Part shown: piece by piece, positions 1 to 64,000 of the stretch | How positions within the stretch are numbered: position 1 is the stretch's first letter | How the letters are laid out: every line of letters starts with the position of its first letter | NCBI RefSeq assembly: GCF_000143415.4 | Contig: NW_003314274.1 | Location: forward strand, 1,966,623-2,030,622 | Direction of reading: 5' to 3' | DNA: 64,000 nucleotides | Source: Selaginella moellendorffii | Lineage: Eukaryota; Plantae; Lycopodiophyta | The notes under the pieces: model-generated | Told to the model about the DNA's origin: nothing | The model's database searches: none | Seen by the model: the letters and a program-made list of their open reading frames with translations, nothing else | Program-made: the position numbers and the translations under genes

Positions 1-537
1 CGCTTTGGGCTTTCACCCCAAGCCTCCCTTAGTACCAAGAGTTGGTCTCTAGGATAAGCTCAAAACTTACTAAATATGGAATGGTGCTAGATTGCGAATT
101 TAGACATAGGACGAACACCATTGTGTTCGGGCCGATCTCTACATTCCGTAGATATGCCAAATGAGCTAATCTAGACACTTTCCATAAATAGCATTTGGGA
201 CCGAAATGAGACTAACACAAAGGGCTATCATCTAGCAAATATTAAGGGACTAGTCTCAATATCGCGGGGGTTCCCAACACTAGCAAGTGCAAGTCAACAT
301 CATAAGTTTCTCGTCACCGTGTCAAGTATACTTGACTTAATGACAACTTAGGATTTCCTTCCTTAGTGCCCTTCCGGTCTAAGTGCACATGTGTTGACCA
401 ATTTCTCAACTATCTTGGGTGGAGACCATAAAGGGAACCAGCAGTACCGACCTTCTGCCGTCGTGGCAGTAAGGAGAGAGTGTCCGTAAGGACTAGCCGA
501 CAAGTATCTTTTGATACCCAAAGTCACATTTGCGACA
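1..537. mobile_element. Possible LTR or other inserted element interrupting the MULE-like transposase (runs off the window start)
   Basis: Transposase homology on the minus strand stops abruptly after ...VFFYQEGDRGKDCF, at a point where the + strand reads ...TGCGACA (ends in CA, as LTR termini do). The second terminus and any TSD are not in the window. Confidence 0.35.
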
Positions 538-1470
538 AAAACAATCTTTACCTCGATCACCTTCTTGATAGAAAAATACTTTCTCGGGATTTGTGTTCTT
601 CCAAATACGTACACTTTGTGCGTCATTCTTATGTAATTGATAAGTTGAAAGCAAATACTTCCTATGCAAATTGTTAATATCCTACATAGTTAGAAAATCA
701 TCTCGATGAGGAGGTTCACCAGCTGACTTGTTCCTTCCCACAATCTATATATGCTCATTATAAATTTGATTTGATGTGAAATCCTGTTGAATCATATGAA
801 TCACTCAATGTCGAATATCTGCTAAAAGCTTCTAAGGAAATAATGACTTTCCTCCAGTCAGATCAAGTTGACCATGACAAGGAATCCCATTCTTATCACA
901 ATGCTCTCTATGATAATATATAATCTGCACATAATCAAGCCATTTATAAAACTGTTTGACCAAAAAATTGCAAAGGCAACCCTGCTTATTAGAACTTTGA
1001 CCTGATCTACTTCTAGGTCCTGACTTTGGTGTAGATTCAGCAATCATAATAGAGGATGTTTCACGAGCATCTTGTTTTTCATATTCACACCAATACTTGT
1101 ATCAAGAAGTTAGTAATTATATTTTGTTAAAGAGATATACTTGATTAATGATAAAAAGCTTGTGTTTTTGAGTCGTTTCAAATCTCTAGGATCACAATTT
1201 TTGTTAAAAAATCGCCAAAAATCCACTCCATCACCCTTTCTCCTTTCACCATCTAGAAACTTATTCACATCCTTCTATAATATATACATAATAAGAGCTA
1301 TAGTTTCATTTGATTTAGACAAATTCCAATTTAAATCATCTGCACAAAAATAATCCTTTTCATGGAATTCTTGCACCTCATCAAGCCATGGGGGATCCTA
1401 AATGATTTTCTTGAATCAATATAAAGTTAAATTGATTGCTTACCTCTGGAAATTGATGTGCTGCCGCCAT
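538..1470 (-). mobile_element. Degenerate MULE/SWIM-type transposase-like gene (At4g13970/At1g60560-like family), 5' part
   Basis: Minus-strand pieces DYFCADDLNW..IALI..VNKFLDGE, YWCEY, KQGCLCNFLVKQFYKWLDYVQIIYYHREHCDKNGIPCHG and DAQSVRIWKNTNPEKVFFYQE occur in the same order as the conserved blocks of this plant family (RGCxCHFxVKRL..HxDxxGxPCHG; DDxxSIxxW..FFYQE). Stops and frameshifts are present. Confidence 0.7.
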
Positions 1471-2137
1471 GCTTGATCATAAAAGAACCATAAACGGTTT
1501 TAGGTCAATTATGGGGCAACCATAATGGGTGGACTAGGGCGCGGCTAAGTGTTGGGCGCGCTGATTAAAATTTGGCTAAGTGTTGGGGCTGTGGCCACGT
1601 GGAAGTAATTAGGGCGGGACGTGCGGGGGCGGGTGGGAGTGCAGGCGGGAGCTGCGGGCGGGTGATAGCCGCGGGCGGGAGTGCGCAGCGGCGACGAATG
1701 GGAGAGAGATAAAACAAAAAGAAGGCCTGATGCCACGTCACCACCAGGTAAGCGGAGAGAGAGTGCAGAAAAAAAAATTAAACCAAGCAGGATGATTATG
1801 CAGTGCACAGCAATTTATTTATACTAAACTTTCTTAAACTTTCTCTAGTAATCCTAATATAAACCCTGTTTACTTTTAGAGCCATTCCACATATATATGA
1901 TGGTTGTAGTGTATATCAAGAAATGCTACTATGTGGTTGAATGACTTGAAAAATTAGGTGTTCTGGTGTGTAATTCTTGCTAATTTTAGTGGCAACCTCT
2001 ATGCTGCCCAAGGCCAATATTAAATGCCACCCCTTTGAACAAAACAGCTGCTCAATTAAGTAGGGATTGGTTGAGTCAAGGATAGCTTATCTTGATGGAA
2101 TTCTAATTTGTTAACATACCAATCTACCTCAGATACA

Positions 2138-2285
2138 ATGCTTGAGAAAGATCTAATAAATTGGAACATAATGTTAGATATCTCTCAAAGAATGGTTATA
2201 GGTGACAAGCCATTGATCATTTCAACTTGACCCTAAATGAGATCTTATTCATGGTGGTTTTGATCACATATAGTAATATAAGTTA
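2138..2285 (+). pseudogene. Highly decayed PLS-type PPR fragment
   Basis: Translates with breaks to MLEKDLINWNIML..NGY..QAIDHF..NEILFMVVLITYS, resembling MPERDLISWNxM..NG..EALxLF..PNEITFxxVLxACS. The sequence is AT-biased. Confidence 0.35.
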
Positions 2286-2641
2286 ACTTCATCATGATAT
2301 GGAATAGGACATAGTGATCTGGAATTGCTTAGTGCTTCAAAACTGTATTAAAATAAATTGGGAAGGGAAACTTACTGTCAAGAGCTCTATAAGTGACTCC
2401 ACAGTGTTGGTGGTGAAGCTGGAATCGCTGCTATACGCAATCGCCATAATCGAAATGGTATAATTTGTTGCACTCAGTAGCAACAAACGTCTGGTTTGCT
2501 ATAAAACAATTAAAAAAATCAAACATCCGTGAAATTCAGATTTATTTTGTCTCACTAAAAAAATAGAGACTTATAAAGGTTTAAAACATCCTTGTAAAAT
2601 TCTATGGCCGCTCTTCCCTTAATTCCTAGCATGGGTTTTAA

Positions 2642-2872
2642 TGCCTCTATGCGGGCTTCGAAGTCTTTGTGGTTTACAACCAGTATGACACTCAGATCTG
2701 GAGCAGCAACAAGCCCCGCCCCGCCAATAACAACGCCAAACTCGTGGTGATGGATGATGGCAACTTGGTTCTCTACACCGGCATTGGAACTCCGATCACC
2801 CACAGTGACACCGCGCAGGCCTTCACGCTCATGAAACCGGGGCTTGAGAATTCCAGAGCCGCCTTGAAATAA
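2642..2872 (+). pseudogene. Bulb-type (GNA-like) mannose-binding lectin domain fragment
   Basis: VVY..QIWSSN...AKLVVMDDGNLVLY..G.PI..SDT matches the B-lectin repeat (QxDxNxVxY). There is an in-frame stop directly upstream and no clear ATG. Confidence 0.55.
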
Positions 2873-3034
2873 TATGGAAGTGGCACGCCTTGTATGCAAT
2901 AAGAAATGGAGATGCCATAATGTTCCTAGAAAGCATGAGAAACTCTGGAAAGAGATCGCGTGAGTATCGACATACATGGTGCTTACATTTGCTTGGGAAC
3001 CTGTAGTGTACTATAGTGGTAGCCGCTGCCACTG

Positions 3035-4127
3035 TTAAGGAGGCCTTTCTCCAGCATTTATCTTCTTCAATCTCTCCTCCTCCAGTTTCATTGTGTCCTC
3101 CGCAGCCTTGACTGCCTTTTCCCTCTCGCGCTCGGCTTCTTGTGCCAGGTTCTTGATCTCAGTCATGAATCTAAACAGCGTCTTGGCTGCTTTTGTTTTC
3201 CTGCCAAGCGAAAGAAATAGAGCAAAAATTTAGCTTGCCCAGTTATAAGATCCACAAGCTACCTTGTCTCCACAACGTCTGCAAGGGTCGGGTCTGTTGT
3301 CCTCTCGGCATGGTCTACTACTCGCGTTACAGCCTCTCTGTACATCTGTTCTAGCTCGCTCCAGTCCGATCCACAGGCCTGGCGAAAAGAAAAAAAAGAA
3401 ACAAAGAAAAAATCGCCAACTTGAGGAAAGAGAAAGCCGAGACAAACCTCAGATGCCAAGAGGAGAGAATAGTAGACGTCATGGATGAGAGTGTCTCGGT
3501 CATAGTGATCTTTTCCCATCCTTGACTTGTTCCTATAGTCTTGAATGCTCCGCGTAAAAATGCCTTTCTCGAAGTCGCCAAACTTGAGCGCCTCGGAGCA
3601 CACTGACTGGCTCATGACTAGAACGGCGTCGAGTGGAATGCTGCTGCGCTCTATATCAATCTGTGTATTCCTGAGATAGCATAAGACATCACACACAACC
3701 AAGCGCAAAAAGCTGGACAAAGAAAAACTTACCATTCTCTTTCCCGTGTAGCGACCAGCGGCAGCAAGCTCGTTCTTGTATCCGGCCAGGTAAAGGTAGT
3801 ACACTCTCCTCAACGCTGCAAAGAATAAAAACAATCGTGGAGAAATTTGAAAGACAAAATCGTAAGGTCGCAGCCACTAAAACTCATTCGATTTCGCAAG
3901 CCGTGTCTAGAAACCAAGAATTGAGAGATCTTACCGTCAAACAAATGCTCCACGGGCGATTTCCCAGTCTTGCGAAGATCCTCGAGCACGCCGGTCTCGT
4001 GCTTATCGGCGTAGCCCTTGCGCACCATATGGATGCCCTGAGAGAGCGCCGCGAATCCAGTCTTGGTGGCATTGAACAGCATCCCCACCCCCTTCTTGGC
4101 GGCGTATGCTGCCGATCCAGACGCCAT
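3035..4127 (-). CDS. Hypothetical 5-exon protein with C-terminal coiled coil (orphan)
   Basis: ATG at 4127. GT-AG introns join MASGSAAY..HLFD / ALRRVYY..KRM / IDIERSS..LASE / ACGSDW..VETR / KTKAAK..GERPP* in frame. No family recognised. Confidence 0.6.
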
Positions 4128-4410
4128 AGCCCTTCCTCCCCTCCCAAAACCCTATCATTTAAAATTTCCCGCAAGAGAAGGTAGGATATTCTAAAAGCGG
4201 AATATGACGAGGGATATACTGTCAGCAACAGCCCGGAATATTGTGCTACCAGAATGGAATATACCGTCAACGAACGAATGAATTGAATTAAAAAGAACAA
4301 AAAGACGCAGTTCTTATCAAAGTTCTCTCAAAGGATCTCGAAAATTCACGCTCTCGGAAATCCTCTTTATTCCCCACCCATTAATCCCAGCCGCGCGGTG
4401 AAAAAGCATG

Positions 4411-4867
4411 TCAGGAGTTCTGCTTGAGAAAGGCGATTAGATCCGCTCGTTCCTGCGGCTTCTTCAATCCCGGGAAGATCATCTTGGTTCCTGGAATGTA
4501 CTGCCACGAAAAAAAAAGCGTGCTTTTTCGGGAGCAAAAAATCGCAGTGCTTACCTTCTTGGGATTCAAGAGGTACTCGTAGAGCGTCTCCTCGCTCCAC
4601 TCCACGGCCTTGTTCTTGTTGGCCGCCGAGAAGCTAAACCCGGGGCAAGTCCCAGAAGTTCTCCCAATCAAACCATGGAGATTGGGGCCTGGAAACAAAC
4701 AGCCAAAAGAAATGTTAGTGATCCCGCCCAGACAAATCTCTATCGCTTCGATTACCTTGCCTGTGCCCAGCTCCCTCCTCCACGACATGGCACTGCGCGC
4801 ACTTCATCTTGAAGATCTTCTCGCCGTTCTTCGGGTTCCCAGCCGGGGCGTCTCCGAAAGTCGCCAT
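4411..4867 (-). CDS. CYTC: Mitochondrial cytochrome c
   Basis: [27 protein letters not shown] (CxxCH), [10 protein letters not shown] and NPKKYIPGTKM; 2 introns. Confidence 0.97.
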
Positions 4868-5167
4868 TCCCCTCGCTTTTCCCTAGACCCTGGGAGGAGA
4901 TCGCGATCCGCGAATGAGAGGAGGATCGAGAATCCATGGATCCATACCTGGAAATCGCAGATCGATGCCGCAGCTCCGAGCTACTGAGAACCACAGAGAC
5001 CTAAACACTGTTTCGATTCCATTACGCTTTCCTCGTGTCGGAAATTTGGCCGATATTTCCTTGACACGTGGGCGGCTTGGATGCGACCACATTGCAGCCA
5101 CGAGCTTCTAGGGTTTTCTCGAGCTTAGGGTTCTTGGGCGCCCGGTAGCTAGGGTTTGGGGGGCGCC

Positions 5168-6533
5168 ATGTACAACGGGATCGGTCTCCAGACGCCGCGA
5201 GGCTCAGGTACGAATGGCTACATCCAGGCGAACAAATTCCATGTCCGGGCGCGGCCGGGGAAGATCGAGGCCAAGGAGTATCTGCCGGGCGAGGGCACGG
5301 GAGGAGTGAGCAAGAAGGCCAACAAGGAGATTTTGGAGCACGACCGAATGCGCAAGATCGAGGTCCGGCTCGTGGAGCTGGAGGAGGAAATGCTGGAGAA
5401 TGGCTTCACCAATGACGAGATTCTGGCCAAGCTCGCCGAGACTCGCAAGGAGCTGGAACTGGAGAGCAGCCGAGAGGCGTCTTTGAACGACAAGTAAGTC
5501 TCTAGTTTCTGCCTAGAAGGGTCTGATATGGTCTTCTGGATTTTCTTTTTCTTGCAGGGTGTCCGAGACCCAGACGCATCAGATCGCCGCTCGCAAGGAG
5601 CAGAAAATGGACGTTTTGAGAAGCGCGCTAAAGTCCGAGGGAATGCAGCCGGGGGAGGCGTTCGATCGAGCTCTTCAGGAGGAAAAGCGGCAGGAATCAA
5701 AGAGAAAGAGGGACGAGGATCGGAAGTTGCGTGACAAGGAGGTCGAAGAACACAAGCGGCGAGCAGAGAAGAAAAGGAAGGAGGACGAGCGTGCCGCCAA
5801 AGACGAGCAGAAAAGGAACGAAGAGGAGCGAGAGAGGCACAGGGCCAGAGATCGAGACGAGCGCAAGGAGCGAGATCGCGAGAGAGACGAGCCGCGGAGG
5901 GATCGAGGGGAGCGCAGGGACAGGAAAGAGAGAGACAGGGACGAACTCAAGGAGAAAGAGAAAGAAGAAGATTGTGACGAACGCAAGGACCGAGATCCCG
6001 CTGCTAGAGACGAGCGTGAAGACGACCGAAAGCTGCGAGAGAGGGATCTCAAAGATGACCGCAAGGAAAGAAGCAGGGAAGAACGCAAAGAGAGGGACCG
6101 AGACGACCGAAAAGAGCGTGAGAAAGAGAGTTTCAGGGACGAGCGCAAGGAACGTGAGAAAGAGAGAGGCCGGGACGAGGAGCGCAAAGAGAGAGTCCGG
6201 GACGAAGAACGCAAAGAGAGAGCCCGAGACGAAGAGCGCAAAGAGAGAGTCCGGGAGGAAGAACGCAAAGAAAGAGGCCGAGATGATGAGCACAAGGACA
6301 GAGGCCGAGACGAGGATCGCAAAGAAAGAAGCCGAGACGACGAGCGCAAAGAAAGAAGCCGAGACGACGATCGCAAAGAAAGAGAACGAGAGCGAGAGCG
6401 CGACCGAGAAGATCGAGAGAAAGAGGAAATGGAAGACGATGCTGCTGTTCGCGGGAGATGGTCTCCACCTGGAAGTGATAGCAGTGACTATGAAGATCGA
6501 CGCAGCAGGCACCAGAGGAGGAGCCGGAGGTAA
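5168..6533 (+). CDS. CWC21: CWC21/cwf21-domain splicing factor with Arg/Asp/Glu-rich tail
   Basis: MYNGIGLQTPRGSGTNGYIQ and EILEHDRMRKIEV are cwf21/SRRM2 N-terminal motifs. One intron at about 5495-5557. Confidence 0.92.
6170..6388 (+). repeat. Coding 27-bp tandem repeat (RDEERKERx, about 8 copies)
   Basis: RDEERKERV RDEERKERA RDEERKERV REEERKERG RDDEHKDRG RDEDRKERS RDDERKERS RDDDRKERE. Confidence 0.9.
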
Positions 6534-6688
6534 ACCACAAAAAAAAAAGGTTTTTGAGCTTTTGTGTGTAGCTAGCTACGTACTGGTTTGTTCTCAAGGT
6601 AGTGAAAAACGAGCTTTTTGTTCAAAGCTACCGAGCTTGATCTTCGAGAAGATCTCTATCTTGTGAAGGATTTAAGTTTGAGGTAGCG

Positions 6689-6772
6689 AAAATGCGAGCT
6701 TTGCCACCAAGAAGCGATTTTTCTAGAGAGAACTTGGCAAAAATGCGAGCTTTTGCCACCAAGAAGCGATTT
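6689..6772. repeat. About 33-bp direct repeat between convergent 3' ends
   Basis: aaaatgcgagcttt(t)gccaccaagaagcgattt occurs twice. Confidence 0.85.
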
Positions 6773-6813
6773 TGCTGGAGAGAATCTCGATTTGAGATTT
6801 GCGGTCCTTTGTT

Positions 6814-7470
6814 CTACCATTTTTCTCGCGGGATCTCTCCAGAGTGAACAATCCGGACGACTTTTCTGGGGCGGCCGCTATAGCTGCCGGATCCTTCCGC
6901 CATGTAGACAACGTCCATGCCGCTCAAGACCCTCCCAAACACTGCGTGTTGGCCGTCGAGCCAGCTCGCCTTGACGGTGGTGATGAAGAACTGGGACGTG
7001 CTCACACCGCTAGCCGTCGATGCGTTGTTTACCATGGAGAGAACCCCAGCGTGATCGTGATGGAGCTTGAAATTCTCGTTCCGGAATGCTCCCCCCGGGT
7101 AGATCGACTCGCCGCCGCGGCCATCGCCGCGTGTGATGTCGCCCCCCTGGATCATGAAGCCCGGGATTATCCTGTGGAAGATCGTCCCCTTGTAGTGGAG
7201 GCGCTTGCCGCTGGATCCCTTGCCGCGCTCGCCAGTGCACAGCGCCCGGAAATTCTCGACGGTCCTGGGCAGGATCGAGCCGTGCAGGCCCAGGACGATC
7301 TTCCCCGCTCGCTGCCCGTCAATGTCGACATCGAAGAATACCTGGTGAGTGACGGCCGGATCGCTGGGGGATCGAGTTGCGGCGATTGAGAGCGTGATGA
7401 GTAGCACAAGAACGACGGCTAGTCCCAGGATTGCCCAGATCTTGTGATTCTTCCTCGCTCCATTCTCCAT
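6814..7470 (-). CDS. Secretory-pathway cyclophilin (CYP21-like peptidyl-prolyl isomerase), intronless
   Basis: N-terminal hydrophobic segment, then PRTVENFRALCTGE, FHRIIPGFMIQGGD, SQFFITT and WLDGQHAVFG. Confidence 0.93.
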   Translation of the reverse strand: MENGARKNHKIWAILGLAVVLVLLITLSIAATRSPSDPAVTHQVFFDVDIDGQRAGKIVLGLHGSILPRTVENFRALCTGERGKGSSGKRLHYKGTIFHRIIPGFMIQGGDITRGDGRGGESIYPGGAFRNENFKLHHDHAGVLSMVNNASTASGVSTSQFFITTVKASWLDGQHAVFGRVLSGMDVVYMAEGSGSYSGRPRKVVRIVHSGEIPREKW

Positions 7471-7560
7471 GATTTAGGGTTCTTGCTTGGCATGTTGTAA
7501 GAAATCTGAGCCGTTCATTCAAAAGCATTAAAAGTCATCGGAGCCGTTCGTTGTGTTTTC

Positions 7561-7634
7561 TCAATCCTGGCCGTTCGCTTAAATTGGGGCTCAATTAATT
7601 CAAATGGACCTTGTCAATCCTGGCCGTTCGCTTA
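7561..7634. repeat. 20-bp direct repeat upstream of the cyclophilin
   Basis: tcaatcctggccgttcgctta occurs twice; further gagccgttc copies lie at about 7508 and 7541. Confidence 0.7.
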
Positions 7635-7738
7635 CAATAAGGCTCATCTCGGCCATTAATTCAAAAACCATGGGATGGAAGGAATTGGGATGGAAGGAAT
7701 GGAAATGAAATGGAATGGAAGACCGACCCAATTCTTTT

Positions 7739-8596
7739 CTACTGGGCCTTCTTGCTCTTCTTGGTTTGCGGCTTCTTCCTCACGTAGATCTTGATGTAGT
7801 AATTTGTGAGTAGCAGCATGAGCGCGAGATAGAAGACCGCATTGGCGGCGAGCGCCTCCATCCCGGAGCACTTGGCGGATTTCTGGCGAACAAGCAGCGC
7901 CACCCACGCCGCCGCCGCGATGCCGATCGCGAACTGGAGGATCTGCGCGAGCGTCACGAATTCCTTCACGGGAGGGTCGAATCCGAGGCTGGAGAGGAGG
8001 AAGTAGGAGTAGAGCAGCGTCTGGATGGCGGTGTTGACGAGCAGGAAGATCACCTGGAGCGATTGCGCGGTGTGGAGCCAGAGGAAGCAGATTATCGGGT
8101 TGCCGGCGTGCTGGATCGCGTGGAAGAGCGTGAGGCGGCGCTTGCGAAGAACAATGATGAGGGTATCGAGGAGCTCCACGAACTTGGAGAGGTAGAAGGC
8201 GTAGGACCAGAAGAAGATCCGCCCCACAGGGCGAGTCTCCACCGGGAAGCAAAAGAGCCAGTCGATGCCGCCGCTGGCTTTCCACAGCCAGGAGCTCTGC
8301 TCGTGCTCCACCAGCGTCGCCTGGAGGCATCCGGCGAAAATCGCCACCGATCCGGCGAGGAGAGCGAGATTATGGAGGATCTGGAGCGGGCCGAGAGGGA
8401 TTGGAGATCGTCGGAGGCTCGTCAGGAACTTCAGGACAAGAATCGCCGCCGCGTAGATCCCCAATGCCGAGATCACGAATCCCCATGAGGCGCCCAGCGT
8501 GTGATCTTCGTCCCAGCGGAAGTGGGAGACCATGGGATGGTCCGCGGCATAGTACCTGATCGTCGCCAAGAGCTGATCCACTGGAGCCATAGCCAT
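7739..8596 (-). CDS. GNS1/SUR4 (ELO) family fatty-acid elongase-like membrane protein, intronless
   Basis: WLFCFP, GRIFFWSYAFYLSKFVELLDTLIIVL and VTLAQILQF motifs, plus a C-terminal KKAQ di-lysine ER-retention signal. Confidence 0.92.
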   Translation of the reverse strand: MAMAPVDQLLATIRYYAADHPMVSHFRWDEDHTLGASWGFVISALGIYAAAILVLKFLTSLRRSPIPLGPLQILHNLALLAGSVAIFAGCLQATLVEHEQSSWLWKASGGIDWLFCFPVETRPVGRIFFWSYAFYLSKFVELLDTLIIVLRKRRLTLFHAIQHAGNPIICFLWLHTAQSLQVIFLLVNTAIQTLLYSYFLLSSLGFDPPVKEFVTLAQILQFAIGIAAAAWVALLVRQKSAKCSGMEALAANAVFYLALMLLLTNYYIKIYVRKKPQTKKSKKAQ

Positions 8597-8678
8597 CGCC
8601 TCGCCGAGCTTTCTCCCTCTCTCTCTCTAGCTATCCCTCTCGAGTTTTAATGGCAGGGCCAGAGAAGAGAGTTTAAAT

Positions 8679-8702
8679 TTTAGGGCTTTACAAAGCCCTA
8701 AA
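8679..8702. promoter_or_regulatory. Perfect 11-bp inverted repeat of telo-box-like sequence in the divergent ELO/RH16 promoter
   Basis: tttagggcttt-ac-aaagccctaaa. Confidence 0.6.
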
Positions 8703-8708
8703 CCTTCG

Positions 8709-11255
<2,547 letters not shown>

Positions 11256-11394
11256 AATTTAATGGCTGGCTCGCACCAACCCATTCTAAGCTCCATTTAA
11301 CCTCCGCACATCACTGTATGCTTCAAATTCTCAAGATAATATTAGTGTTAAAATTAAGTTTAATAATATTAATATTAATTTAATTACGAACATG

Positions 11395-11468
11395 CATTAG
11401 AAAGAGGGATTGAACCTCAGACCTTATGGTTAACAGCCACTCTGTCTAACCAATTAAGCTATTCTAGC
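11395..11468 (-). tRNA. trnN: tRNA-Asn(GTT), probably a pseudogene
   Basis: GCTAGAATAGCTTAATTGGTTAGACAGAGTGGCTGTTAACCATAAGGTCTGAGGTTCAATCCCTCTTTCTAATG has the plant tRNA-Asn layout, with mismatches in the acceptor and D stems. Confidence 0.75.
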
Positions 11469-11469
11469 T

Positions 11470-13340
11470 ATATAATAATTAAAATGATAAAGTTAATATA
11501 AATGAATAAAACTAAAATATTCTAAAATATACTAATTACATTTATAAATCATAATTTTTCAACCAATAGGATATATATGTATTAATATAATTTACCTTTA
11601 ATTTTATCACTAAAAGTAAATAAATATTTAATTTACATCTAAACAACCATACAATATTTTAGCCATATACATAAGCATGATAAAACAAACTAGAAGTAAA
11701 CCTTAGCCTAGCTTCCTAACTATAAAGCATTTTAACTTTAAATTCCTATATCATAAAATATTTATAAAACATTTGTGGTTTGTATCATTCTCTTTTCTTT
11801 CATAAATTAGTCATAAATAATAACTTTAACAAGCTAAATAAACTTAATATAAAGTGAGTCTAAAGCAATATGGCCATGGAAAAAAAAATGTGCATATGGC
11901 AACACTAATATTATGACAAATGGCCACAAATGAAAGAAAATAATATAGCTTTCTTGCATGATAATAGGTATGAAAAAAAAAATGAGAATAGAGTAACAAA
12001 AATTTAAATCATAAAGCAATATGGCTAATTTTCTCCTTCCTTAAGAATGTTATCTAAATTATAATTAAAACATGAAAACATTTTCTTCATGTTGATCCTC
12101 AAATTTTTATGTAATTTTGTCTATAGAATAACCATTCTATTGAACCAAAAACTTTTTAATTTTTTTGAAGTGTGACTTTTGACCTAAAATATTAACTAAA
12201 CCAACTTTCTCAACATTAACCTTTAGAACTTGGATGATAGATTGATTCATGATATCAATAAAGTGTTAATACATTTTAATTTTACTCACATAAAAAGTTA
12301 AATAAATCTTTAAAATAAGTAGCAAATCCAAAGTGTATTTCTATAAATATTCCTGAGTTTATATCATAAAAGTTTAAGTATCATGCAACAAATTAAGATG
12401 GCTTTTGCATATCTCAGTGCATTTAAAGTATATTTCAAGGATCTGTTGTTTGCAATATGAAACAACTTCTTAATCATTACAGCGTAAAAAGTACTTTAAT
12501 AAAAGTGATGTTATTGAGCTAAAAACCTTCTATCACAAATGTGATTTAAAAATATTTATTGGTCAATTCTTTTAGACATTTTCCTTTTATTATCATAACA
12601 GTAAGAGATTAATAATTAGTCCCCTTTATTAGCCCTTCTTGTGCTAGTGGAGTTAATTAGATATTTCAAGTGGATATACATTGGGCAAGTATAAAGCATA
12701 TAAACACCCTTAGCTTAGTAAGGAGTTTTTATCTTGTTATGTTTTGCATTAACTAATGACAAAAACTATCACATATTAAACATAGTCTTTTAATATCATT
12801 ACATGATAGATTATTGTACCATCAAACACCCTCATTATCATGCTAGTGACTCCTAATTCACAATCTAAAACCATTCTATATTTGATACAAAGATTAAGTG
12901 AAATCCCAAAACAAGCTTTTATATAAAGGTTGTAAAGGGTTCCAAATGTATAACAAAGATAATGGTCAGAAGCATGGCCAATCACTTAAGATATTAGTCT
13001 GGCTCTTGTCAAGTTGTCTCTTTGTTTTGTAATTGACTTATAGATATCCACCTCTTTACATTAGACCACCAATATGTTAAAATTTTGTTTGACATTGTTT
13101 TGCATAGAAAAGCTAGATTTAATGAGTTATTGAGTGCATTTTAAACCCTCATTTCATATCATAATAGGTTTTAAATTCAACTCCAAATTCAAGTGCACTA
13201 CACTTTCCCAATACTTCAAAACTAGTAAAAGATATATTTATTAAGATTAAACAGTTAGAATTTATTGTTTAGCTTAGTAAAAGCAATTGTTGACAAAGAA
13301 TATTTTAAATTTGTATGATTAGTATAAAATAAGCTTCACT
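11470..13340. other. Very AT-rich decayed block (probable TE or PPR debris)
   Basis: Sharp composition shift and no long ORFs. Faint PPR-like residues (MRVFDG, QYGHG) are not convincing. Confidence 0.4.
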
Positions 13341-13348
13341 AATGTCAA

Positions 13349-13410
13349 GCTCCGTCCAGAGCGTTGGTCTTATGACTCGAAGGTCATGAGTTCGAATCTC
13401 ACTAGGAGCA
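13349..13410 (+). tRNA. tRNA-Ile(TAT) pseudogene with D-arm deletion
   Basis: GCTCC..AGAGCGTTGGTCTTATGACTCGAAGGTCATGAGTTCGAATCTCACTAGGAGCA retains the anticodon arm, T-loop and 3' acceptor, but the 5' D-arm is missing. Confidence 0.7.
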
Positions 13411-13448
13411 CCTCTTCGGAGATACAAGCTTTCACAGCTTGATCGTTT

Positions 13449-13696
13449 TGTTGCAAGGCATTACACCGATGGGCGAGATGTGGTCTCCTACAGCACTAAC
13501 ACTTCTGCAAGCTGGAGTGTCTTCCCCAGCAACCTCAGACTTTGATAGGCTGATCACCACATCTGACTACGATCAGGTTGGCCTTGGTAGCAACCGGGTT
13601 AACGGGTTCTCTTGGATCGTCCAGCTGCCGCAGTTGCCTTGTCGCCACCAAGAATTTGATCCGCCCAGAACAAAGCCTATGAAAACTTTAGAATAG
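13449..13696 (+). pseudogene. Decayed tandem copy of the Gnk2/DUF26 gene
   Basis: Nucleotide match to 14452-14756 (FDRLITT, GSNRV.GFS, gccgcagttgcctt) with many small deletions. Its downstream flank also matches 14760-14880 and 15300-15640. Confidence 0.85.
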
Positions 13697-14396
13697 CGCC
13701 TGGGTGAAAAGCTGGACAGTGAATTATAAGTGTGTTATGTAAAAGGTGAATGCCATGAATTTCCTAAGGTCCCATTTCCCTCGTTGTTCCAGTCTAGAGT
13801 AAGAGAGGGTGATTTCGGTCTGAAAATCTTCCAAGTGCTTCTATCCAGAGAATGCTGCGTGTCTTATTGTAAGATCTTGGCACCCTTCTATATTTTTCCC
13901 CGAAGATTTGGAGGCGCTGTGCTTCGGAATTGCTCAGGTAGCACTCTTTTACAAAATGTCTGCTACAACGAGGTCTCCATGCCCAAGCTATTTCTTAACC
14001 TTTTTCTGATGTCCAAAGCACTTGGTGCTTGTGTAAAGAGTTGAAGGAATTCTAAGCTCCATTCACCTCGTCTTACGGCAGGCAGCGTTGCTGGTGGTTA
14101 ATATAATATTATTAATCAAATATATTTAATCTTAATATTCCCATCATTATTCAGGAAAACCATCAGCTGAACTCTTCCACATATATTATCGCATGCAAAA
14201 TGTCAAGGCTGCCGGCTCCAGCACTTTGAAATGTTCGTCGTCAACGAAAATAATCCTATAGTAGGCCATGTACTAATCCGTGTACGATGGACTTATCTTT
14301 CGCTAAAAGCATGCATCCCGAAGACTTGCCCCCTTAAATAGCGATGGCTTTGTGCTGAAATGGCATCCCTCCTCGCCAAGTATTTCCTACACTACA

Positions 14397-14756
14397 ATGG
14401 CCAAGAAGTTGTTTCTCCTTGCAATTGTCATTCCCTTGTTTGCAAGCCTGGTTGCAGGGAGATGCACCGATCAGCGAGATGTGGTCATCAGAAACCTTCG
14501 CACTTATGCAAGAGGGAGTGTCTACGGCAGCAACCTCAACCTTCTGTTTGACAGGCTGATCACCACAACAGGCTACGATCATGTTGGCTCTGGCAGCAAC
14601 CGAGTTTACGGGTTCTCCGAGTGCTATGGATCGTCCAACTGCCGCAGTTGCCTTTTGGCCGCCGTGAATTCGATCCGATCTGCAGCTCCCAGAGCAATAG
14701 GCGCTCGGATCTGCAAAGCTTTGTGCTACCTTCGTTACGAAAACTATAGAATCTGA
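14397..14756 (+). CDS. Secreted single-domain DUF26 / ginkbilobin-2-like antifungal protein
   Basis: Signal peptide, then GSVYGSNL, YGFSEC..CRSCL, AIGAR and CYLRYE, which align to Gnk2. Confidence 0.88.
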   Translation: MAKKLFLLAIVIPLFASLVAGRCTDQRDVVIRNLRTYARGSVYGSNLNLLFDRLITTTGYDHVGSGSNRVYGFSECYGSSNCRSCLLAAVNSIRSAAPRAIGARICKALCYLRYENYRI

Positions 14757-14839
14757 ACGGAGTGAAAAGCTAAATAAGAGGAGATGATGGCTTTAGCAAA
14801 AATATTATAAGTGTGTTATGTAAGGTGTTCGAAGTGAGA

Positions 14840-15240
14840 ATTTCTTAGGATCCTATTTCTCTCATTGTATTTTTCATGCTCCAGTCAAGAATAAGAGAGA
14901 TAAACTAAGCTTCTAGCGAAATACCATCAACACACTTGGGCAGGGAACAAGATTTCGAATATGTCCGCCTGAGTAACAGCAGTTCGCGGCCTAGAAACAT
15001 TTTGAGAATTTTCTAGGATCCTATTTCTCTGGAAGAGCTTGATCACCGCTTACGAAGTTCATGGTAGCGGCAAGAACATTTTTTCATGCTCCAGTCAAGA
15101 GTAAGAGAGATAAACTAAAGCTTCTAGCGAGATACCATCAACACACTTGGGCAAGGAACAAGATTTCGAATATGTCCGCCTGGGTAACAGAGTCTGGAGA
15201 CAGACTTCGCGGCCTACCACGCCCCAGAAACATTTTGAGA
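14840..15240. repeat. About 170-200-bp tandem duplication downstream of the Gnk2-like gene
   Basis: ttttcatgctccagtcaaga..ataccatcaacacacttggg..atatgtccgcctg occurs at about 14870 and 15080. Confidence 0.85.
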
Positions 15241-15756
15241 ACATATAATTGCTGAAGACATTTTGAAAGTTTAGGGTTTCGACAAAGCCCAGTCCTGGTG
15301 AGTTTTCGGTGTGGAAATCTCAACTTCTATCCAGAGCATGCTGCGTGTCTCATTGTCCTTGCTCCAGCGTTGCCAAGAGGCTCATTTGGAAGAAACTTTA
15401 AGATCTTGGCATCCTTCTTCGTCTATATTTTTCCCCGAAGATTTGTGGCTTTCCTACACCTGGAGGCGCTGTGCTTCGCACACGCTACGGGAATAATTTA
15501 TCTCCAGGTGAATGCTACTATAACGACTAACAAACGTTTGTTTTGCATGTTCCTGCGCAAGCACTCACTTACAAAATGTCTGCTACAACGAGGTAAAATA
15601 TGCCCAGGCTATTTCTTGATGTCCAAAACATTTGGTGCTTCTCAGTTTGTCTCTACTCGAGTTTTTATGTATTGTCTGGCCTCTTTCTATTTGCACCAGC
15701 AACTCGAGCCTCGTTTTGTTTGTCATTTCTCCAATCAATTTCTCACTATACGATCT

Positions 15757-16283
15757 GCAGAACTATGAGCGGTTACATTCATTGCATCGGTCGAACTGGT
15801 CGAGCTGGGAATGCTGAGGTAGCTATTTCTTTTGTAAGTCGCTCTCGTGCAGCTTCTCAATTGTCAGGAATTTTCAACCTCAAGAGTCTTCGAGCTGGAG
15901 ATTAGTTTGGCACTGGCCTGAAGTTTACACCCGAGGCGTAACGACTTGACAGAAGCTCGGGCGAAGAACTCTGAAAGATGGGAACGTATGTCTTTTTCGC
16001 TGCGCAGCTACTAAACCGTAAGACTTCAGCCTTTTCAGGATCCTCTGGCAGAGGGACGAGCGAAGAAATCTCCCAACGCTCGGACTTATACCAAGAAGTA
16101 AAGTCGATTGGCGTAAGCGCTCTGTTCGGGATTCGTTGTTTTGAGCGTTGACTCGGTGATATTTCTTGCAGAAAAAATGGAAAAAAAAAAAACAAAAAAA
16201 AAACAGAACGCGTGGTGGGAAATCTGGTCGGGCACAACTACCAGGCAGGTTTCATAAGAATGCACATTCGTCGAAGAGAACAC
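15757..16283 (+). pseudogene. Decayed duplicate of the 3' end of RH16
   Basis: [21 protein letters not shown] plus a gtaagt donor and the last-exon sequence aagaatgcacattcgtcgaagaga match 10340-11255, with large deletions. Confidence 0.85.
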
Positions 16284-16431
16284 ATCAGCAGCAGAAACTG
16301 TGAATGCGGTAAGTGCTCTCTTTCGGACTGGCTCACGTGAAACTTTGCAGACTCGTTATTGGCACTGAATAAAAGGCTACGATATATATGCGCAGGAAAA
16401 AGTATTCTGGCGCAAGGAAGCCTATAATTCT

Positions 16432-18748
16432 TCAAGTGTCTACGAGCACTCGTTCTTCGTACTCACAGGGTTGAAGTGCATTTTCCTGTCAAGCAAAAGC
16501 GCGAGTCAGGAAAGGTAAGCCATTTACAAGTGAAGGACAAAAGGGACTTACTTCCGAGTATCTTAGGTGACCGGGTCTCAGCTTGCGTGATTTGACGGTG
16601 GCTTCCCATTTCGCGTTCTTTTGCTCGACCGAAGGAGACTGCGGAAGAGCCTTCCAGAGCCAGGAATGAGAAGGCGATTTCGGTGGCAGCAGCGGCGACG
16701 TTCCACCCGTCGGGGAGTTTGATCCGTTGTTTCTGGCCGGGGACTGTAGTGGCAACTCAAGCGTCGCCGGTCTGTCGAAGCCGGAGTGCGTTGAAGGTGG
16801 CCGGCTCCAGTGAACTTCTTTCTTCCTGGCCGGACTGGTTTCGCCATTCGCTACGGCGGCTTTGGAAGTCTCCTGATGGTTAAGCAACCATCCTGGACTT
16901 GGCGAAGTGGCAACGTTTTTATCAGCGGTCACCAGCAGGTTGGTTTCCAGCCGCTTCGCGAGAGTAGCAGGCACGACGAGCTCCGTAACTCTCCGCTGGT
17001 TGGAGTTCCTGTCAACGACCCATGGACAGAAGCCATCGTTCCTATACGGGTCCTCGGGAGGCTTGTAGTTCTCCGGCAGCCCCAGGAAGCCTTTGGCCTC
17101 GTGCAGCGGCGACACGGAGCCTCTATAGTACGAAGAGTTCTCGGGCTTTTGCGGACTCACCGGGGGCTTGTTGCCAAAGGTGCTGTCGCAGTCGTAGAAG
17201 GTTTCGTGGCTCTTCGGCGGCAGCTTTCGTGGGGAATCCAGCTTGGTCGCTGCTGCTTTACGAGGCTGGCGGTTTTGTTTCGGACGGGGGCACTTTCTAT
17301 CATCTTCCGTTTCGGTCTCGGAGGCCTCGCTCTGTGGACAACAACCGAATCAGTTCGCTCAAAAAGATGGCAGGAGTTGCGACAGAAAACAAGTATTTTA
17401 CCTCGTGACGTATGGTCAGGCCGCCGTTCACCTTCTTCACAAAGATGCTCGTGTGGAAGTCGTCCGTGGCGAACCGGTTACGGGCCCTGTCGCTGGAGCG
17501 TCTCAGTCTGGACGACGGATACTGGGGACGGAGGTGCCGGAGCGCGAACGAGAAGAAGCCGCAAGCTTTCAGCGCGAAGAAGTCGTCATGCTCGGTGGTG
17601 GTGGTGGTGGTGACGGCGGCGGCGGCGGCGGCGGCCTTGTCGGAGCTGCGAGGGATGCTACTGGCGAACTTGTACTGATACGTTTGGATCCTCTCCACAC
17701 TCGCCGCGACTTGGTTCCGGGGGCTGCTGGTACTGTGAGGACTACTCAACTTGGCCAAGTTGGCCTGCTGGGAATTGTTACCGCGCGGCTTGGGAGAGAA
17801 GGAGGAAACCAGCGGCGAGGCGAAGGGCGTGGACGAGGCGGACTCGTCGGCCATGGCCTTGGCAGCAGGCAGGAACCTGCGGAGTATGAAATCCCGAGCC
17901 GCCGGGTCGTCGCTCGAGAGATTGGTGGGCGACTTGCGATACGCTGGTGGATCTAGCCTCAAGCTTTCACTTTGCCGAGCGTCGGAGGACAATGCATCGT
18001 CTACCTGAACTAGCTGCTGCTGCTGCTCGTCCGACTCACCGGTGGAAGACGGGACGCCTTTGCTCTTGAAGAGCTCCCCAAGCTGCTGCCTTTGCTTGCC
18101 GCGAGGCGGCGAATCCTTGCGCAAATCCGGTGGTGGTGGCGACTTTTTCCTCTGCCTCGGCTGCCGCAGCGGCTGAGCTTTCACATCGGCTACAGAGTGT
18201 TTCCTCTGCTGCTCCTGTTGGTGGTGGTGGCGGTGGTGGCGGTGGTGGCGATATGAATCCGTGGTGGCGGGACGAGCAGGGGTCCAGGTGGTGGCTGTTC
18301 TTCCCGGGGGCAGTGAAGGCGAGGAGCATGAGTTTCGAGCAGCGGCAGCAAAGTCGGTGTTGGCAGCGGGAGGCTCGAACTTAGGCCGTCCGGGCGTCCT
18401 CTCCCATACAAACGGCACCGCGCCAGGACTCCTCAGCGATCCCCAGCAAGCGCCCTCGTCCTCGTCGTCCTCTTTACTCACCTGGGGGCTGTCGCAGAAT
18501 TCACTCCTTCGGTTCATCAATCCCCACCTTTGCTGCTGCTGCTGGAGGAGCTGATGCTGGTGGTGAGATTGCTGCTGCTGCTGCTGCTGCTGGATTTGCT
18601 CGTCGTCTGACGATGATGCCTCCAGGTGGTGCCTCCGGATCGACATGAGGGGTGCATTTAGATCCAACTTCTTCTCCCGGAGGAACTCCTGGGATTGCTG
18701 CTGCTGCTGCTGTAGGAGCTGCTGCTGGATAATGCTCGAGAACACCAT
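16432..18748 (-). CDS. DUF688 family protein with polyQ/polyH tracts
   Basis: KLDLNAPLMSIRR, SPGAVPFVWERTPGRPK, AARDFILRRFLPAAKAMA, KACGF, PKSPSHSWL and HLRYSE; 2 introns. Confidence 0.88.
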
Positions 18749-20025
18749 CGCTGGAGTCTAGCTTCTACCAGGTAAGCAAATCTTTTCTTTTCTCCTTTTT
18801 TTTTTTCTCCTTCGCTACCTCATAGTCGTCAACGATTTCCTTCTTTTCCCCGATCCAGGAACAGCTACATTGATCCAAATCTCCATCGCTGGCTCTCGCA
18901 ATGCCGAAACTCTGGATCGATCAAGCGAAACACAGAAAAGAATAAGAAGAAGAGAGGTAAGTATTTCTATCCTCGTGGAGGTTTAATATATGTTTTCCTC
19001 CCAGCCAAACGAAGAAACACCAAGAGTGTGATCGCGAGGCGTAGCTCAACAAGGAACTACCACCGATTCCCATAGAACCTGCATTGCCCCCCCATCCCAT
19101 CGTGTGCATCGCTCACAACACAGATAAAATAGAAGAAGCGAACACCACAAGAACGAGAAAACTGGAAGAACGAAAAAAAAACAGAGAGTAAAAGCCGTCG
19201 GATATTCCGGCGATATAAAGCCGTCGGATATTCTGTCTGATCCAGACACGTGACGGGGATATTCTGGTCCGTCAACTTTGGCTGGCCCATGCAAGGAAAT
19301 TCCTGTGTGTGTAAAGGACCATGGGATTAAACATAGAAGATTGGACCAACCAAGTCGAGACACAGCATGCAAGGCCACAGTGTCTTACATGTGTAAGGGG
19401 GAACCAAGAAGCCTGTCATGGGCATTTGCAGTAATTATTTTTTCCTGAGGTTATTTTTCTCGTTTTTCCCTTTGTACGGAGATTGACAGTGGCTTTCGTA
19501 GATCTCCGTCCATTTTACTGCTGATTGGGATTTTCTTGATTTTGCTTTTGGGATTGCGATCGCCTACCAACCGTCCGTTCTTTGATTTTTTACCGACTGT
19601 TGAAAGCGCGAGCGGCGAGGCTCGCTCGCGTTACTCATCACGTACTGGATTTTGAGCTACCCGGGGGTGAATCGTAATGATCTTTTCTAGAATCTCACGT
19701 CGAGGCAAACGTAATTGGCGATTTAGATGTTAGCATGGATGAAATTGTTTTCTTATGGTTTTATTTTCTGTTGGAGAGTGTTTGGTGAAAAATAGCACCG
19801 GACCCACGTGAGAAATCACAAAACAAAGACCACCCAGTCGACCAGCGATCCATCAGTTAGGTTTGCAATTGAGGAGAAACTGGAAGGATTGGGATTGCTT
19901 GCACCCCAAAACCAATCGCGATCTGGGCCCTCTAGATTCGATCAATCGATTGATTTGCCACACTTCCTTGCTAATGCCGAGGGTGATGTCTCATGCCTTT
20001 GACGCCAAGCAACTTAATCGTGTCA

Positions 20026-20200
20026 AGTCAATGCACAGTAGTCAACGCCACCGCAAAGACCAAACACTAAAGTCAACGTCCCCTTTAGAAGTCAACCACC
20101 GTGACGTTTACATTTTCCGTCGGTCAACTCCCTATTCCATGCTGAGCCACATCGGTCAACTAAAGCTAGATTTTTCAGTTAACATTTTGACCATAGTCAA
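20026..20200. promoter_or_regulatory. Cluster of 8 W-box cores (TTGACY) in 175 bp
   Basis: AGTCAA at 20026, 20040, 20071, 20090 and 20195; GGTCAA at 20122 and 20154; TTGACC at 20187. Confidence 0.5.
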
Positions 20201-20224
20201 CGCCGAGGAATTTTTAGAAGCACT

Positions 20225-21555
20225 TCTCCTCTTCTTCCTTGCTGCGCACTGCCTGGGCCGTGCCGCCTCGGCATCGCCCAGCGCCTTGCCCAGCTTCCTC
20301 GTCACGGCCTCATACACCGATTTCTCCTTGCGGGCCATCTCCTCGAGCTTGGCCACCTTGCTCGCCAGCTCCTTGATCTCGTCCTGCTGCCTCACCAGCG
20401 AGCGCCGATCCTCCTTCGACTTCCCGGTCGCCTTCGCGGACGAATCCATCCGGGACGAGGACGAGAACTGGACGTTGATGAAGCTGAACACCTCTGCTTC
20501 CTCCAGTGCTTTGCTCGCGCGTCTCGCCTCGGCAAATTTCCTGTCCCGCTTCCTCTTGTCGCCGCGGGATTTCTTCTTTGCGTGTGGAGTGGACTCGCTC
20601 ACGAAGTCGAGGGATGTCTTTGGTGGCAGGGCTCGGACCCGGAGAGGTGTGAGCCCCTGGCCGCTTGTCCCAAGGCCAGAGCCTTGCTTGTATCCCATCT
20701 TGGCCATGAGCTTGGAACCCACTCCTCTCCAGTTGGCGAACTCCTGTCTGGGTTTGCTGGTATCCTGAGAAAGTCCCGATTCCTGGCAAGATTTCTTCGT
20801 CGTCGCTTGACTCGTCACTGCTGCTGCTGCTGCTAGTGCTTCTCGAATCTGTCACCGCTGCATACTCGCTGAGAGCTAAAGTTTCTTTTTCGACGATCGC
20901 TTTGCTGCCATCGTCGCTGAAAACCACATTCACCACTTGGAGCTGATCCACCAGCTTCTCGACTTCGGCATCACGCCAAAGACCTGTTCCATCGTCGGTG
21001 GAGCTGCAAGCCAGGACTGTAGAGCCGATCTCTATCTCTTGCCATCTTACGCCTGGAACCTGTTAAACGTGTCATGGAAAGTTCTCTCTCATTTTTTTAC
21101 CATGGGAGGAACGACAGCTTTAGCCATATCGGCTGCGCCCCTGGAAGAAGAAGCTGCAAATCTGCACACTCGGCCGGATGTCGTCAGTTTTTCATTCTCA
21201 AAAACCACTAAAACAACGAAAGAACTGGAATACAACATGCATTTTCTCATTTGTTGGCGTCAGAAAAGAAACACGAGCGTTTGTGCCATCTTCCATCAGT
21301 GTGTCGAAAGCGGCGTAACAACAAAGTGCTGCTCTCATTGTTGTTGTTGTTGTTCGTCTTTATTGCAAGCGAGTCATTCTTTCGACGAACCGAACTGGAG
21401 AAGCAGGCGGCGACGCTTGAGAGACAGCAAGCTTTCCTCGACCTCCTCGACCCTCCTCGACAAATCCTCTCGCAGCTACGTTAAGAAAAATACTTCCTGA
21501 TAACGCTCACAAAGATATACTTACCGCCTGATTCCCAGGTTCGTGGAGCACTGTG
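20225..21555 (-). pseudogene. Decayed duplicate of the CCCH/G-patch gene
   Basis: Near-identical to 25871-27450 including introns, but with many small deletions and frameshifts; the 5' end is lost. Confidence 0.93.
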
Positions 21556-21898
21556 GGAGCGACATTCTTACAAGCCGCGACACGAGACGATCCGCGGGAG
21601 AGGCTTCGCAACACCGATGACACGATATCGGCCCCATGGCAGATTGGAGTCCAGCCGATCGAATTGTCCCGCAGTCTCCTCGGGTGTTCGGGCCGCCGCC
21701 TCCCCGCGTGCTCCAGCTGAAGTTCTTGCCAGCGTAGTCATTCTTAAGCTCCGATCAGAAGGAGGCGGGGAGTGTACGAGCACTAAATTCAAAATAAAAC
21801 GTCTTTACAATCATGCGTGGATTTGGAAGACAGACTTTTCATGGAACATATTGAAACTATAATATTTTTAGACTATACCAGTGCTAGAATATTCTGCG

Positions 21899-23535
21899 AT
21901 GACGCGGGTATGGGGGAAAACGGATCCCTTCGCCTTCCCGGCGAGCGAGTTTCACTTCGGTTTGTTGCGAGCCGTGGAGCCTTTCTTACGAGTCCACCGC
22001 ACAACGGCTGCCTCCCAGCTTGGCCCGAACGATAAGTTCAAGGGCGGGCAAATGAACAGGGATGCGCTTGACACATGCCTGCAAGTGATAACTCCTTCCA
22101 TGGTGGATTATGAGAGGTATGCTCCTTTCTTTTGTCACGAGTGTTGCTAAGCTGATATGGTTTTGCTGAGAGAAACGTACAATCCAGGTCCCCCTGCAAA
22201 GGGTTCGGGGCTGGATTGTACCTTCTCAAAGCAAAACCTTGCTTTTCTCTACACAGGAGTTTTAAAGAACCTCGCACGGAGCTCAACGTGCGACCGAGGC
22301 ATCTGGAACTTATCCGCCAAGTGGAGAAGTTCACAAGGCCAACAGAATTGGCATTGTATGAAGATGACGCAGCAATGGCCGAGGAAGTTGGCGATGAAAA
22401 TGAACTTGGTCAGAAGGGCTTCACTATCACGCTGGCGGCTGGAGACGAGGACGACAAGCTGGTCGCCAAAGTTTACAGAGGCAAAGAAGTTGAGGAAGCT
22501 CCTGGTGGCAGCTCGACCGACGATGAAGAGGGGCTTCACATGGATACGGAAGCTGCTCCAGAGGACGTCCCGGACAAGGGTAGGACCGATGCTAGAGTTT
22601 TTGTTTTCAACGAAGGGCCACGCAACCGCGCGGATGAGCTGGAGAAACCTTACTTGTCAGCACAACGTTGTACGCTGGTCGGTGAATTCAAAGACGACGA
22701 GGATTGGAACGCAATCGCTCAAGCTGCAGCATATGCACGAGTAGAAGCACGGCGGAACTTGTCAAGCCGGCACTACAAGCCACGTAAGCGATCTTTGTTA
22801 GCAAATCTCTCCGGAAGCGCCTCATTCTTGCAGTGTATCTCCTGGCGTTCTCAAAGACGAAATTCACATATGCAATCCTGAAACCAGAGGGGTACATCTT
22901 AACAGGAGGAAACAAAGTCACTGATGCTGCATACGCAGGTACGCAGCAGTTTGGTGTGTATCTGTTATCATGAACGAACCACCTCTTTCAGATTTTGTCA
23001 ACACTACAAATCCAGGGAGCACCCCTTGGCCCAAAAAAACGATGGACACCATGCTTGAGGCTGGCATCTCATACCTCCGAAGAAACTACAGTGACAAGAG
23101 AAATCCGAAATACCCCAAGCGTGCTTATGTTGTTGGCGACTTGTTGGTTGCTCCACAGGTGGTCTTCCTTTGGTTGGTTCTGTGCTTGACTGGTAATGGT
23201 ATTGCAATGTGCAGTGGTATACGCTGCCGAGCACCGAGGTCATGGATGGCTTCTTCTCGCCAGACGCCAAGAAGTTCTACGAGGGACTGCTGCGTATCGC
23301 AGTGGGCGACAGGGTGCTCAAATTCACTCCATACCATGTAATGGCGGCTCTGAGTGTGAGGATGGCCATGAGTACCAAGACGAGCGCTTTCCTGGGGGCC
23401 GATTTTTCAAAGGGCTTAGCGGCTATGCAAGGGGCCCGAGCGTTTGAAATTGCTGCCCTTGGTGGGTTTCGTGTCGGGAAGCTCCTACGAGAGACTGTGG
23501 AAGATGGTGACACTAAGAGGCAGCGTCTCATGTAA
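21899..23535 (+). CDS. Spliced gene encoding a putative PD-(D/E)xK restriction-endonuclease-fold protein (at least 445 aa)
   Basis: Exons 21899-22116, 22257-22783, 22834-22938, 22992-23158 and 23215-23535 join in frame through GT-AG introns. Motifs are GRTD (22579-90), LVGEFK (EFK at 22684-92) and AIAQAAAY (Q 22720, Y 22732), followed by hydrophobic strands PLYLLAF..FTYAIL. The gene may extend 5' (exon from 21617) and 3' (donor 23532, TACTAAC branch point, acceptor 23628). Confidence 0.65.
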
Positions 23536-24374
23536 ATCATACAAAATCTAGAGTATCACTGCTTAACTAATACCAATCAAATATCTTCTCCCGCTCCAAA
23601 CAATGTCATCTTTGTACTAACTTTGCAGATTTCCTCAGTATTTTATGCCACCAATCACCAAAGAAGCTAGCGACATCACGAGAAAATCTTCCGAGTTGAA
23701 GCCGGAGCCCATGGTATTCGGCACTTGCATGGTAGGGGAGGCCGGGAACCATTCACAAAAGAAACATCCAGTCCGTAAACATGGTTTGTCTAATATATAT
23801 GAAGTTGTGTTTACAATCTACTTTAGTCTCGAGATTACCAAAGATCTCTATGTTCCTGGCTCGCCATCTTTTGTCCATTTCTAAAGATTATCGGGTGTAG
23901 TTGTTCAGTCAAATGAAAGTGCTGGTTCGGAAGATTCGAACGGTTTTCTTCAAGGAAATGATGCCTGAATATTCAGCCTCCTCTTCGCTGGGAATCTCCA
24001 GCTCCAGATACTTATTGAATTTTAATTTAACTATGTATCCTAGCAGACTAGGGGATCAAAGTCGCCACTTCCTGAGGAACCGCCACCATGGATTCCACCA
24101 CCGCTAGCAGATTTCCCTCAATGTGTAGAGCACAATGCGTCAGAATCTCCAGGTATTTCAAATTCAGAGACTAATATCATAAGTTTTACAGAAGAAGAAG
24201 CAAGCAATGATCTAGATAGAACCAACAGTCCAGGATAAGATCACGCATGAACATTCGAAGACTATTTCTGCTATGTAAAACGGGCTGGTTGCATATGAAG
24301 AATTGCAAGAGCCCGAATAGTACATGGAAACCAACAAGAGACATTTTACAGTATCATGATCACGCCGCTCAGGT

Positions 24375-24895
24375 GAGCCACTAAGTTTACAGGAAGCAAT
24401 GGGAGGATCAAAGAGCTTTCACTGGAAGGCAGCCATGTAGAGTGAGTATAATGCTCAATTTAAAAATGATTCCTGGAGGCTTGTTCCTCACAAGTCTGTA
24501 AGGGCCTGATCGTACAGTGTATGTGGGCCACGGTTGATACCCAAAGGTTGTACTCAATGAGGAGGAGTCAACTACAACGAGATATTTTCACCAGTTGAAG
24601 ATGGTTTCAGTTCGTTATTTTCTTGTTATAGCCAATCATTTAGACTTAGATGCGGACGGTAAGAATGCCTTCCTCAACTGAAAGCTTGATTAACAAGTCT
24701 ATATGCAACAGCCCCCAACATTTAAGAGATCAAAGGAAAAGAACAATACATTTGCATTCTATTTATATTGATTAAAGCAGATCGAGTACAATACTTTGAA
24801 TAAGTTTTTTTCTACACTCTGGTTTTTCTTGAATTGAGGCTGACTGGAATCTCTATTACTACGTCCATGACCAATGATCCTGGTGTGTGTCTAAG
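24375..24895 (+). mobile_element. Ty1/copia reverse transcriptase relic
   Basis: EPLSLQEAM..WKAAM*SEYNAQFKNDSWRLVP, KGCTQ*GGVNYNEIFSPV and KNAFLN*KLD*QVYMQQP are RVT_2 motifs with stops. Confidence 0.85.
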
Positions 24896-25870
24896 TTGAT
24901 CACTTGTTTTGCAGTTCTATAAACTTTCCAGGAAGGATGCACCATTTATCAGAATGTGGTAGGAGTGCTGATTGACTTGACAACTGCGAGCAGGCTAGAT
25001 CTCAGCAGCAGTTTCACGTGTATTCCAGTCCATGTAAAATCTAGGAAACAGACACGTCCAGGAATATTTGCCGGCACAATAGCATCTAAAATATCTGACA
25101 GAATATTCTCACTAGGTCCCATATAGAACATTCATATCTGAAATATTCTAACGAATCTCAACATCAAGATTTATGACCCAGGGAAGTTACCATGAGTAAA
25201 GATTTAATATGGAAATGAATGAAAGTGAATAATTATGAGAAAAAAATGGGAAACAACCTGCAGTCTAGAGAAAAAAATGAATGTTATAGACTTTGTAGCT
25301 TTTGATATGCTCATGATAGACCACAAAAACAATGTTTTTGTCAGAAGGATCAAGTTTGGTGATATAATGCACTACCACATTGTTATGTTTCTTGCTTAAC
25401 TATGATATCTGAGCTCTACTAATCCAGCACAAGAGAAATTCATAGTAGGATTGCATTAGTCAGAAGTTATTTATCATCACAAATGACTTATGCATGCATT
25501 GTAGACCAAAGAGTGGCATTTGAAGAAAGAAAACAAGTGAAAAAGATAATTGGCAATGGATGCAGCTTTGCACCAAAAAATTGACATAGAGGCTTGTGAA
25601 ATATATTACAAAGAGTCTGATTTTGACATTCTGAAATGCCATTTTGCTAGGCAAAGTAGCCTACAAGAATATCATGTCAGAGGCAAACATAATTTTATCA
25701 TTCAAGGATTAAAATGTTTTCTTATGGTTTCTGGAGCATTGGGATTAAAACTTGCGATCTCAAGCGCAAAACATGTCAATTCAGTAGTCACCGCCACCTG
25801 CAAAGATCGAACTTAACAGTCAGCTTTTCAGTCAACATTTTGACCATGGTCAACGCCAAGCATTTTCTCT

Positions 25871-27548
25871 TCAGAACCGCAGCCATTTCTTCTCTTCTTC
25901 CTTGCTGCGCACTGCGTGGGCCGTGGACTGGAGCGCCGCCTCGGCATCGCCCAGCGCCTTGCGGGCCTCGCCCAGCTTCCTCGTCACGGCCTCGAACACC
26001 GATTTCTCCTTGCGGTTCCTGCGCGCCATCTCCTCGAGCTTGGCCACTTTGCTCGCCAGCTCCTTGATCTCGTCCTGCTGCCTCACCAGCGAGCGCCGAT
26101 CATCCTTCGACTTCCCGGTCGCCGCCACCGCTGGTTTCTTCTCCTTCGCGGACGAATCCATCCCGGACGAGGACGAGAGCTGGACGTTGATGAAGCTGAA
26201 CACGTCGGGAGCTCCCTCTGCTTCCTCCAGTGCTTTGCTCGCGCGTCTCTCCTCGGCGAATTTCCTGTCCCGCTTCCTCTTGCCGCCGCGGGACTTCTTC
26301 TTTGCCGACGGCTTGGGTGGAGTGGACTCGCTCACGAAGTCGAGGGATGTCTTTGGTGGCAGGACTCGGACCTGGAGAGGTGTGACGAGCCCCTGGCCGC
26401 TCGTCCCAAGGCCAGAGCCTTGCTTGTATCCCATCTTGGCCATGAGCTTGGAAGCAACTCCTCTGGTATGCTTCTCCCAGTTGGCGAACAACACTGTCTC
26501 GGTTTGCTGGTATCCTGAGAAAGTCCCGATTCCTGGCAAGATTTCTTCGTCGTCGCTTGACTCGTCACTGCTGCTGCTGCTGCTAGTGCTGCTCGAATCT
26601 GTCACCGCTGCGTGCTCGCTGAGAGCTAGATTTTCTTTTCCGACGATCGCTTTGCTGCCATCGTCGCTGAAAACCACATTCACCACTTGGAGCTGATCCA
26701 CCAGCTTCTCGACTTCGGCATCTCGCCAAAGTCCTGTTCCATCGGTGGAGGTGCAAGCCAGGACTGTAGAGCCGATCTCTATCTCTTGCCATCTTACGTC
26801 TGGAAGATCTTTCAGCGACGAGAGCTGTACGAGGAAACCTGTTGAATGTGTCATATCCAAGCTTTCAAGTTTCATAGAAGAAAATGTTCTCTCTCATTTT
26901 TTTTACCATGCGAGGAACGACAGCTTTCGCCATATCGGCAACGCTGCTGGAGGAAGAATCTGCAAATCTGCACACTCGGCCGGATGTCGTTAGTTCCTTA
27001 ATCTCAAAAACGGCACCCATGGGGAAAAACAACGAAAGAGATGGAGTACAACCTGCATTTTCTCATTTGTTGGCGTCAGAAAGGAAACACGAGCGTTTGT
27101 GCCATCTTGGCACAAATCGAGAACTCTTCCATTATACCATCTTCCATCGGTGTGTCGAAAGCGGCATTTTGATCCAGCAACAAAGTGCTGCTCTCGTTGG
27201 TGTTGTTGTTGTTGTTCTTCGTCTTTATCGCAAGCGAGTAAATCTTTCGACGAATCGATCTGGAGAAGCAGGCGGCGACGCTTGAGAGAAAGCAAGCTTT
27301 CCTCGACCTCCTTGACAGCAGCCACAAGATCCTCTCGCAGCTTCAGCATTAAATAGAAAATTACTTCACTATAACTCTTTTCATCGCTCGCAAAGAAGAT
27401 AGGTCGTGCTTACCGACTGGAGCTCCTGATTCCCAGGCTCGCGGAGCAGCGCCTCCTCCAGCGCCGGCAAGGACTCGTTGTGCTCGATCAGCTGCTCCTC
27501 CAGCTCACGCTCCAGCAAGGCGCTCTCCTCTTCCTCCTCTACACCCAT
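25871..27548 (-). CDS. Zinc finger CCCH + Tudor-like + G-patch protein (ZGPAT-like, At2g24830-like)
   Basis: KCRFRHTDGRWYNG, CRFFLQQRCRYGESCRSSH (CCCH), WEKHTRGVASKLMAKMGYKQGSGLG (G-patch) and C-terminal KKWLRF. Confidence 0.93.
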
Positions 27549-27646
27549 TTCTAAAATCTAGGGTTCTTCGTTAGGGCTCTTCGTTTTCAGGATTTAGGGT
27601 TTATCTCAGCGCCCGCGCTCTCTCGCTCGCCGATCGATCGTGCGCC

Positions 27647-30600
27647 ATGGACGACAGCTTGTACGACGAGTTCGGCAACTACATCGGCCCGGACATCGAG
27701 TCGGAGGAGGAGGGATCCGAGGCGGAGGAGGAAGCGATTCCAGCGGCCAGCGGCAGCGCAGGTAGAGAGAATGCAGCGTGGCTCACACAGGGAGGCGGGG
27801 ACGATCTTGACGGCCCCGAGGACATGGACACCGAGGGTGGGATCGTTCTTGCCGAGGACAAGAAATATTACCCGACCGCGGTGGAGGTCTATGGCGAAGG
27901 GGTGGAGACGCTGGTCATGGACGAGGACGCGCAGCCGCTGGAGGAGCCCATCATCAAGCCGGTGAGAGCCAAGAAATTCGAGGTAGCGTCCAGAGAAGGT
28001 GTGAGGACTTTCGTCTCCACGGAGTTTATGCTCGGGCTCATGAGCAATCCGGGGCTGGTTAGAAATGTGGCTCTGGTGGGAAATCTCCAGCACGGGAAGA
28101 CGCTCCTCATGGACATGCTCGTGGAGCAAACTCACGACATGAAGACGCTGGATCCAAACTCGGAGAAGCACTTGCGCTACACGGATACTCGGATCGACGA
28201 GCAGGAGAGGCAAATCTCTATCAAGGCCATGCCAATGTCGCTGGTGCTCGAAGATAGCTGTGGGAAATCCTACCTTTGCAACATCATGGACACTCCAGGC
28301 CACGTAAACTTTTCGGACGAGATGACCGCGGCTCTGCGCCTGGCTGATGGAGCCGTCGTCGTTGTGGATGCCGTGGAGGGTGTCATGGTACGTTCCTTTC
28401 TCTTTTCTCCAGAGTCTTAGATCTTCTCCATCGTTTCTTCTTCTGTGATTTTCAACTTTCTCGTGTCGTCTTTGTCCTGTCTGTACTCTTTTTTGTTTTC
28501 TACGAACTTGTAAGTAGCACATTATTTTCTTCTCTTTGCTTTTGTATTGATTTTGTTTTCTTCGTTTTTATCCTGCAGGTAAATACCGAGAGGTCCATTC
28601 GCCATGCAATCCAAGAGCGACTGCCTATCGTCGTAGTGATCAACAAGGTAAATCAACTCTTGGCTCTCGTATGCTTTTGCACTGAACGTTTTCCTGTTTT
28701 ACTTGAATAGGTGGACAGGCTTATAACCGAACTCAAGCTGCCGCCGACAGACGCCTATTACAAACTCAAGCATACTATAGAAGAAATCAACACCTTTATC
28801 AGCTCTTTCTCGACAAACCAAGCGATTGATCCTGTCTTCGGCAACATATGCTTCGCAAGTGCCACTGCCGGCTGGTCGTTTACGCTACTTTCTTTCGCAA
28901 AGCTCTACGTCAAGCTACACGGCATTCCTTTTGATGCGGAAAAGTTTGCAAGTCGACTTTGGGGTGACTATTACTACCACTCGGATACCAGAACTTTTAA
29001 GAAGACTCCTCCGGCCAGCGGCGGTGACCGGTCCTTCGTACAGTTCGTGCTGGAGCCGCTGTATAAGATATACAGTCAGCTGATCGGTGAGCACAAGAAG
29101 AGTGTCGAGACTGTTCTGGAAGAACTAGGAGTGAAGCTGAGTAGCGCTGCGTATAAGATGAACGTCAAGCCGTTGCTTAAGCTCGCGTGCAGCTCGATAT
29201 TTGGTTCGGCCACTGGTTTCACGGATATGTTGGTAAGGCACATTCCTTCAGCAAAGGTGGCTGCTGCAACGAAAGTCGAGCACACTTACACAGGTCCACA
29301 GGACTCGATGATAGCAGAGTCCATAAAAACCTGCGACGCGAAGGGGCCGCTGATGGTGAACATCACAAAGCTCTATCCAAAGAGTGATTGCAGCGTGTTT
29401 GATGCTTTCGGAAGAGTTTTAAGTGGAACCATCGCCACGGGTCAGAAGCTCCGGGTCCTGGGAGAGGGTTATTCTCCAGATGACGAGGAAGACATGGCAA
29501 TCAAGGAGGTGACGAAGTTATGGATTTATCAGGCACGTTACAGGATTGCTGTGAGCAAGGCACCCGTGGGAAGCTGGGTGCTTATAGAGGGTGTGGACAC
29601 ATCAATCACGAAGACCGCGACTCTATGCCCGGAGTTCACTGACGAGGATGTCTTTATTTTTCGGCCGCTCAAATTCAACACGTTGTCTGTCGTGAAAACA
29701 GCAACTGAGCCTCTAAATCCGAGCGAGCTTCCCAAGATGGTCGAAGGTCTTCGGAAAATCAGCAAGAGTTATCCACTGGCTATCACGAAAGTTGAAGAGT
29801 CCGGAGAGCATACTATTCTTGGTACCGGGGAGATTTTCCTAGACTCCATCATGAAAGATTTGCGAGAGCTTTACTCGGAAGTCGAAGTCAAGGTAAGTTC
29901 TGTCTTTTATAATTCATTTTCTAAGTGACTAACTGGCCTTCTTTAGGTTGCTGACCCTGTGGTATCATTCTGTGAAACTGTTGTGGAGTCCTCGTCTTTA
30001 AAATGCTTTGCTGAAACGCCTAACAAAAGGAACAAGCTTACCATGGTACGTTCCATCCTACTTTATCTGCAAGAGTTATATGAATCTGTGTGGCTTTCCA
30101 GCTAGCCGAGCCGCTCGAAAAAGGACTATCCGAAGATATTGAAAATGGAAACGTGTGTATCGACTGGCCTGCTAAGAAAGTTTCAGAGTTTTTCAAAGTG
30201 AGGTATGACTGGGATGTTCTCGCCGCGCGGTCTATATGGGCCTTTGGTCCTGATAAGCAGGTTGGTCGATTCTTTCCTTTCTCTGCTTTGCACTCAACTT
30301 AAGTTTCAGGGACCAAACATTCTCTTGGACGACACTTTACCTAGTCAAGTGAACAAAGGGCTCCTCAGTTCTGTCAGGGACTCCATTGTGCAAGGGTACC
30401 AAATATATTGTTTAACGCTAAAGCCTGATATTTTTTTGATAGGTTTCAATGGGGTGCCCGCGAAGGACCTCTCTGTGACGAGCCTATTCGTAACGTGAAG
30501 TTTAAAATACTGGATGCAACAATTGCGCAAGAACCTTTACATCGTGGTGGGGGTCAAATTATTCCCACCGCAAGGCGGGTCGCTTACTCTGCCTTCTTAA

Positions 30601-31241
30601 TGGCAACGCCCCGGTTGATGGAGCCAGTCTACTATGTGGAGGTAACATGTGCTATATATTTCATCCCATATCTGAAAACGTTCGTTTTCTAGATCCAAAC
30701 ACCTGTGGATTGTCTCACGGCAATCTACACAGTTCTTTCACGGAGGCGAGGACATGTCACGAGTGATGCGCCAAAGCCTGGAACTCCTGCATATGTCGTG
30801 AAGGTAGAAGCATCGTTTGAACTCTTCACTGCACAATCTTATGTTTTTCTTCCTTTTTTGTTTTTGTTTTTTCTTTTTGTGCAGGCATTTCTACCCGTGA
30901 TCGAGTCATTCGGATTCGAGACTGATTTGCGCTATCACACTCAGGGCCAGGCCTTTTGTTTGTCTGTCTTTGATCACTGGTCCATCGTTCCGGGTGATCC
31001 TCTAGACAAGTCCGTGGTTCTCCGGCCACTGGAACCAGCGCCCGTGCAACACCTTGCACGAGAGTTCATGGTGAAAACTCGTCGCAGGAAGGTCAGTAGT
31101 TGTAGCTAAGCTCTTTTTTTGATCATGGGAATTTGTGTTTGGCAGGGAATGAGCGAAGACGTGAGCATTAACAAGTTTTTTGACGATCCAATGCTGCTGG
31201 AATTGGCGAGACAAGACGCTGACTTGCAGCAAATTCTCTAA
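27647..31241 (+). CDS. SNU114: U5 snRNP GTPase SNU114 / EFTUD2 (CLO/GFA1)
   Basis: [38 protein letters not shown] and [13 protein letters not shown]. Confidence 0.97.
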
Positions 31242-31542
31242 GAGCTCGAGCTCTTTTCTTTTTTCTTTTTGCTGTACCATCAAACTCATCAAAAGGTAAC
31301 TTCCATCTGATGTAGCTCAGCCCAGCAGCCACGCACAATTTAGGAACCATGACGAATAGAAGACCAGCTCAACCAGAATGGAAAAGCACTTCAAAACAAG
31401 TTTTGTGGAGCAAGCCGGTGGTTGAAGTGGAGTGTGGTTTAAATTTATTAATTCCCTTTTAGATTTATGAACTTAAGCTCTTTATTTAGGTTCTAGCAAT
31501 TCAAATTTGAATTTAGGGCTGTTGTTAGGGTTCTTGAGGTTT

Positions 31543-32733
31543 ATGGCAAGGAGGGCCGCAAGGCTATTCCCGGGCCATGGCGCGCGGAGAATGTCCACCT
31601 CCACGCTCGCGTTCGAGGAGATGGAAGACAATGCAGCGCATTCCAAGGAGAAAACGGTGATGTTCCTGCACGGGTTGCTAGGGTCTGCCAGGAACTGGCG
31701 GGGATTCGCCAAGCGGCTCCAGTCTGCGATCGATCCAGGTTCCTGATCGATCGTTTGTGCTGGATCTGTCCTGAAATTCGCCGTGGCACCTTGCAGCTTG
31801 GAGAATTGTGATGGTTGATCTTAGAAATCATGGCCAGTCCGGCGAGCTGGAACTATCGCCCCCTCACGACATCCCTGCGGCAGCCAGGGACGTGGCAGAT
31901 CTCATCAGAGCTCGTCCGGAGCTCTATCCCGACGTGCTGGTTGGGCATTCCATGGGAGGGAAAGTAACGCTAGAATTTGCCAAGTCCTCCATGGAGAGAA
32001 AGTATGGAAGCATGACCGTGCCTAGACAAGTGAGTCTTTTCTTTCTTCTTTCGTTCTCTCAAGTTGTTCTTACTATGGTCTTTCCTTTTCGTGGAACTTC
32101 CTCGCAGTTATGGGTTCTTGATTCTGTCGTTGGCGAAGTCCCAATAAAAAACGAAGAAGGCGAGGTGGAAAGCGTGTTGGAAACCATCAGAACTTTGCCT
32201 CAAGTCATACCATCACGCAGGTCTCCTCTCACTGATTCATGATTTTCTTTGCCAGATTATAACGGTGTTATTGTGTTCTTCACTAGATGGCTTGTGGAGC
32301 GGATGCAAGAGCTAGGATTCTCGAAAGGCCTCGCCAATTGGCTGGGCAGTAACTTAAAAGCAATATCACCCGGCAGCGAGGAGTCAAAATGGGTATTTAA
32401 CTTCGACGGCGCGTACTCGATGTTCACGTCTTACAGGTGCTTTGCTCGCAGCTCTCGATTTCTTGCTGACACTCTCCACTCAGGAAAATGGATTACTGGT
32501 CTCTCCTGGAAAATCCCCCAGCTGGGAGTGATATTGGCATCGTCAGGGCGGGCAGGAGCGATCGATGGACTCCTGAGATCATTGCTCGTCTGGAAGAACT
32601 CTCGAGAGCGGCTCCAGACGATGGTAGAAGGGGCAGTGTTACGTATCGTGTATTGGAGAATGCTGGTCACTGGGTCCATGCCGATAATCCTGAAGGCTTA
32701 TTGGAGCTTCTGCTACCATCTTTCCAGTCCTGA
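31543..32733 (+). CDS. ABHD11-like alpha/beta hydrolase (probably mitochondrial)
   Basis: FLHGLLGSARNWR, VDLRNHG, GHSMGG nucleophile elbow and AGHWVHADNP. Confidence 0.9.
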
Positions 32734-33321
32734 GGGTAAGGATCAAGGTGAAGACCCTGAGCGAAGTAGAGTTTTGCTTACTGCTTACGTTCTTATACAG
32801 ATAATCAAAAACAAAATTTTCTATCTTCCTTGGCCGGCATGATCAAAGGAAGAAAGTTGCTTGCTCACGATGCAGTGTTTCTCAAGAGCATCGAAGCGCT
32901 AGACACAGCCCTTGGCCTTCAGTTCTTCGTCATACTCTTCTTCCTCCTCCTCCCGACGCGCCATCTCCTCTTCGTGAATCTCAGGCGTCCTACGAGCAAA
33001 ACAAAGCACGAGCTTTCGATCGACCACACCGACTGGAAAGAGCGGTTGCTTTCTTAGCAGGCTTCACTGGCTCCTCGTCATCTATAACTTCTTCCTCCGC
33101 GTCGTCAACTTTTTGCTTGCTTACCAGTCGTCACCTTTTTTGCTTTTTCTCTCTTTTTATCATCAACTATAGCTTTAACTTCTTTCTAGCTTGGTTGGCT
33201 GAATTATTACTGGATTAGCTTACCCATTTGAGTTCATTTTAAATTTCAGAAAGTAAAACGTCTTCTTCTTGGATAATCCGGAGGCTGAAAAGGATGACGG
33301 CGAACAAAAGAGCTGGAGTTC

Positions 33322-36300
33322 CTAAGAGAAGGTGACTTGAGCCACTCCATTCGACGCGAGAGCTGCGACCATCTCTGGAACTGTGACGAACACAATCACT
33401 GGATTTCCCGGAGACGCGGCCTGAGCAGCAGCAGCGGCAGCGATCTCGCCCGAGGACGAGGACGAAACCGGCACCACCATCACGCTCTCCAGCCCCAGCT
33501 GCGCCTTGATCAGCTCCAGGTTCTCCTCAAACACCCACCGCTCGTCGAATGGCAGCCGCAGCTCCAGCGCCTGCGGCCCGACCGACAGCGTCTCGTCCTT
33601 CTTGAACTTGACGAACGGCATGCACTTCTTCTGGATCTGCTTGAAGTCCCCGGACTGTCCCACCGAGCTCTCGCGCAGCCGGGCCAAGATCTCCGCGTCC
33701 GGAGTGAACGTCCTGCTGCCGCTGTCGTAGCACGACTGGAGAATCTTCAGGGACTCCTCCTTCCAGCCTTCGTACTTCTCGGCTACGTAGATCAAGCCCG
33801 CCAGTGGAGCCGGCGCTGCTGGAGGCGCTGCTGCTTGTCCCTTCTTGGCCTTCTTCGAGCCGGCCAGGTGCTTCTGCAAGGCCTTCCGGAAGTCGGCAAG
33901 GATGGACTGGAAGAACTTGTTCGCTCTCTGGAGGGTCAAGTCGGGAGTTCCTGAGGTTGGCCAGCCTGCCGTCACTGCAAATCCTTCCTGGTGAAAGATC
34001 TCCGATCGGACATACTCGGCGTAGTGCGGGCAAATTGGAGTCAGTAGCCGAGTCTGGACGTCCGCGAACCTGAAGATCAAGTCCCTGTTCATGCCCGAGG
34101 AGGAGCACGCCAACCGGTACTCGTCCCTGGCGATCTGGAGATCGTAGAAACCCGACTTGAGCGCCTCACGGAACATCAGAGCTTTGTAGTTCTTCTCTGT
34201 CTGGTTGATAGCAATGTTGATCTCGTTCTCAAACACGCGGTCCGCGAATGTAGTAGGGAGTCCCTTCCTCAGATCCTTTTCAGCAGCCATGAGCTCGTCG
34301 CTCATCCAGGCCATCTCCTTCGTCAGGCGTAGGATGGCGGAGTTTGCTGTCAGCTTGACGAAGTTTGCATCGTCGACCGAGTCTCCAGCGTCCGCCAGGC
34401 CGAACCTCGTTGCATCTGCCGAGAAGTCATTCACAGCGTCCCGAATGGTGAGGAAGTTCCCAGTCGACTTGGCCATCTTCTCCCCGTTCAGCAGCAGGAA
34501 ACCATTGCACCGGAACGAACGAGGCCACCTCTCCTCCGGGAACATGGCGGTGTGATTGTAGATGCTAAAAGTCAGGTGGTTCTGGATGAGATCCTTCCCA
34601 GAGACGCGCAAGTCGAACGGATACCAGTAATCAAATTCCTTCTTCATCCTCTGCAGAGTTTCAACCGGAATCTCGCTCTCTGGAAGAGGTCCCATGCCAA
34701 ACACGAAGTCCCAGACTTTCCTCGTCATCTGCTCGGGCTTCAGAGCATGGTCACCTTTGCCATACAAGTCCCCCTCCTGTAAGATATGTGCCACCGTGTA
34801 GTACGCCATGTAGATGGTCGAATCTGACAGAGACTCGATCAAAAAGTCCTGGTCCCAAGGAAACTTTGTGCCCAGCCCGAAAGAACGCGAGCAGGCCCAT
34901 TGGTTCAACCATCCAAGAGCGTGCTCGAACAAGCGCCTCGTTTCGTCACTGTAGAGCTCCATCTGCGTCAGGCATTTTTCCGCCTGTGACTTCCATTCCT
35001 CCTCACCATACTGTAAGTACCACTGGTCCGTCAAGGCCACCACACACTCGTCTCCTGACCTCGATATCACTTTCTTTTCGGGCTCGCTATAGATAATAGC
35101 TTGGCCGGACTCCACCAGCAACTTCTTGATCAGCGGCTTCGCCTCCTGGACTTTCATTCCGGCATAGTCACCCACCAGCATCTTCCCGTCTGTGAACCCC
35201 TTCAAGTACGTCATCTTCTTTGCAGCTTCCAGATCATCCCGGTTGTTCTGGCTCTTGATCTTCATGCTGATGCAGACCGCTTCCGCCGACTTGTCCCCGA
35301 ATTCCGGAATGTTGATGATGGGAATGACTTCGAAAGGTAGCACCCACTCGTCTCGGACGTTAAACTTCGCCCGCAGCCCAGGCTTCGACTTCAAATCCGA
35401 GAGTGCCATGTAGTCGTCGGGAGAGTCGCTTGGCACACTCGTCACAACTCCAGTACCTTTGTCCGTCTTGATGTTCAGCATCGGCAGCACGTAAACCACT
35501 GGATTCTTTGCAAGCGGAGAAACCACCGCCAAACCGATCAAGTCCTGTCCCTTGAGTTCCACCAGGCACGTCGGTTGCTGCGGAACCCGTGACAAGTTCT
35601 GATAAGCCATGTTCAAGGCAGCCCGAGCCGTCACCACGAAAACTTCCGTCTCGCTGACTTCATAAGCACCGTAGTCACCGTCTGCCAGAACCCATGCATT
35701 TGTTTGGCCATACATGGTCTCCGGCCTCAAGGTGGCAGCTGCCAAGAACACCTTCTTCCCTTCCAAAGCCTTGAGTTTCCCTGTGAAAGGAGGCTGGACC
35801 TCCATTTTGATAAGTACGTACTCTTGAGGACCCACACCCTCGCCGGAAGCTCGATCGTGGTCGGCACAAGGCTGCCTGTCCAGAGGAGAATAGATGGCAT
35901 ACCGCAAATCCTTGCCCACCTTCTTCTTCTCACGCAAGTGCTCAAACTGCCACCTTACGAATGAGTCGTAGTAAGGATTCGCCTCTGTGGTGATGAAAGA
36001 GCGTCTCCAGTCACAGCTCAGGCCGAAGAACTTCAAGTCGTTCTTGGCGATGGGCGGAAAATACTCCAGCCAGTAGAGTGGATCCCGGAACTTGGCAATC
36101 TCATCGTCCTCCAGACCCAAAGACCTCATGATCGTCCACTGATACTTGGAAGCACCGGACTTCGCCACAGCCTTGCTTTTCTTTGCTTTGAACTTCACCT
36201 CCACTGGAACCTCTTGAGTGGCCTCTTCTTTGTTCGCAACTGGAGCTGGAGCTTCTGCTGGAGCGTCGTCCGTCACCTCTGTAGGAAACACTGGAGGACA

Positions 36301-36648
36301 CCCAAATTCTTCGCTCTCGCGGACCAGCTTATCGGCACAAGCCTTGATCGGCATCCCTGTGCAGTGAAATCCCATTGGCAGCAGCACCTTCGTGCCACAA
36401 AGCCTCTGGAACGCCGCGGAGAACTCTAGCTTGGAGAGCGAGAACGCGTGGCCCAAGTGAAGCGCCCCATTCATGTAGGGGTATGGAAAGTTCCCGAAAT
36501 ATTTCTCACCGGGCTTGGGCGGCTCGTCGCTCGCATCGACCTCGAAGACCTTGGCGTCCTCCCATCGCTTCTGGATAATCGTCTCGATACCCAGCAGCTT
36601 GTCACGCCGCTCGGTGCTCATCTTCTTCTCGGCGCCATCGCTGGCCAT
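33322..36648 (-). CDS. LARS: Cytosolic leucyl-tRNA synthetase (single coding exon, 5'-UTR intron)
   Basis: FPYPYMNGALHLGH (HIGH motif), editing-domain ATLRPET and GTGVVTSVPSDSPDD, GKDLIQNHL and KMAKS. Confidence 0.97.
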   Translation of the reverse strand: MASDGAEKKMSTERRDKLLGIETIIQKRWEDAKVFEVDASDEPPKPGEKYFGNFPYPYMNGALHLGHAFSLSKLEFSAAFQRLCGTKVLLPMGFHCTGMPIKACADKLVRESEEFGCPPVFPTEVTDDAPAEAPAPVANKEEATQEVPVEVKFKAKKSKAVAKSGASKYQWTIMRSLGLEDDEIAKFRDPLYWLEYFPPIAKNDLKFFGLSCDWRRSFITTEANPYYDSFVRWQFEHLREKKKVGKDLRYAIYSPLDRQPCADHDRASGEGVGPQEYVLIKMEVQPPFTGKLKALEGKKVFLAAATLRPETMYGQTNAWVLADGDYGAYEVSETEVFVVTARAALNMAYQNLSRVPQQPTCLVELKGQDLIGLAVVSPLAKNPVVYVLPMLNIKTDKGTGVVTSVPSDSPDDYMALSDLKSKPGLRAKFNVRDEWVLPFEVIPIINIPEFGDKSAEAVCISMKIKSQNNRDDLEAAKKMTYLKGFTDGKMLVGDYAGMKVQEAKPLIKKLLVESGQAIIYSEPEKKVISRSGDECVVALTDQWYLQYGEEEWKSQAEKCLTQMELYSDETRRLFEHALGWLNQWACSRSFGLGTKFPWDQDFLIESLSDSTIYMAYYTVAHILQEGDLYGKGDHALKPEQMTRKVWDFVFGMGPLPESEIPVETLQRMKKEFDYWYPFDLRVSGKDLIQNHLTFSIYNHTAMFPEERWPRSFRCNGFLLLNGEKMAKSTGNFLTIRDAVNDFSADATRFGLADAGDSVDDANFVKLTANSAILRLTKEMAWMSDELMAAEKDLRKGLPTTFADRVFENEINIAINQTEKNYKALMFREALKSGFYDLQIARDEYRLACSSSGMNRDLIFRFADVQTRLLTPICPHYAEYVRSEIFHQEGFAVTAGWPTSGTPDLTLQRANKFFQSILADFRKALQKHLAGSKKAKKGQAAAPPAAPAPLAGLIYVAEKYEGWKEESLKILQSCYDSGSRTFTPDAEILARLRESSVGQSGDFKQIQKKCMPFVKFKKDETLSVGPQALELRLPFDERWVFEENLELIKAQLGLESVMVVPVSSSSSGEIAAAAAAQAASPGNPVIVFVTVPEMVAALASNGVAQVTFS

Positions 36649-36879
36649 CCTGGATCGATGAACAGAGAAAATGCGACTTAAACCACGGAAGATCTCTCGG
36701 CGAGTAAGAAAACTCACGTCGCGATGCAGCGAAGGATGCGACGTAGAGAGCCTCCCGTGTTGCCGCTACAGCAGCGCCGCCGCCGCCGCCGCCGTGCAGT
36801 GAAGCTCTCGTTCTCGTAAACCCTAATCCTCACTGGCAAGGCACCTACAATGGTCAAGGGTTCCATACCTATCTATCTT

Positions 36880-37098
36880 GAGCAAGGCGAGTCGCTTTCT
36901 TAATGGCTAAGCAATCTCTGGACGTGGGTAACGTATTTTCTCATGCGTTTTCTAGATTGTTACACAGTTCTTTTGCGAGGTAGAAGCGTCAGTCGACTGC
37001 ACAATCTTATGTTTTTCTTTTGTGCAGTCATTTCTACCTTGAGACTGATTTGTGCTATCATCCATCGTTGGTGATTCTCTAAAGTCCGTGGTTCTCGC
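36880..37098 (+). pseudogene. Deletion-riddled copy of SNU114 segment 30570-31025
   Basis: Ordered matches: gcaaggcgagtcgct, ttcttaatggc, gttttctagat, tacacagttcttt, aggtagaagc, actgcacaatcttatgtttttctt, gagactgatttg and aagtccgtggttctc. Confidence 0.8.
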
Positions 37099-37176
37099 AA
37101 GAAAATCCGGGCAGCTTATTTAAATCCCTCAGTCTCATGGTTCTTGGGGGTGCTACTAGACCATGGAAACAGTATA

Positions 37177-37208
37177 TGAATGAATGAATGAATGAATGAA
37201 GGAATGAA
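37177..37208. repeat. (GAAT)n microsatellite at the edge of an AT-rich block (37200-38250)
   Basis: tgaatgaatgaatgaatgaatgaaggaatgaa. Confidence 0.85.
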
Positions 37209-38317
37209 AGCTCATTCACCATGTTATATGGGAGTTACTAATTATTAAGAAAAGTTGATATGAAGTGGAAGCCACTTTTTATTCAATAATTATATATCAA
37301 AACTTTTGTGATAGTTTCAAACTTGCATTTGACTATTGATTTTAAATTATACTCTACAATAAACTCTTGGAGCTTCTTAACTAATTATATAGTTGGACTA
37401 TTAAAATAAATATGTTTGTAATTTATAAACACAAGATTAATCTTATTGCATATCAATCATTAGATGATAGAATAAAAAAGAATATACTAGAAATGGTTTA
37501 AGAAAGTTTATAAATTATAAATATAAGATTAATCTAAATGAATAACAACCTTTAGATGGTAGAATATCCTAGAATGTTCAAGCATATTCTAGGTATATTC
37601 ACTACCATACATAAGCAAACCAAAAATCACCAAGTTATTCAACCCTAAACCAAATAAATACATAATAAACGTGATATAAAAACCTTTAAATGTACTATAA
37701 TAGTAATTACTACTATGGTAAATTTAAAGAAGGGTACATCAGAGTTATTTTAGAAAAAAAAACCTTAACTTGTGAGGGAGATGTATTAGCCAAGAGTAAC
37801 TAGTTATACAATTGTTTACACATAAATGACTTTTTATATTATAATTAAGATTTTGATATATCAACCCAAAGACTGTCCATCACTCAAGACTTAATTTATA
37901 TTTGGCAGCTTATTGCTTTACATTCAATATACATAATATGAAGAAAGACACCTTAATTATCCATATTTTGGAAAGCTGAAAAGAGAATTATTGTAACGTA
38001 CATTTATTCACATGTTCTAAAAAATAAATTGCTGCACATTACATATTGATTTGCTTAATACTGTTTAGTATTATCTTTTGGAACTAAATAAACTAGAATC
38101 TAAAAGGTATAAAATGAAAATCTTCTATTGTTCTCTAGGAATCCAATTGATCAAATAGAAGCTTATAATTTATAAACAACAAACTAAAATATACTAAAAA
38201 GTGCTTTAGAAATTTTATAAATTATTAACATGTTTATAAATTATAAATACAAGATTTCCTCCAAGGTATGCTAATCTCTTCACTGCTTTGCTCGACACTC
38301 AATGCTCGCAACTCCAG

Positions 38318-38974
38318 GTTTTAACCGAGCTTGCGCCGTATGTCTTACTGGCCGAGAAGCTGGGAAAGCTAGCCGTGCAGCTGGCAGCCGGCGGGGGCGG
38401 AGTCAAGGACGTAACCATCAGCTACACGTCCGCCCGGTCCCCGGACGATCTAGACACCCGGCTCCTCCGCGCGATGATCGTCAAGGGCCTGGTGGAGCCA
38501 GTGTCGAACGCCTTCATCAACCTCGTGAACGCGGACTACGTCGCAAAGCAGCGTGGCATCCGGATCAGCGAGGAGAGGCACCCGGCCGAGGGGGGGAGCA
38601 CGCAGGCCCAGCCGCTGGAGAGCATCGCGGTGAAGATCTCCAACGTGGAGTCCAAGTTCTCGAGTGCAGTCTCCGACGGTGGGAGGGTGGCGGTGGCGGT
38701 GGCGGGCAGCATCAAGGACGGCTCTCGCAGGTGGGGCAGTTTAGCATGGACGTGAGCCTGGAGGGATCGGTCATCAAGTGCAAACAGGTGGATCAGCCGG
38801 GGATCATCGGGAAAGTTGGCGGGCTGCTGGGGGAACGTGAACGTGAGCTTCATGAGCGTGGGGAGGAAACAGGCGGTGATGGCGATTGGCGTGGATGAGG
38901 AGCTGAGCAAGGAAGTGCTGCACAGGATCGGGGCCATCCCGGCGGTGGAGGAGTTCGTGTTTCTCAAGCTCTAG
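38318..38974 (+). pseudogene. PGDH: D-3-phosphoglycerate dehydrogenase C-terminal (ASB+ACT) exon, frameshifted
   Basis: ELAPYVLLAEKLG, DLDTRLLRAM, NLVNAD, VDQPGIIGKVG, NVSFMSVGR and IPAVEEFVFLKL* lie in three frames. The N-terminal domains are absent. Confidence 0.88.
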
Positions 38975-39101
38975 GAAGCTTTTTCTGCCACAGGAACCTC
39001 TGGAAGATCATCGCTCAAGCGAAGGGAATGAAAGTTCTATTCATTGTCCAGCATTGACTTCTTGTGTGAGTGAGAGCCAAGGTCCAATTTAGGGTCATTC
39101 C

Positions 39102-40417
39102 ATGGCGATGGCGAACGAGAAGGTGTGTGTCACCGGCGCTTCTGGTTTCCTGGCATCTTGGCTCGTGAAGCGGCTATTGGAGGAGGGATATCACGTCGTC
39201 GGGACTGTGCGCGATCCAGGTACATACAAACGAGAAGAAACATAGTCTAATTCTCTTGTTTGTGATACTAGACGATGCGAGCAAGATTTCCCACCTGTGG
39301 GAGCTTCCAGGGGCGACAGAGAGGCTGGAGCTCAAGAAGGCCGACCTTGTCACGCAAGGGGCCTTTGATGATATTGTTCAAGGCTGTCATGGAGTTTTCC
39401 ATGTCGCGGCTGCCGTGACTTTCAGCTACAAGGAGGATCCACAGGTAACTTTGCTTTGACTCCTTCGATTCGGTCTAGTCTTTACTGGTTGTTTTTGCTT
39501 TCGGTTCTTCCAGGCCGAGATTGTTGATCCATGCTTGCTTGGAACTCTAAACGTGCTCAATGCCTGCAAGAGATCCACAACAGTCAAGCGAGTGGTGTGC
39601 ACGTCATCCGTGGCTGCTGTTCGCGTGAGGAACGACTTCAAGCCCGATGACGTCTTGGATGAATCGGTGTGGAGCTCCCCAGACTGCTGCCGTGAGACTC
39701 AGGCAAGTGTCTTATTTCCAAGGGACCAATTCTTAAAAAGTTTTTGAAGTCTAGATGTGGTATGGTCTGGGAAAGACTCTATCCGAGCAAGCAGCACTCG
39801 AGTTTGGGAAAGAAAGCGGCATAGATGTGATCACAATCGCTCCCAGCTTAATCGCTGGAGAACTTCTCTCGTCCAGGCCCACCGCAAGCGCTGCCGATAT
39901 TCTCCGGCTGCTCCAAGGAAAGCCTTTCTATATCGGAAGAAAAAAGAGAGGACGTTTTTGAGATTCCAAACACAATGCAGGAGCCAAGCAGTGGATAGAT
40001 CACACTGGATACGTCCATCTCGACGACGTTGCTCAAGCTCACCTCCTCGCCTACACAAATCCCAAAGCCAGTGGAAGATATGTTTGCTCTGCTATCAACA
40101 TGAGTGCGATCGAGCTCGCCAGCTTCATGTCCAAGAGGTATCCCAAGCACAAAATCGCCTCTACCGACGAGTAAGATCACGCAAACAAAAATTTAGTTTT
40201 CTGTTGCTGTTTTATACTCATTCCTTTGCTTTCTTACAGGATCGAGGTCCGGTGGCCGGCAAATTTCAAGGGATTCAGCTCCAGAAAGCTTCAGGACGAC
40301 CTTGGGATCCAATTCAAGTCGCTGGAGCAAATGTTCGACGATTGCGTTGAGAGCCTGGAACGCAAGGGCCTCTTAGACGCAAGTAAGAGTAGATCGCTTG
40401 GCTCATTTCCTTCTTGA
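39102..40417 (+). CDS. TKPR1: TKPR1-like (DFR/CCR-like) NADPH-dependent reductase
   Basis: [40 protein letters not shown] (YxxxK), GYVHLDDVA and [11 protein letters not shown]. Intron 3 is GC-AG; the intron 4 donor reads GA. Confidence 0.82.
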
Positions 40418-40659
40418 TCCAGGTAACGCAAGTGTGGCATGTATGGCTAGCAAAATAAGCACTATAGTCATGATCGAAGCACTATAGGTCCATCTTTACT
40501 GATTCTCCAGCTTTGCCAGCTCCAGGAGGAGCAAAGAGCGCTATTTTTTTAAAAATTACAAAACCATATCAATGAGCATGAAAACACACCCAATCGGCTG
40601 ATTTGATGAACTTGCTCTTGATGTGAACTATGAAACTGTGAGTGGTCTTGATGCAAGCT

Positions 40660-40851
40660 CCAGACTGGTCACACCTGATAAGAGAACCTGATGAAACTCC
40701 ACCGACGAGCGAACAATATGAAAGCACGCTCTAGACCGGTGTTATGAAAACCTGATAAGAGAATGAGATGAAAGTAAGGTCCAGACTGATGTAATGCAAA
40801 CCTGACAAGAGAACAAGATGAGAGCAAACTCCAGATAAGAGAGCAAACTCC
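40660..40851. repeat. Degenerate minisatellite, about 50-bp unit
   Basis: tccagact..acctgataagagaa..gatga recurs 3-4 times. Confidence 0.7.
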
Positions 40852-41001
40852 ATATCAGTGGAGGCCCTGGCATCTCAAGTGCTAAAGGAGCATGCTTAGC
40901 TAGAGTTTGATAGATTGAATCAAATAGTTATTGAATCTCAAATTTTATAAAATTTAAATCACTGAATCTTTACATCTATATCTACATGACAATTTTGCAT
41001 G

Positions 41002-41111
41002 CGACGGGGCTGGGTTAAGTTGTCTGGAAAAATGTTTGTTCTAGCTCGTCTACTGGAGAACCTACGGAAGAAAACAAACGATAGGATCGTGCTTGTATCG
41101 AATTATACACA
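41002..41111 (+). pseudogene. RAD54: Isolated RAD54 exon fragment
   Basis: WVKLSGKMFVLARLLENLRKKTNDRIVLVSNYTQ is the RAD54 helicase-C entry motif; no other exons are nearby. Confidence 0.8.
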
Positions 41112-42445
41112 GCATCTTCTCATCCTCGGGATCAGCCCTCTTCTTCCCCTGTTTGTGCAAAATCCAAGAGAGTTGAATCGATTCGACATCGCCCGTTCGA
41201 GAAACTTAAATCCATGTTGCTCATTTAAATGCGAAAGATCGAAGAGAAAGGAGAGAGACTCGTTTTTACATACGGGCGATTGAGCAATAGCTTCCTGAAA
41301 TCTCTACAAATCGATGCCACTCCCGGGCTGGAGGCGGCGGTGGCGCCGATGATGCCAAGATCATCACAGCATTTGCGCTGGCCGCCGGGGAGGACCGGCA
41401 TCTCATCAATTGGCCCGAAAGACCCAATGCACTCCTCATCGCGATCTCTAGTAGTTCACTGGCAAACAATCTTTCCTCCGATCGATCGATCGATCGACGA
41501 ACCGGGAACCAAATTTGAAGAGCGGCAAAAACCCGGGAGGGATTTCAAATCAAAACCTTTTGCCACGTAGGCGTCGCCAAGATTTTTAACCCCCTTTTGC
41601 TTAACTTTCATTTTAAATAATATTAAGAATAAACTAAAATAATACAAAGTAGAATATCCCAGAATCCAAACATATTCACGATTTAATTACTTTGATATCT
41701 TCTTTTTCTTTTGACAACCAAAAAGTGTCTCTTTGATTGAAGTAAACTTCTAGTTTCTATTGCAAACATTTGACCTCTTCTACTTATATTTCTAATTGAG
41801 AGTAGAGAGTTTGATGTTATAGATTCTTCTAATTCTTGTTGAGGTCTAGACCTTTGTCATTCACTATCCAATACTTATCTGTTTTTGATGATCTAAACTA
41901 ATAAATGACTATGCACATTAACTTATAAGCCAACTCTAAGCCTACTTTTAATAACTCAGAATTTCTATGCAAATGTTCACAAGATAAACCATATAACATC
42001 AATAACACAAGAAAATGGAAGATTTTCTCGTTTGTGTAGCATGGCCACTTCAGGTGAACATTAAAACAGTTTACCTTAGAATACTGTTCAAGATAGAAGA
42101 ATAACATGTAAAAAATAAGAACAATATCTTCCTAACCAATAGGAAAGCCTAGAATGTACCTGAAGATTCTATAAAGCAAACCATATTGAAATGTTTTAAC
42201 AGAGAAGTAGAGCTATAAAACAATTGATCAAGCGCTATTTGATGTGGTTCATGCTACGTTTACAAATTTTCGGACAGAGCGATGACACTCCCCTCCCGCC
42301 CAGCATTTGCGGAGCAATTTCTTCCAATCATTATATTCTACGATAGGATCTACCAATGCCTCAGTGGAAATGTGACGTGGCAAATTTCTAGGGTCAGGGT
42401 GATCGTTTAAAACACGCGTCGGATAGTTTTAGGACTTATCTGGGC

Positions 42446-44518
42446 ATGGCTATGGCGAACGATGGAGGAGGCACGGTGGTCTTTGCGAGCGTGGGACGAT
42501 CCCACTACGCCTTCGACGCATTCGCGCTCGACATCGCCACGCTCAAGGAGGAGGTACTCACCGACGGCGTCTCGGTTAACTTCAATGCCCAATTCGTGGA
42601 GGACGATCCGGTCTCTCTGGAGCTCCTGTGCGAACACGATCCAATGCCCAATTATCACCAGGAGGAGAAACCCAGTGCCGTGATCTTCGTCTCGGAGCGA
42701 ACAGGAGCTAGCAACATCTTCCTCCGCCGCCAGTCGATCACAAGTAAGTCCGATCGTGATGATCACAGCTCCACGCTCAAGCTCGGCAGCCTCGACGCTG
42801 GCGATGGATTCCTCTACTGCGATCGCCCCTGCGTCGCTGGCGGTGGAAGGATCATCTTCGCCTCCACCAAGGGCTCGCCGGAAATCTCGCAGAATCTCCG
42901 CCAGCCTAGCACCGCCATCTTCTCGGCGTGCCTGAGGATCGGCTTGACGAGGCGGCTCACTCCCGAGGGCGTCGCGGACTATAGCCCGGCGCTCTCGCCC
43001 TCGAAGAAATGGATCGCGGTGGCCTCCAACGCGGGCAAGCCGTGGAACGGCGAGATCCACGAGCTGGAAACGTCGCTGTGGATCTTCAAGGCCGAGGATG
43101 GATCGTCTCGAAAGATGGTCGTGGAAAGAGGAGGATGGCCAACTTGGTCGGACGAGAGAACCATCTTCTTCCACAAGAGATCCCCCGAGGACGACTGGTG
43201 GAGCATCTACAAGGCTGTTCTTCCGGAGAGTCTGGAAGATCTCGACGCCGCGAAGATCGATCAGGCCGTGGAGCGAGTGACACCACCCGGAGTTCACGCT
43301 TTCACCCCGGCAGCGTCCAGGACGAGCAACTGGATCGTGGTGGCGACTCACAGGAGCAACACCACGTCGCGGCACATCGAGCTCTTCGATCTCTCCAAAG
43401 GATCGTTTCTTCCCGTCACCTTGGAACTCCACCCCGAGCTCCACCACTTCAATCCTTTCGTGTCCGCCACCTCGGACACTCTCATCGGCTACCATCGCTG
43501 CCGCAACGATGGATCCATCGTCCCAACGCTGGAACACGTCGCTTGCCCCGCGAACAACGACATCACTCTCGTCCGGATCGATGGCGCGTTTCCATCCATC
43601 TCCAGCGACGGAGCTCTCATCGCCTACAACACCGACTTCGAGGCCAGCGATTCCGGAGTGATGGTGGCCAAGCTCGACGGATCAAACCGGAAGAGGATCC
43701 TCACAGGCCTGGCCTTCACGACGTGCTGGAACCCATGCAAGCCTGGGACGATCTACACCAGCGTCGGCCACATCTTCGCGGAGGAGCGAGCGATGGTTCA
43801 CATCGTCTCGCTCACTTTCGACGTCACAGCGCTCGAGGATCACTCCAGTTCTTCGAGTTCTACGCTGGAATCCAGCGTCAAAGTTCTCAGCAAGCCGGGA
43901 ACCAACAACAACGCGTTCCCGAGCTGCTCCCCGGATGGCAAGAACCTGGTGTTTCGATCCGGGCGCTCGGGCCACAAGAACCTTTACATCATGGACGCGG
44001 AGCTCGGCGAAGATGGTGGAATCCGAGCTCTCACCGAGGGTCCCTGGGTGGACACCATGCCGTGCTGGTCGCCGGATGGAAACTGGATCGCTTTCTCCTC
44101 CTCGAGAGACGGTCCCTCCAACGAGTTCTTCGCCATCTATCTCGTCCACCCCGATGGATCTGAGCTCCACCGAGTTTTCCCGGAGAGCTCCACGAGAGGC
44201 CGATGCAACCACGTTTGCTTCAGCCCGGACTCTCAAACGCTGCTCTTCACGGCTGACTGTGGTGGGATCTCGGCCGAGCCAGTGTCCCTGGCTAACCAGT
44301 TCCAGCCTTACGGAGAGCTCTTCTCGTGCAAGCTTGATGGATCCGAGCTCCGGCGATGGACTCACAACGCGTACGAGGATGGAACGCCTTGCTGGGGGCC
44401 TCTACGCCTTGATCCTTCCTCCATCTCCAAGCAAGGCCAGGAACTTCACGCAAACTTCCAGGATTGTCTCTGGTTGAGCGCCGTGACTGAGAAGATGAAG
44501 CAGTACGCTGCTGCGTAG
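42446..44518 (+). CDS. TolB-like / PD40 beta-propeller protein (DPP6 N-terminal-like, At1g21670/At4g01870 family), intronless
   Basis: LTDGVSVNFNAQF, RRLTPEGVADYSPALSP, NNAFPSCSPDGK..FRSGRSGHKNLYIMD, TMPCWSPDG, FQPYGELF and THNAYEDGTP. Confidence 0.93.
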   Translation: MAMANDGGGTVVFASVGRSHYAFDAFALDIATLKEEVLTDGVSVNFNAQFVEDDPVSLELLCEHDPMPNYHQEEKPSAVIFVSERTGASNIFLRRQSITSKSDRDDHSSTLKLGSLDAGDGFLYCDRPCVAGGGRIIFASTKGSPEISQNLRQPSTAIFSACLRIGLTRRLTPEGVADYSPALSPSKKWIAVASNAGKPWNGEIHELETSLWIFKAEDGSSRKMVVERGGWPTWSDERTIFFHKRSPEDDWWSIYKAVLPESLEDLDAAKIDQAVERVTPPGVHAFTPAASRTSNWIVVATHRSNTTSRHIELFDLSKGSFLPVTLELHPELHHFNPFVSATSDTLIGYHRCRNDGSIVPTLEHVACPANNDITLVRIDGAFPSISSDGALIAYNTDFEASDSGVMVAKLDGSNRKRILTGLAFTTCWNPCKPGTIYTSVGHIFAEERAMVHIVSLTFDVTALEDHSSSSSSTLESSVKVLSKPGTNNNAFPSCSPDGKNLVFRSGRSGHKNLYIMDAELGEDGGIRALTEGPWVDTMPCWSPDGNWIAFSSSRDGPSNEFFAIYLVHPDGSELHRVFPESSTRGRCNHVCFSPDSQTLLFTADCGGISAEPVSLANQFQPYGELFSCKLDGSELRRWTHNAYEDGTPCWGPLRLDPSSISKQGQELHANFQDCLWLSAVTEKMKQYAAA

Positions 44519-44573
44519 CGTTCTCTCTTGCGATTGACAATAACTTGGCATCCTCCATCGCCAAGAGCTTGGT

Positions 44574-47303
44574 TTATCGTATTGGATACTTGCATGAACA
44601 AGACCCATGGCTGAACTGATGAAAGCTTCGATCGTCCCTGAGCGTGATCACCCTGTCCGCCACCTCGGAGATGCACTTGATCACCTCGTGGCAGTCTTGG
44701 CACACGCCGATGTTCTTGACGATCCTCAGGGGCGTCCCCTCGGGTGTGGAGATCAATCCAAACACCACCGCCACCTTCTCGCTGTGGTACGACAACAAGA
44801 ACTTCTTCTCTTGCTCGCCGTGATCGTGCACCTTCTTGATCGGATCCCGCTCGTACCCGGCCTTCCGGATCTCCACGCACAGCCTCTCGAGCTCCGCAAA
44901 GATCTCCTCCTCCCTCGGAAGAAGACGATCGTCACCCGCGAAGAACTCGTACACCCGGTTGTTGATCTCGATCCAGCTACACCCCGGCTGCGTGATGAAC
45001 CCCCGCTCCACCAAGCTCTGCCGCGCGTTCCTCACGTCGTCCCACTTCCGGCTCAGGCAAAACACGCTGGCGAGGAGCGAGTACGCGGAGCCGGATCTCA
45101 AGCTCGCCAGCCGCGCCGCCACCCTGCGAGCTCGTTCCAGATCGCCATACGTCCTACAAGCGCTGAGCAGCGTCATCCACGTCGAGTGATGCGCTCCCAG
45201 CGGCGCCCTCCTCATGAGCGCCTCGGCCTCGCGGATCCACCCCGCGCGGCTCAGCAGATCCACCAGGCACGCAAAGTGTGCCTCGGTGGGAGCGATGCCG
45301 TGGTCGTGGCGTAGCGACGTGAAGAACGCGACCGCCTCCCGGACGAGGCCCGAGTGGCTACACCCCGCGATGGCGCTCACGAAGCTCACGCTGTCCGGCT
45401 TGACGCCCTCCTGCTGCATCGAGTAGAAGCAGCGCAGCGCCTCCTCGGAGAGCCCGAACTGCGAGTACGCCGCCACCATCGCGCTCCAGGCCACCACGTC
45501 GCTCGCTCGCGCGCGCCGGGCCTTCGCAAACTCGGCCTTCGCATCTGCCAAGCTCCCACACTTCGCGTACATGTTGATCACCGAGGTGGTGAGAAGATCC
45601 GCGCTCGCGACCGCTTGACGATCGAAGAGCCCACGCTCGAGCATCCGGGAGTGCGTCAGGCGGCCGAGTCCCAGCGCCGCCAGGCTCGCGCAGGCGTCCA
45701 GGATCGAGAGGAACGTCACCGCGTCCGGGGCCACGCCTTGCAAGCTCATCCTCGCGAAGATGCCGAGCGTCTCCTTGCCTTGATCGCGAAGAACGTAGGC
45801 CGCGAGGAGCGCGTTCCACACCGTCACGTCCCGGACGTCGCTCATTCGATCGAAGGCTCGCCTGGCCGCGTCTGGATTGCCGCACTTGCCATACATGTCC
45901 ACCAGCGCGGTCTGGAGGACGGGGTCGAGCTCTATCCCGCTCTCCGCGAGGCGGTCGTGGATCTCCTCGCCGAGTGCTAGCGCTTCCGAGCTCGCCCGAG
46001 CCTCGTCCTTGCCGGAACCAGCGATCGCAACGCACGACTCGAGGAGGTTGACGAAGGTGAAGCTGTCGAGCTTAACGCCTTCGTGGTCCATCCTCTTGAT
46101 CACCGCGATCGCTCGCTTGCCATGGCCGTGCCGCGCGTACGCTGCTAGCAAAGTCGTCCAGGAGATCTTGTCTCTCGTCTCGATCCCTTCCAGCGCATGC
46201 CTCGCAGCTCGGAGCTTCCCACACTTGCCATACAGGTTGACGAGCGCATTCGCCACGGTGTTGTCCGACTCCAATCCCTCGCCAGCGACAATCTCATGGA
46301 CGATCCGGCCCCGGACGATCGATTGCATCCACGCGCAGGCATCGATCACGCTCACGAGAGTGATCTTGTTCGGCCGCAGCCCATCCAAGTCCATCTCCCC
46401 GAGCAAAGCGAACGCTTCCTTGTAGCGATCGTGTCTGGAGCAAGCCGCGATCATCGTGTTCCAAGTCACCGCGTTCTTCGCCTCCATCCTCTCGAACACC
46501 TCCCTCGCGAGATCCACCTCGCCACACTTCCCATACATGTTGACGATCGTGTTGCCGAGGATCACATCGTCGCCAAGGAGCCCATCCGCGACGATCCTCT
46601 CGTGGATCGACTTGCCCAGCGCGATCGCCCTCATGCTCGCGCACGCATCCAGGACGCTCACGAAGGTGATCGCGTTGGCCTTGACGCCTTCGTGATCCAT
46701 GCGCACGAAGAGCTCCAAAGCATCGCCCGGATGCCCACGCTGGGCATACGCTGCGATCATCGCACTCCACGACACAACATTCCTCACGACCATCGCATCG
46801 AAAGCTCTCCTCGCGTGGCTCACACTACCGCATCGATTGTACATGGTGAGCACCGCGGTCGCCACCACAACGTCGGATCCAAGCCCGGACGCCTCGCAAA
46901 CCGTACGGTGGAAGAACTCCCCCTGCGACAAATCCCCCAGGCTCGCGAATGCGTCGAGGATGGCGATGCACGATACTCTATCCGGCGCCACGCCCTCGAG
47001 CGCCATCGCCCGGAAGATCTCCAGAGCCCGGGCGTGATGCCCATTCCGGGCATACTCCGCGATCGCGAGATTCCAGGAGAAGGGGCTCCTGTCAGCCATT
47101 GCGGCAGCGTCGCCATAGATTTCTACAGTGAGATTCTCCACTGGCGGGCCGGCAATCTGGGCGTGGACGATCTTGGAGCTCCCCAGCAGTGCCGCGCGCT
47201 CGTAATCGCTGGCTGGGAGTGGATTGCCTTGCTCGTGGTAGCCCTGGCTATGGATCCACAAGCATTGGAGCCTGCCCTTGCCTCTCTGGCATTGGCGCAA
47301 CAT
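44574..47303 (-). CDS. PLS-class PPR protein with E/DYW domain (organellar C-to-U editing factor type)
   Basis: P-L-S repeats (MYGKCG..VTWN), PG box PGCSWIE, HSEK and CQDCH; ends GSCSCKYPIR. Confidence 0.95.
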   Translation of the reverse strand: MLRQCQRGKGRLQCLWIHSQGYHEQGNPLPASDYERAALLGSSKIVHAQIAGPPVENLTVEIYGDAAAMADRSPFSWNLAIAEYARNGHHARALEIFRAMALEGVAPDRVSCIAILDAFASLGDLSQGEFFHRTVCEASGLGSDVVVATAVLTMYNRCGSVSHARRAFDAMVVRNVVSWSAMIAAYAQRGHPGDALELFVRMDHEGVKANAITFVSVLDACASMRAIALGKSIHERIVADGLLGDDVILGNTIVNMYGKCGEVDLAREVFERMEAKNAVTWNTMIAACSRHDRYKEAFALLGEMDLDGLRPNKITLVSVIDACAWMQSIVRGRIVHEIVAGEGLESDNTVANALVNLYGKCGKLRAARHALEGIETRDKISWTTLLAAYARHGHGKRAIAVIKRMDHEGVKLDSFTFVNLLESCVAIAGSGKDEARASSEALALGEEIHDRLAESGIELDPVLQTALVDMYGKCGNPDAARRAFDRMSDVRDVTVWNALLAAYVLRDQGKETLGIFARMSLQGVAPDAVTFLSILDACASLAALGLGRLTHSRMLERGLFDRQAVASADLLTTSVINMYAKCGSLADAKAEFAKARRARASDVVAWSAMVAAYSQFGLSEEALRCFYSMQQEGVKPDSVSFVSAIAGCSHSGLVREAVAFFTSLRHDHGIAPTEAHFACLVDLLSRAGWIREAEALMRRAPLGAHHSTWMTLLSACRTYGDLERARRVAARLASLRSGSAYSLLASVFCLSRKWDDVRNARQSLVERGFITQPGCSWIEINNRVYEFFAGDDRLLPREEEIFAELERLCVEIRKAGYERDPIKKVHDHGEQEKKFLLSYHSEKVAVVFGLISTPEGTPLRIVKNIGVCQDCHEVIKCISEVADRVITLRDDRSFHQFSHGSCSCKYPIR

Positions 47304-47377
47304 GAATGAGACGACATGATCCTCTCGGGGCGAGTTTTAGGGTTTTTCGAGGATGGGTTGATTTGGGCGGGAACGCG

Positions 47378-50300
47378 ATGGCTTCGTGCCCGGCAAGATC
47401 AGCGCCAATCCATCCCATCGACAAGGCATCGATTCACAGGATCTGCTCCGGCCAGGTGATTCTAGATCTTGCCACCGCCGTCAAGGAGCTCGTCGAGAAC
47501 AGCCTCGATGCTGGCGCCACCAGCATTGAGGTCAAGCTCAAGGAGCACGGAGGGGATGCGATTGAGGTCTCGGACAATGGGTCTGGCGTCTCCTCCGATA
47601 ACTACCAGGTCTTCTTTCTTTCTCTTGATCTCTTTGTTCTTCGCAAGTTCTCAAGTGATTTTTTTTGCATTTTTTTCAGGGACTTACGCTCAAGTATCAC
47701 ACGTCGAAACTCTCAGATTTTTCCGACTTGCAGTCTTTGACGTCGTTTGGATTTCGCGGGGAGGCTTTGAGCTCCCTCTGCTCGCTGGCCGACGTAAGTA
47801 TTCATACAAGGACCAAAGAGGACGAAACGGGAACTCGTATATCTTACAACCGCGCTGGTCTCATCGTTTCTAAAGAGACTGCCGCTCGCCAAGTCGGGAC
47901 TACTGTGACCGTCTCAAAGCTGTTCAGTCCGCTCCCCGTGCGGCACAAGGAGTTTTTGCGAAACGTGAGGCGGGAGTACAGCCGCATGATCGCCATTTTG
48001 CAAGTAAGGATCGAGTTTCCTTGTCTTTTTTTCGATGTTTTCATCGCTTCTTTTGACAGGCTTATGCACTGATTTCCAAAAACGTTCGCCTGGTGTGCAC
48101 GAACTTGGTTGGCAAAAGCAGTCGCTCCACGATTCTACGCACACAGGGTGGCTCTGTCAGGGAAAACATCGTCACCATCTTTGGTCCCAAGACGATGGCG
48201 TGCTTGGATCCTGTGGACATCAGCTTGCCCGAGGACTTAAGCATCGAAGGCTTCGTTTCGAAGCCGGGGTCCGGCTCTGGCAGAGGATCGAGCGACCGCC
48301 AGTTTTTCTTCGTCAATGGACGACCGGTGGACTTGCCAAAGTTTAGCAAGCTGCTAAACGAGCTCTATAAATCTTTTAACTCACAGCAGTACCCGATGGC
48401 TGTGCTCAACTTTCGGCTTCCAACAACAGCGTACGACGTGAATGTAACTCCGGACAAACGCAAGCTCTTTCTTCACTCGGAAAGCTCGTTCATGGACGGT
48501 CTTAGGAACGCTCTTGGTAACTTATACGCTCCCAACAAGTACACGTACGCGGTCCATGAGGTGGAGGAGCAGAAGTCCTATATGGCGGACTTGCAAACTC
48601 AGGTAGATATCGAGGCTGGAGTTGAAGAAGTTGGAGCTAGTGATGAAGAACAGAATGAAGATGAAGATGACGAAGCGGAGCCAGAAGTTTCGAAGCCTCT
48701 GGACTTCTTCGCTTTTTCTCATGAGGATGTGAGCATCAAAACATCTGTGAGGCCGGCCAGGGTGGCACTTGCGGATAAGAAATGTTCCGTCCAGGGGAAG
48801 CTGACTGGATTTGTTCCGCAAAAAAGAAGAACTGAAGACTCCAAAGAGCTGCTTAGTGAAGAACCAGTGCTCAAGAGACGCGCAACGACGATGGAACTCA
48901 AAGCTCCTCCAAATGCTTTTCCGAAGGAGAAAAACTTCGAGACTGCTAGACCGGCTGATCACTCGTCGAATCCACAGAATAGATCGGCGACAGATGGTGA
49001 GGCTCTTGGTGAAGAATGTGGAGGCCTTCTAAGTGAAGCGCCATTGCTGAAGAAGTGTGCAAAGGTGGGACTTGTGCCGAAGTACTTTGCTCCCAAACAA
49101 CAGGACTCTTCTGTGCAATGTCCGAAGCCTGGTCGAATCAGCGAGCTGCCGAAAAATCCTGTTACTCTTGAATCTGACGACGATGAGGAGGATTCCAGAC
49201 CTTCCGAAGTTCAGGTACGTGATGTCCATCTTTTTTGCGGTTGTTTTGTAACTTGGTTTTCTTGAAGGTTTTGCATACTAAGGATCAAGATAAGTCGCCC
49301 GAGCCTCCTCATACTCCCGCTGAAAAGGCGAAATGTTGCAGCGGGACTAGATATAAGCGCGATAGCTTGTTATCCGAGGAGGTGAATCCCGTAGCATCCA
49401 CGGAAATCCGAGAGGTCGAAGATGACGAAACCGAAAAAAGCATGGACAGGGCCGAAGCGTGTGCGAGAGAACTTAGCTTCGATATTGAGAAAGTGCGGAG
49501 CAGGATACGAAGAGGTTTGTTTCAATACAACAAAAACTTCTCCGCCAAAAGTGCGAAAGGAAGGTAAGGTGTTAGTATTTCTTACACACATCATGATGTG
49601 ATATTTCGTGAACAGGTCCTTCAAAGCGGCCACTTTAAGTCTCGAAGGCCCAGTTCAAGATAAAGAGGCAGCGTTGGCCTCAGCAACGAAAGAACTCGAG
49701 CGCTCTTTTCGGAAAGGCGATTTTAATCGCATGAAGGTAGTAGTAGTAGTACGCTTTGCAAGTTTTATCTCCTTACGATACAACTCTTGACAGATACTTG
49801 GTCAGTTCAACCTTGGATTTATTATTGCGAGGCTGGACTCTGATTTGTTTATTATCGATCAGGTAACTTAATATCAAGTTTCTTTCTCTGGATCAAAGCG
49901 TTTTCATTATTTTCAATTCCGTTTAGCATGCGTCTGACGAAAAGTATAACTTTGAGCGGTTGTCCAAGTCCACAGTCTTAAACCGGCAACCTCTTCTCAG
50001 GTGTGACCTTCACTTTGTATTCATTGTTTTTTTATAACTCGTGTTTTTCTACAGGCCAATGCCGCTACATTTATCTTCAGCGGAGGAAATCACCATCTCG
50101 ACACACATGGAAGTATTCAGGTGCACGAGGAAACAAACAGGAAATCTAAACAAATGCTCGAATTTTTCCATGACAGGCAAAATGGCTTCGATTTTACTGA
50201 GCAAGAGGACGCGCCTCCCGGGCAAAGGATTCTCTTGTCTGCCGTCCCATTCAGCAAAAATGTTACCTTTGGCGTCTCAGGTAAACTTAGAACGCCGATA

Positions 50301-50659
50301 TACCAATCTTTGTTTTTCTTTTCTGCTAGATGTCCAAGAGCTAGTGTCGCTCTTATCGGAAGATTATGGGAGCAGCTCCTCCCATCTCGTCCAGCCATCG
50401 CGGGTGCGCTCAATGCTCGCTTCACGCGCCTGCCGGTCGTCGATTATGATCGGCGATGCCTTGAGTAAGAAAGAAATGGAAAAGGTCAGTGCACAATTTC
50501 GAGAGAACTAAAGTTCACATATTTTTGTGTGCTTTGTGTCCAAAGGTTGTGAGGCATCTTGCAGACTTGGACGCGCCTTGGAACTGTCCGCATGGACGTC
50601 CCACCATGCGGCATCTGTATGATCTAAACGCCAAGAAAAAGGCCTTGCTGTCACCGTGA
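47378..50659 (+). CDS. PMS1: DNA mismatch repair endonuclease PMS1 (PMS2 orthologue)
   Basis: [46 protein letters not shown] and CPHGRPT. Confidence 0.97.
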
Positions 50660-50851
50660 TAACCTGTAAGTTATGTACAAAGCTCCATTTTGCAAGTAAC
50701 CATAGTCTTATTTCATCGCTAGTTTTGATAATTCTCGAATTCTCAGGAGATCACAGCTGCAAATGGCTAATAGAAGGTTTGCGATTATAAAAGGACTCTC
50801 TTCTCGAGTAAACTTACATATGTCAGAGATATAAATCTATGAATCTTCTCT

Positions 50852-50945
50852 TCCAGATGTGCAAGAATAAGTGTCGCTTCATGGACGTCGCACCATTGTA
50901 TGGTCTAACGAAGGCTTCGTTGTCACGGTGATATATCGTAAGTTG
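50852..50945 (+). pseudogene. Compressed duplicate of the last PMS1 exons
   Basis: agatgtgcaaga..agtgtcgct, catggacgtc.caccat, tgtatg.tctaa and tgtcac.gtgata match 50328-50675 with deletions. Confidence 0.7.
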
Positions 50946-51080
50946 TATGGTTTTTCCTGTACAGGCACGTAGAATGCCACTTACACCGATTTATATTTTT
51001 TTTGTTTTTGTTAGCAAGCGGGCACTAAATTCTTAAGAGACGAGATTTATAAACAAAGCATCACCTTCCATGGAAACAAT

Positions 51081-52030
51081 TCAGTATGGAATGGTACCCA
51101 GGCCTTCTCCATCGTGAATCAGGCTCTCGGTAAGCCAGTAGCCATCCCAGCTCCCTCCAACCATCTGGAAAACTTTCGGGTTAAGCTTTGAGAAGCATTG
51201 AAGAAAAACCAGTCACCTGGACGAGAGTAAACTCGAAAGTCCCCTCTTCGTCAGGACGAGCACCCTGGATCCATATTCTCTCCTTAAGCGAATGCTGCAA
51301 AGCAAAAGAATCTTCATCATAAGAAGCGAAAGAGAAGCCATACCTCTGACACTCGTAAGCTACTCAATGTGCGTCTCTCCTTGTGACCGAGGAGCACTCT
51401 GTAAGTTTGATGATGATAAATGCGTCTAAATCTTTCAAACTATATCGTGAAAGTCAAGAGCAAAGCCAAATGGATTCCATGATCTTTCATACTCACTTGT
51501 CCTAGATCCAGGTACCGGCCGAAGTAATTTGAGCGGCTGAATGGATCGAAAGCAGCAAACTGGCCATCCAAGAAAAGAAAAACGATCAAGAAAGAAATAG
51601 AAGCGAGCAAAACACAATTCTACCCGATACATGACTTCGATTCCGTGATCAGGGTATGGGCGATCGTTCTCTTGGAGAGCATCCAGCTGCTGGAGTATCG
51701 TGTCTTCCGCCGTTAACTACACAGAAAGAAAATCCTCATAATGGATCGAAAATTCACGAAAGCTTACTGCTAGAGTCGGTCCGAGGGGCTTCTTTAGCCG
51801 TGATTCACCCCTGGATAGCGATTAAGAACAAGAAGATCCTACAGGAAGCTCTAGAAGACTCACCACGTCGCGGGAAGAAAATCTGGCACATCCATTTTGG
51901 AAATCACTCGGCCAAGGCGCTGGCGCCTGGGGAATTGCTGCCGCTGCCATGGCACCGCTGGGGGATAGATCGAAGAGCTCAAGTGATCGATGGAACCTAG
52001 AAATCTAGCGCCTATTTCCAAAGCCGCCAT
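51081..52030 (-). CDS. Conserved plastid-targeted protein of unknown function (possibly DUF4864-like)
   Basis: MAALEIG.. transit-like N-terminus, then DVPDFL, QLDAL..ND.PYPDHGIEVMYRFA.FDPF, DLGQFERFRRI and GGSWDGYWLTESLIHDG; several introns. Confidence 0.8.
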
Positions 52031-52133
52031 TCAAATAACTAGACTACGTTTCCCCCTTGTAGAGTCCACGCTGGCTTTAAAACTAGTGGCTGTAATGTAA
52101 TGCTTTTAAAATATTTTAGGGCTCTAGCGAGCG

Positions 52134-53951
52134 ATGGCTCCACCTCCTCGCAAGGCGCAAATCTCACAGGAGGCATTCGACGCCGCGGTGCGAGAGAATG
52201 TGGAAGATTTTGAGATGGAGGAGGGTGAGGCGATCGCTGATGCGGTGCACACATTCCAGCTACAAGGCGTCGATCTCACAGGTGCGTGTGTGCTGAGCTC
52301 TACCTTTCTCTGTTAGTCGATGTTGATCTATCTTGACGATCCGGCAGGGATTATCACCGACGGGCGCGGCAAAGAAGAGCATCCTGTGATCCTAGCGGTC
52401 AAAGACCTGAAACTGGCCGTGGACGACAATGCTGGTATGGATCGTCTCTGCGAAGCGCTCGATAAGCTGAGGCTGGCCTCTGCCGGTGAGAACGCTTCCA
52501 TTGCGGTGAGAAATGGCGCTGTTGAGAATGCTGTGTTGGCTTGCAAGCTTTTGATTGATGAAAACAACGCTTCATACGTTTCCACAGCGATGAAGACGCT
52601 TCTCTCTCTCTTGAATGGTAAGCTGACCAAACAGAATATGTCTGGTGCTGGTTTCTAACGAGCCATCTTTTTCTTTCGTTTTTTTGTCTTCCAGACGAGC
52701 AGTCCAAGAAGGATTTCTTCTCCTCCAGTGGATGTGATGTGATCCTAAATTTTCTATCGAGACACGATGACTCCAGTGAGATTTCAATGCTCTCAGCAGC
52801 AGTGATCGCGTCATCAGCATCAGGATCCGAGATGCTTAAGGAGGAGTTCATGCATTTAAAAGCGGATGAGAAGCTTATAAAAATTCTGAGGCGCTACGTA
52901 GAGAATGCTGAAGTACTAAGCAGTGCTTGTGACGCGTTGAAAGCATTGGTGTCTCCCGACGATAGTAACGTGTTAGCTTCAAACGTAAGCAGCAGTTAGA
53001 TTGATTCTTCACTCAAATTTTTTGGTACTGTCTATTCTACAGGCCTTTAAAAACGCCAGAACAATATGGAAAGCAGGAGGTGTGAACGCTGTTTTGGAGA
53101 CGGCTTCATCCAACCGAAAAGATCCTACACTGTTGGTGACACTTTGTGCGACATTGAAAGCTATGGCAGTGAATGTACGTATCATTTTTGTGAACTCTAC
53201 CATTTCTAGACTCAAGTTCTATGTATCAACAGGAAGAGATCTGTAAATCAATCACGGGGGATAATGGACTTGAGCTAACTTTGGAGTTCGTGGACGAATC
53301 TGCAAAAATGCCAAACAAGCTCTTGGCTAAGAATGCGTGCTCACTGATAACGCAGGTGAGACTACAATTTTTGTCCGGTACAGTCTAAGTCGGTTGCTGA
53401 TGGATTTTTGTCCCGGGTGGCAGCTGGCATTAAGTGATGCCAACAAAGATGCCATTGTTTTGCAAGGAGGATGTCAAAAACTCGTTACGCTAGCTTCGTG
53501 CTATTCAGAAGACGTTTCGGTGATTCAAGAGGTATTTGAAAAAACTGCCTGCGTAAATTAGAAAGCTCTGACCGTGCCCTCTGGCAGGTGATGTCTGCTA
53601 TTGCTTCCATAACGTTGAGATCCCCTTCAAATGCTACCAAAGCAGTCGAGGCTGGCGCGATTGACTTAGCGGTGGAGATGATGGACAAGCACCCGCAGGC
53701 CCCAGGCATGCAAAAGCAAACGTGTCACATGCTGCGAAATCTAGCGTCACGGAATCCCGAGAACAGGCAATGCATTTTTTTGTCTCCCACCTTCGTGCAT
53801 GTTTCTCACTTATATTCTTTTGCTTGTCAGGGCGCTGATACTGGAAAGGGGCCTTGAGAAGCTGATAAGAGCAGCCAAATCCAGGCATGCCAGCTGCAAA
53901 GACGCATCCTCTGCTGCGTTGCGAGACCTGGGCCTGGACAATTACAATTAG
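52134..53951 (+). CDS. ARMC6: Armadillo repeat-containing protein 6-like
   Basis: [37 protein letters not shown] and ALRDLG; the last intron has a GC donor. Confidence 0.9.
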
Positions 53952-55479
53952 AGAAAGAGGTACATGCATTACGGCAAACGCGCCGACTGATCAAAACGCT
54001 TAACGTGAGTCTGTCGTTGTTGAGTGTAGATGGGCAAAGTAGACAAACAGATTCTTAGCGTTCCACATCAACCGGTCGAGGAGAAGATGAGAAAATTCCG
54101 CCAGGAAGCATCTCCGCGGGAGGGGTGCGTCAAACACCAACAACTTGGACGGACGTATGTCAACTCGACTCCCGTGTCCAACACTTTGGCGGGGAAAAGG
54201 CGGGTGGACGGAGCTACTAGACAAAAGCCGCAACACCAAAGCAACACGAAAAGGCTGAGGAGGTAAATAAGAGAGGGGAAGAGCAAGAAGATCCCAACCA
54301 AGACAAGCTAACCATGGATAGATGGATGGACCACACAAAAAGTTCGCCGCAGTGACGTGCGAAGGCCCCCCCCTGACCCCAACAGGTAAATGTGTGGGAC
54401 TGGGAGAACAACACAGCGACAACGAACTCGCCGCTCGCACGCACGTACACGTACGCATCGCCTCAACTTGTCCTCCCCGGCCGGAACCACTCAATCTAGA
54501 TGGATTTGAACCAGCAACCACCGGATCGATTGAGTGATGGAGATGAACAATTGCCTCACCGCAGCAGCAATCCGTGAGTTAACGCTGGTTTAGTTTCATC
54601 TTTCCTGCTTTTAAATACGTTTTTGCGTTGCAGAGCATTCAATGGCGCTTTCTTTTTTCTCGCGGCCCGATTGCGATGTCGAGAAAGGAGCTGCCGAGCG
54701 AGAAAGCGCTCTCATCCTCACCCAGCTCGCTCAGCAAAAACGCAATCCAGGCCAGCGACCATCAACGATCGAGACGACAACACTATCAGCACCTTTACAG
54801 CGCTGCCGAGCGACCTTTACGTCTATCTCGCGCACACACAAACACACCGGCTCAAATTATGCGGACAAGAGACCACTTAAACCTCCATCCCCAACTGTGA
54901 CTTCTCCGGCACCAATCTCGCGCGCAGCACGGCTCTCATCATCATAAATCAGCTCTACTTTCAATGGTAGTTGGCAGCAGCTGACAGGTCGGTCTTTCTT
55001 GCCGCAAAAAATTCTCCTATGCTTGTTTACTAATCCTTCTCTCGTTTTTCTTTTCCAGAGATTCTGTGCGCTATCTATGATCACCAACATCAACGCCACC
55101 CCACGCAATTATCGCTGCCATCCCAAAAGAGCGACTCGCTGCCCTGCCCGGACGACTCTGCTAGAACAGACTGCCAAAAGCAACAAAGACGCAGAGGAAG
55201 AGGAGTGAATCAAACGAATGCCTCATTGCTTGCTTGGCATTGCAGCACTGCTCCATCCAGGTATATTGGCTCTCTAGAAAACCACCTCTCTTTTTTCCCG
55301 GCTCCTCTCCATTGATTTAATGTTCGTTTGTGTGTGGGCGGGCAGAGCCTCCGGACAGTATATAGTTCCTTTTAGCCCCGCCTTGACCAGCCTTGACCGG
55401 CCTTGACCCAGAGCTTTTGCAATTAAAGCTCTGCCAGATGCCATGCCCGCAGCCAGACAGAGCGCGCCCAGCCCCTCAT

Positions 55480-57275
55480 TTAAGATTCCTCCATCTCATC
55501 AAAGCCCTGGCGCTGCTCTTCGTCATCATCCTCCTCGTCTCCTCTTTCGCCACCACCGCCACCACCAGCGCCGCCGCCGCCGCCATTCTCCTCCCGGTCC
55601 TCCCAGTCCGGCACCGGCGTACAGTCGCACTTGTGCCGTATTTTCCAGTCCAAGGCCTGGCACGCCCTCGAGCAATAATTTACCGAGCCGCAGGCCGAGC
55701 AACGCCGGAACTCGTGCCGCCGCGACTCGGGCCGCCCACAGTTGGAGTGCGAGCACAGGCGGAGCCCCGACTCGGGCGGCTTGGCCACGAACCAATCGAC
55801 CATGAACCGGTTTGCTACGTGCAGCTTGGGCGGAGGAACGTTGCAGCCAAAGTCACTGAGTAGCGAGCACCCCCCGCTCTGGAGCAGTGTGTACACCGGG
55901 TGGCACTCGATCGCCGATACTGTTGCTGCTGCTGCTGGCGTCGATGGTGGTGACGAGCAAGACAATCCTCCTCCTGAGTTACTCGTAATTGGCGACAAGA
56001 GCATCGATCGTTGGTGCTGTTGGTGATGATGCTGGTGGAGTTGGGTCCTCTCGGATTGCTGCTGGTGATGATGATGATGATGATGATGATCCTGGGATTG
56101 CTGGAGCAAAGGCGACGACGAGGACGATTTGGCCAGCGCGCCTTTGCCAAGGACGGCGTAGTAATGCAGGTGGTGGTGGAGGCATGCCATGGCACCGCCC
56201 TTGGCAGTGAGGTGGAGCGCCGCCTCCATGAAGCGGCGTGGCGACTGCGCCACCGCCGCCGCCGCCTCCCTGGTGTTGGCCTCGAGCAGCAGTCCCCTCC
56301 CCTTGACCACGTTCTGGGCGACGCCATAGCCGTCCTGCAGGCAGTGGCCGAGCTCGCGCATTGCATCGACGTGACCCAGCGACGCCGCCCTCGCGCACAA
56401 CGCAACGCCCGCCTTGAGGTCCTTGTCCTTCCTGCTTCCCCCGCTGCCATTGAATTGGATAACCGCTAAGGAGTGGAGCGCCGCCGCGTGGGACGCCATC
56501 GCCGCCTTGGCCATGAGGGAGGCGCCGCCGCCTCTGTTATGGAGGCAGTAGAATCGAATCTGGAATAGAGAGGAAGTCACCGAGTGAGTTTCTTCGTCGT
56601 GGAACTAAAGAAAAGGCGAGGAAAAATGGGATAACTGTCCATAAGGGAGGAAAAAGTAAAGACTTTGAGATCGCTGTAAGAGCGCGGAAAAGGGAAAAAA
56701 AAAAAAAAAAAACGCGAGAAAACGCATCGTAACGTTATCCATCGAGCAGGGAAAAACCAAACGAAACTGGAAAGGAATGAGTGATGCGATGGATTGAGCA
56801 GGAGCTTACCATTCCCAGTGTGTAACAAGCCTCGATGTTGCCAGCGTCGGCGCACTGCTTGAGGAAGCGCGACGATCCATCAGACCAGCTCGATGCTTTC
56901 ACGGCCAGCGCGGCAGTGGATGCGTTGGCCAGGACGTGGGGATTCGTGGCGGCCGCGCAGAATCTCCGGCAGCTGGAAGGGACGAACACGCGAAAGGAAA
57001 AAAATCAGTCCTTGAACAATAAGGGAGTGGCGAAATGGAACTTACGTGAGCATGGTGTTGACGAGATCGGCCGGCGACGACGCCGTGGAGCTCACCGCCG
57101 TGATGATCGTGATGAGCACGTCGTCGTGCAGGGAATCGAAGAAGCACGGCGCTCGAGCGGCTTTCGCTGGCCGGTGGGATGTGCCGCTCGGCAGCCGCCG
57201 CTTCTGGACGCTGGGCTTGATGCTGAAAGTGATCCCATCGGAAGGAGAGGGATAGTTCCCCCGCCGAGTCCTCAT
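55480..57275 (-). CDS. F-box / SEL1-like / MYND zinc-finger protein (At1g67340-like)
   Basis: MRTRRG, FDSLHDD, GNIEACYTLGM, IQFNGSGG..KDLKAGVALCARAA, LLSDFGC and CGRPESRRHEFRRCSACG..YCSRACQ..W..H..C. Confidence 0.93.
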
Positions 57276-59766
57276 CCCCTCTCTCTCTCTCTCTCGCAAG
57301 ATCGCTCGAAATATTTCTCTTCTTGGGAGAAAAAGATCGAGCGCAGAATAGAAAGAGAGGAGGATTGGATTGCGAATTCCCGGATCTTTTGACCAATGGA
57401 AGCGCCTGGGGGATTGACCTGGGAAGAAAGAAGAAGAAAACAAGCGCCCCGGGCGACGATCTTTCCAAGGCGTCGGGCAATCCGACGCCGAATGCTTGCA
57501 AAATCTTCCTCCTGCTACCTTTGCTAACACGGCAGCATCGATCGAGATCGATCGAGAATCTGCCGCCAGGCGCGCTATCGAGCTCTCCCTCTTCCTGTGA
57601 GCTCTCCGCCAAGCCCTAGCGCCCAGCCAGGCGGCTTTAAGGGAAGAAAACAAAGCAAGGAAAAGAAAAGGAGAGAGACGAACAAGGAATGAATATACAA
57701 AATATATGGCGCCATGGGCACGCACGAGGCAGCACATTCCGTAGCAGAATGGCCCCCTCCCTCGCCCACGCACGTCCACATTCTCAAAAGAGAATGTCCT
57801 CCCGATTGGGGGCACCGCGGTGATGGACGGCCGCGATCACCCGTGGCATTACGGGGCCGGTCAAAACCTCACGGAGCACGTGGACGGCGGGAATCTCTCA
57901 CCGCCGCACGCGGCTTACCGCGGCCACCGCGCGGTAGCCGCGGTAGGCTTCAAATCGCTATCTGGGTTCCATCGTTTATCTTCTTTTTGCCCTTTTCTTT
58001 GCGTATGGATCTCAAGCTCTAGACCTCGTGGTCTTGACATGAATAATACCAACGAAATTTTTATAAGGTTTCAAACGTTTAAAGTATGGCCGAATATTTT
58101 ACTTTCCAAGGGTGGTGCACTCAATCCACCACTTGAGGGGGAAACTTGCACACAAAACCAAGAAAAACTCGCTCGAGCTTTATAACTTGAGCCCTACGCA
58201 GAGTGGCGCGTGGTTTTCTTTCAGACAATGGACACACAGAGGAAAACAATAAGAACCATCCCCGGCGGCTTCTAGAATCTCGCATGATTTCCAATCCCTT
58301 CGTTTCGTCCAAGCGCACTGTTAGTGCTGTGGCTTGGCGGCTTTGCTTTGGGTTTGTTCAAGGAATCACTCTCCTCTACGTAAAGAGAGAATGCGGTCAA
58401 TTCAGACGGATTGAATCGTCCAAAGAGGCGGGCTGCCAAGTGACCGTATAGAAATTCTTGAGTCTCTCGATTGACTGGGTGTGATCTTTGTTCGTTGACA
58501 AGCAACATTTTTGGTCTCGTCCAATGCTTTGACACCGCGCTTTGATTTTTAGATCTTTTCTATACAAGCGGCAAAGAGAGATTGACCCAATCAAGGGATT
58601 ATAATCTTTGTATCATCGAGCGCGGATTTTACTAACAACCTTGTGGAATCTTGAAACCCTAGACGTTGGAGGCAAGGGGTGGCGCAATTATGGTCCATCT
58701 GGCAACCCTGGCAAGATTTAGGGACAGTTCTCCAGGCTAGGGACAGAGTCCTACACTCAACACACCCCTTCCTACGTCACGCCGCAATAATGGGCGCCCG
58801 CCGGCGGTTACCCTGCCCCGCCGGCCGGGCAACGGCGGTTACGCTGCCTGCCGGCCGAGAACCGCGGAACGGGCCGGCTGGTGCGACACGTGGCATAGCT
58901 CCCCGGGCCGGGCGGGTCAAACCTCCGCCCCAGGGGGCACTGCCCCCGTACTGCATCATTGGGCCGCCGCCGCGCCGTACGACACTGACCGTTGGGAATC
59001 TCGGGCCGAATATCCCGCCCGGTTTGAAAAGAAAGCCGGGTTTAATGGGTGGGCCGCGGGTTGGACCCCGCTAAAAGGAATCAGCGTCAAGGCCACGAAG
59101 ATGTCACGTCTTTGGGATTAAAATCCTTACTAAACTCCGAGCTTTGCTTGCTCGTTCCTTTTAGATCTCTCTGCTTTTTCTTTTTTGTTCTTTGTATAGG
59201 CTACGTAGCTTTCGATATTGACTTTAGCAACAGGAAGAGCAACTCTTGACGATTTGTTTAAGTCTCGTTTGTTTGGCCTTAGTGATCTCTTCGTATTCCT
59301 TCACGAATGTGGAAATAGCTCGCTGTCGTTTTTGTTAAGGCCAGCCATATGATTTAAATCATCATCGCTATCATGGTCACTACACCCTAGGATACGAGAG
59401 CTTTTCGGAATAGCTTATAGGTGGCCTCTCCTCATGAGGCCTCGTATGTATAGTTTCTCTCGTTTTTCTAGCTTTGACTTGAGATGGATCATACTACACT
59501 CCACCATATCTTTACTCGTTTCCAGCTCAGGACCTGTGTGTGCGTTGCTTCCACTTACTCACTCCACTAATGGGATCCACGAGATTGTGATCTCTTGCAC
59601 TACGCAAAGGCGAAACGGACTTTGGAAAGTTTCTTAGATTCCCATTCTCTCCTGTTGAAAGTTTACAAACCAATGTGCAGAGGTTGTGTAAAAGAGAACG
59701 AACAAGAAGGAACGGAAGAATACACTCGCTACCTGCAAAATAGTGTCGTTGAGGACCCTCTTTTGC

Positions 59767-61507
59767 TTAGCGAGGCCCAGCTGGAGCTGCCTGTGGACCA
59801 GATCGACCACCAAACCCCGCCTTTGCAGCTTTAGACTGGAGAAGTAGCTCGTCGTAGTTCTAAAAGCAAACAAAACAAAAACAAGAACACGAGTGAGCAA
59901 GCGATGGGCTCGGGTGAGTTAACTTTGGTTACCTTGGCATCCATCAGAACGTCCGGTTCTTCAATCACTTTGTCGGCCAGACCATACTCGACAGCTTCTT
60001 TGGCCTTGAAGTACTTGGGACGTTGGATATCTTTAGCAATTTCTTCTTCCGGCTTGCCCGTTCCCTTCGCCAACAAGTCAATGTAGTACTTCGTGTTGGA
60101 GTCCAATTCCTTCGCCTGGAAAACAACGAAGAAAAGAGAAAAACAAAACGACTTCAGAAGGTTCTGCATGCATGTCGAGAACAAGCAACAACCTTGATGA
60201 ACATGTCTATGGCCGACCCGCTCGATTGATTAACTTTGGGAGCGTAGAGCTTGGCTGCACAGAGTCAGCGGACGTCGTGTGAGGAATTCCAAACTACAAA
60301 AGTCAAATGGAAGCACTCACTGGAGGAGCTGGGCTGTACTGCACGGAAGCCTTTTTCACCCACTGAGAGAAGCATCGCTGCTTGACCGAATGCCATTCCA
60401 CAGTTTACCGTGTAAACTTTGGACTTCACGTACTGCATGATCAAACATCCAGAAGAATATTAAATACCCTAGGAAAGAAGAAGAAAGCGACATGAGAATC
60501 TCACCGACATAGTATCAGCAATCGCATAAGCTTCTGTTTCGAAACCAACGCTTTCCTTCTTCTCATTCTGGATCCATAGCAAAGTAAACACCAAGGACAA
60601 ACAGGAAAAAAGATAGTTACCTGCGTGCCAGAGCAGTTTATATACAAGTAGATCGGTTTGCTAGGATTATCGAAGTCCAGGAAAAGCATCTCCGCGACTA
60701 TTAGCTCAGTCACAGCTGGTACTATCTGAAGAAAACGAAAAAAGAAAAGAGATGAAGCTTTCACTTGAGAAAACACCACATCACAAAACTCACGGCCATT
60801 CCCAAGTAAACGATTCGGGCATCTAGGAGAAGAGATGGCAAGTCAGGCGGCGCAGATTTTGGTCGCATGAGTCCTCCACCACCACCACCACGGTACATGT
60901 TCACGCTCATGCTTAGCCTCGAAGCTCCACCTTGGAAAGAAGCAGGACTCCATACACCAGAGCCATCTCGATAGTGGGCTTTGGATGTTATTGATTCCTG
61001 GAAAAATCCACGCTTTCCATCAATTCCAGTCGCGAAAGTTATGCAAACAAACCTCTGTGAGTTCTTTGGATTTTTTCGTGAAAGGATTATCGTCGACGAG
61101 GAACATATCCATCTGAGCGGGAGTGAGGCCGTATAAACTTTGAGGAACGTTCTTGAAATTATCCATCACTGCAACAAAGAAAGTCATGAGAACAAAAACT
61201 CAAAGAACGAAGAAATATCACTATGAGAGATACTATGAGAGAAGAATTCAATCCATTCACGCCACTTACGTCCGTCTTGAAGATTATCTTCGTGAAATCG
61301 CTTAGGAATGTGATCCATGGACGCGCTTGCAATCGCCGGAAACCTCGACGAGCTCGCGGCGAGGCGCAATCGCGGCGGCTCGAATCTTCCAACAAACGGA
61401 GACATACCCGATGCGAGCTGCTGATTGTGCTGCCTTTGTGACGTTGCGCTTCCACAAATCCCACACCTGGAGCTCCATGGCGCTGGAACCCTCGTCGCCA
61501 TAGCCAT
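59767..61507 (-). CDS. CLPR1: Plastid Clp protease non-catalytic subunit ClpR1
   Basis: APPDLPSLLLDARIVYLGM, KPIYLYIN, ETEAYAIAD, NCGMAFGQAAMLL and AKELDSNT.YYI.LLAKGTGK. Confidence 0.93.
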
Positions 61508-61609
61508 TCTCGTAGAGGGAGGAAGAACAAATATTAGCTGTTGATGGGAATCGAACCGGGGAGCCAAGTCATTTCAAATTTGCCCTAATCTGGGAAGCTA
61601 AGCTAGGGG

Positions 61610-62839
61610 ATGGCGGCGGCAGTGGCATCATCGCCTTCGCCCTCGCCAGCCGAGAGGCGAGGAATTCCGGCGGCGCCGTTTGTTGAAGATGTCCAGGTGT
61701 TCTTGGAGAAGACGGCCTCCGATGCGTCGAGCGCGCTCGTTTCTCTTCAAGACAGGTAAGAGATCGAGCTACATTCTACTTCTTGGCCCCTCGGCTGGGT
61801 AGGATACTATTGTTGCCGATGGGTTTTGCTATCGATCGAGCACTTTCTTGGTTGGATTTCATTTTTTTGGCTGCATGATCTCAAAGAGCTCGAGTTTTGC
61901 ATGAAACCATTTTGAAAAATAGAAACTTTGGCTCGATCCGTAGCATATTTTGGTTTCATGATCATTTGCGATGGATTTTGCTATCGATCGAGCACTTTCT
62001 TGGTAGTATTTCATTTTTTGGCTGCATGAAAGAGCTCGAGTTTTTGCATGAAACCATTTTGAAAAATAGAAACTTTGGCTCGATCCATAGCATCTTCTGT
62101 TCATGATCATTTGCAATTGAGTCTATGCTAAAACTATTCTTTCTTCCCTTTGGCAGACTTCAGCAATACAAACTCGCGGAAATGAAACTGCTAGCGCAAA
62201 GAAGAGACCTTCAGGTACTTTGTAAGTGTGATCTTTGCACTGCCCGACTGTGGAAGATCGCTGGTTCCTAAAATTGCTGTTTCAGGCTAAAATTCCAGAC
62301 ATAAAGAAATGCCTGGATATCGTCGAGGCACTGTTGAGCAAGAAGAGTTCAGGCGAGGTATAAGATGATAGTATGTTTCCTCCATCGAAAATCTAATTTT
62401 CTTCTACGTTCAGGAACCAATGACGGTGGATTTCGAGCTAGCCGAAGGGATCTACTCGCAAGCGCGTGTAGACGATGGAGACTCCGTTTGTTTGTGGCTG
62501 GGTGCCAATGTGATGCTCGAATACTCATACGACGAGGTAAAGATCTCGTTTTTCATCTTCTTCCCTTTGATCAATCTTCCATTTGTGTTTCTTAGGCACT
62601 GTTGCTCTTAAAGAAGAACCTGGAGAACGCAAACTCCAGCCTTGAGGCAATCATCGAAGATCTCAAGTTCATACGAGACCAAGTTACCGTGACCGAGGTA
62701 TTTCTCTTCCAAAAATCGTTTGTTTCTCCTTAGCTTTGTGAATCTCAAGCTTATCACTGGAACTTAGGTGACAATCGCGAGAGTGTACAATTGGGATGTA
62801 CATAACCGCCGCAAGTCAAAACAAAAGGACGAGCCCTGA
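61610..62839 (+). CDS. PFD3: Prefoldin subunit 3
   Basis: [35 protein letters not shown] and [12 protein letters not shown]. Confidence 0.96.
61818..62114. repeat. About 150-bp tandem duplication inside PFD3 intron 1
   Basis: Two near-identical units start with gatgg.ttttgctatcgatcgagcac at 61818 and 61970. Confidence 0.92.
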
Positions 62840-63112
62840 AGAACACACCGTTAAAATTCTTTGGGATTTGAGATAGTTAAATTCGACGGTTATGCTTTGT
62901 CCACGTGTGGCTGGTGTTCTAAGTTTTTAGGGCTCTTGGAGCGAGCGGATGCCCCACGGCCGGGATGGATGCGCAGATTCGATCTAATCCCCGGTGAAAT
63001 CCCTCGAAATCTCGCCTCTCCAGCGGCAAGAATCTCGATATTTCGGTGAGATTTCTCTTCTTTTCGCGATCATCGTTCTAGAACGCTCTTGATTCCTCTG
63101 GCAGCGGCAAGA

Positions 63113-64000
63113 ATGCATGGCGCGAGCGATAGAGGAAGAGGAGGAGGCGAGGAGGACGAGGACGAGGAAGAGAGCCAGCAGCAGCTTTTGATCCCTGGCT
63201 TGCCGGACGATCTGGCGATGCGATGCCTAGCCCGGGCGGCTCGGCAGGATCACAGCGCCCTGAGGTCCGTGTGCCGGCGATGGTGCCAAATCTTCACCAG
63301 CGAGCAGCTGCCAGCGCTGCGGCGGGGGTTGGGCGTGGTGGAGGGATGGCTCTACGCTCTCAGCAGGGACAAGTCGGAGTGCCTTTCCTGGCACGTCTTG
63401 GATCCCTCCAAGCGCAAGTGGATGGAGCTGCCGCGATTGCCCGAGGATCTGGCAGGGAAATTCGGCCTCACTTGCGCGGTGCTGGGCCGGGAGCTCTTCG
63501 TCATGGGTGGCTGTGATAAGTACGAAGAGCCCACCGCCGAGGTGTGGCGATACGACGCTCTCAAGAACAGATGGTCCGGGGCTCCACGCATGGAAGTCGC
63601 GCGATGCCACTTCGTCAGCGGCTCCTCCAGCGATCGTCTCTACGCGATCGGTGGCATGGGACTAGTTTCGGGAGCTCTCACTTCGTGGGAGATTTTCGAC
63701 AAGGAGAAGAACCACTGGTCGCTCTACAACGATCCAAACATCGTCTCGGACTTGGGCGAGTCGCTGGTGCTGGACGGAAGGATTTACGTGCGGCATGCCA
63801 GCCCGGGGATCATTCCGCCATTCTACGCCGCGGTGTATGATCCACAGGCGAATGCGTGGGACGCTCTCGACAATCAAATGACCCGGCAGTGGTGTGGCCC
63901 GGCTGTGGCAGTCGGGGGCGACGTTTACATGCTCGACCAGACTCTGGGGATCAAGCTCATGGTGCTCAACAGGGCTACTGGGGAATGGAACACGGTTGGC
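63113..64000 (+). CDS. F-box/kelch-repeat protein (SKIP4-like), truncated by the window end
   Basis: LIPGLPDDLAMRCLAR F-box, kelch LFVMGG and LYAIGG, DPNIVSDL...VLDGRIY. Confidence 0.92.
   Translation, partial: MHGASDRGRGGGEEDEDEEESQQQLLIPGLPDDLAMRCLARAARQDHSALRSVCRRWCQIFTSEQLPALRRGLGVVEGWLYALSRDKSECLSWHVLDPSKRKWMELPRLPEDLAGKFGLTCAVLGRELFVMGGCDKYEEPTAEVWRYDALKNRWSGAPRMEVARCHFVSGSSSDRLYAIGGMGLVSGALTSWEIFDKEKNHWSLYNDPNIVSDLGESLVLDGRIYVRHASPGIIPPFYAAVYDPQANAWDALDNQMTRQWCGPAVAVGGDVYMLDQTLGIKLMVLNRATGEWNTVG

Follow-up and report, generated by a model that had tools for sequence, protein, structure and literature searches.

We found that the Selaginella moellendorffii gene SELMODRAFT_410804, whose public product P0001 carries a hypothetical annotation and no Pfam domain, is a spliced gene with a stop-free frame, and that the core of its product is predicted from structure models to adopt an HsdR/type IIG-like PD-(D/E)xK fold. 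The gene lies at 21899-23535 (+) of the window, which is the whole 64,000-nt stretch of DNA that was analysed, and it belongs to what looks like an uncatalogued family of stand-alone restriction-fold proteins of spikemoss and ferns. We put at about even the chance that the protein would be a stand-alone, HsdR-like nuclear DNase of the CR (Crinkler-RHS) REase or Spok type, serving as a defence or conflict gene in its own nucleus. The family is header-less and stand-alone and lies outside Pfam, and its named members come from one lycophyte and two ferns.

Joining the five exons (all on the + strand) gave 1338 nt coding for 445 amino acids and a stop codon with no internal stops, as had been proposed in the preliminary description together with GT-AG introns of 140, 50, 53 and 56 nt. 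Exon 1 (21899..22116) encodes residues 1-73, with the start codon and an N-terminal strand and helices that form part of the predicted fold. Exon 2 (22257..22783; residues 73-249) contains core helix 81-98 with E81 and H88, the acidic insertion, the catalytic-type strands and the QxxxY helix, and matches public SELMODRAFT_410804 at 100%. Exon 3 (22834..22938; residues 249-284) adds further core strands and a long beta-hairpin, exon 4 (22992..23158) encodes residues 284-339, and exon 5 (23215..23535) encodes residues 340-445 and the stop, including the last core helix 355-368 and the helical tail. Residues 1-444 of the spliced product are identical with P0001.

Each of the four GT..AG introns (+) has a joint in public contigs (140, 50 and 56 nt in X1; 50, 53 and 56 nt in X5; 56 nt in X3), so that the RNA check proposed for the junctions came out 4/4; the runs behind these contigs are only guessed to be RNA, and it is the joints themselves that demonstrate splicing. 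Intron 1 (22117..22256, 140 nt) was joined in X1 (record 3, exon 1 to exon 2), and one contig from X9, whose run type is unknown, still contained it. Intron 2 (22784..22833, 50 nt) was joined in X1, X2 and X5. Intron 3 (22939..22991, 53 nt) was joined in X5 and had loose ends in X1, X2 and X3, those in X1 and X2 sitting on contigs identical to the window. Intron 4 (23159..23214, 56 nt) was joined in X1, X3 and X5.

Past the stop codon the contigs continue unspliced to 23582 (X1) and 23591 (X5); this supports the 445-aa form but not the longer tail given in the public model. That model takes extra C-terminal exons from 23600-24810, which is decayed copia-type retrotransposon DNA, and its 78-residue tail was rejected as having no RNA support in the contigs of the public runs. 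No joint from the upstream candidate exon 21617-21773 was seen in public contigs, and the extra exons suggested there and from 23629 onward were accordingly dropped.

The AlphaFold2 model of P0001, built on a 30-sequence alignment, had a pLDDT of 68 with a core of about 90 and with the acidic stretch and the tail disordered; its elements were helix 81-98, strands 185-190 and 209-217, helix 224-242, strands 249-254 and 258-274, and helix 355-368. A second member, P0006, was modelled with pLDDT 80 and pTM 0.81. Structural comparison with 48,161 chains returned the same top five for both models, which are not fully independent because their alignments share most rows. The top two chains in each case were mitoribosomal, 7a5f_s3 and 3j7y_5 (which we take to be mL65 (mS30) and mL37, respectively), with Z 10.7-11.9, rmsd 3.9-5.9 and 218-223 residues aligned; the closest structural matches are thus mitoribosomal proteins, not nucleases. 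BpuSI (Z 9.3/9.5 for the two models), DrdV (8.8/9.0) and V. vulnificus HsdR (7.9/7.6) came next, with alignments covering 119-154 residues at 9-15% identity, and many other restriction-fold proteins ranked below these five.

HsdR (3h1t), BpuSI (3s1s) and DrdV (7lo5) share the predicted core fold, the D..ExK arrangement and QxxxY with the spikemoss protein, whereas the latter is eukaryotic and spliced, has no helicase, methyltransferase or specificity domain, and adds the acidic insertion, the long hairpin and the helical tail. The restriction fold put forward earlier gains support from the two models, with restriction-fold proteins ranked at the top after the two mitoribosomal chains. The structure search suggested as its check succeeded in part: BpuSI, DrdV and HsdR were recovered at Z 7.6-9.5, but Foldseek, run with both predictions against PDB and viral models, matched nothing at E 0.001 or better. 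Language-model neighbours by features in the ESM Atlas were fungal, comprising basidiomycete clusters (0.94-0.95), DUF6826/fungal-kinase-associated clusters (0.93 and 0.91) and an HSDR_N cluster (0.89), while the Atlas structure rows held PDDEXK_12, Crinkler-containing and L37/PDCD9 clusters, all below the Atlas naming bar.

The models changed the domain map in two places. The acidic stretch (residues ~104-181, mostly with pLDDT under 50) had been described as a linker upstream of the core; since the first core helix 81-98 with the invariant E81 precedes it, the stretch interrupts the nuclease domain as an insertion. The structural alignments span residues ~55-372, with the N-terminus aligned within the fold from residue 1-11. 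Because they reach residue ~371, what had been called a C-terminal helical domain is mostly core fold, and only ~378-435 forms a separate helical tail.

Conservation of the candidate catalytic residues was scored in 15 diverse full-length members with a median identity of 23%. The predicted metal-binding 'PD' aspartate D184 (22588..22590, +), just before strand 185-190, was kept in 11 members. At the end of strand 209-217, E216-x-K218 (22684..22692, +) kept its glutamate in 14 members, the other having D, and its lysine in 12, with N at this place in the near-identical copy P0002; Q228-xxx-Y232 (22720..22734, +) on helix 224-242 kept Q in 13 and Y in 13. The acidic residue E81 (22279..22281, +), which opens the first core helix and was overlooked in the preliminary description, occurred in all 15, and H88 in 14. 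All six of E81, D184, E216, K218, Q228 and Y232 were present in 8/15 members, and a ninth had D for E216. The D184, ExK and QxxxY motifs recognised earlier are thus present and conserved across the family, and since they are among the most conserved polar columns at a median identity of 23%, this conservation is beyond chance. The full motif was found in three of the ~9 S. moellendorffii sets of copies (P0001, P0007 and P0011); one set lacked only the tyrosine, and the remaining sets missed one or more core residues. Within the poorly conserved acidic insertion of exon 2, E171 was kept in 13/15 members, 13 residues before D184.

A nuclear-import-like motif, K-R-x-R, with a putative import function lies at residues 440-443 (23515..23526, +). 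The pattern K-(K/R)-x-(K/R) occurred in 16 of 17 family proteins, a count that includes some near-identical pairs, against 8.0 expected by shuffling, and its position varied between the N-terminus, the insertion and the C-terminus. No signal peptide was found, and no 19-residue window exceeded a hydropathy of 1.8. Pfam placed a SAP DNA-binding domain in P0011 and P0015, at the N-terminal header position, while no Crinkler header, kinase or NTPase appeared in Pfam scans of the four closest proteins and 23 more distant ones.

The ranking of the structural matches also allows the reading that the protein acts as a scaffold that binds nucleic acids, or as an enzyme of RNA processing, like mL37/mL65, and not as a DNase, which we consider improbable. 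The mitoribosomal proteins mL37 and mL65 are regarded as inactive structural ribosome subunits. As the two top matches they align with P0001 and P0006 over an N-terminal segment beyond the bacterial core (identity 7-10%), an L37/PDCD9 cluster stands among the Atlas structure rows, and many copies in the family persist despite lost catalytic residues. Against these points, the spikemoss family retains catalytic-type residues among its best conserved columns and is enriched in basic, nuclear-import-like motifs, and Pfam scans gave no match to PF07147 (mL37/mL65). The conserved fold begins at about residue 4, with no N-terminal extension before it, and so leaves no room for a transit peptide. No paper joining mL37 and mL65 with a restriction endonuclease came up in our literature search.

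Relatives were collected by searching a profile of four S. moellendorffii proteins against 1.84 billion representatives at a cut-off of E 0.001. The 24 matches comprised 8 from S. moellendorffii, 3 from Adiantum (two species), 12 unnamed Logan proteins and 1 archaeal protein; the last, P0026, was dropped as an Ig-like protein aligned over the acidic stretch. No seed-plant, bryophyte, fungal or bacterial protein was among the named matches, and since the reach of a four-sequence profile is limited, the taxon pattern is a lead and not a range. Word-indexed searches matched S. moellendorffii proteins only, and weak scans of metagenome, viral and prokaryote contigs (two short patterns each, from a 4-sequence alignment) gave no relative. 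Pfam assigned no nuclease family to SELMODRAFT_410804 or its relatives (the same four closest and 23 more distant proteins), no convincing family came from Pfam, PADLOC, NCBIfam or PHROGs (best, REase_III at E 0.006 in 2/20 and a phage exonuclease at E 0.015 in 2/20), and a sequence search of the PDB gave no real match.

In S. moellendorffii the copies fall into the ~9 sets mentioned above (cluster members included), with 20-55% identity between sets; most sets are near-identical pairs, which are probably the two haplotypes of the assembly. In a quick tree of 32 rows, in which the fern rows are fragments, an Adiantum row stood in each of three clades that also held Selaginella rows, with support of 100 for the SAP-bearing clade (P0019), 95 for the clade of SELMODRAFT_410804 and 81-88 for the third. 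This arrangement would fit subfamilies older than the lycophyte-fern split, or transfer. The best reading of the copies, which lie at unrelated places and have often lost catalytic residues, is a family evolving by birth and death, and intact and degraded copies coexist in it. Residues ~600-975 of P0020 (LOC9641190) are a degraded member within a long PPR gene model, which suggests that it was inserted into a PPR gene or between PPR genes, or that the annotation is fused. In P0016/P0035, a long N-terminal region without a Pfam match (residues 1-485) precedes a degraded nuclease domain; a separate gene model on the same scaffold as P0016, P0034, resembles this region, and the P0016/P0035 model may result from fused annotation.

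Conflict proteins with a restriction fold have been described from oomycetes, fungi and some land plants, and most of them also carry a header together with a kinase or NTPase. The available part of PMC5289972 reports CR proteins with REase domains in land plants, describes Myb-type headers in eudicot CR forms, proposed to target intracellular invasive DNA, and links CR-type REases to transposons. Like the spikemoss protein, CR REases combine a eukaryotic REase-fold domain with a lineage-specific multigene family and nuclear motifs, as far as the available parts of PMC5289972 and PMC6131194 describe them. The spikemoss protein differs in having neither a ubiquitin-like/helical header nor an NTPase/kinase partner, which CR effectors commonly though not always have, nor a Pfam Crinkler match; its N-terminus lies within the fold, where Pfam gave no match. 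In the comparison with the CR-REase family, the Atlas neighbours were DUF6826, fungal-kinase-associated and Crinkler-containing clusters, the structure rows staying below the bar. A Crinkler effector proper, one of the identities raised earlier, is therefore set aside, as the header is absent and the protein is not secreted. The broader suggestion of an undescribed nuclease effector, selfish element or toxin held in part: a conflict nuclease is the best reading and would fit the features above, but the class had already been reported in land plants in the accessible text of PMC5289972. On CR REases in plants our literature search found one paper, fungal in subject; it turned up no paper that joins Selaginella with Crinklers and REases, and none with any of six gene identifiers, and the supplements of Zhang et al. 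2016 could list the genes. Of the other papers, PMC6131194 and PMC12957317 served in excerpt as context only, and the excerpt of PMC3424549 mentions Selaginella only for the RAP domain.

The Spok proteins of Podospora likewise have an HsdR-like PD-(D/E)xK domain with QxxxY and form a dispersed multigene family, according to the parts of PMC6660238 and PMC9972908 available to us. In the former, V. vulnificus HsdR is the best template for SPOK3 and shares its QxxxY; in the latter, killing by SPOK1 requires the nuclease lysine and disrupts DNA. The spikemoss protein, from a plant host, consists of a nuclease domain and a short helical tail, without the coiled coil, the cysteine cluster or the C-terminal kinase resistance domain, and this missing kinase domain argues against Spok identity, which had been mentioned as well. 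A looser relation, in which the nuclease kills unprotected sibling spores or gametophyte cells as part of a Spok-like spore-killer or toxin-antidote system and altered copies might be the antidotes, seems to us a long shot. It draws on the REase subtype shared with SPOK3 (PMC6660238, in part), on the killing by DNA disruption of the related SPOK1 (PMC9972908, in part), on named matches from free-sporing vascular plants only, and on the transcription of intact and altered near-identical copies in the same runs; but neither a kinase resistance domain nor a linked partner gene accompanies the nuclease, the sampling of named proteomes is thin, and 12/24 matches are unnamed.

For the nuclear DNase that we prefer, the following mechanism may be proposed. 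The basic motif would bring the protein into the nucleus, and the SAP domains of some members may tether them to chromatin. D184 and E216, probably with E81, would bind metal, K218 would place the attacking water, and Q228 and Y232 would link DNA binding to cleavage in an HsdR-like manner, so that DNA could be cut in a metal-dependent reaction in the nucleus of the producing cell. Its likeliest task would be to attack DNA that is invading or mobile, or to kill in a cell-autonomous way. The SELMODRAFT_410804 copy lies between G-patch duplicates and is weakly or selectively expressed.

If so, the family is a direct test of whether land plants kept restriction-like nucleases for nuclear defence or for spore-phase genetic conflict, and the same gene occurs naturally in an intact and a lysine-less form, which provides a built-in comparison. 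A wider picture, which we think rather unlikely, would be that ancient restriction-like nucleases are confined to free-sporing vascular plants and were lost in seed plants, that they serve in nuclear immunity or spore killing, with catalytically dead copies in the role of regulators or antidotes, and that they are the active, stand-alone kin of a fold which in animals became fixed as mitoribosomal mL37/mL65.

Expression was assessed in three raw RNA runs (X15, X16 and X17), of which ~12% of each, ~1,382 million letters apiece, was read. Depth on the nuclease-like gene was 0 to 1.3, and the neighbouring G-patch gene reached a depth of ~25 in X17. Contigs covered the nuclease-like gene in X1, X2, X3 and X5, with a high summed depth in X2, contig depth being a poor measure of expression; raw depth and contigs together indicate expression that is low or limited to certain conditions. 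P0002 differs from P0001 at 24/443 positions, K218N included, and the K218N variant was present in a transcript contig, so the P0002 form is transcribed.

Among the coding variants listed, 26 coding differences from a set that mixes accessions with the P0002 form, 19 were nonsynonymous and 7 synonymous (pN/pS ~0.9); in the neighbouring G-patch gene, used as the control, the counts were 7 and 8 (pN/pS 0.27), and the contrast was not significant (Fisher p 0.11). No stop or frameshift occurred among the listed coding variants of the nuclease-like gene, and its coding indels of 12 and 3 nt were both in frame. Relaxed or diversifying selection would account for the ratio at this locus, which makes a conserved housekeeping role of this copy less likely. 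In the preliminary description a dN/dS near 1 and a lack of spliced transcripts had been named together as evidence against a functional gene; the ratio comes near the former, while all 4/4 introns were found joined.

Within a real nuclease family, SELMODRAFT_410804 could then be a decaying recent duplicate, poorly constrained and heading to a pseudogene. We judge this unlikely, although the pN/pS ratio, the K218N change in the second copy, the low RNA depth and the position of the gene between a copia remnant and a G-patch duplicate that is frameshifted and silent all speak for it. The copy in the window retains all six residues and splices its four introns correctly, the listed variants leave the frame open, contig depth was high in one run (X2), and diversifying selection yields the same ratio.

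The window consists of plant DNA dense in genes, whose introns are short; the neighbours are unremarkable and include genes for ELO, cyclophilin, a DEAD helicase, DUF688, G-patch, EFTUD2, a class I tRNA synthetase, PPR-DYW and mismatch repair proteins. The nuclease-like gene occupies ~4.2-4.3 kb between two G-patch gene copies. The upstream duplicate (20172..21551, -) carries a frameshift when compared with the second copy, and at 92% likeness no RNA covered it; the downstream copy (25825..27449, -) is spliced and expressed. Within 23600-24810, the part of the copia-type DNA confirmed by a profile is the decayed reverse transcriptase remnant at 24649..24807 (+) only (Pfam RVT_2, E 4e-05, under the curated cut-off, with stops read as X).

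The gene might also be the endonuclease or an accessory gene of a mobile element that has gone unrecognised, or what is left of it after domestication, with self-propagation as its present or former job; this, too, we hold to be unlikely. SAP domains are found in some transposon proteins, and family copies lie at unrelated places, one between the G-patch duplicates and another (P0020) inside a PPR gene model. The tie of CR-type REases to transposons in the available part of PMC5289972 points the same way. However, the longest inverted match between the flanks (21500-21899 against 23536-25830) was 11 nt, which 29/200 shuffles reached or passed, in a comparison that would miss old, decayed ends; the ~4.3-kb stretch occurs only once in the window; the sets, 20-55% identical, show no recent burst; and no transposase, helicase or RT domain is fused to the nuclease. 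For the transposon-derived origin mentioned earlier, no transposon ends beyond chance level were seen at this locus.

Several minor features were noted along the window. Third-position GC of the nuclease-like gene was 0.57, below 5/6 of the neighbours tested, and Rfam gave no match in 19000-26000. Just upstream of the gene, at 21573-21641, two adjacent 35-nt pieces match unrelated GC-rich contigs (X3, X5 and X9) that diverge from the window on both sides; this segment, with no Rfam, Pfam or plasmid match, is possibly a scrap of organelle or repeat DNA. The segment 5517-6666 has long open frames on either strand, is strongly skewed in GC and AT and has no Pfam match; it is probably a low-complexity coding exon.
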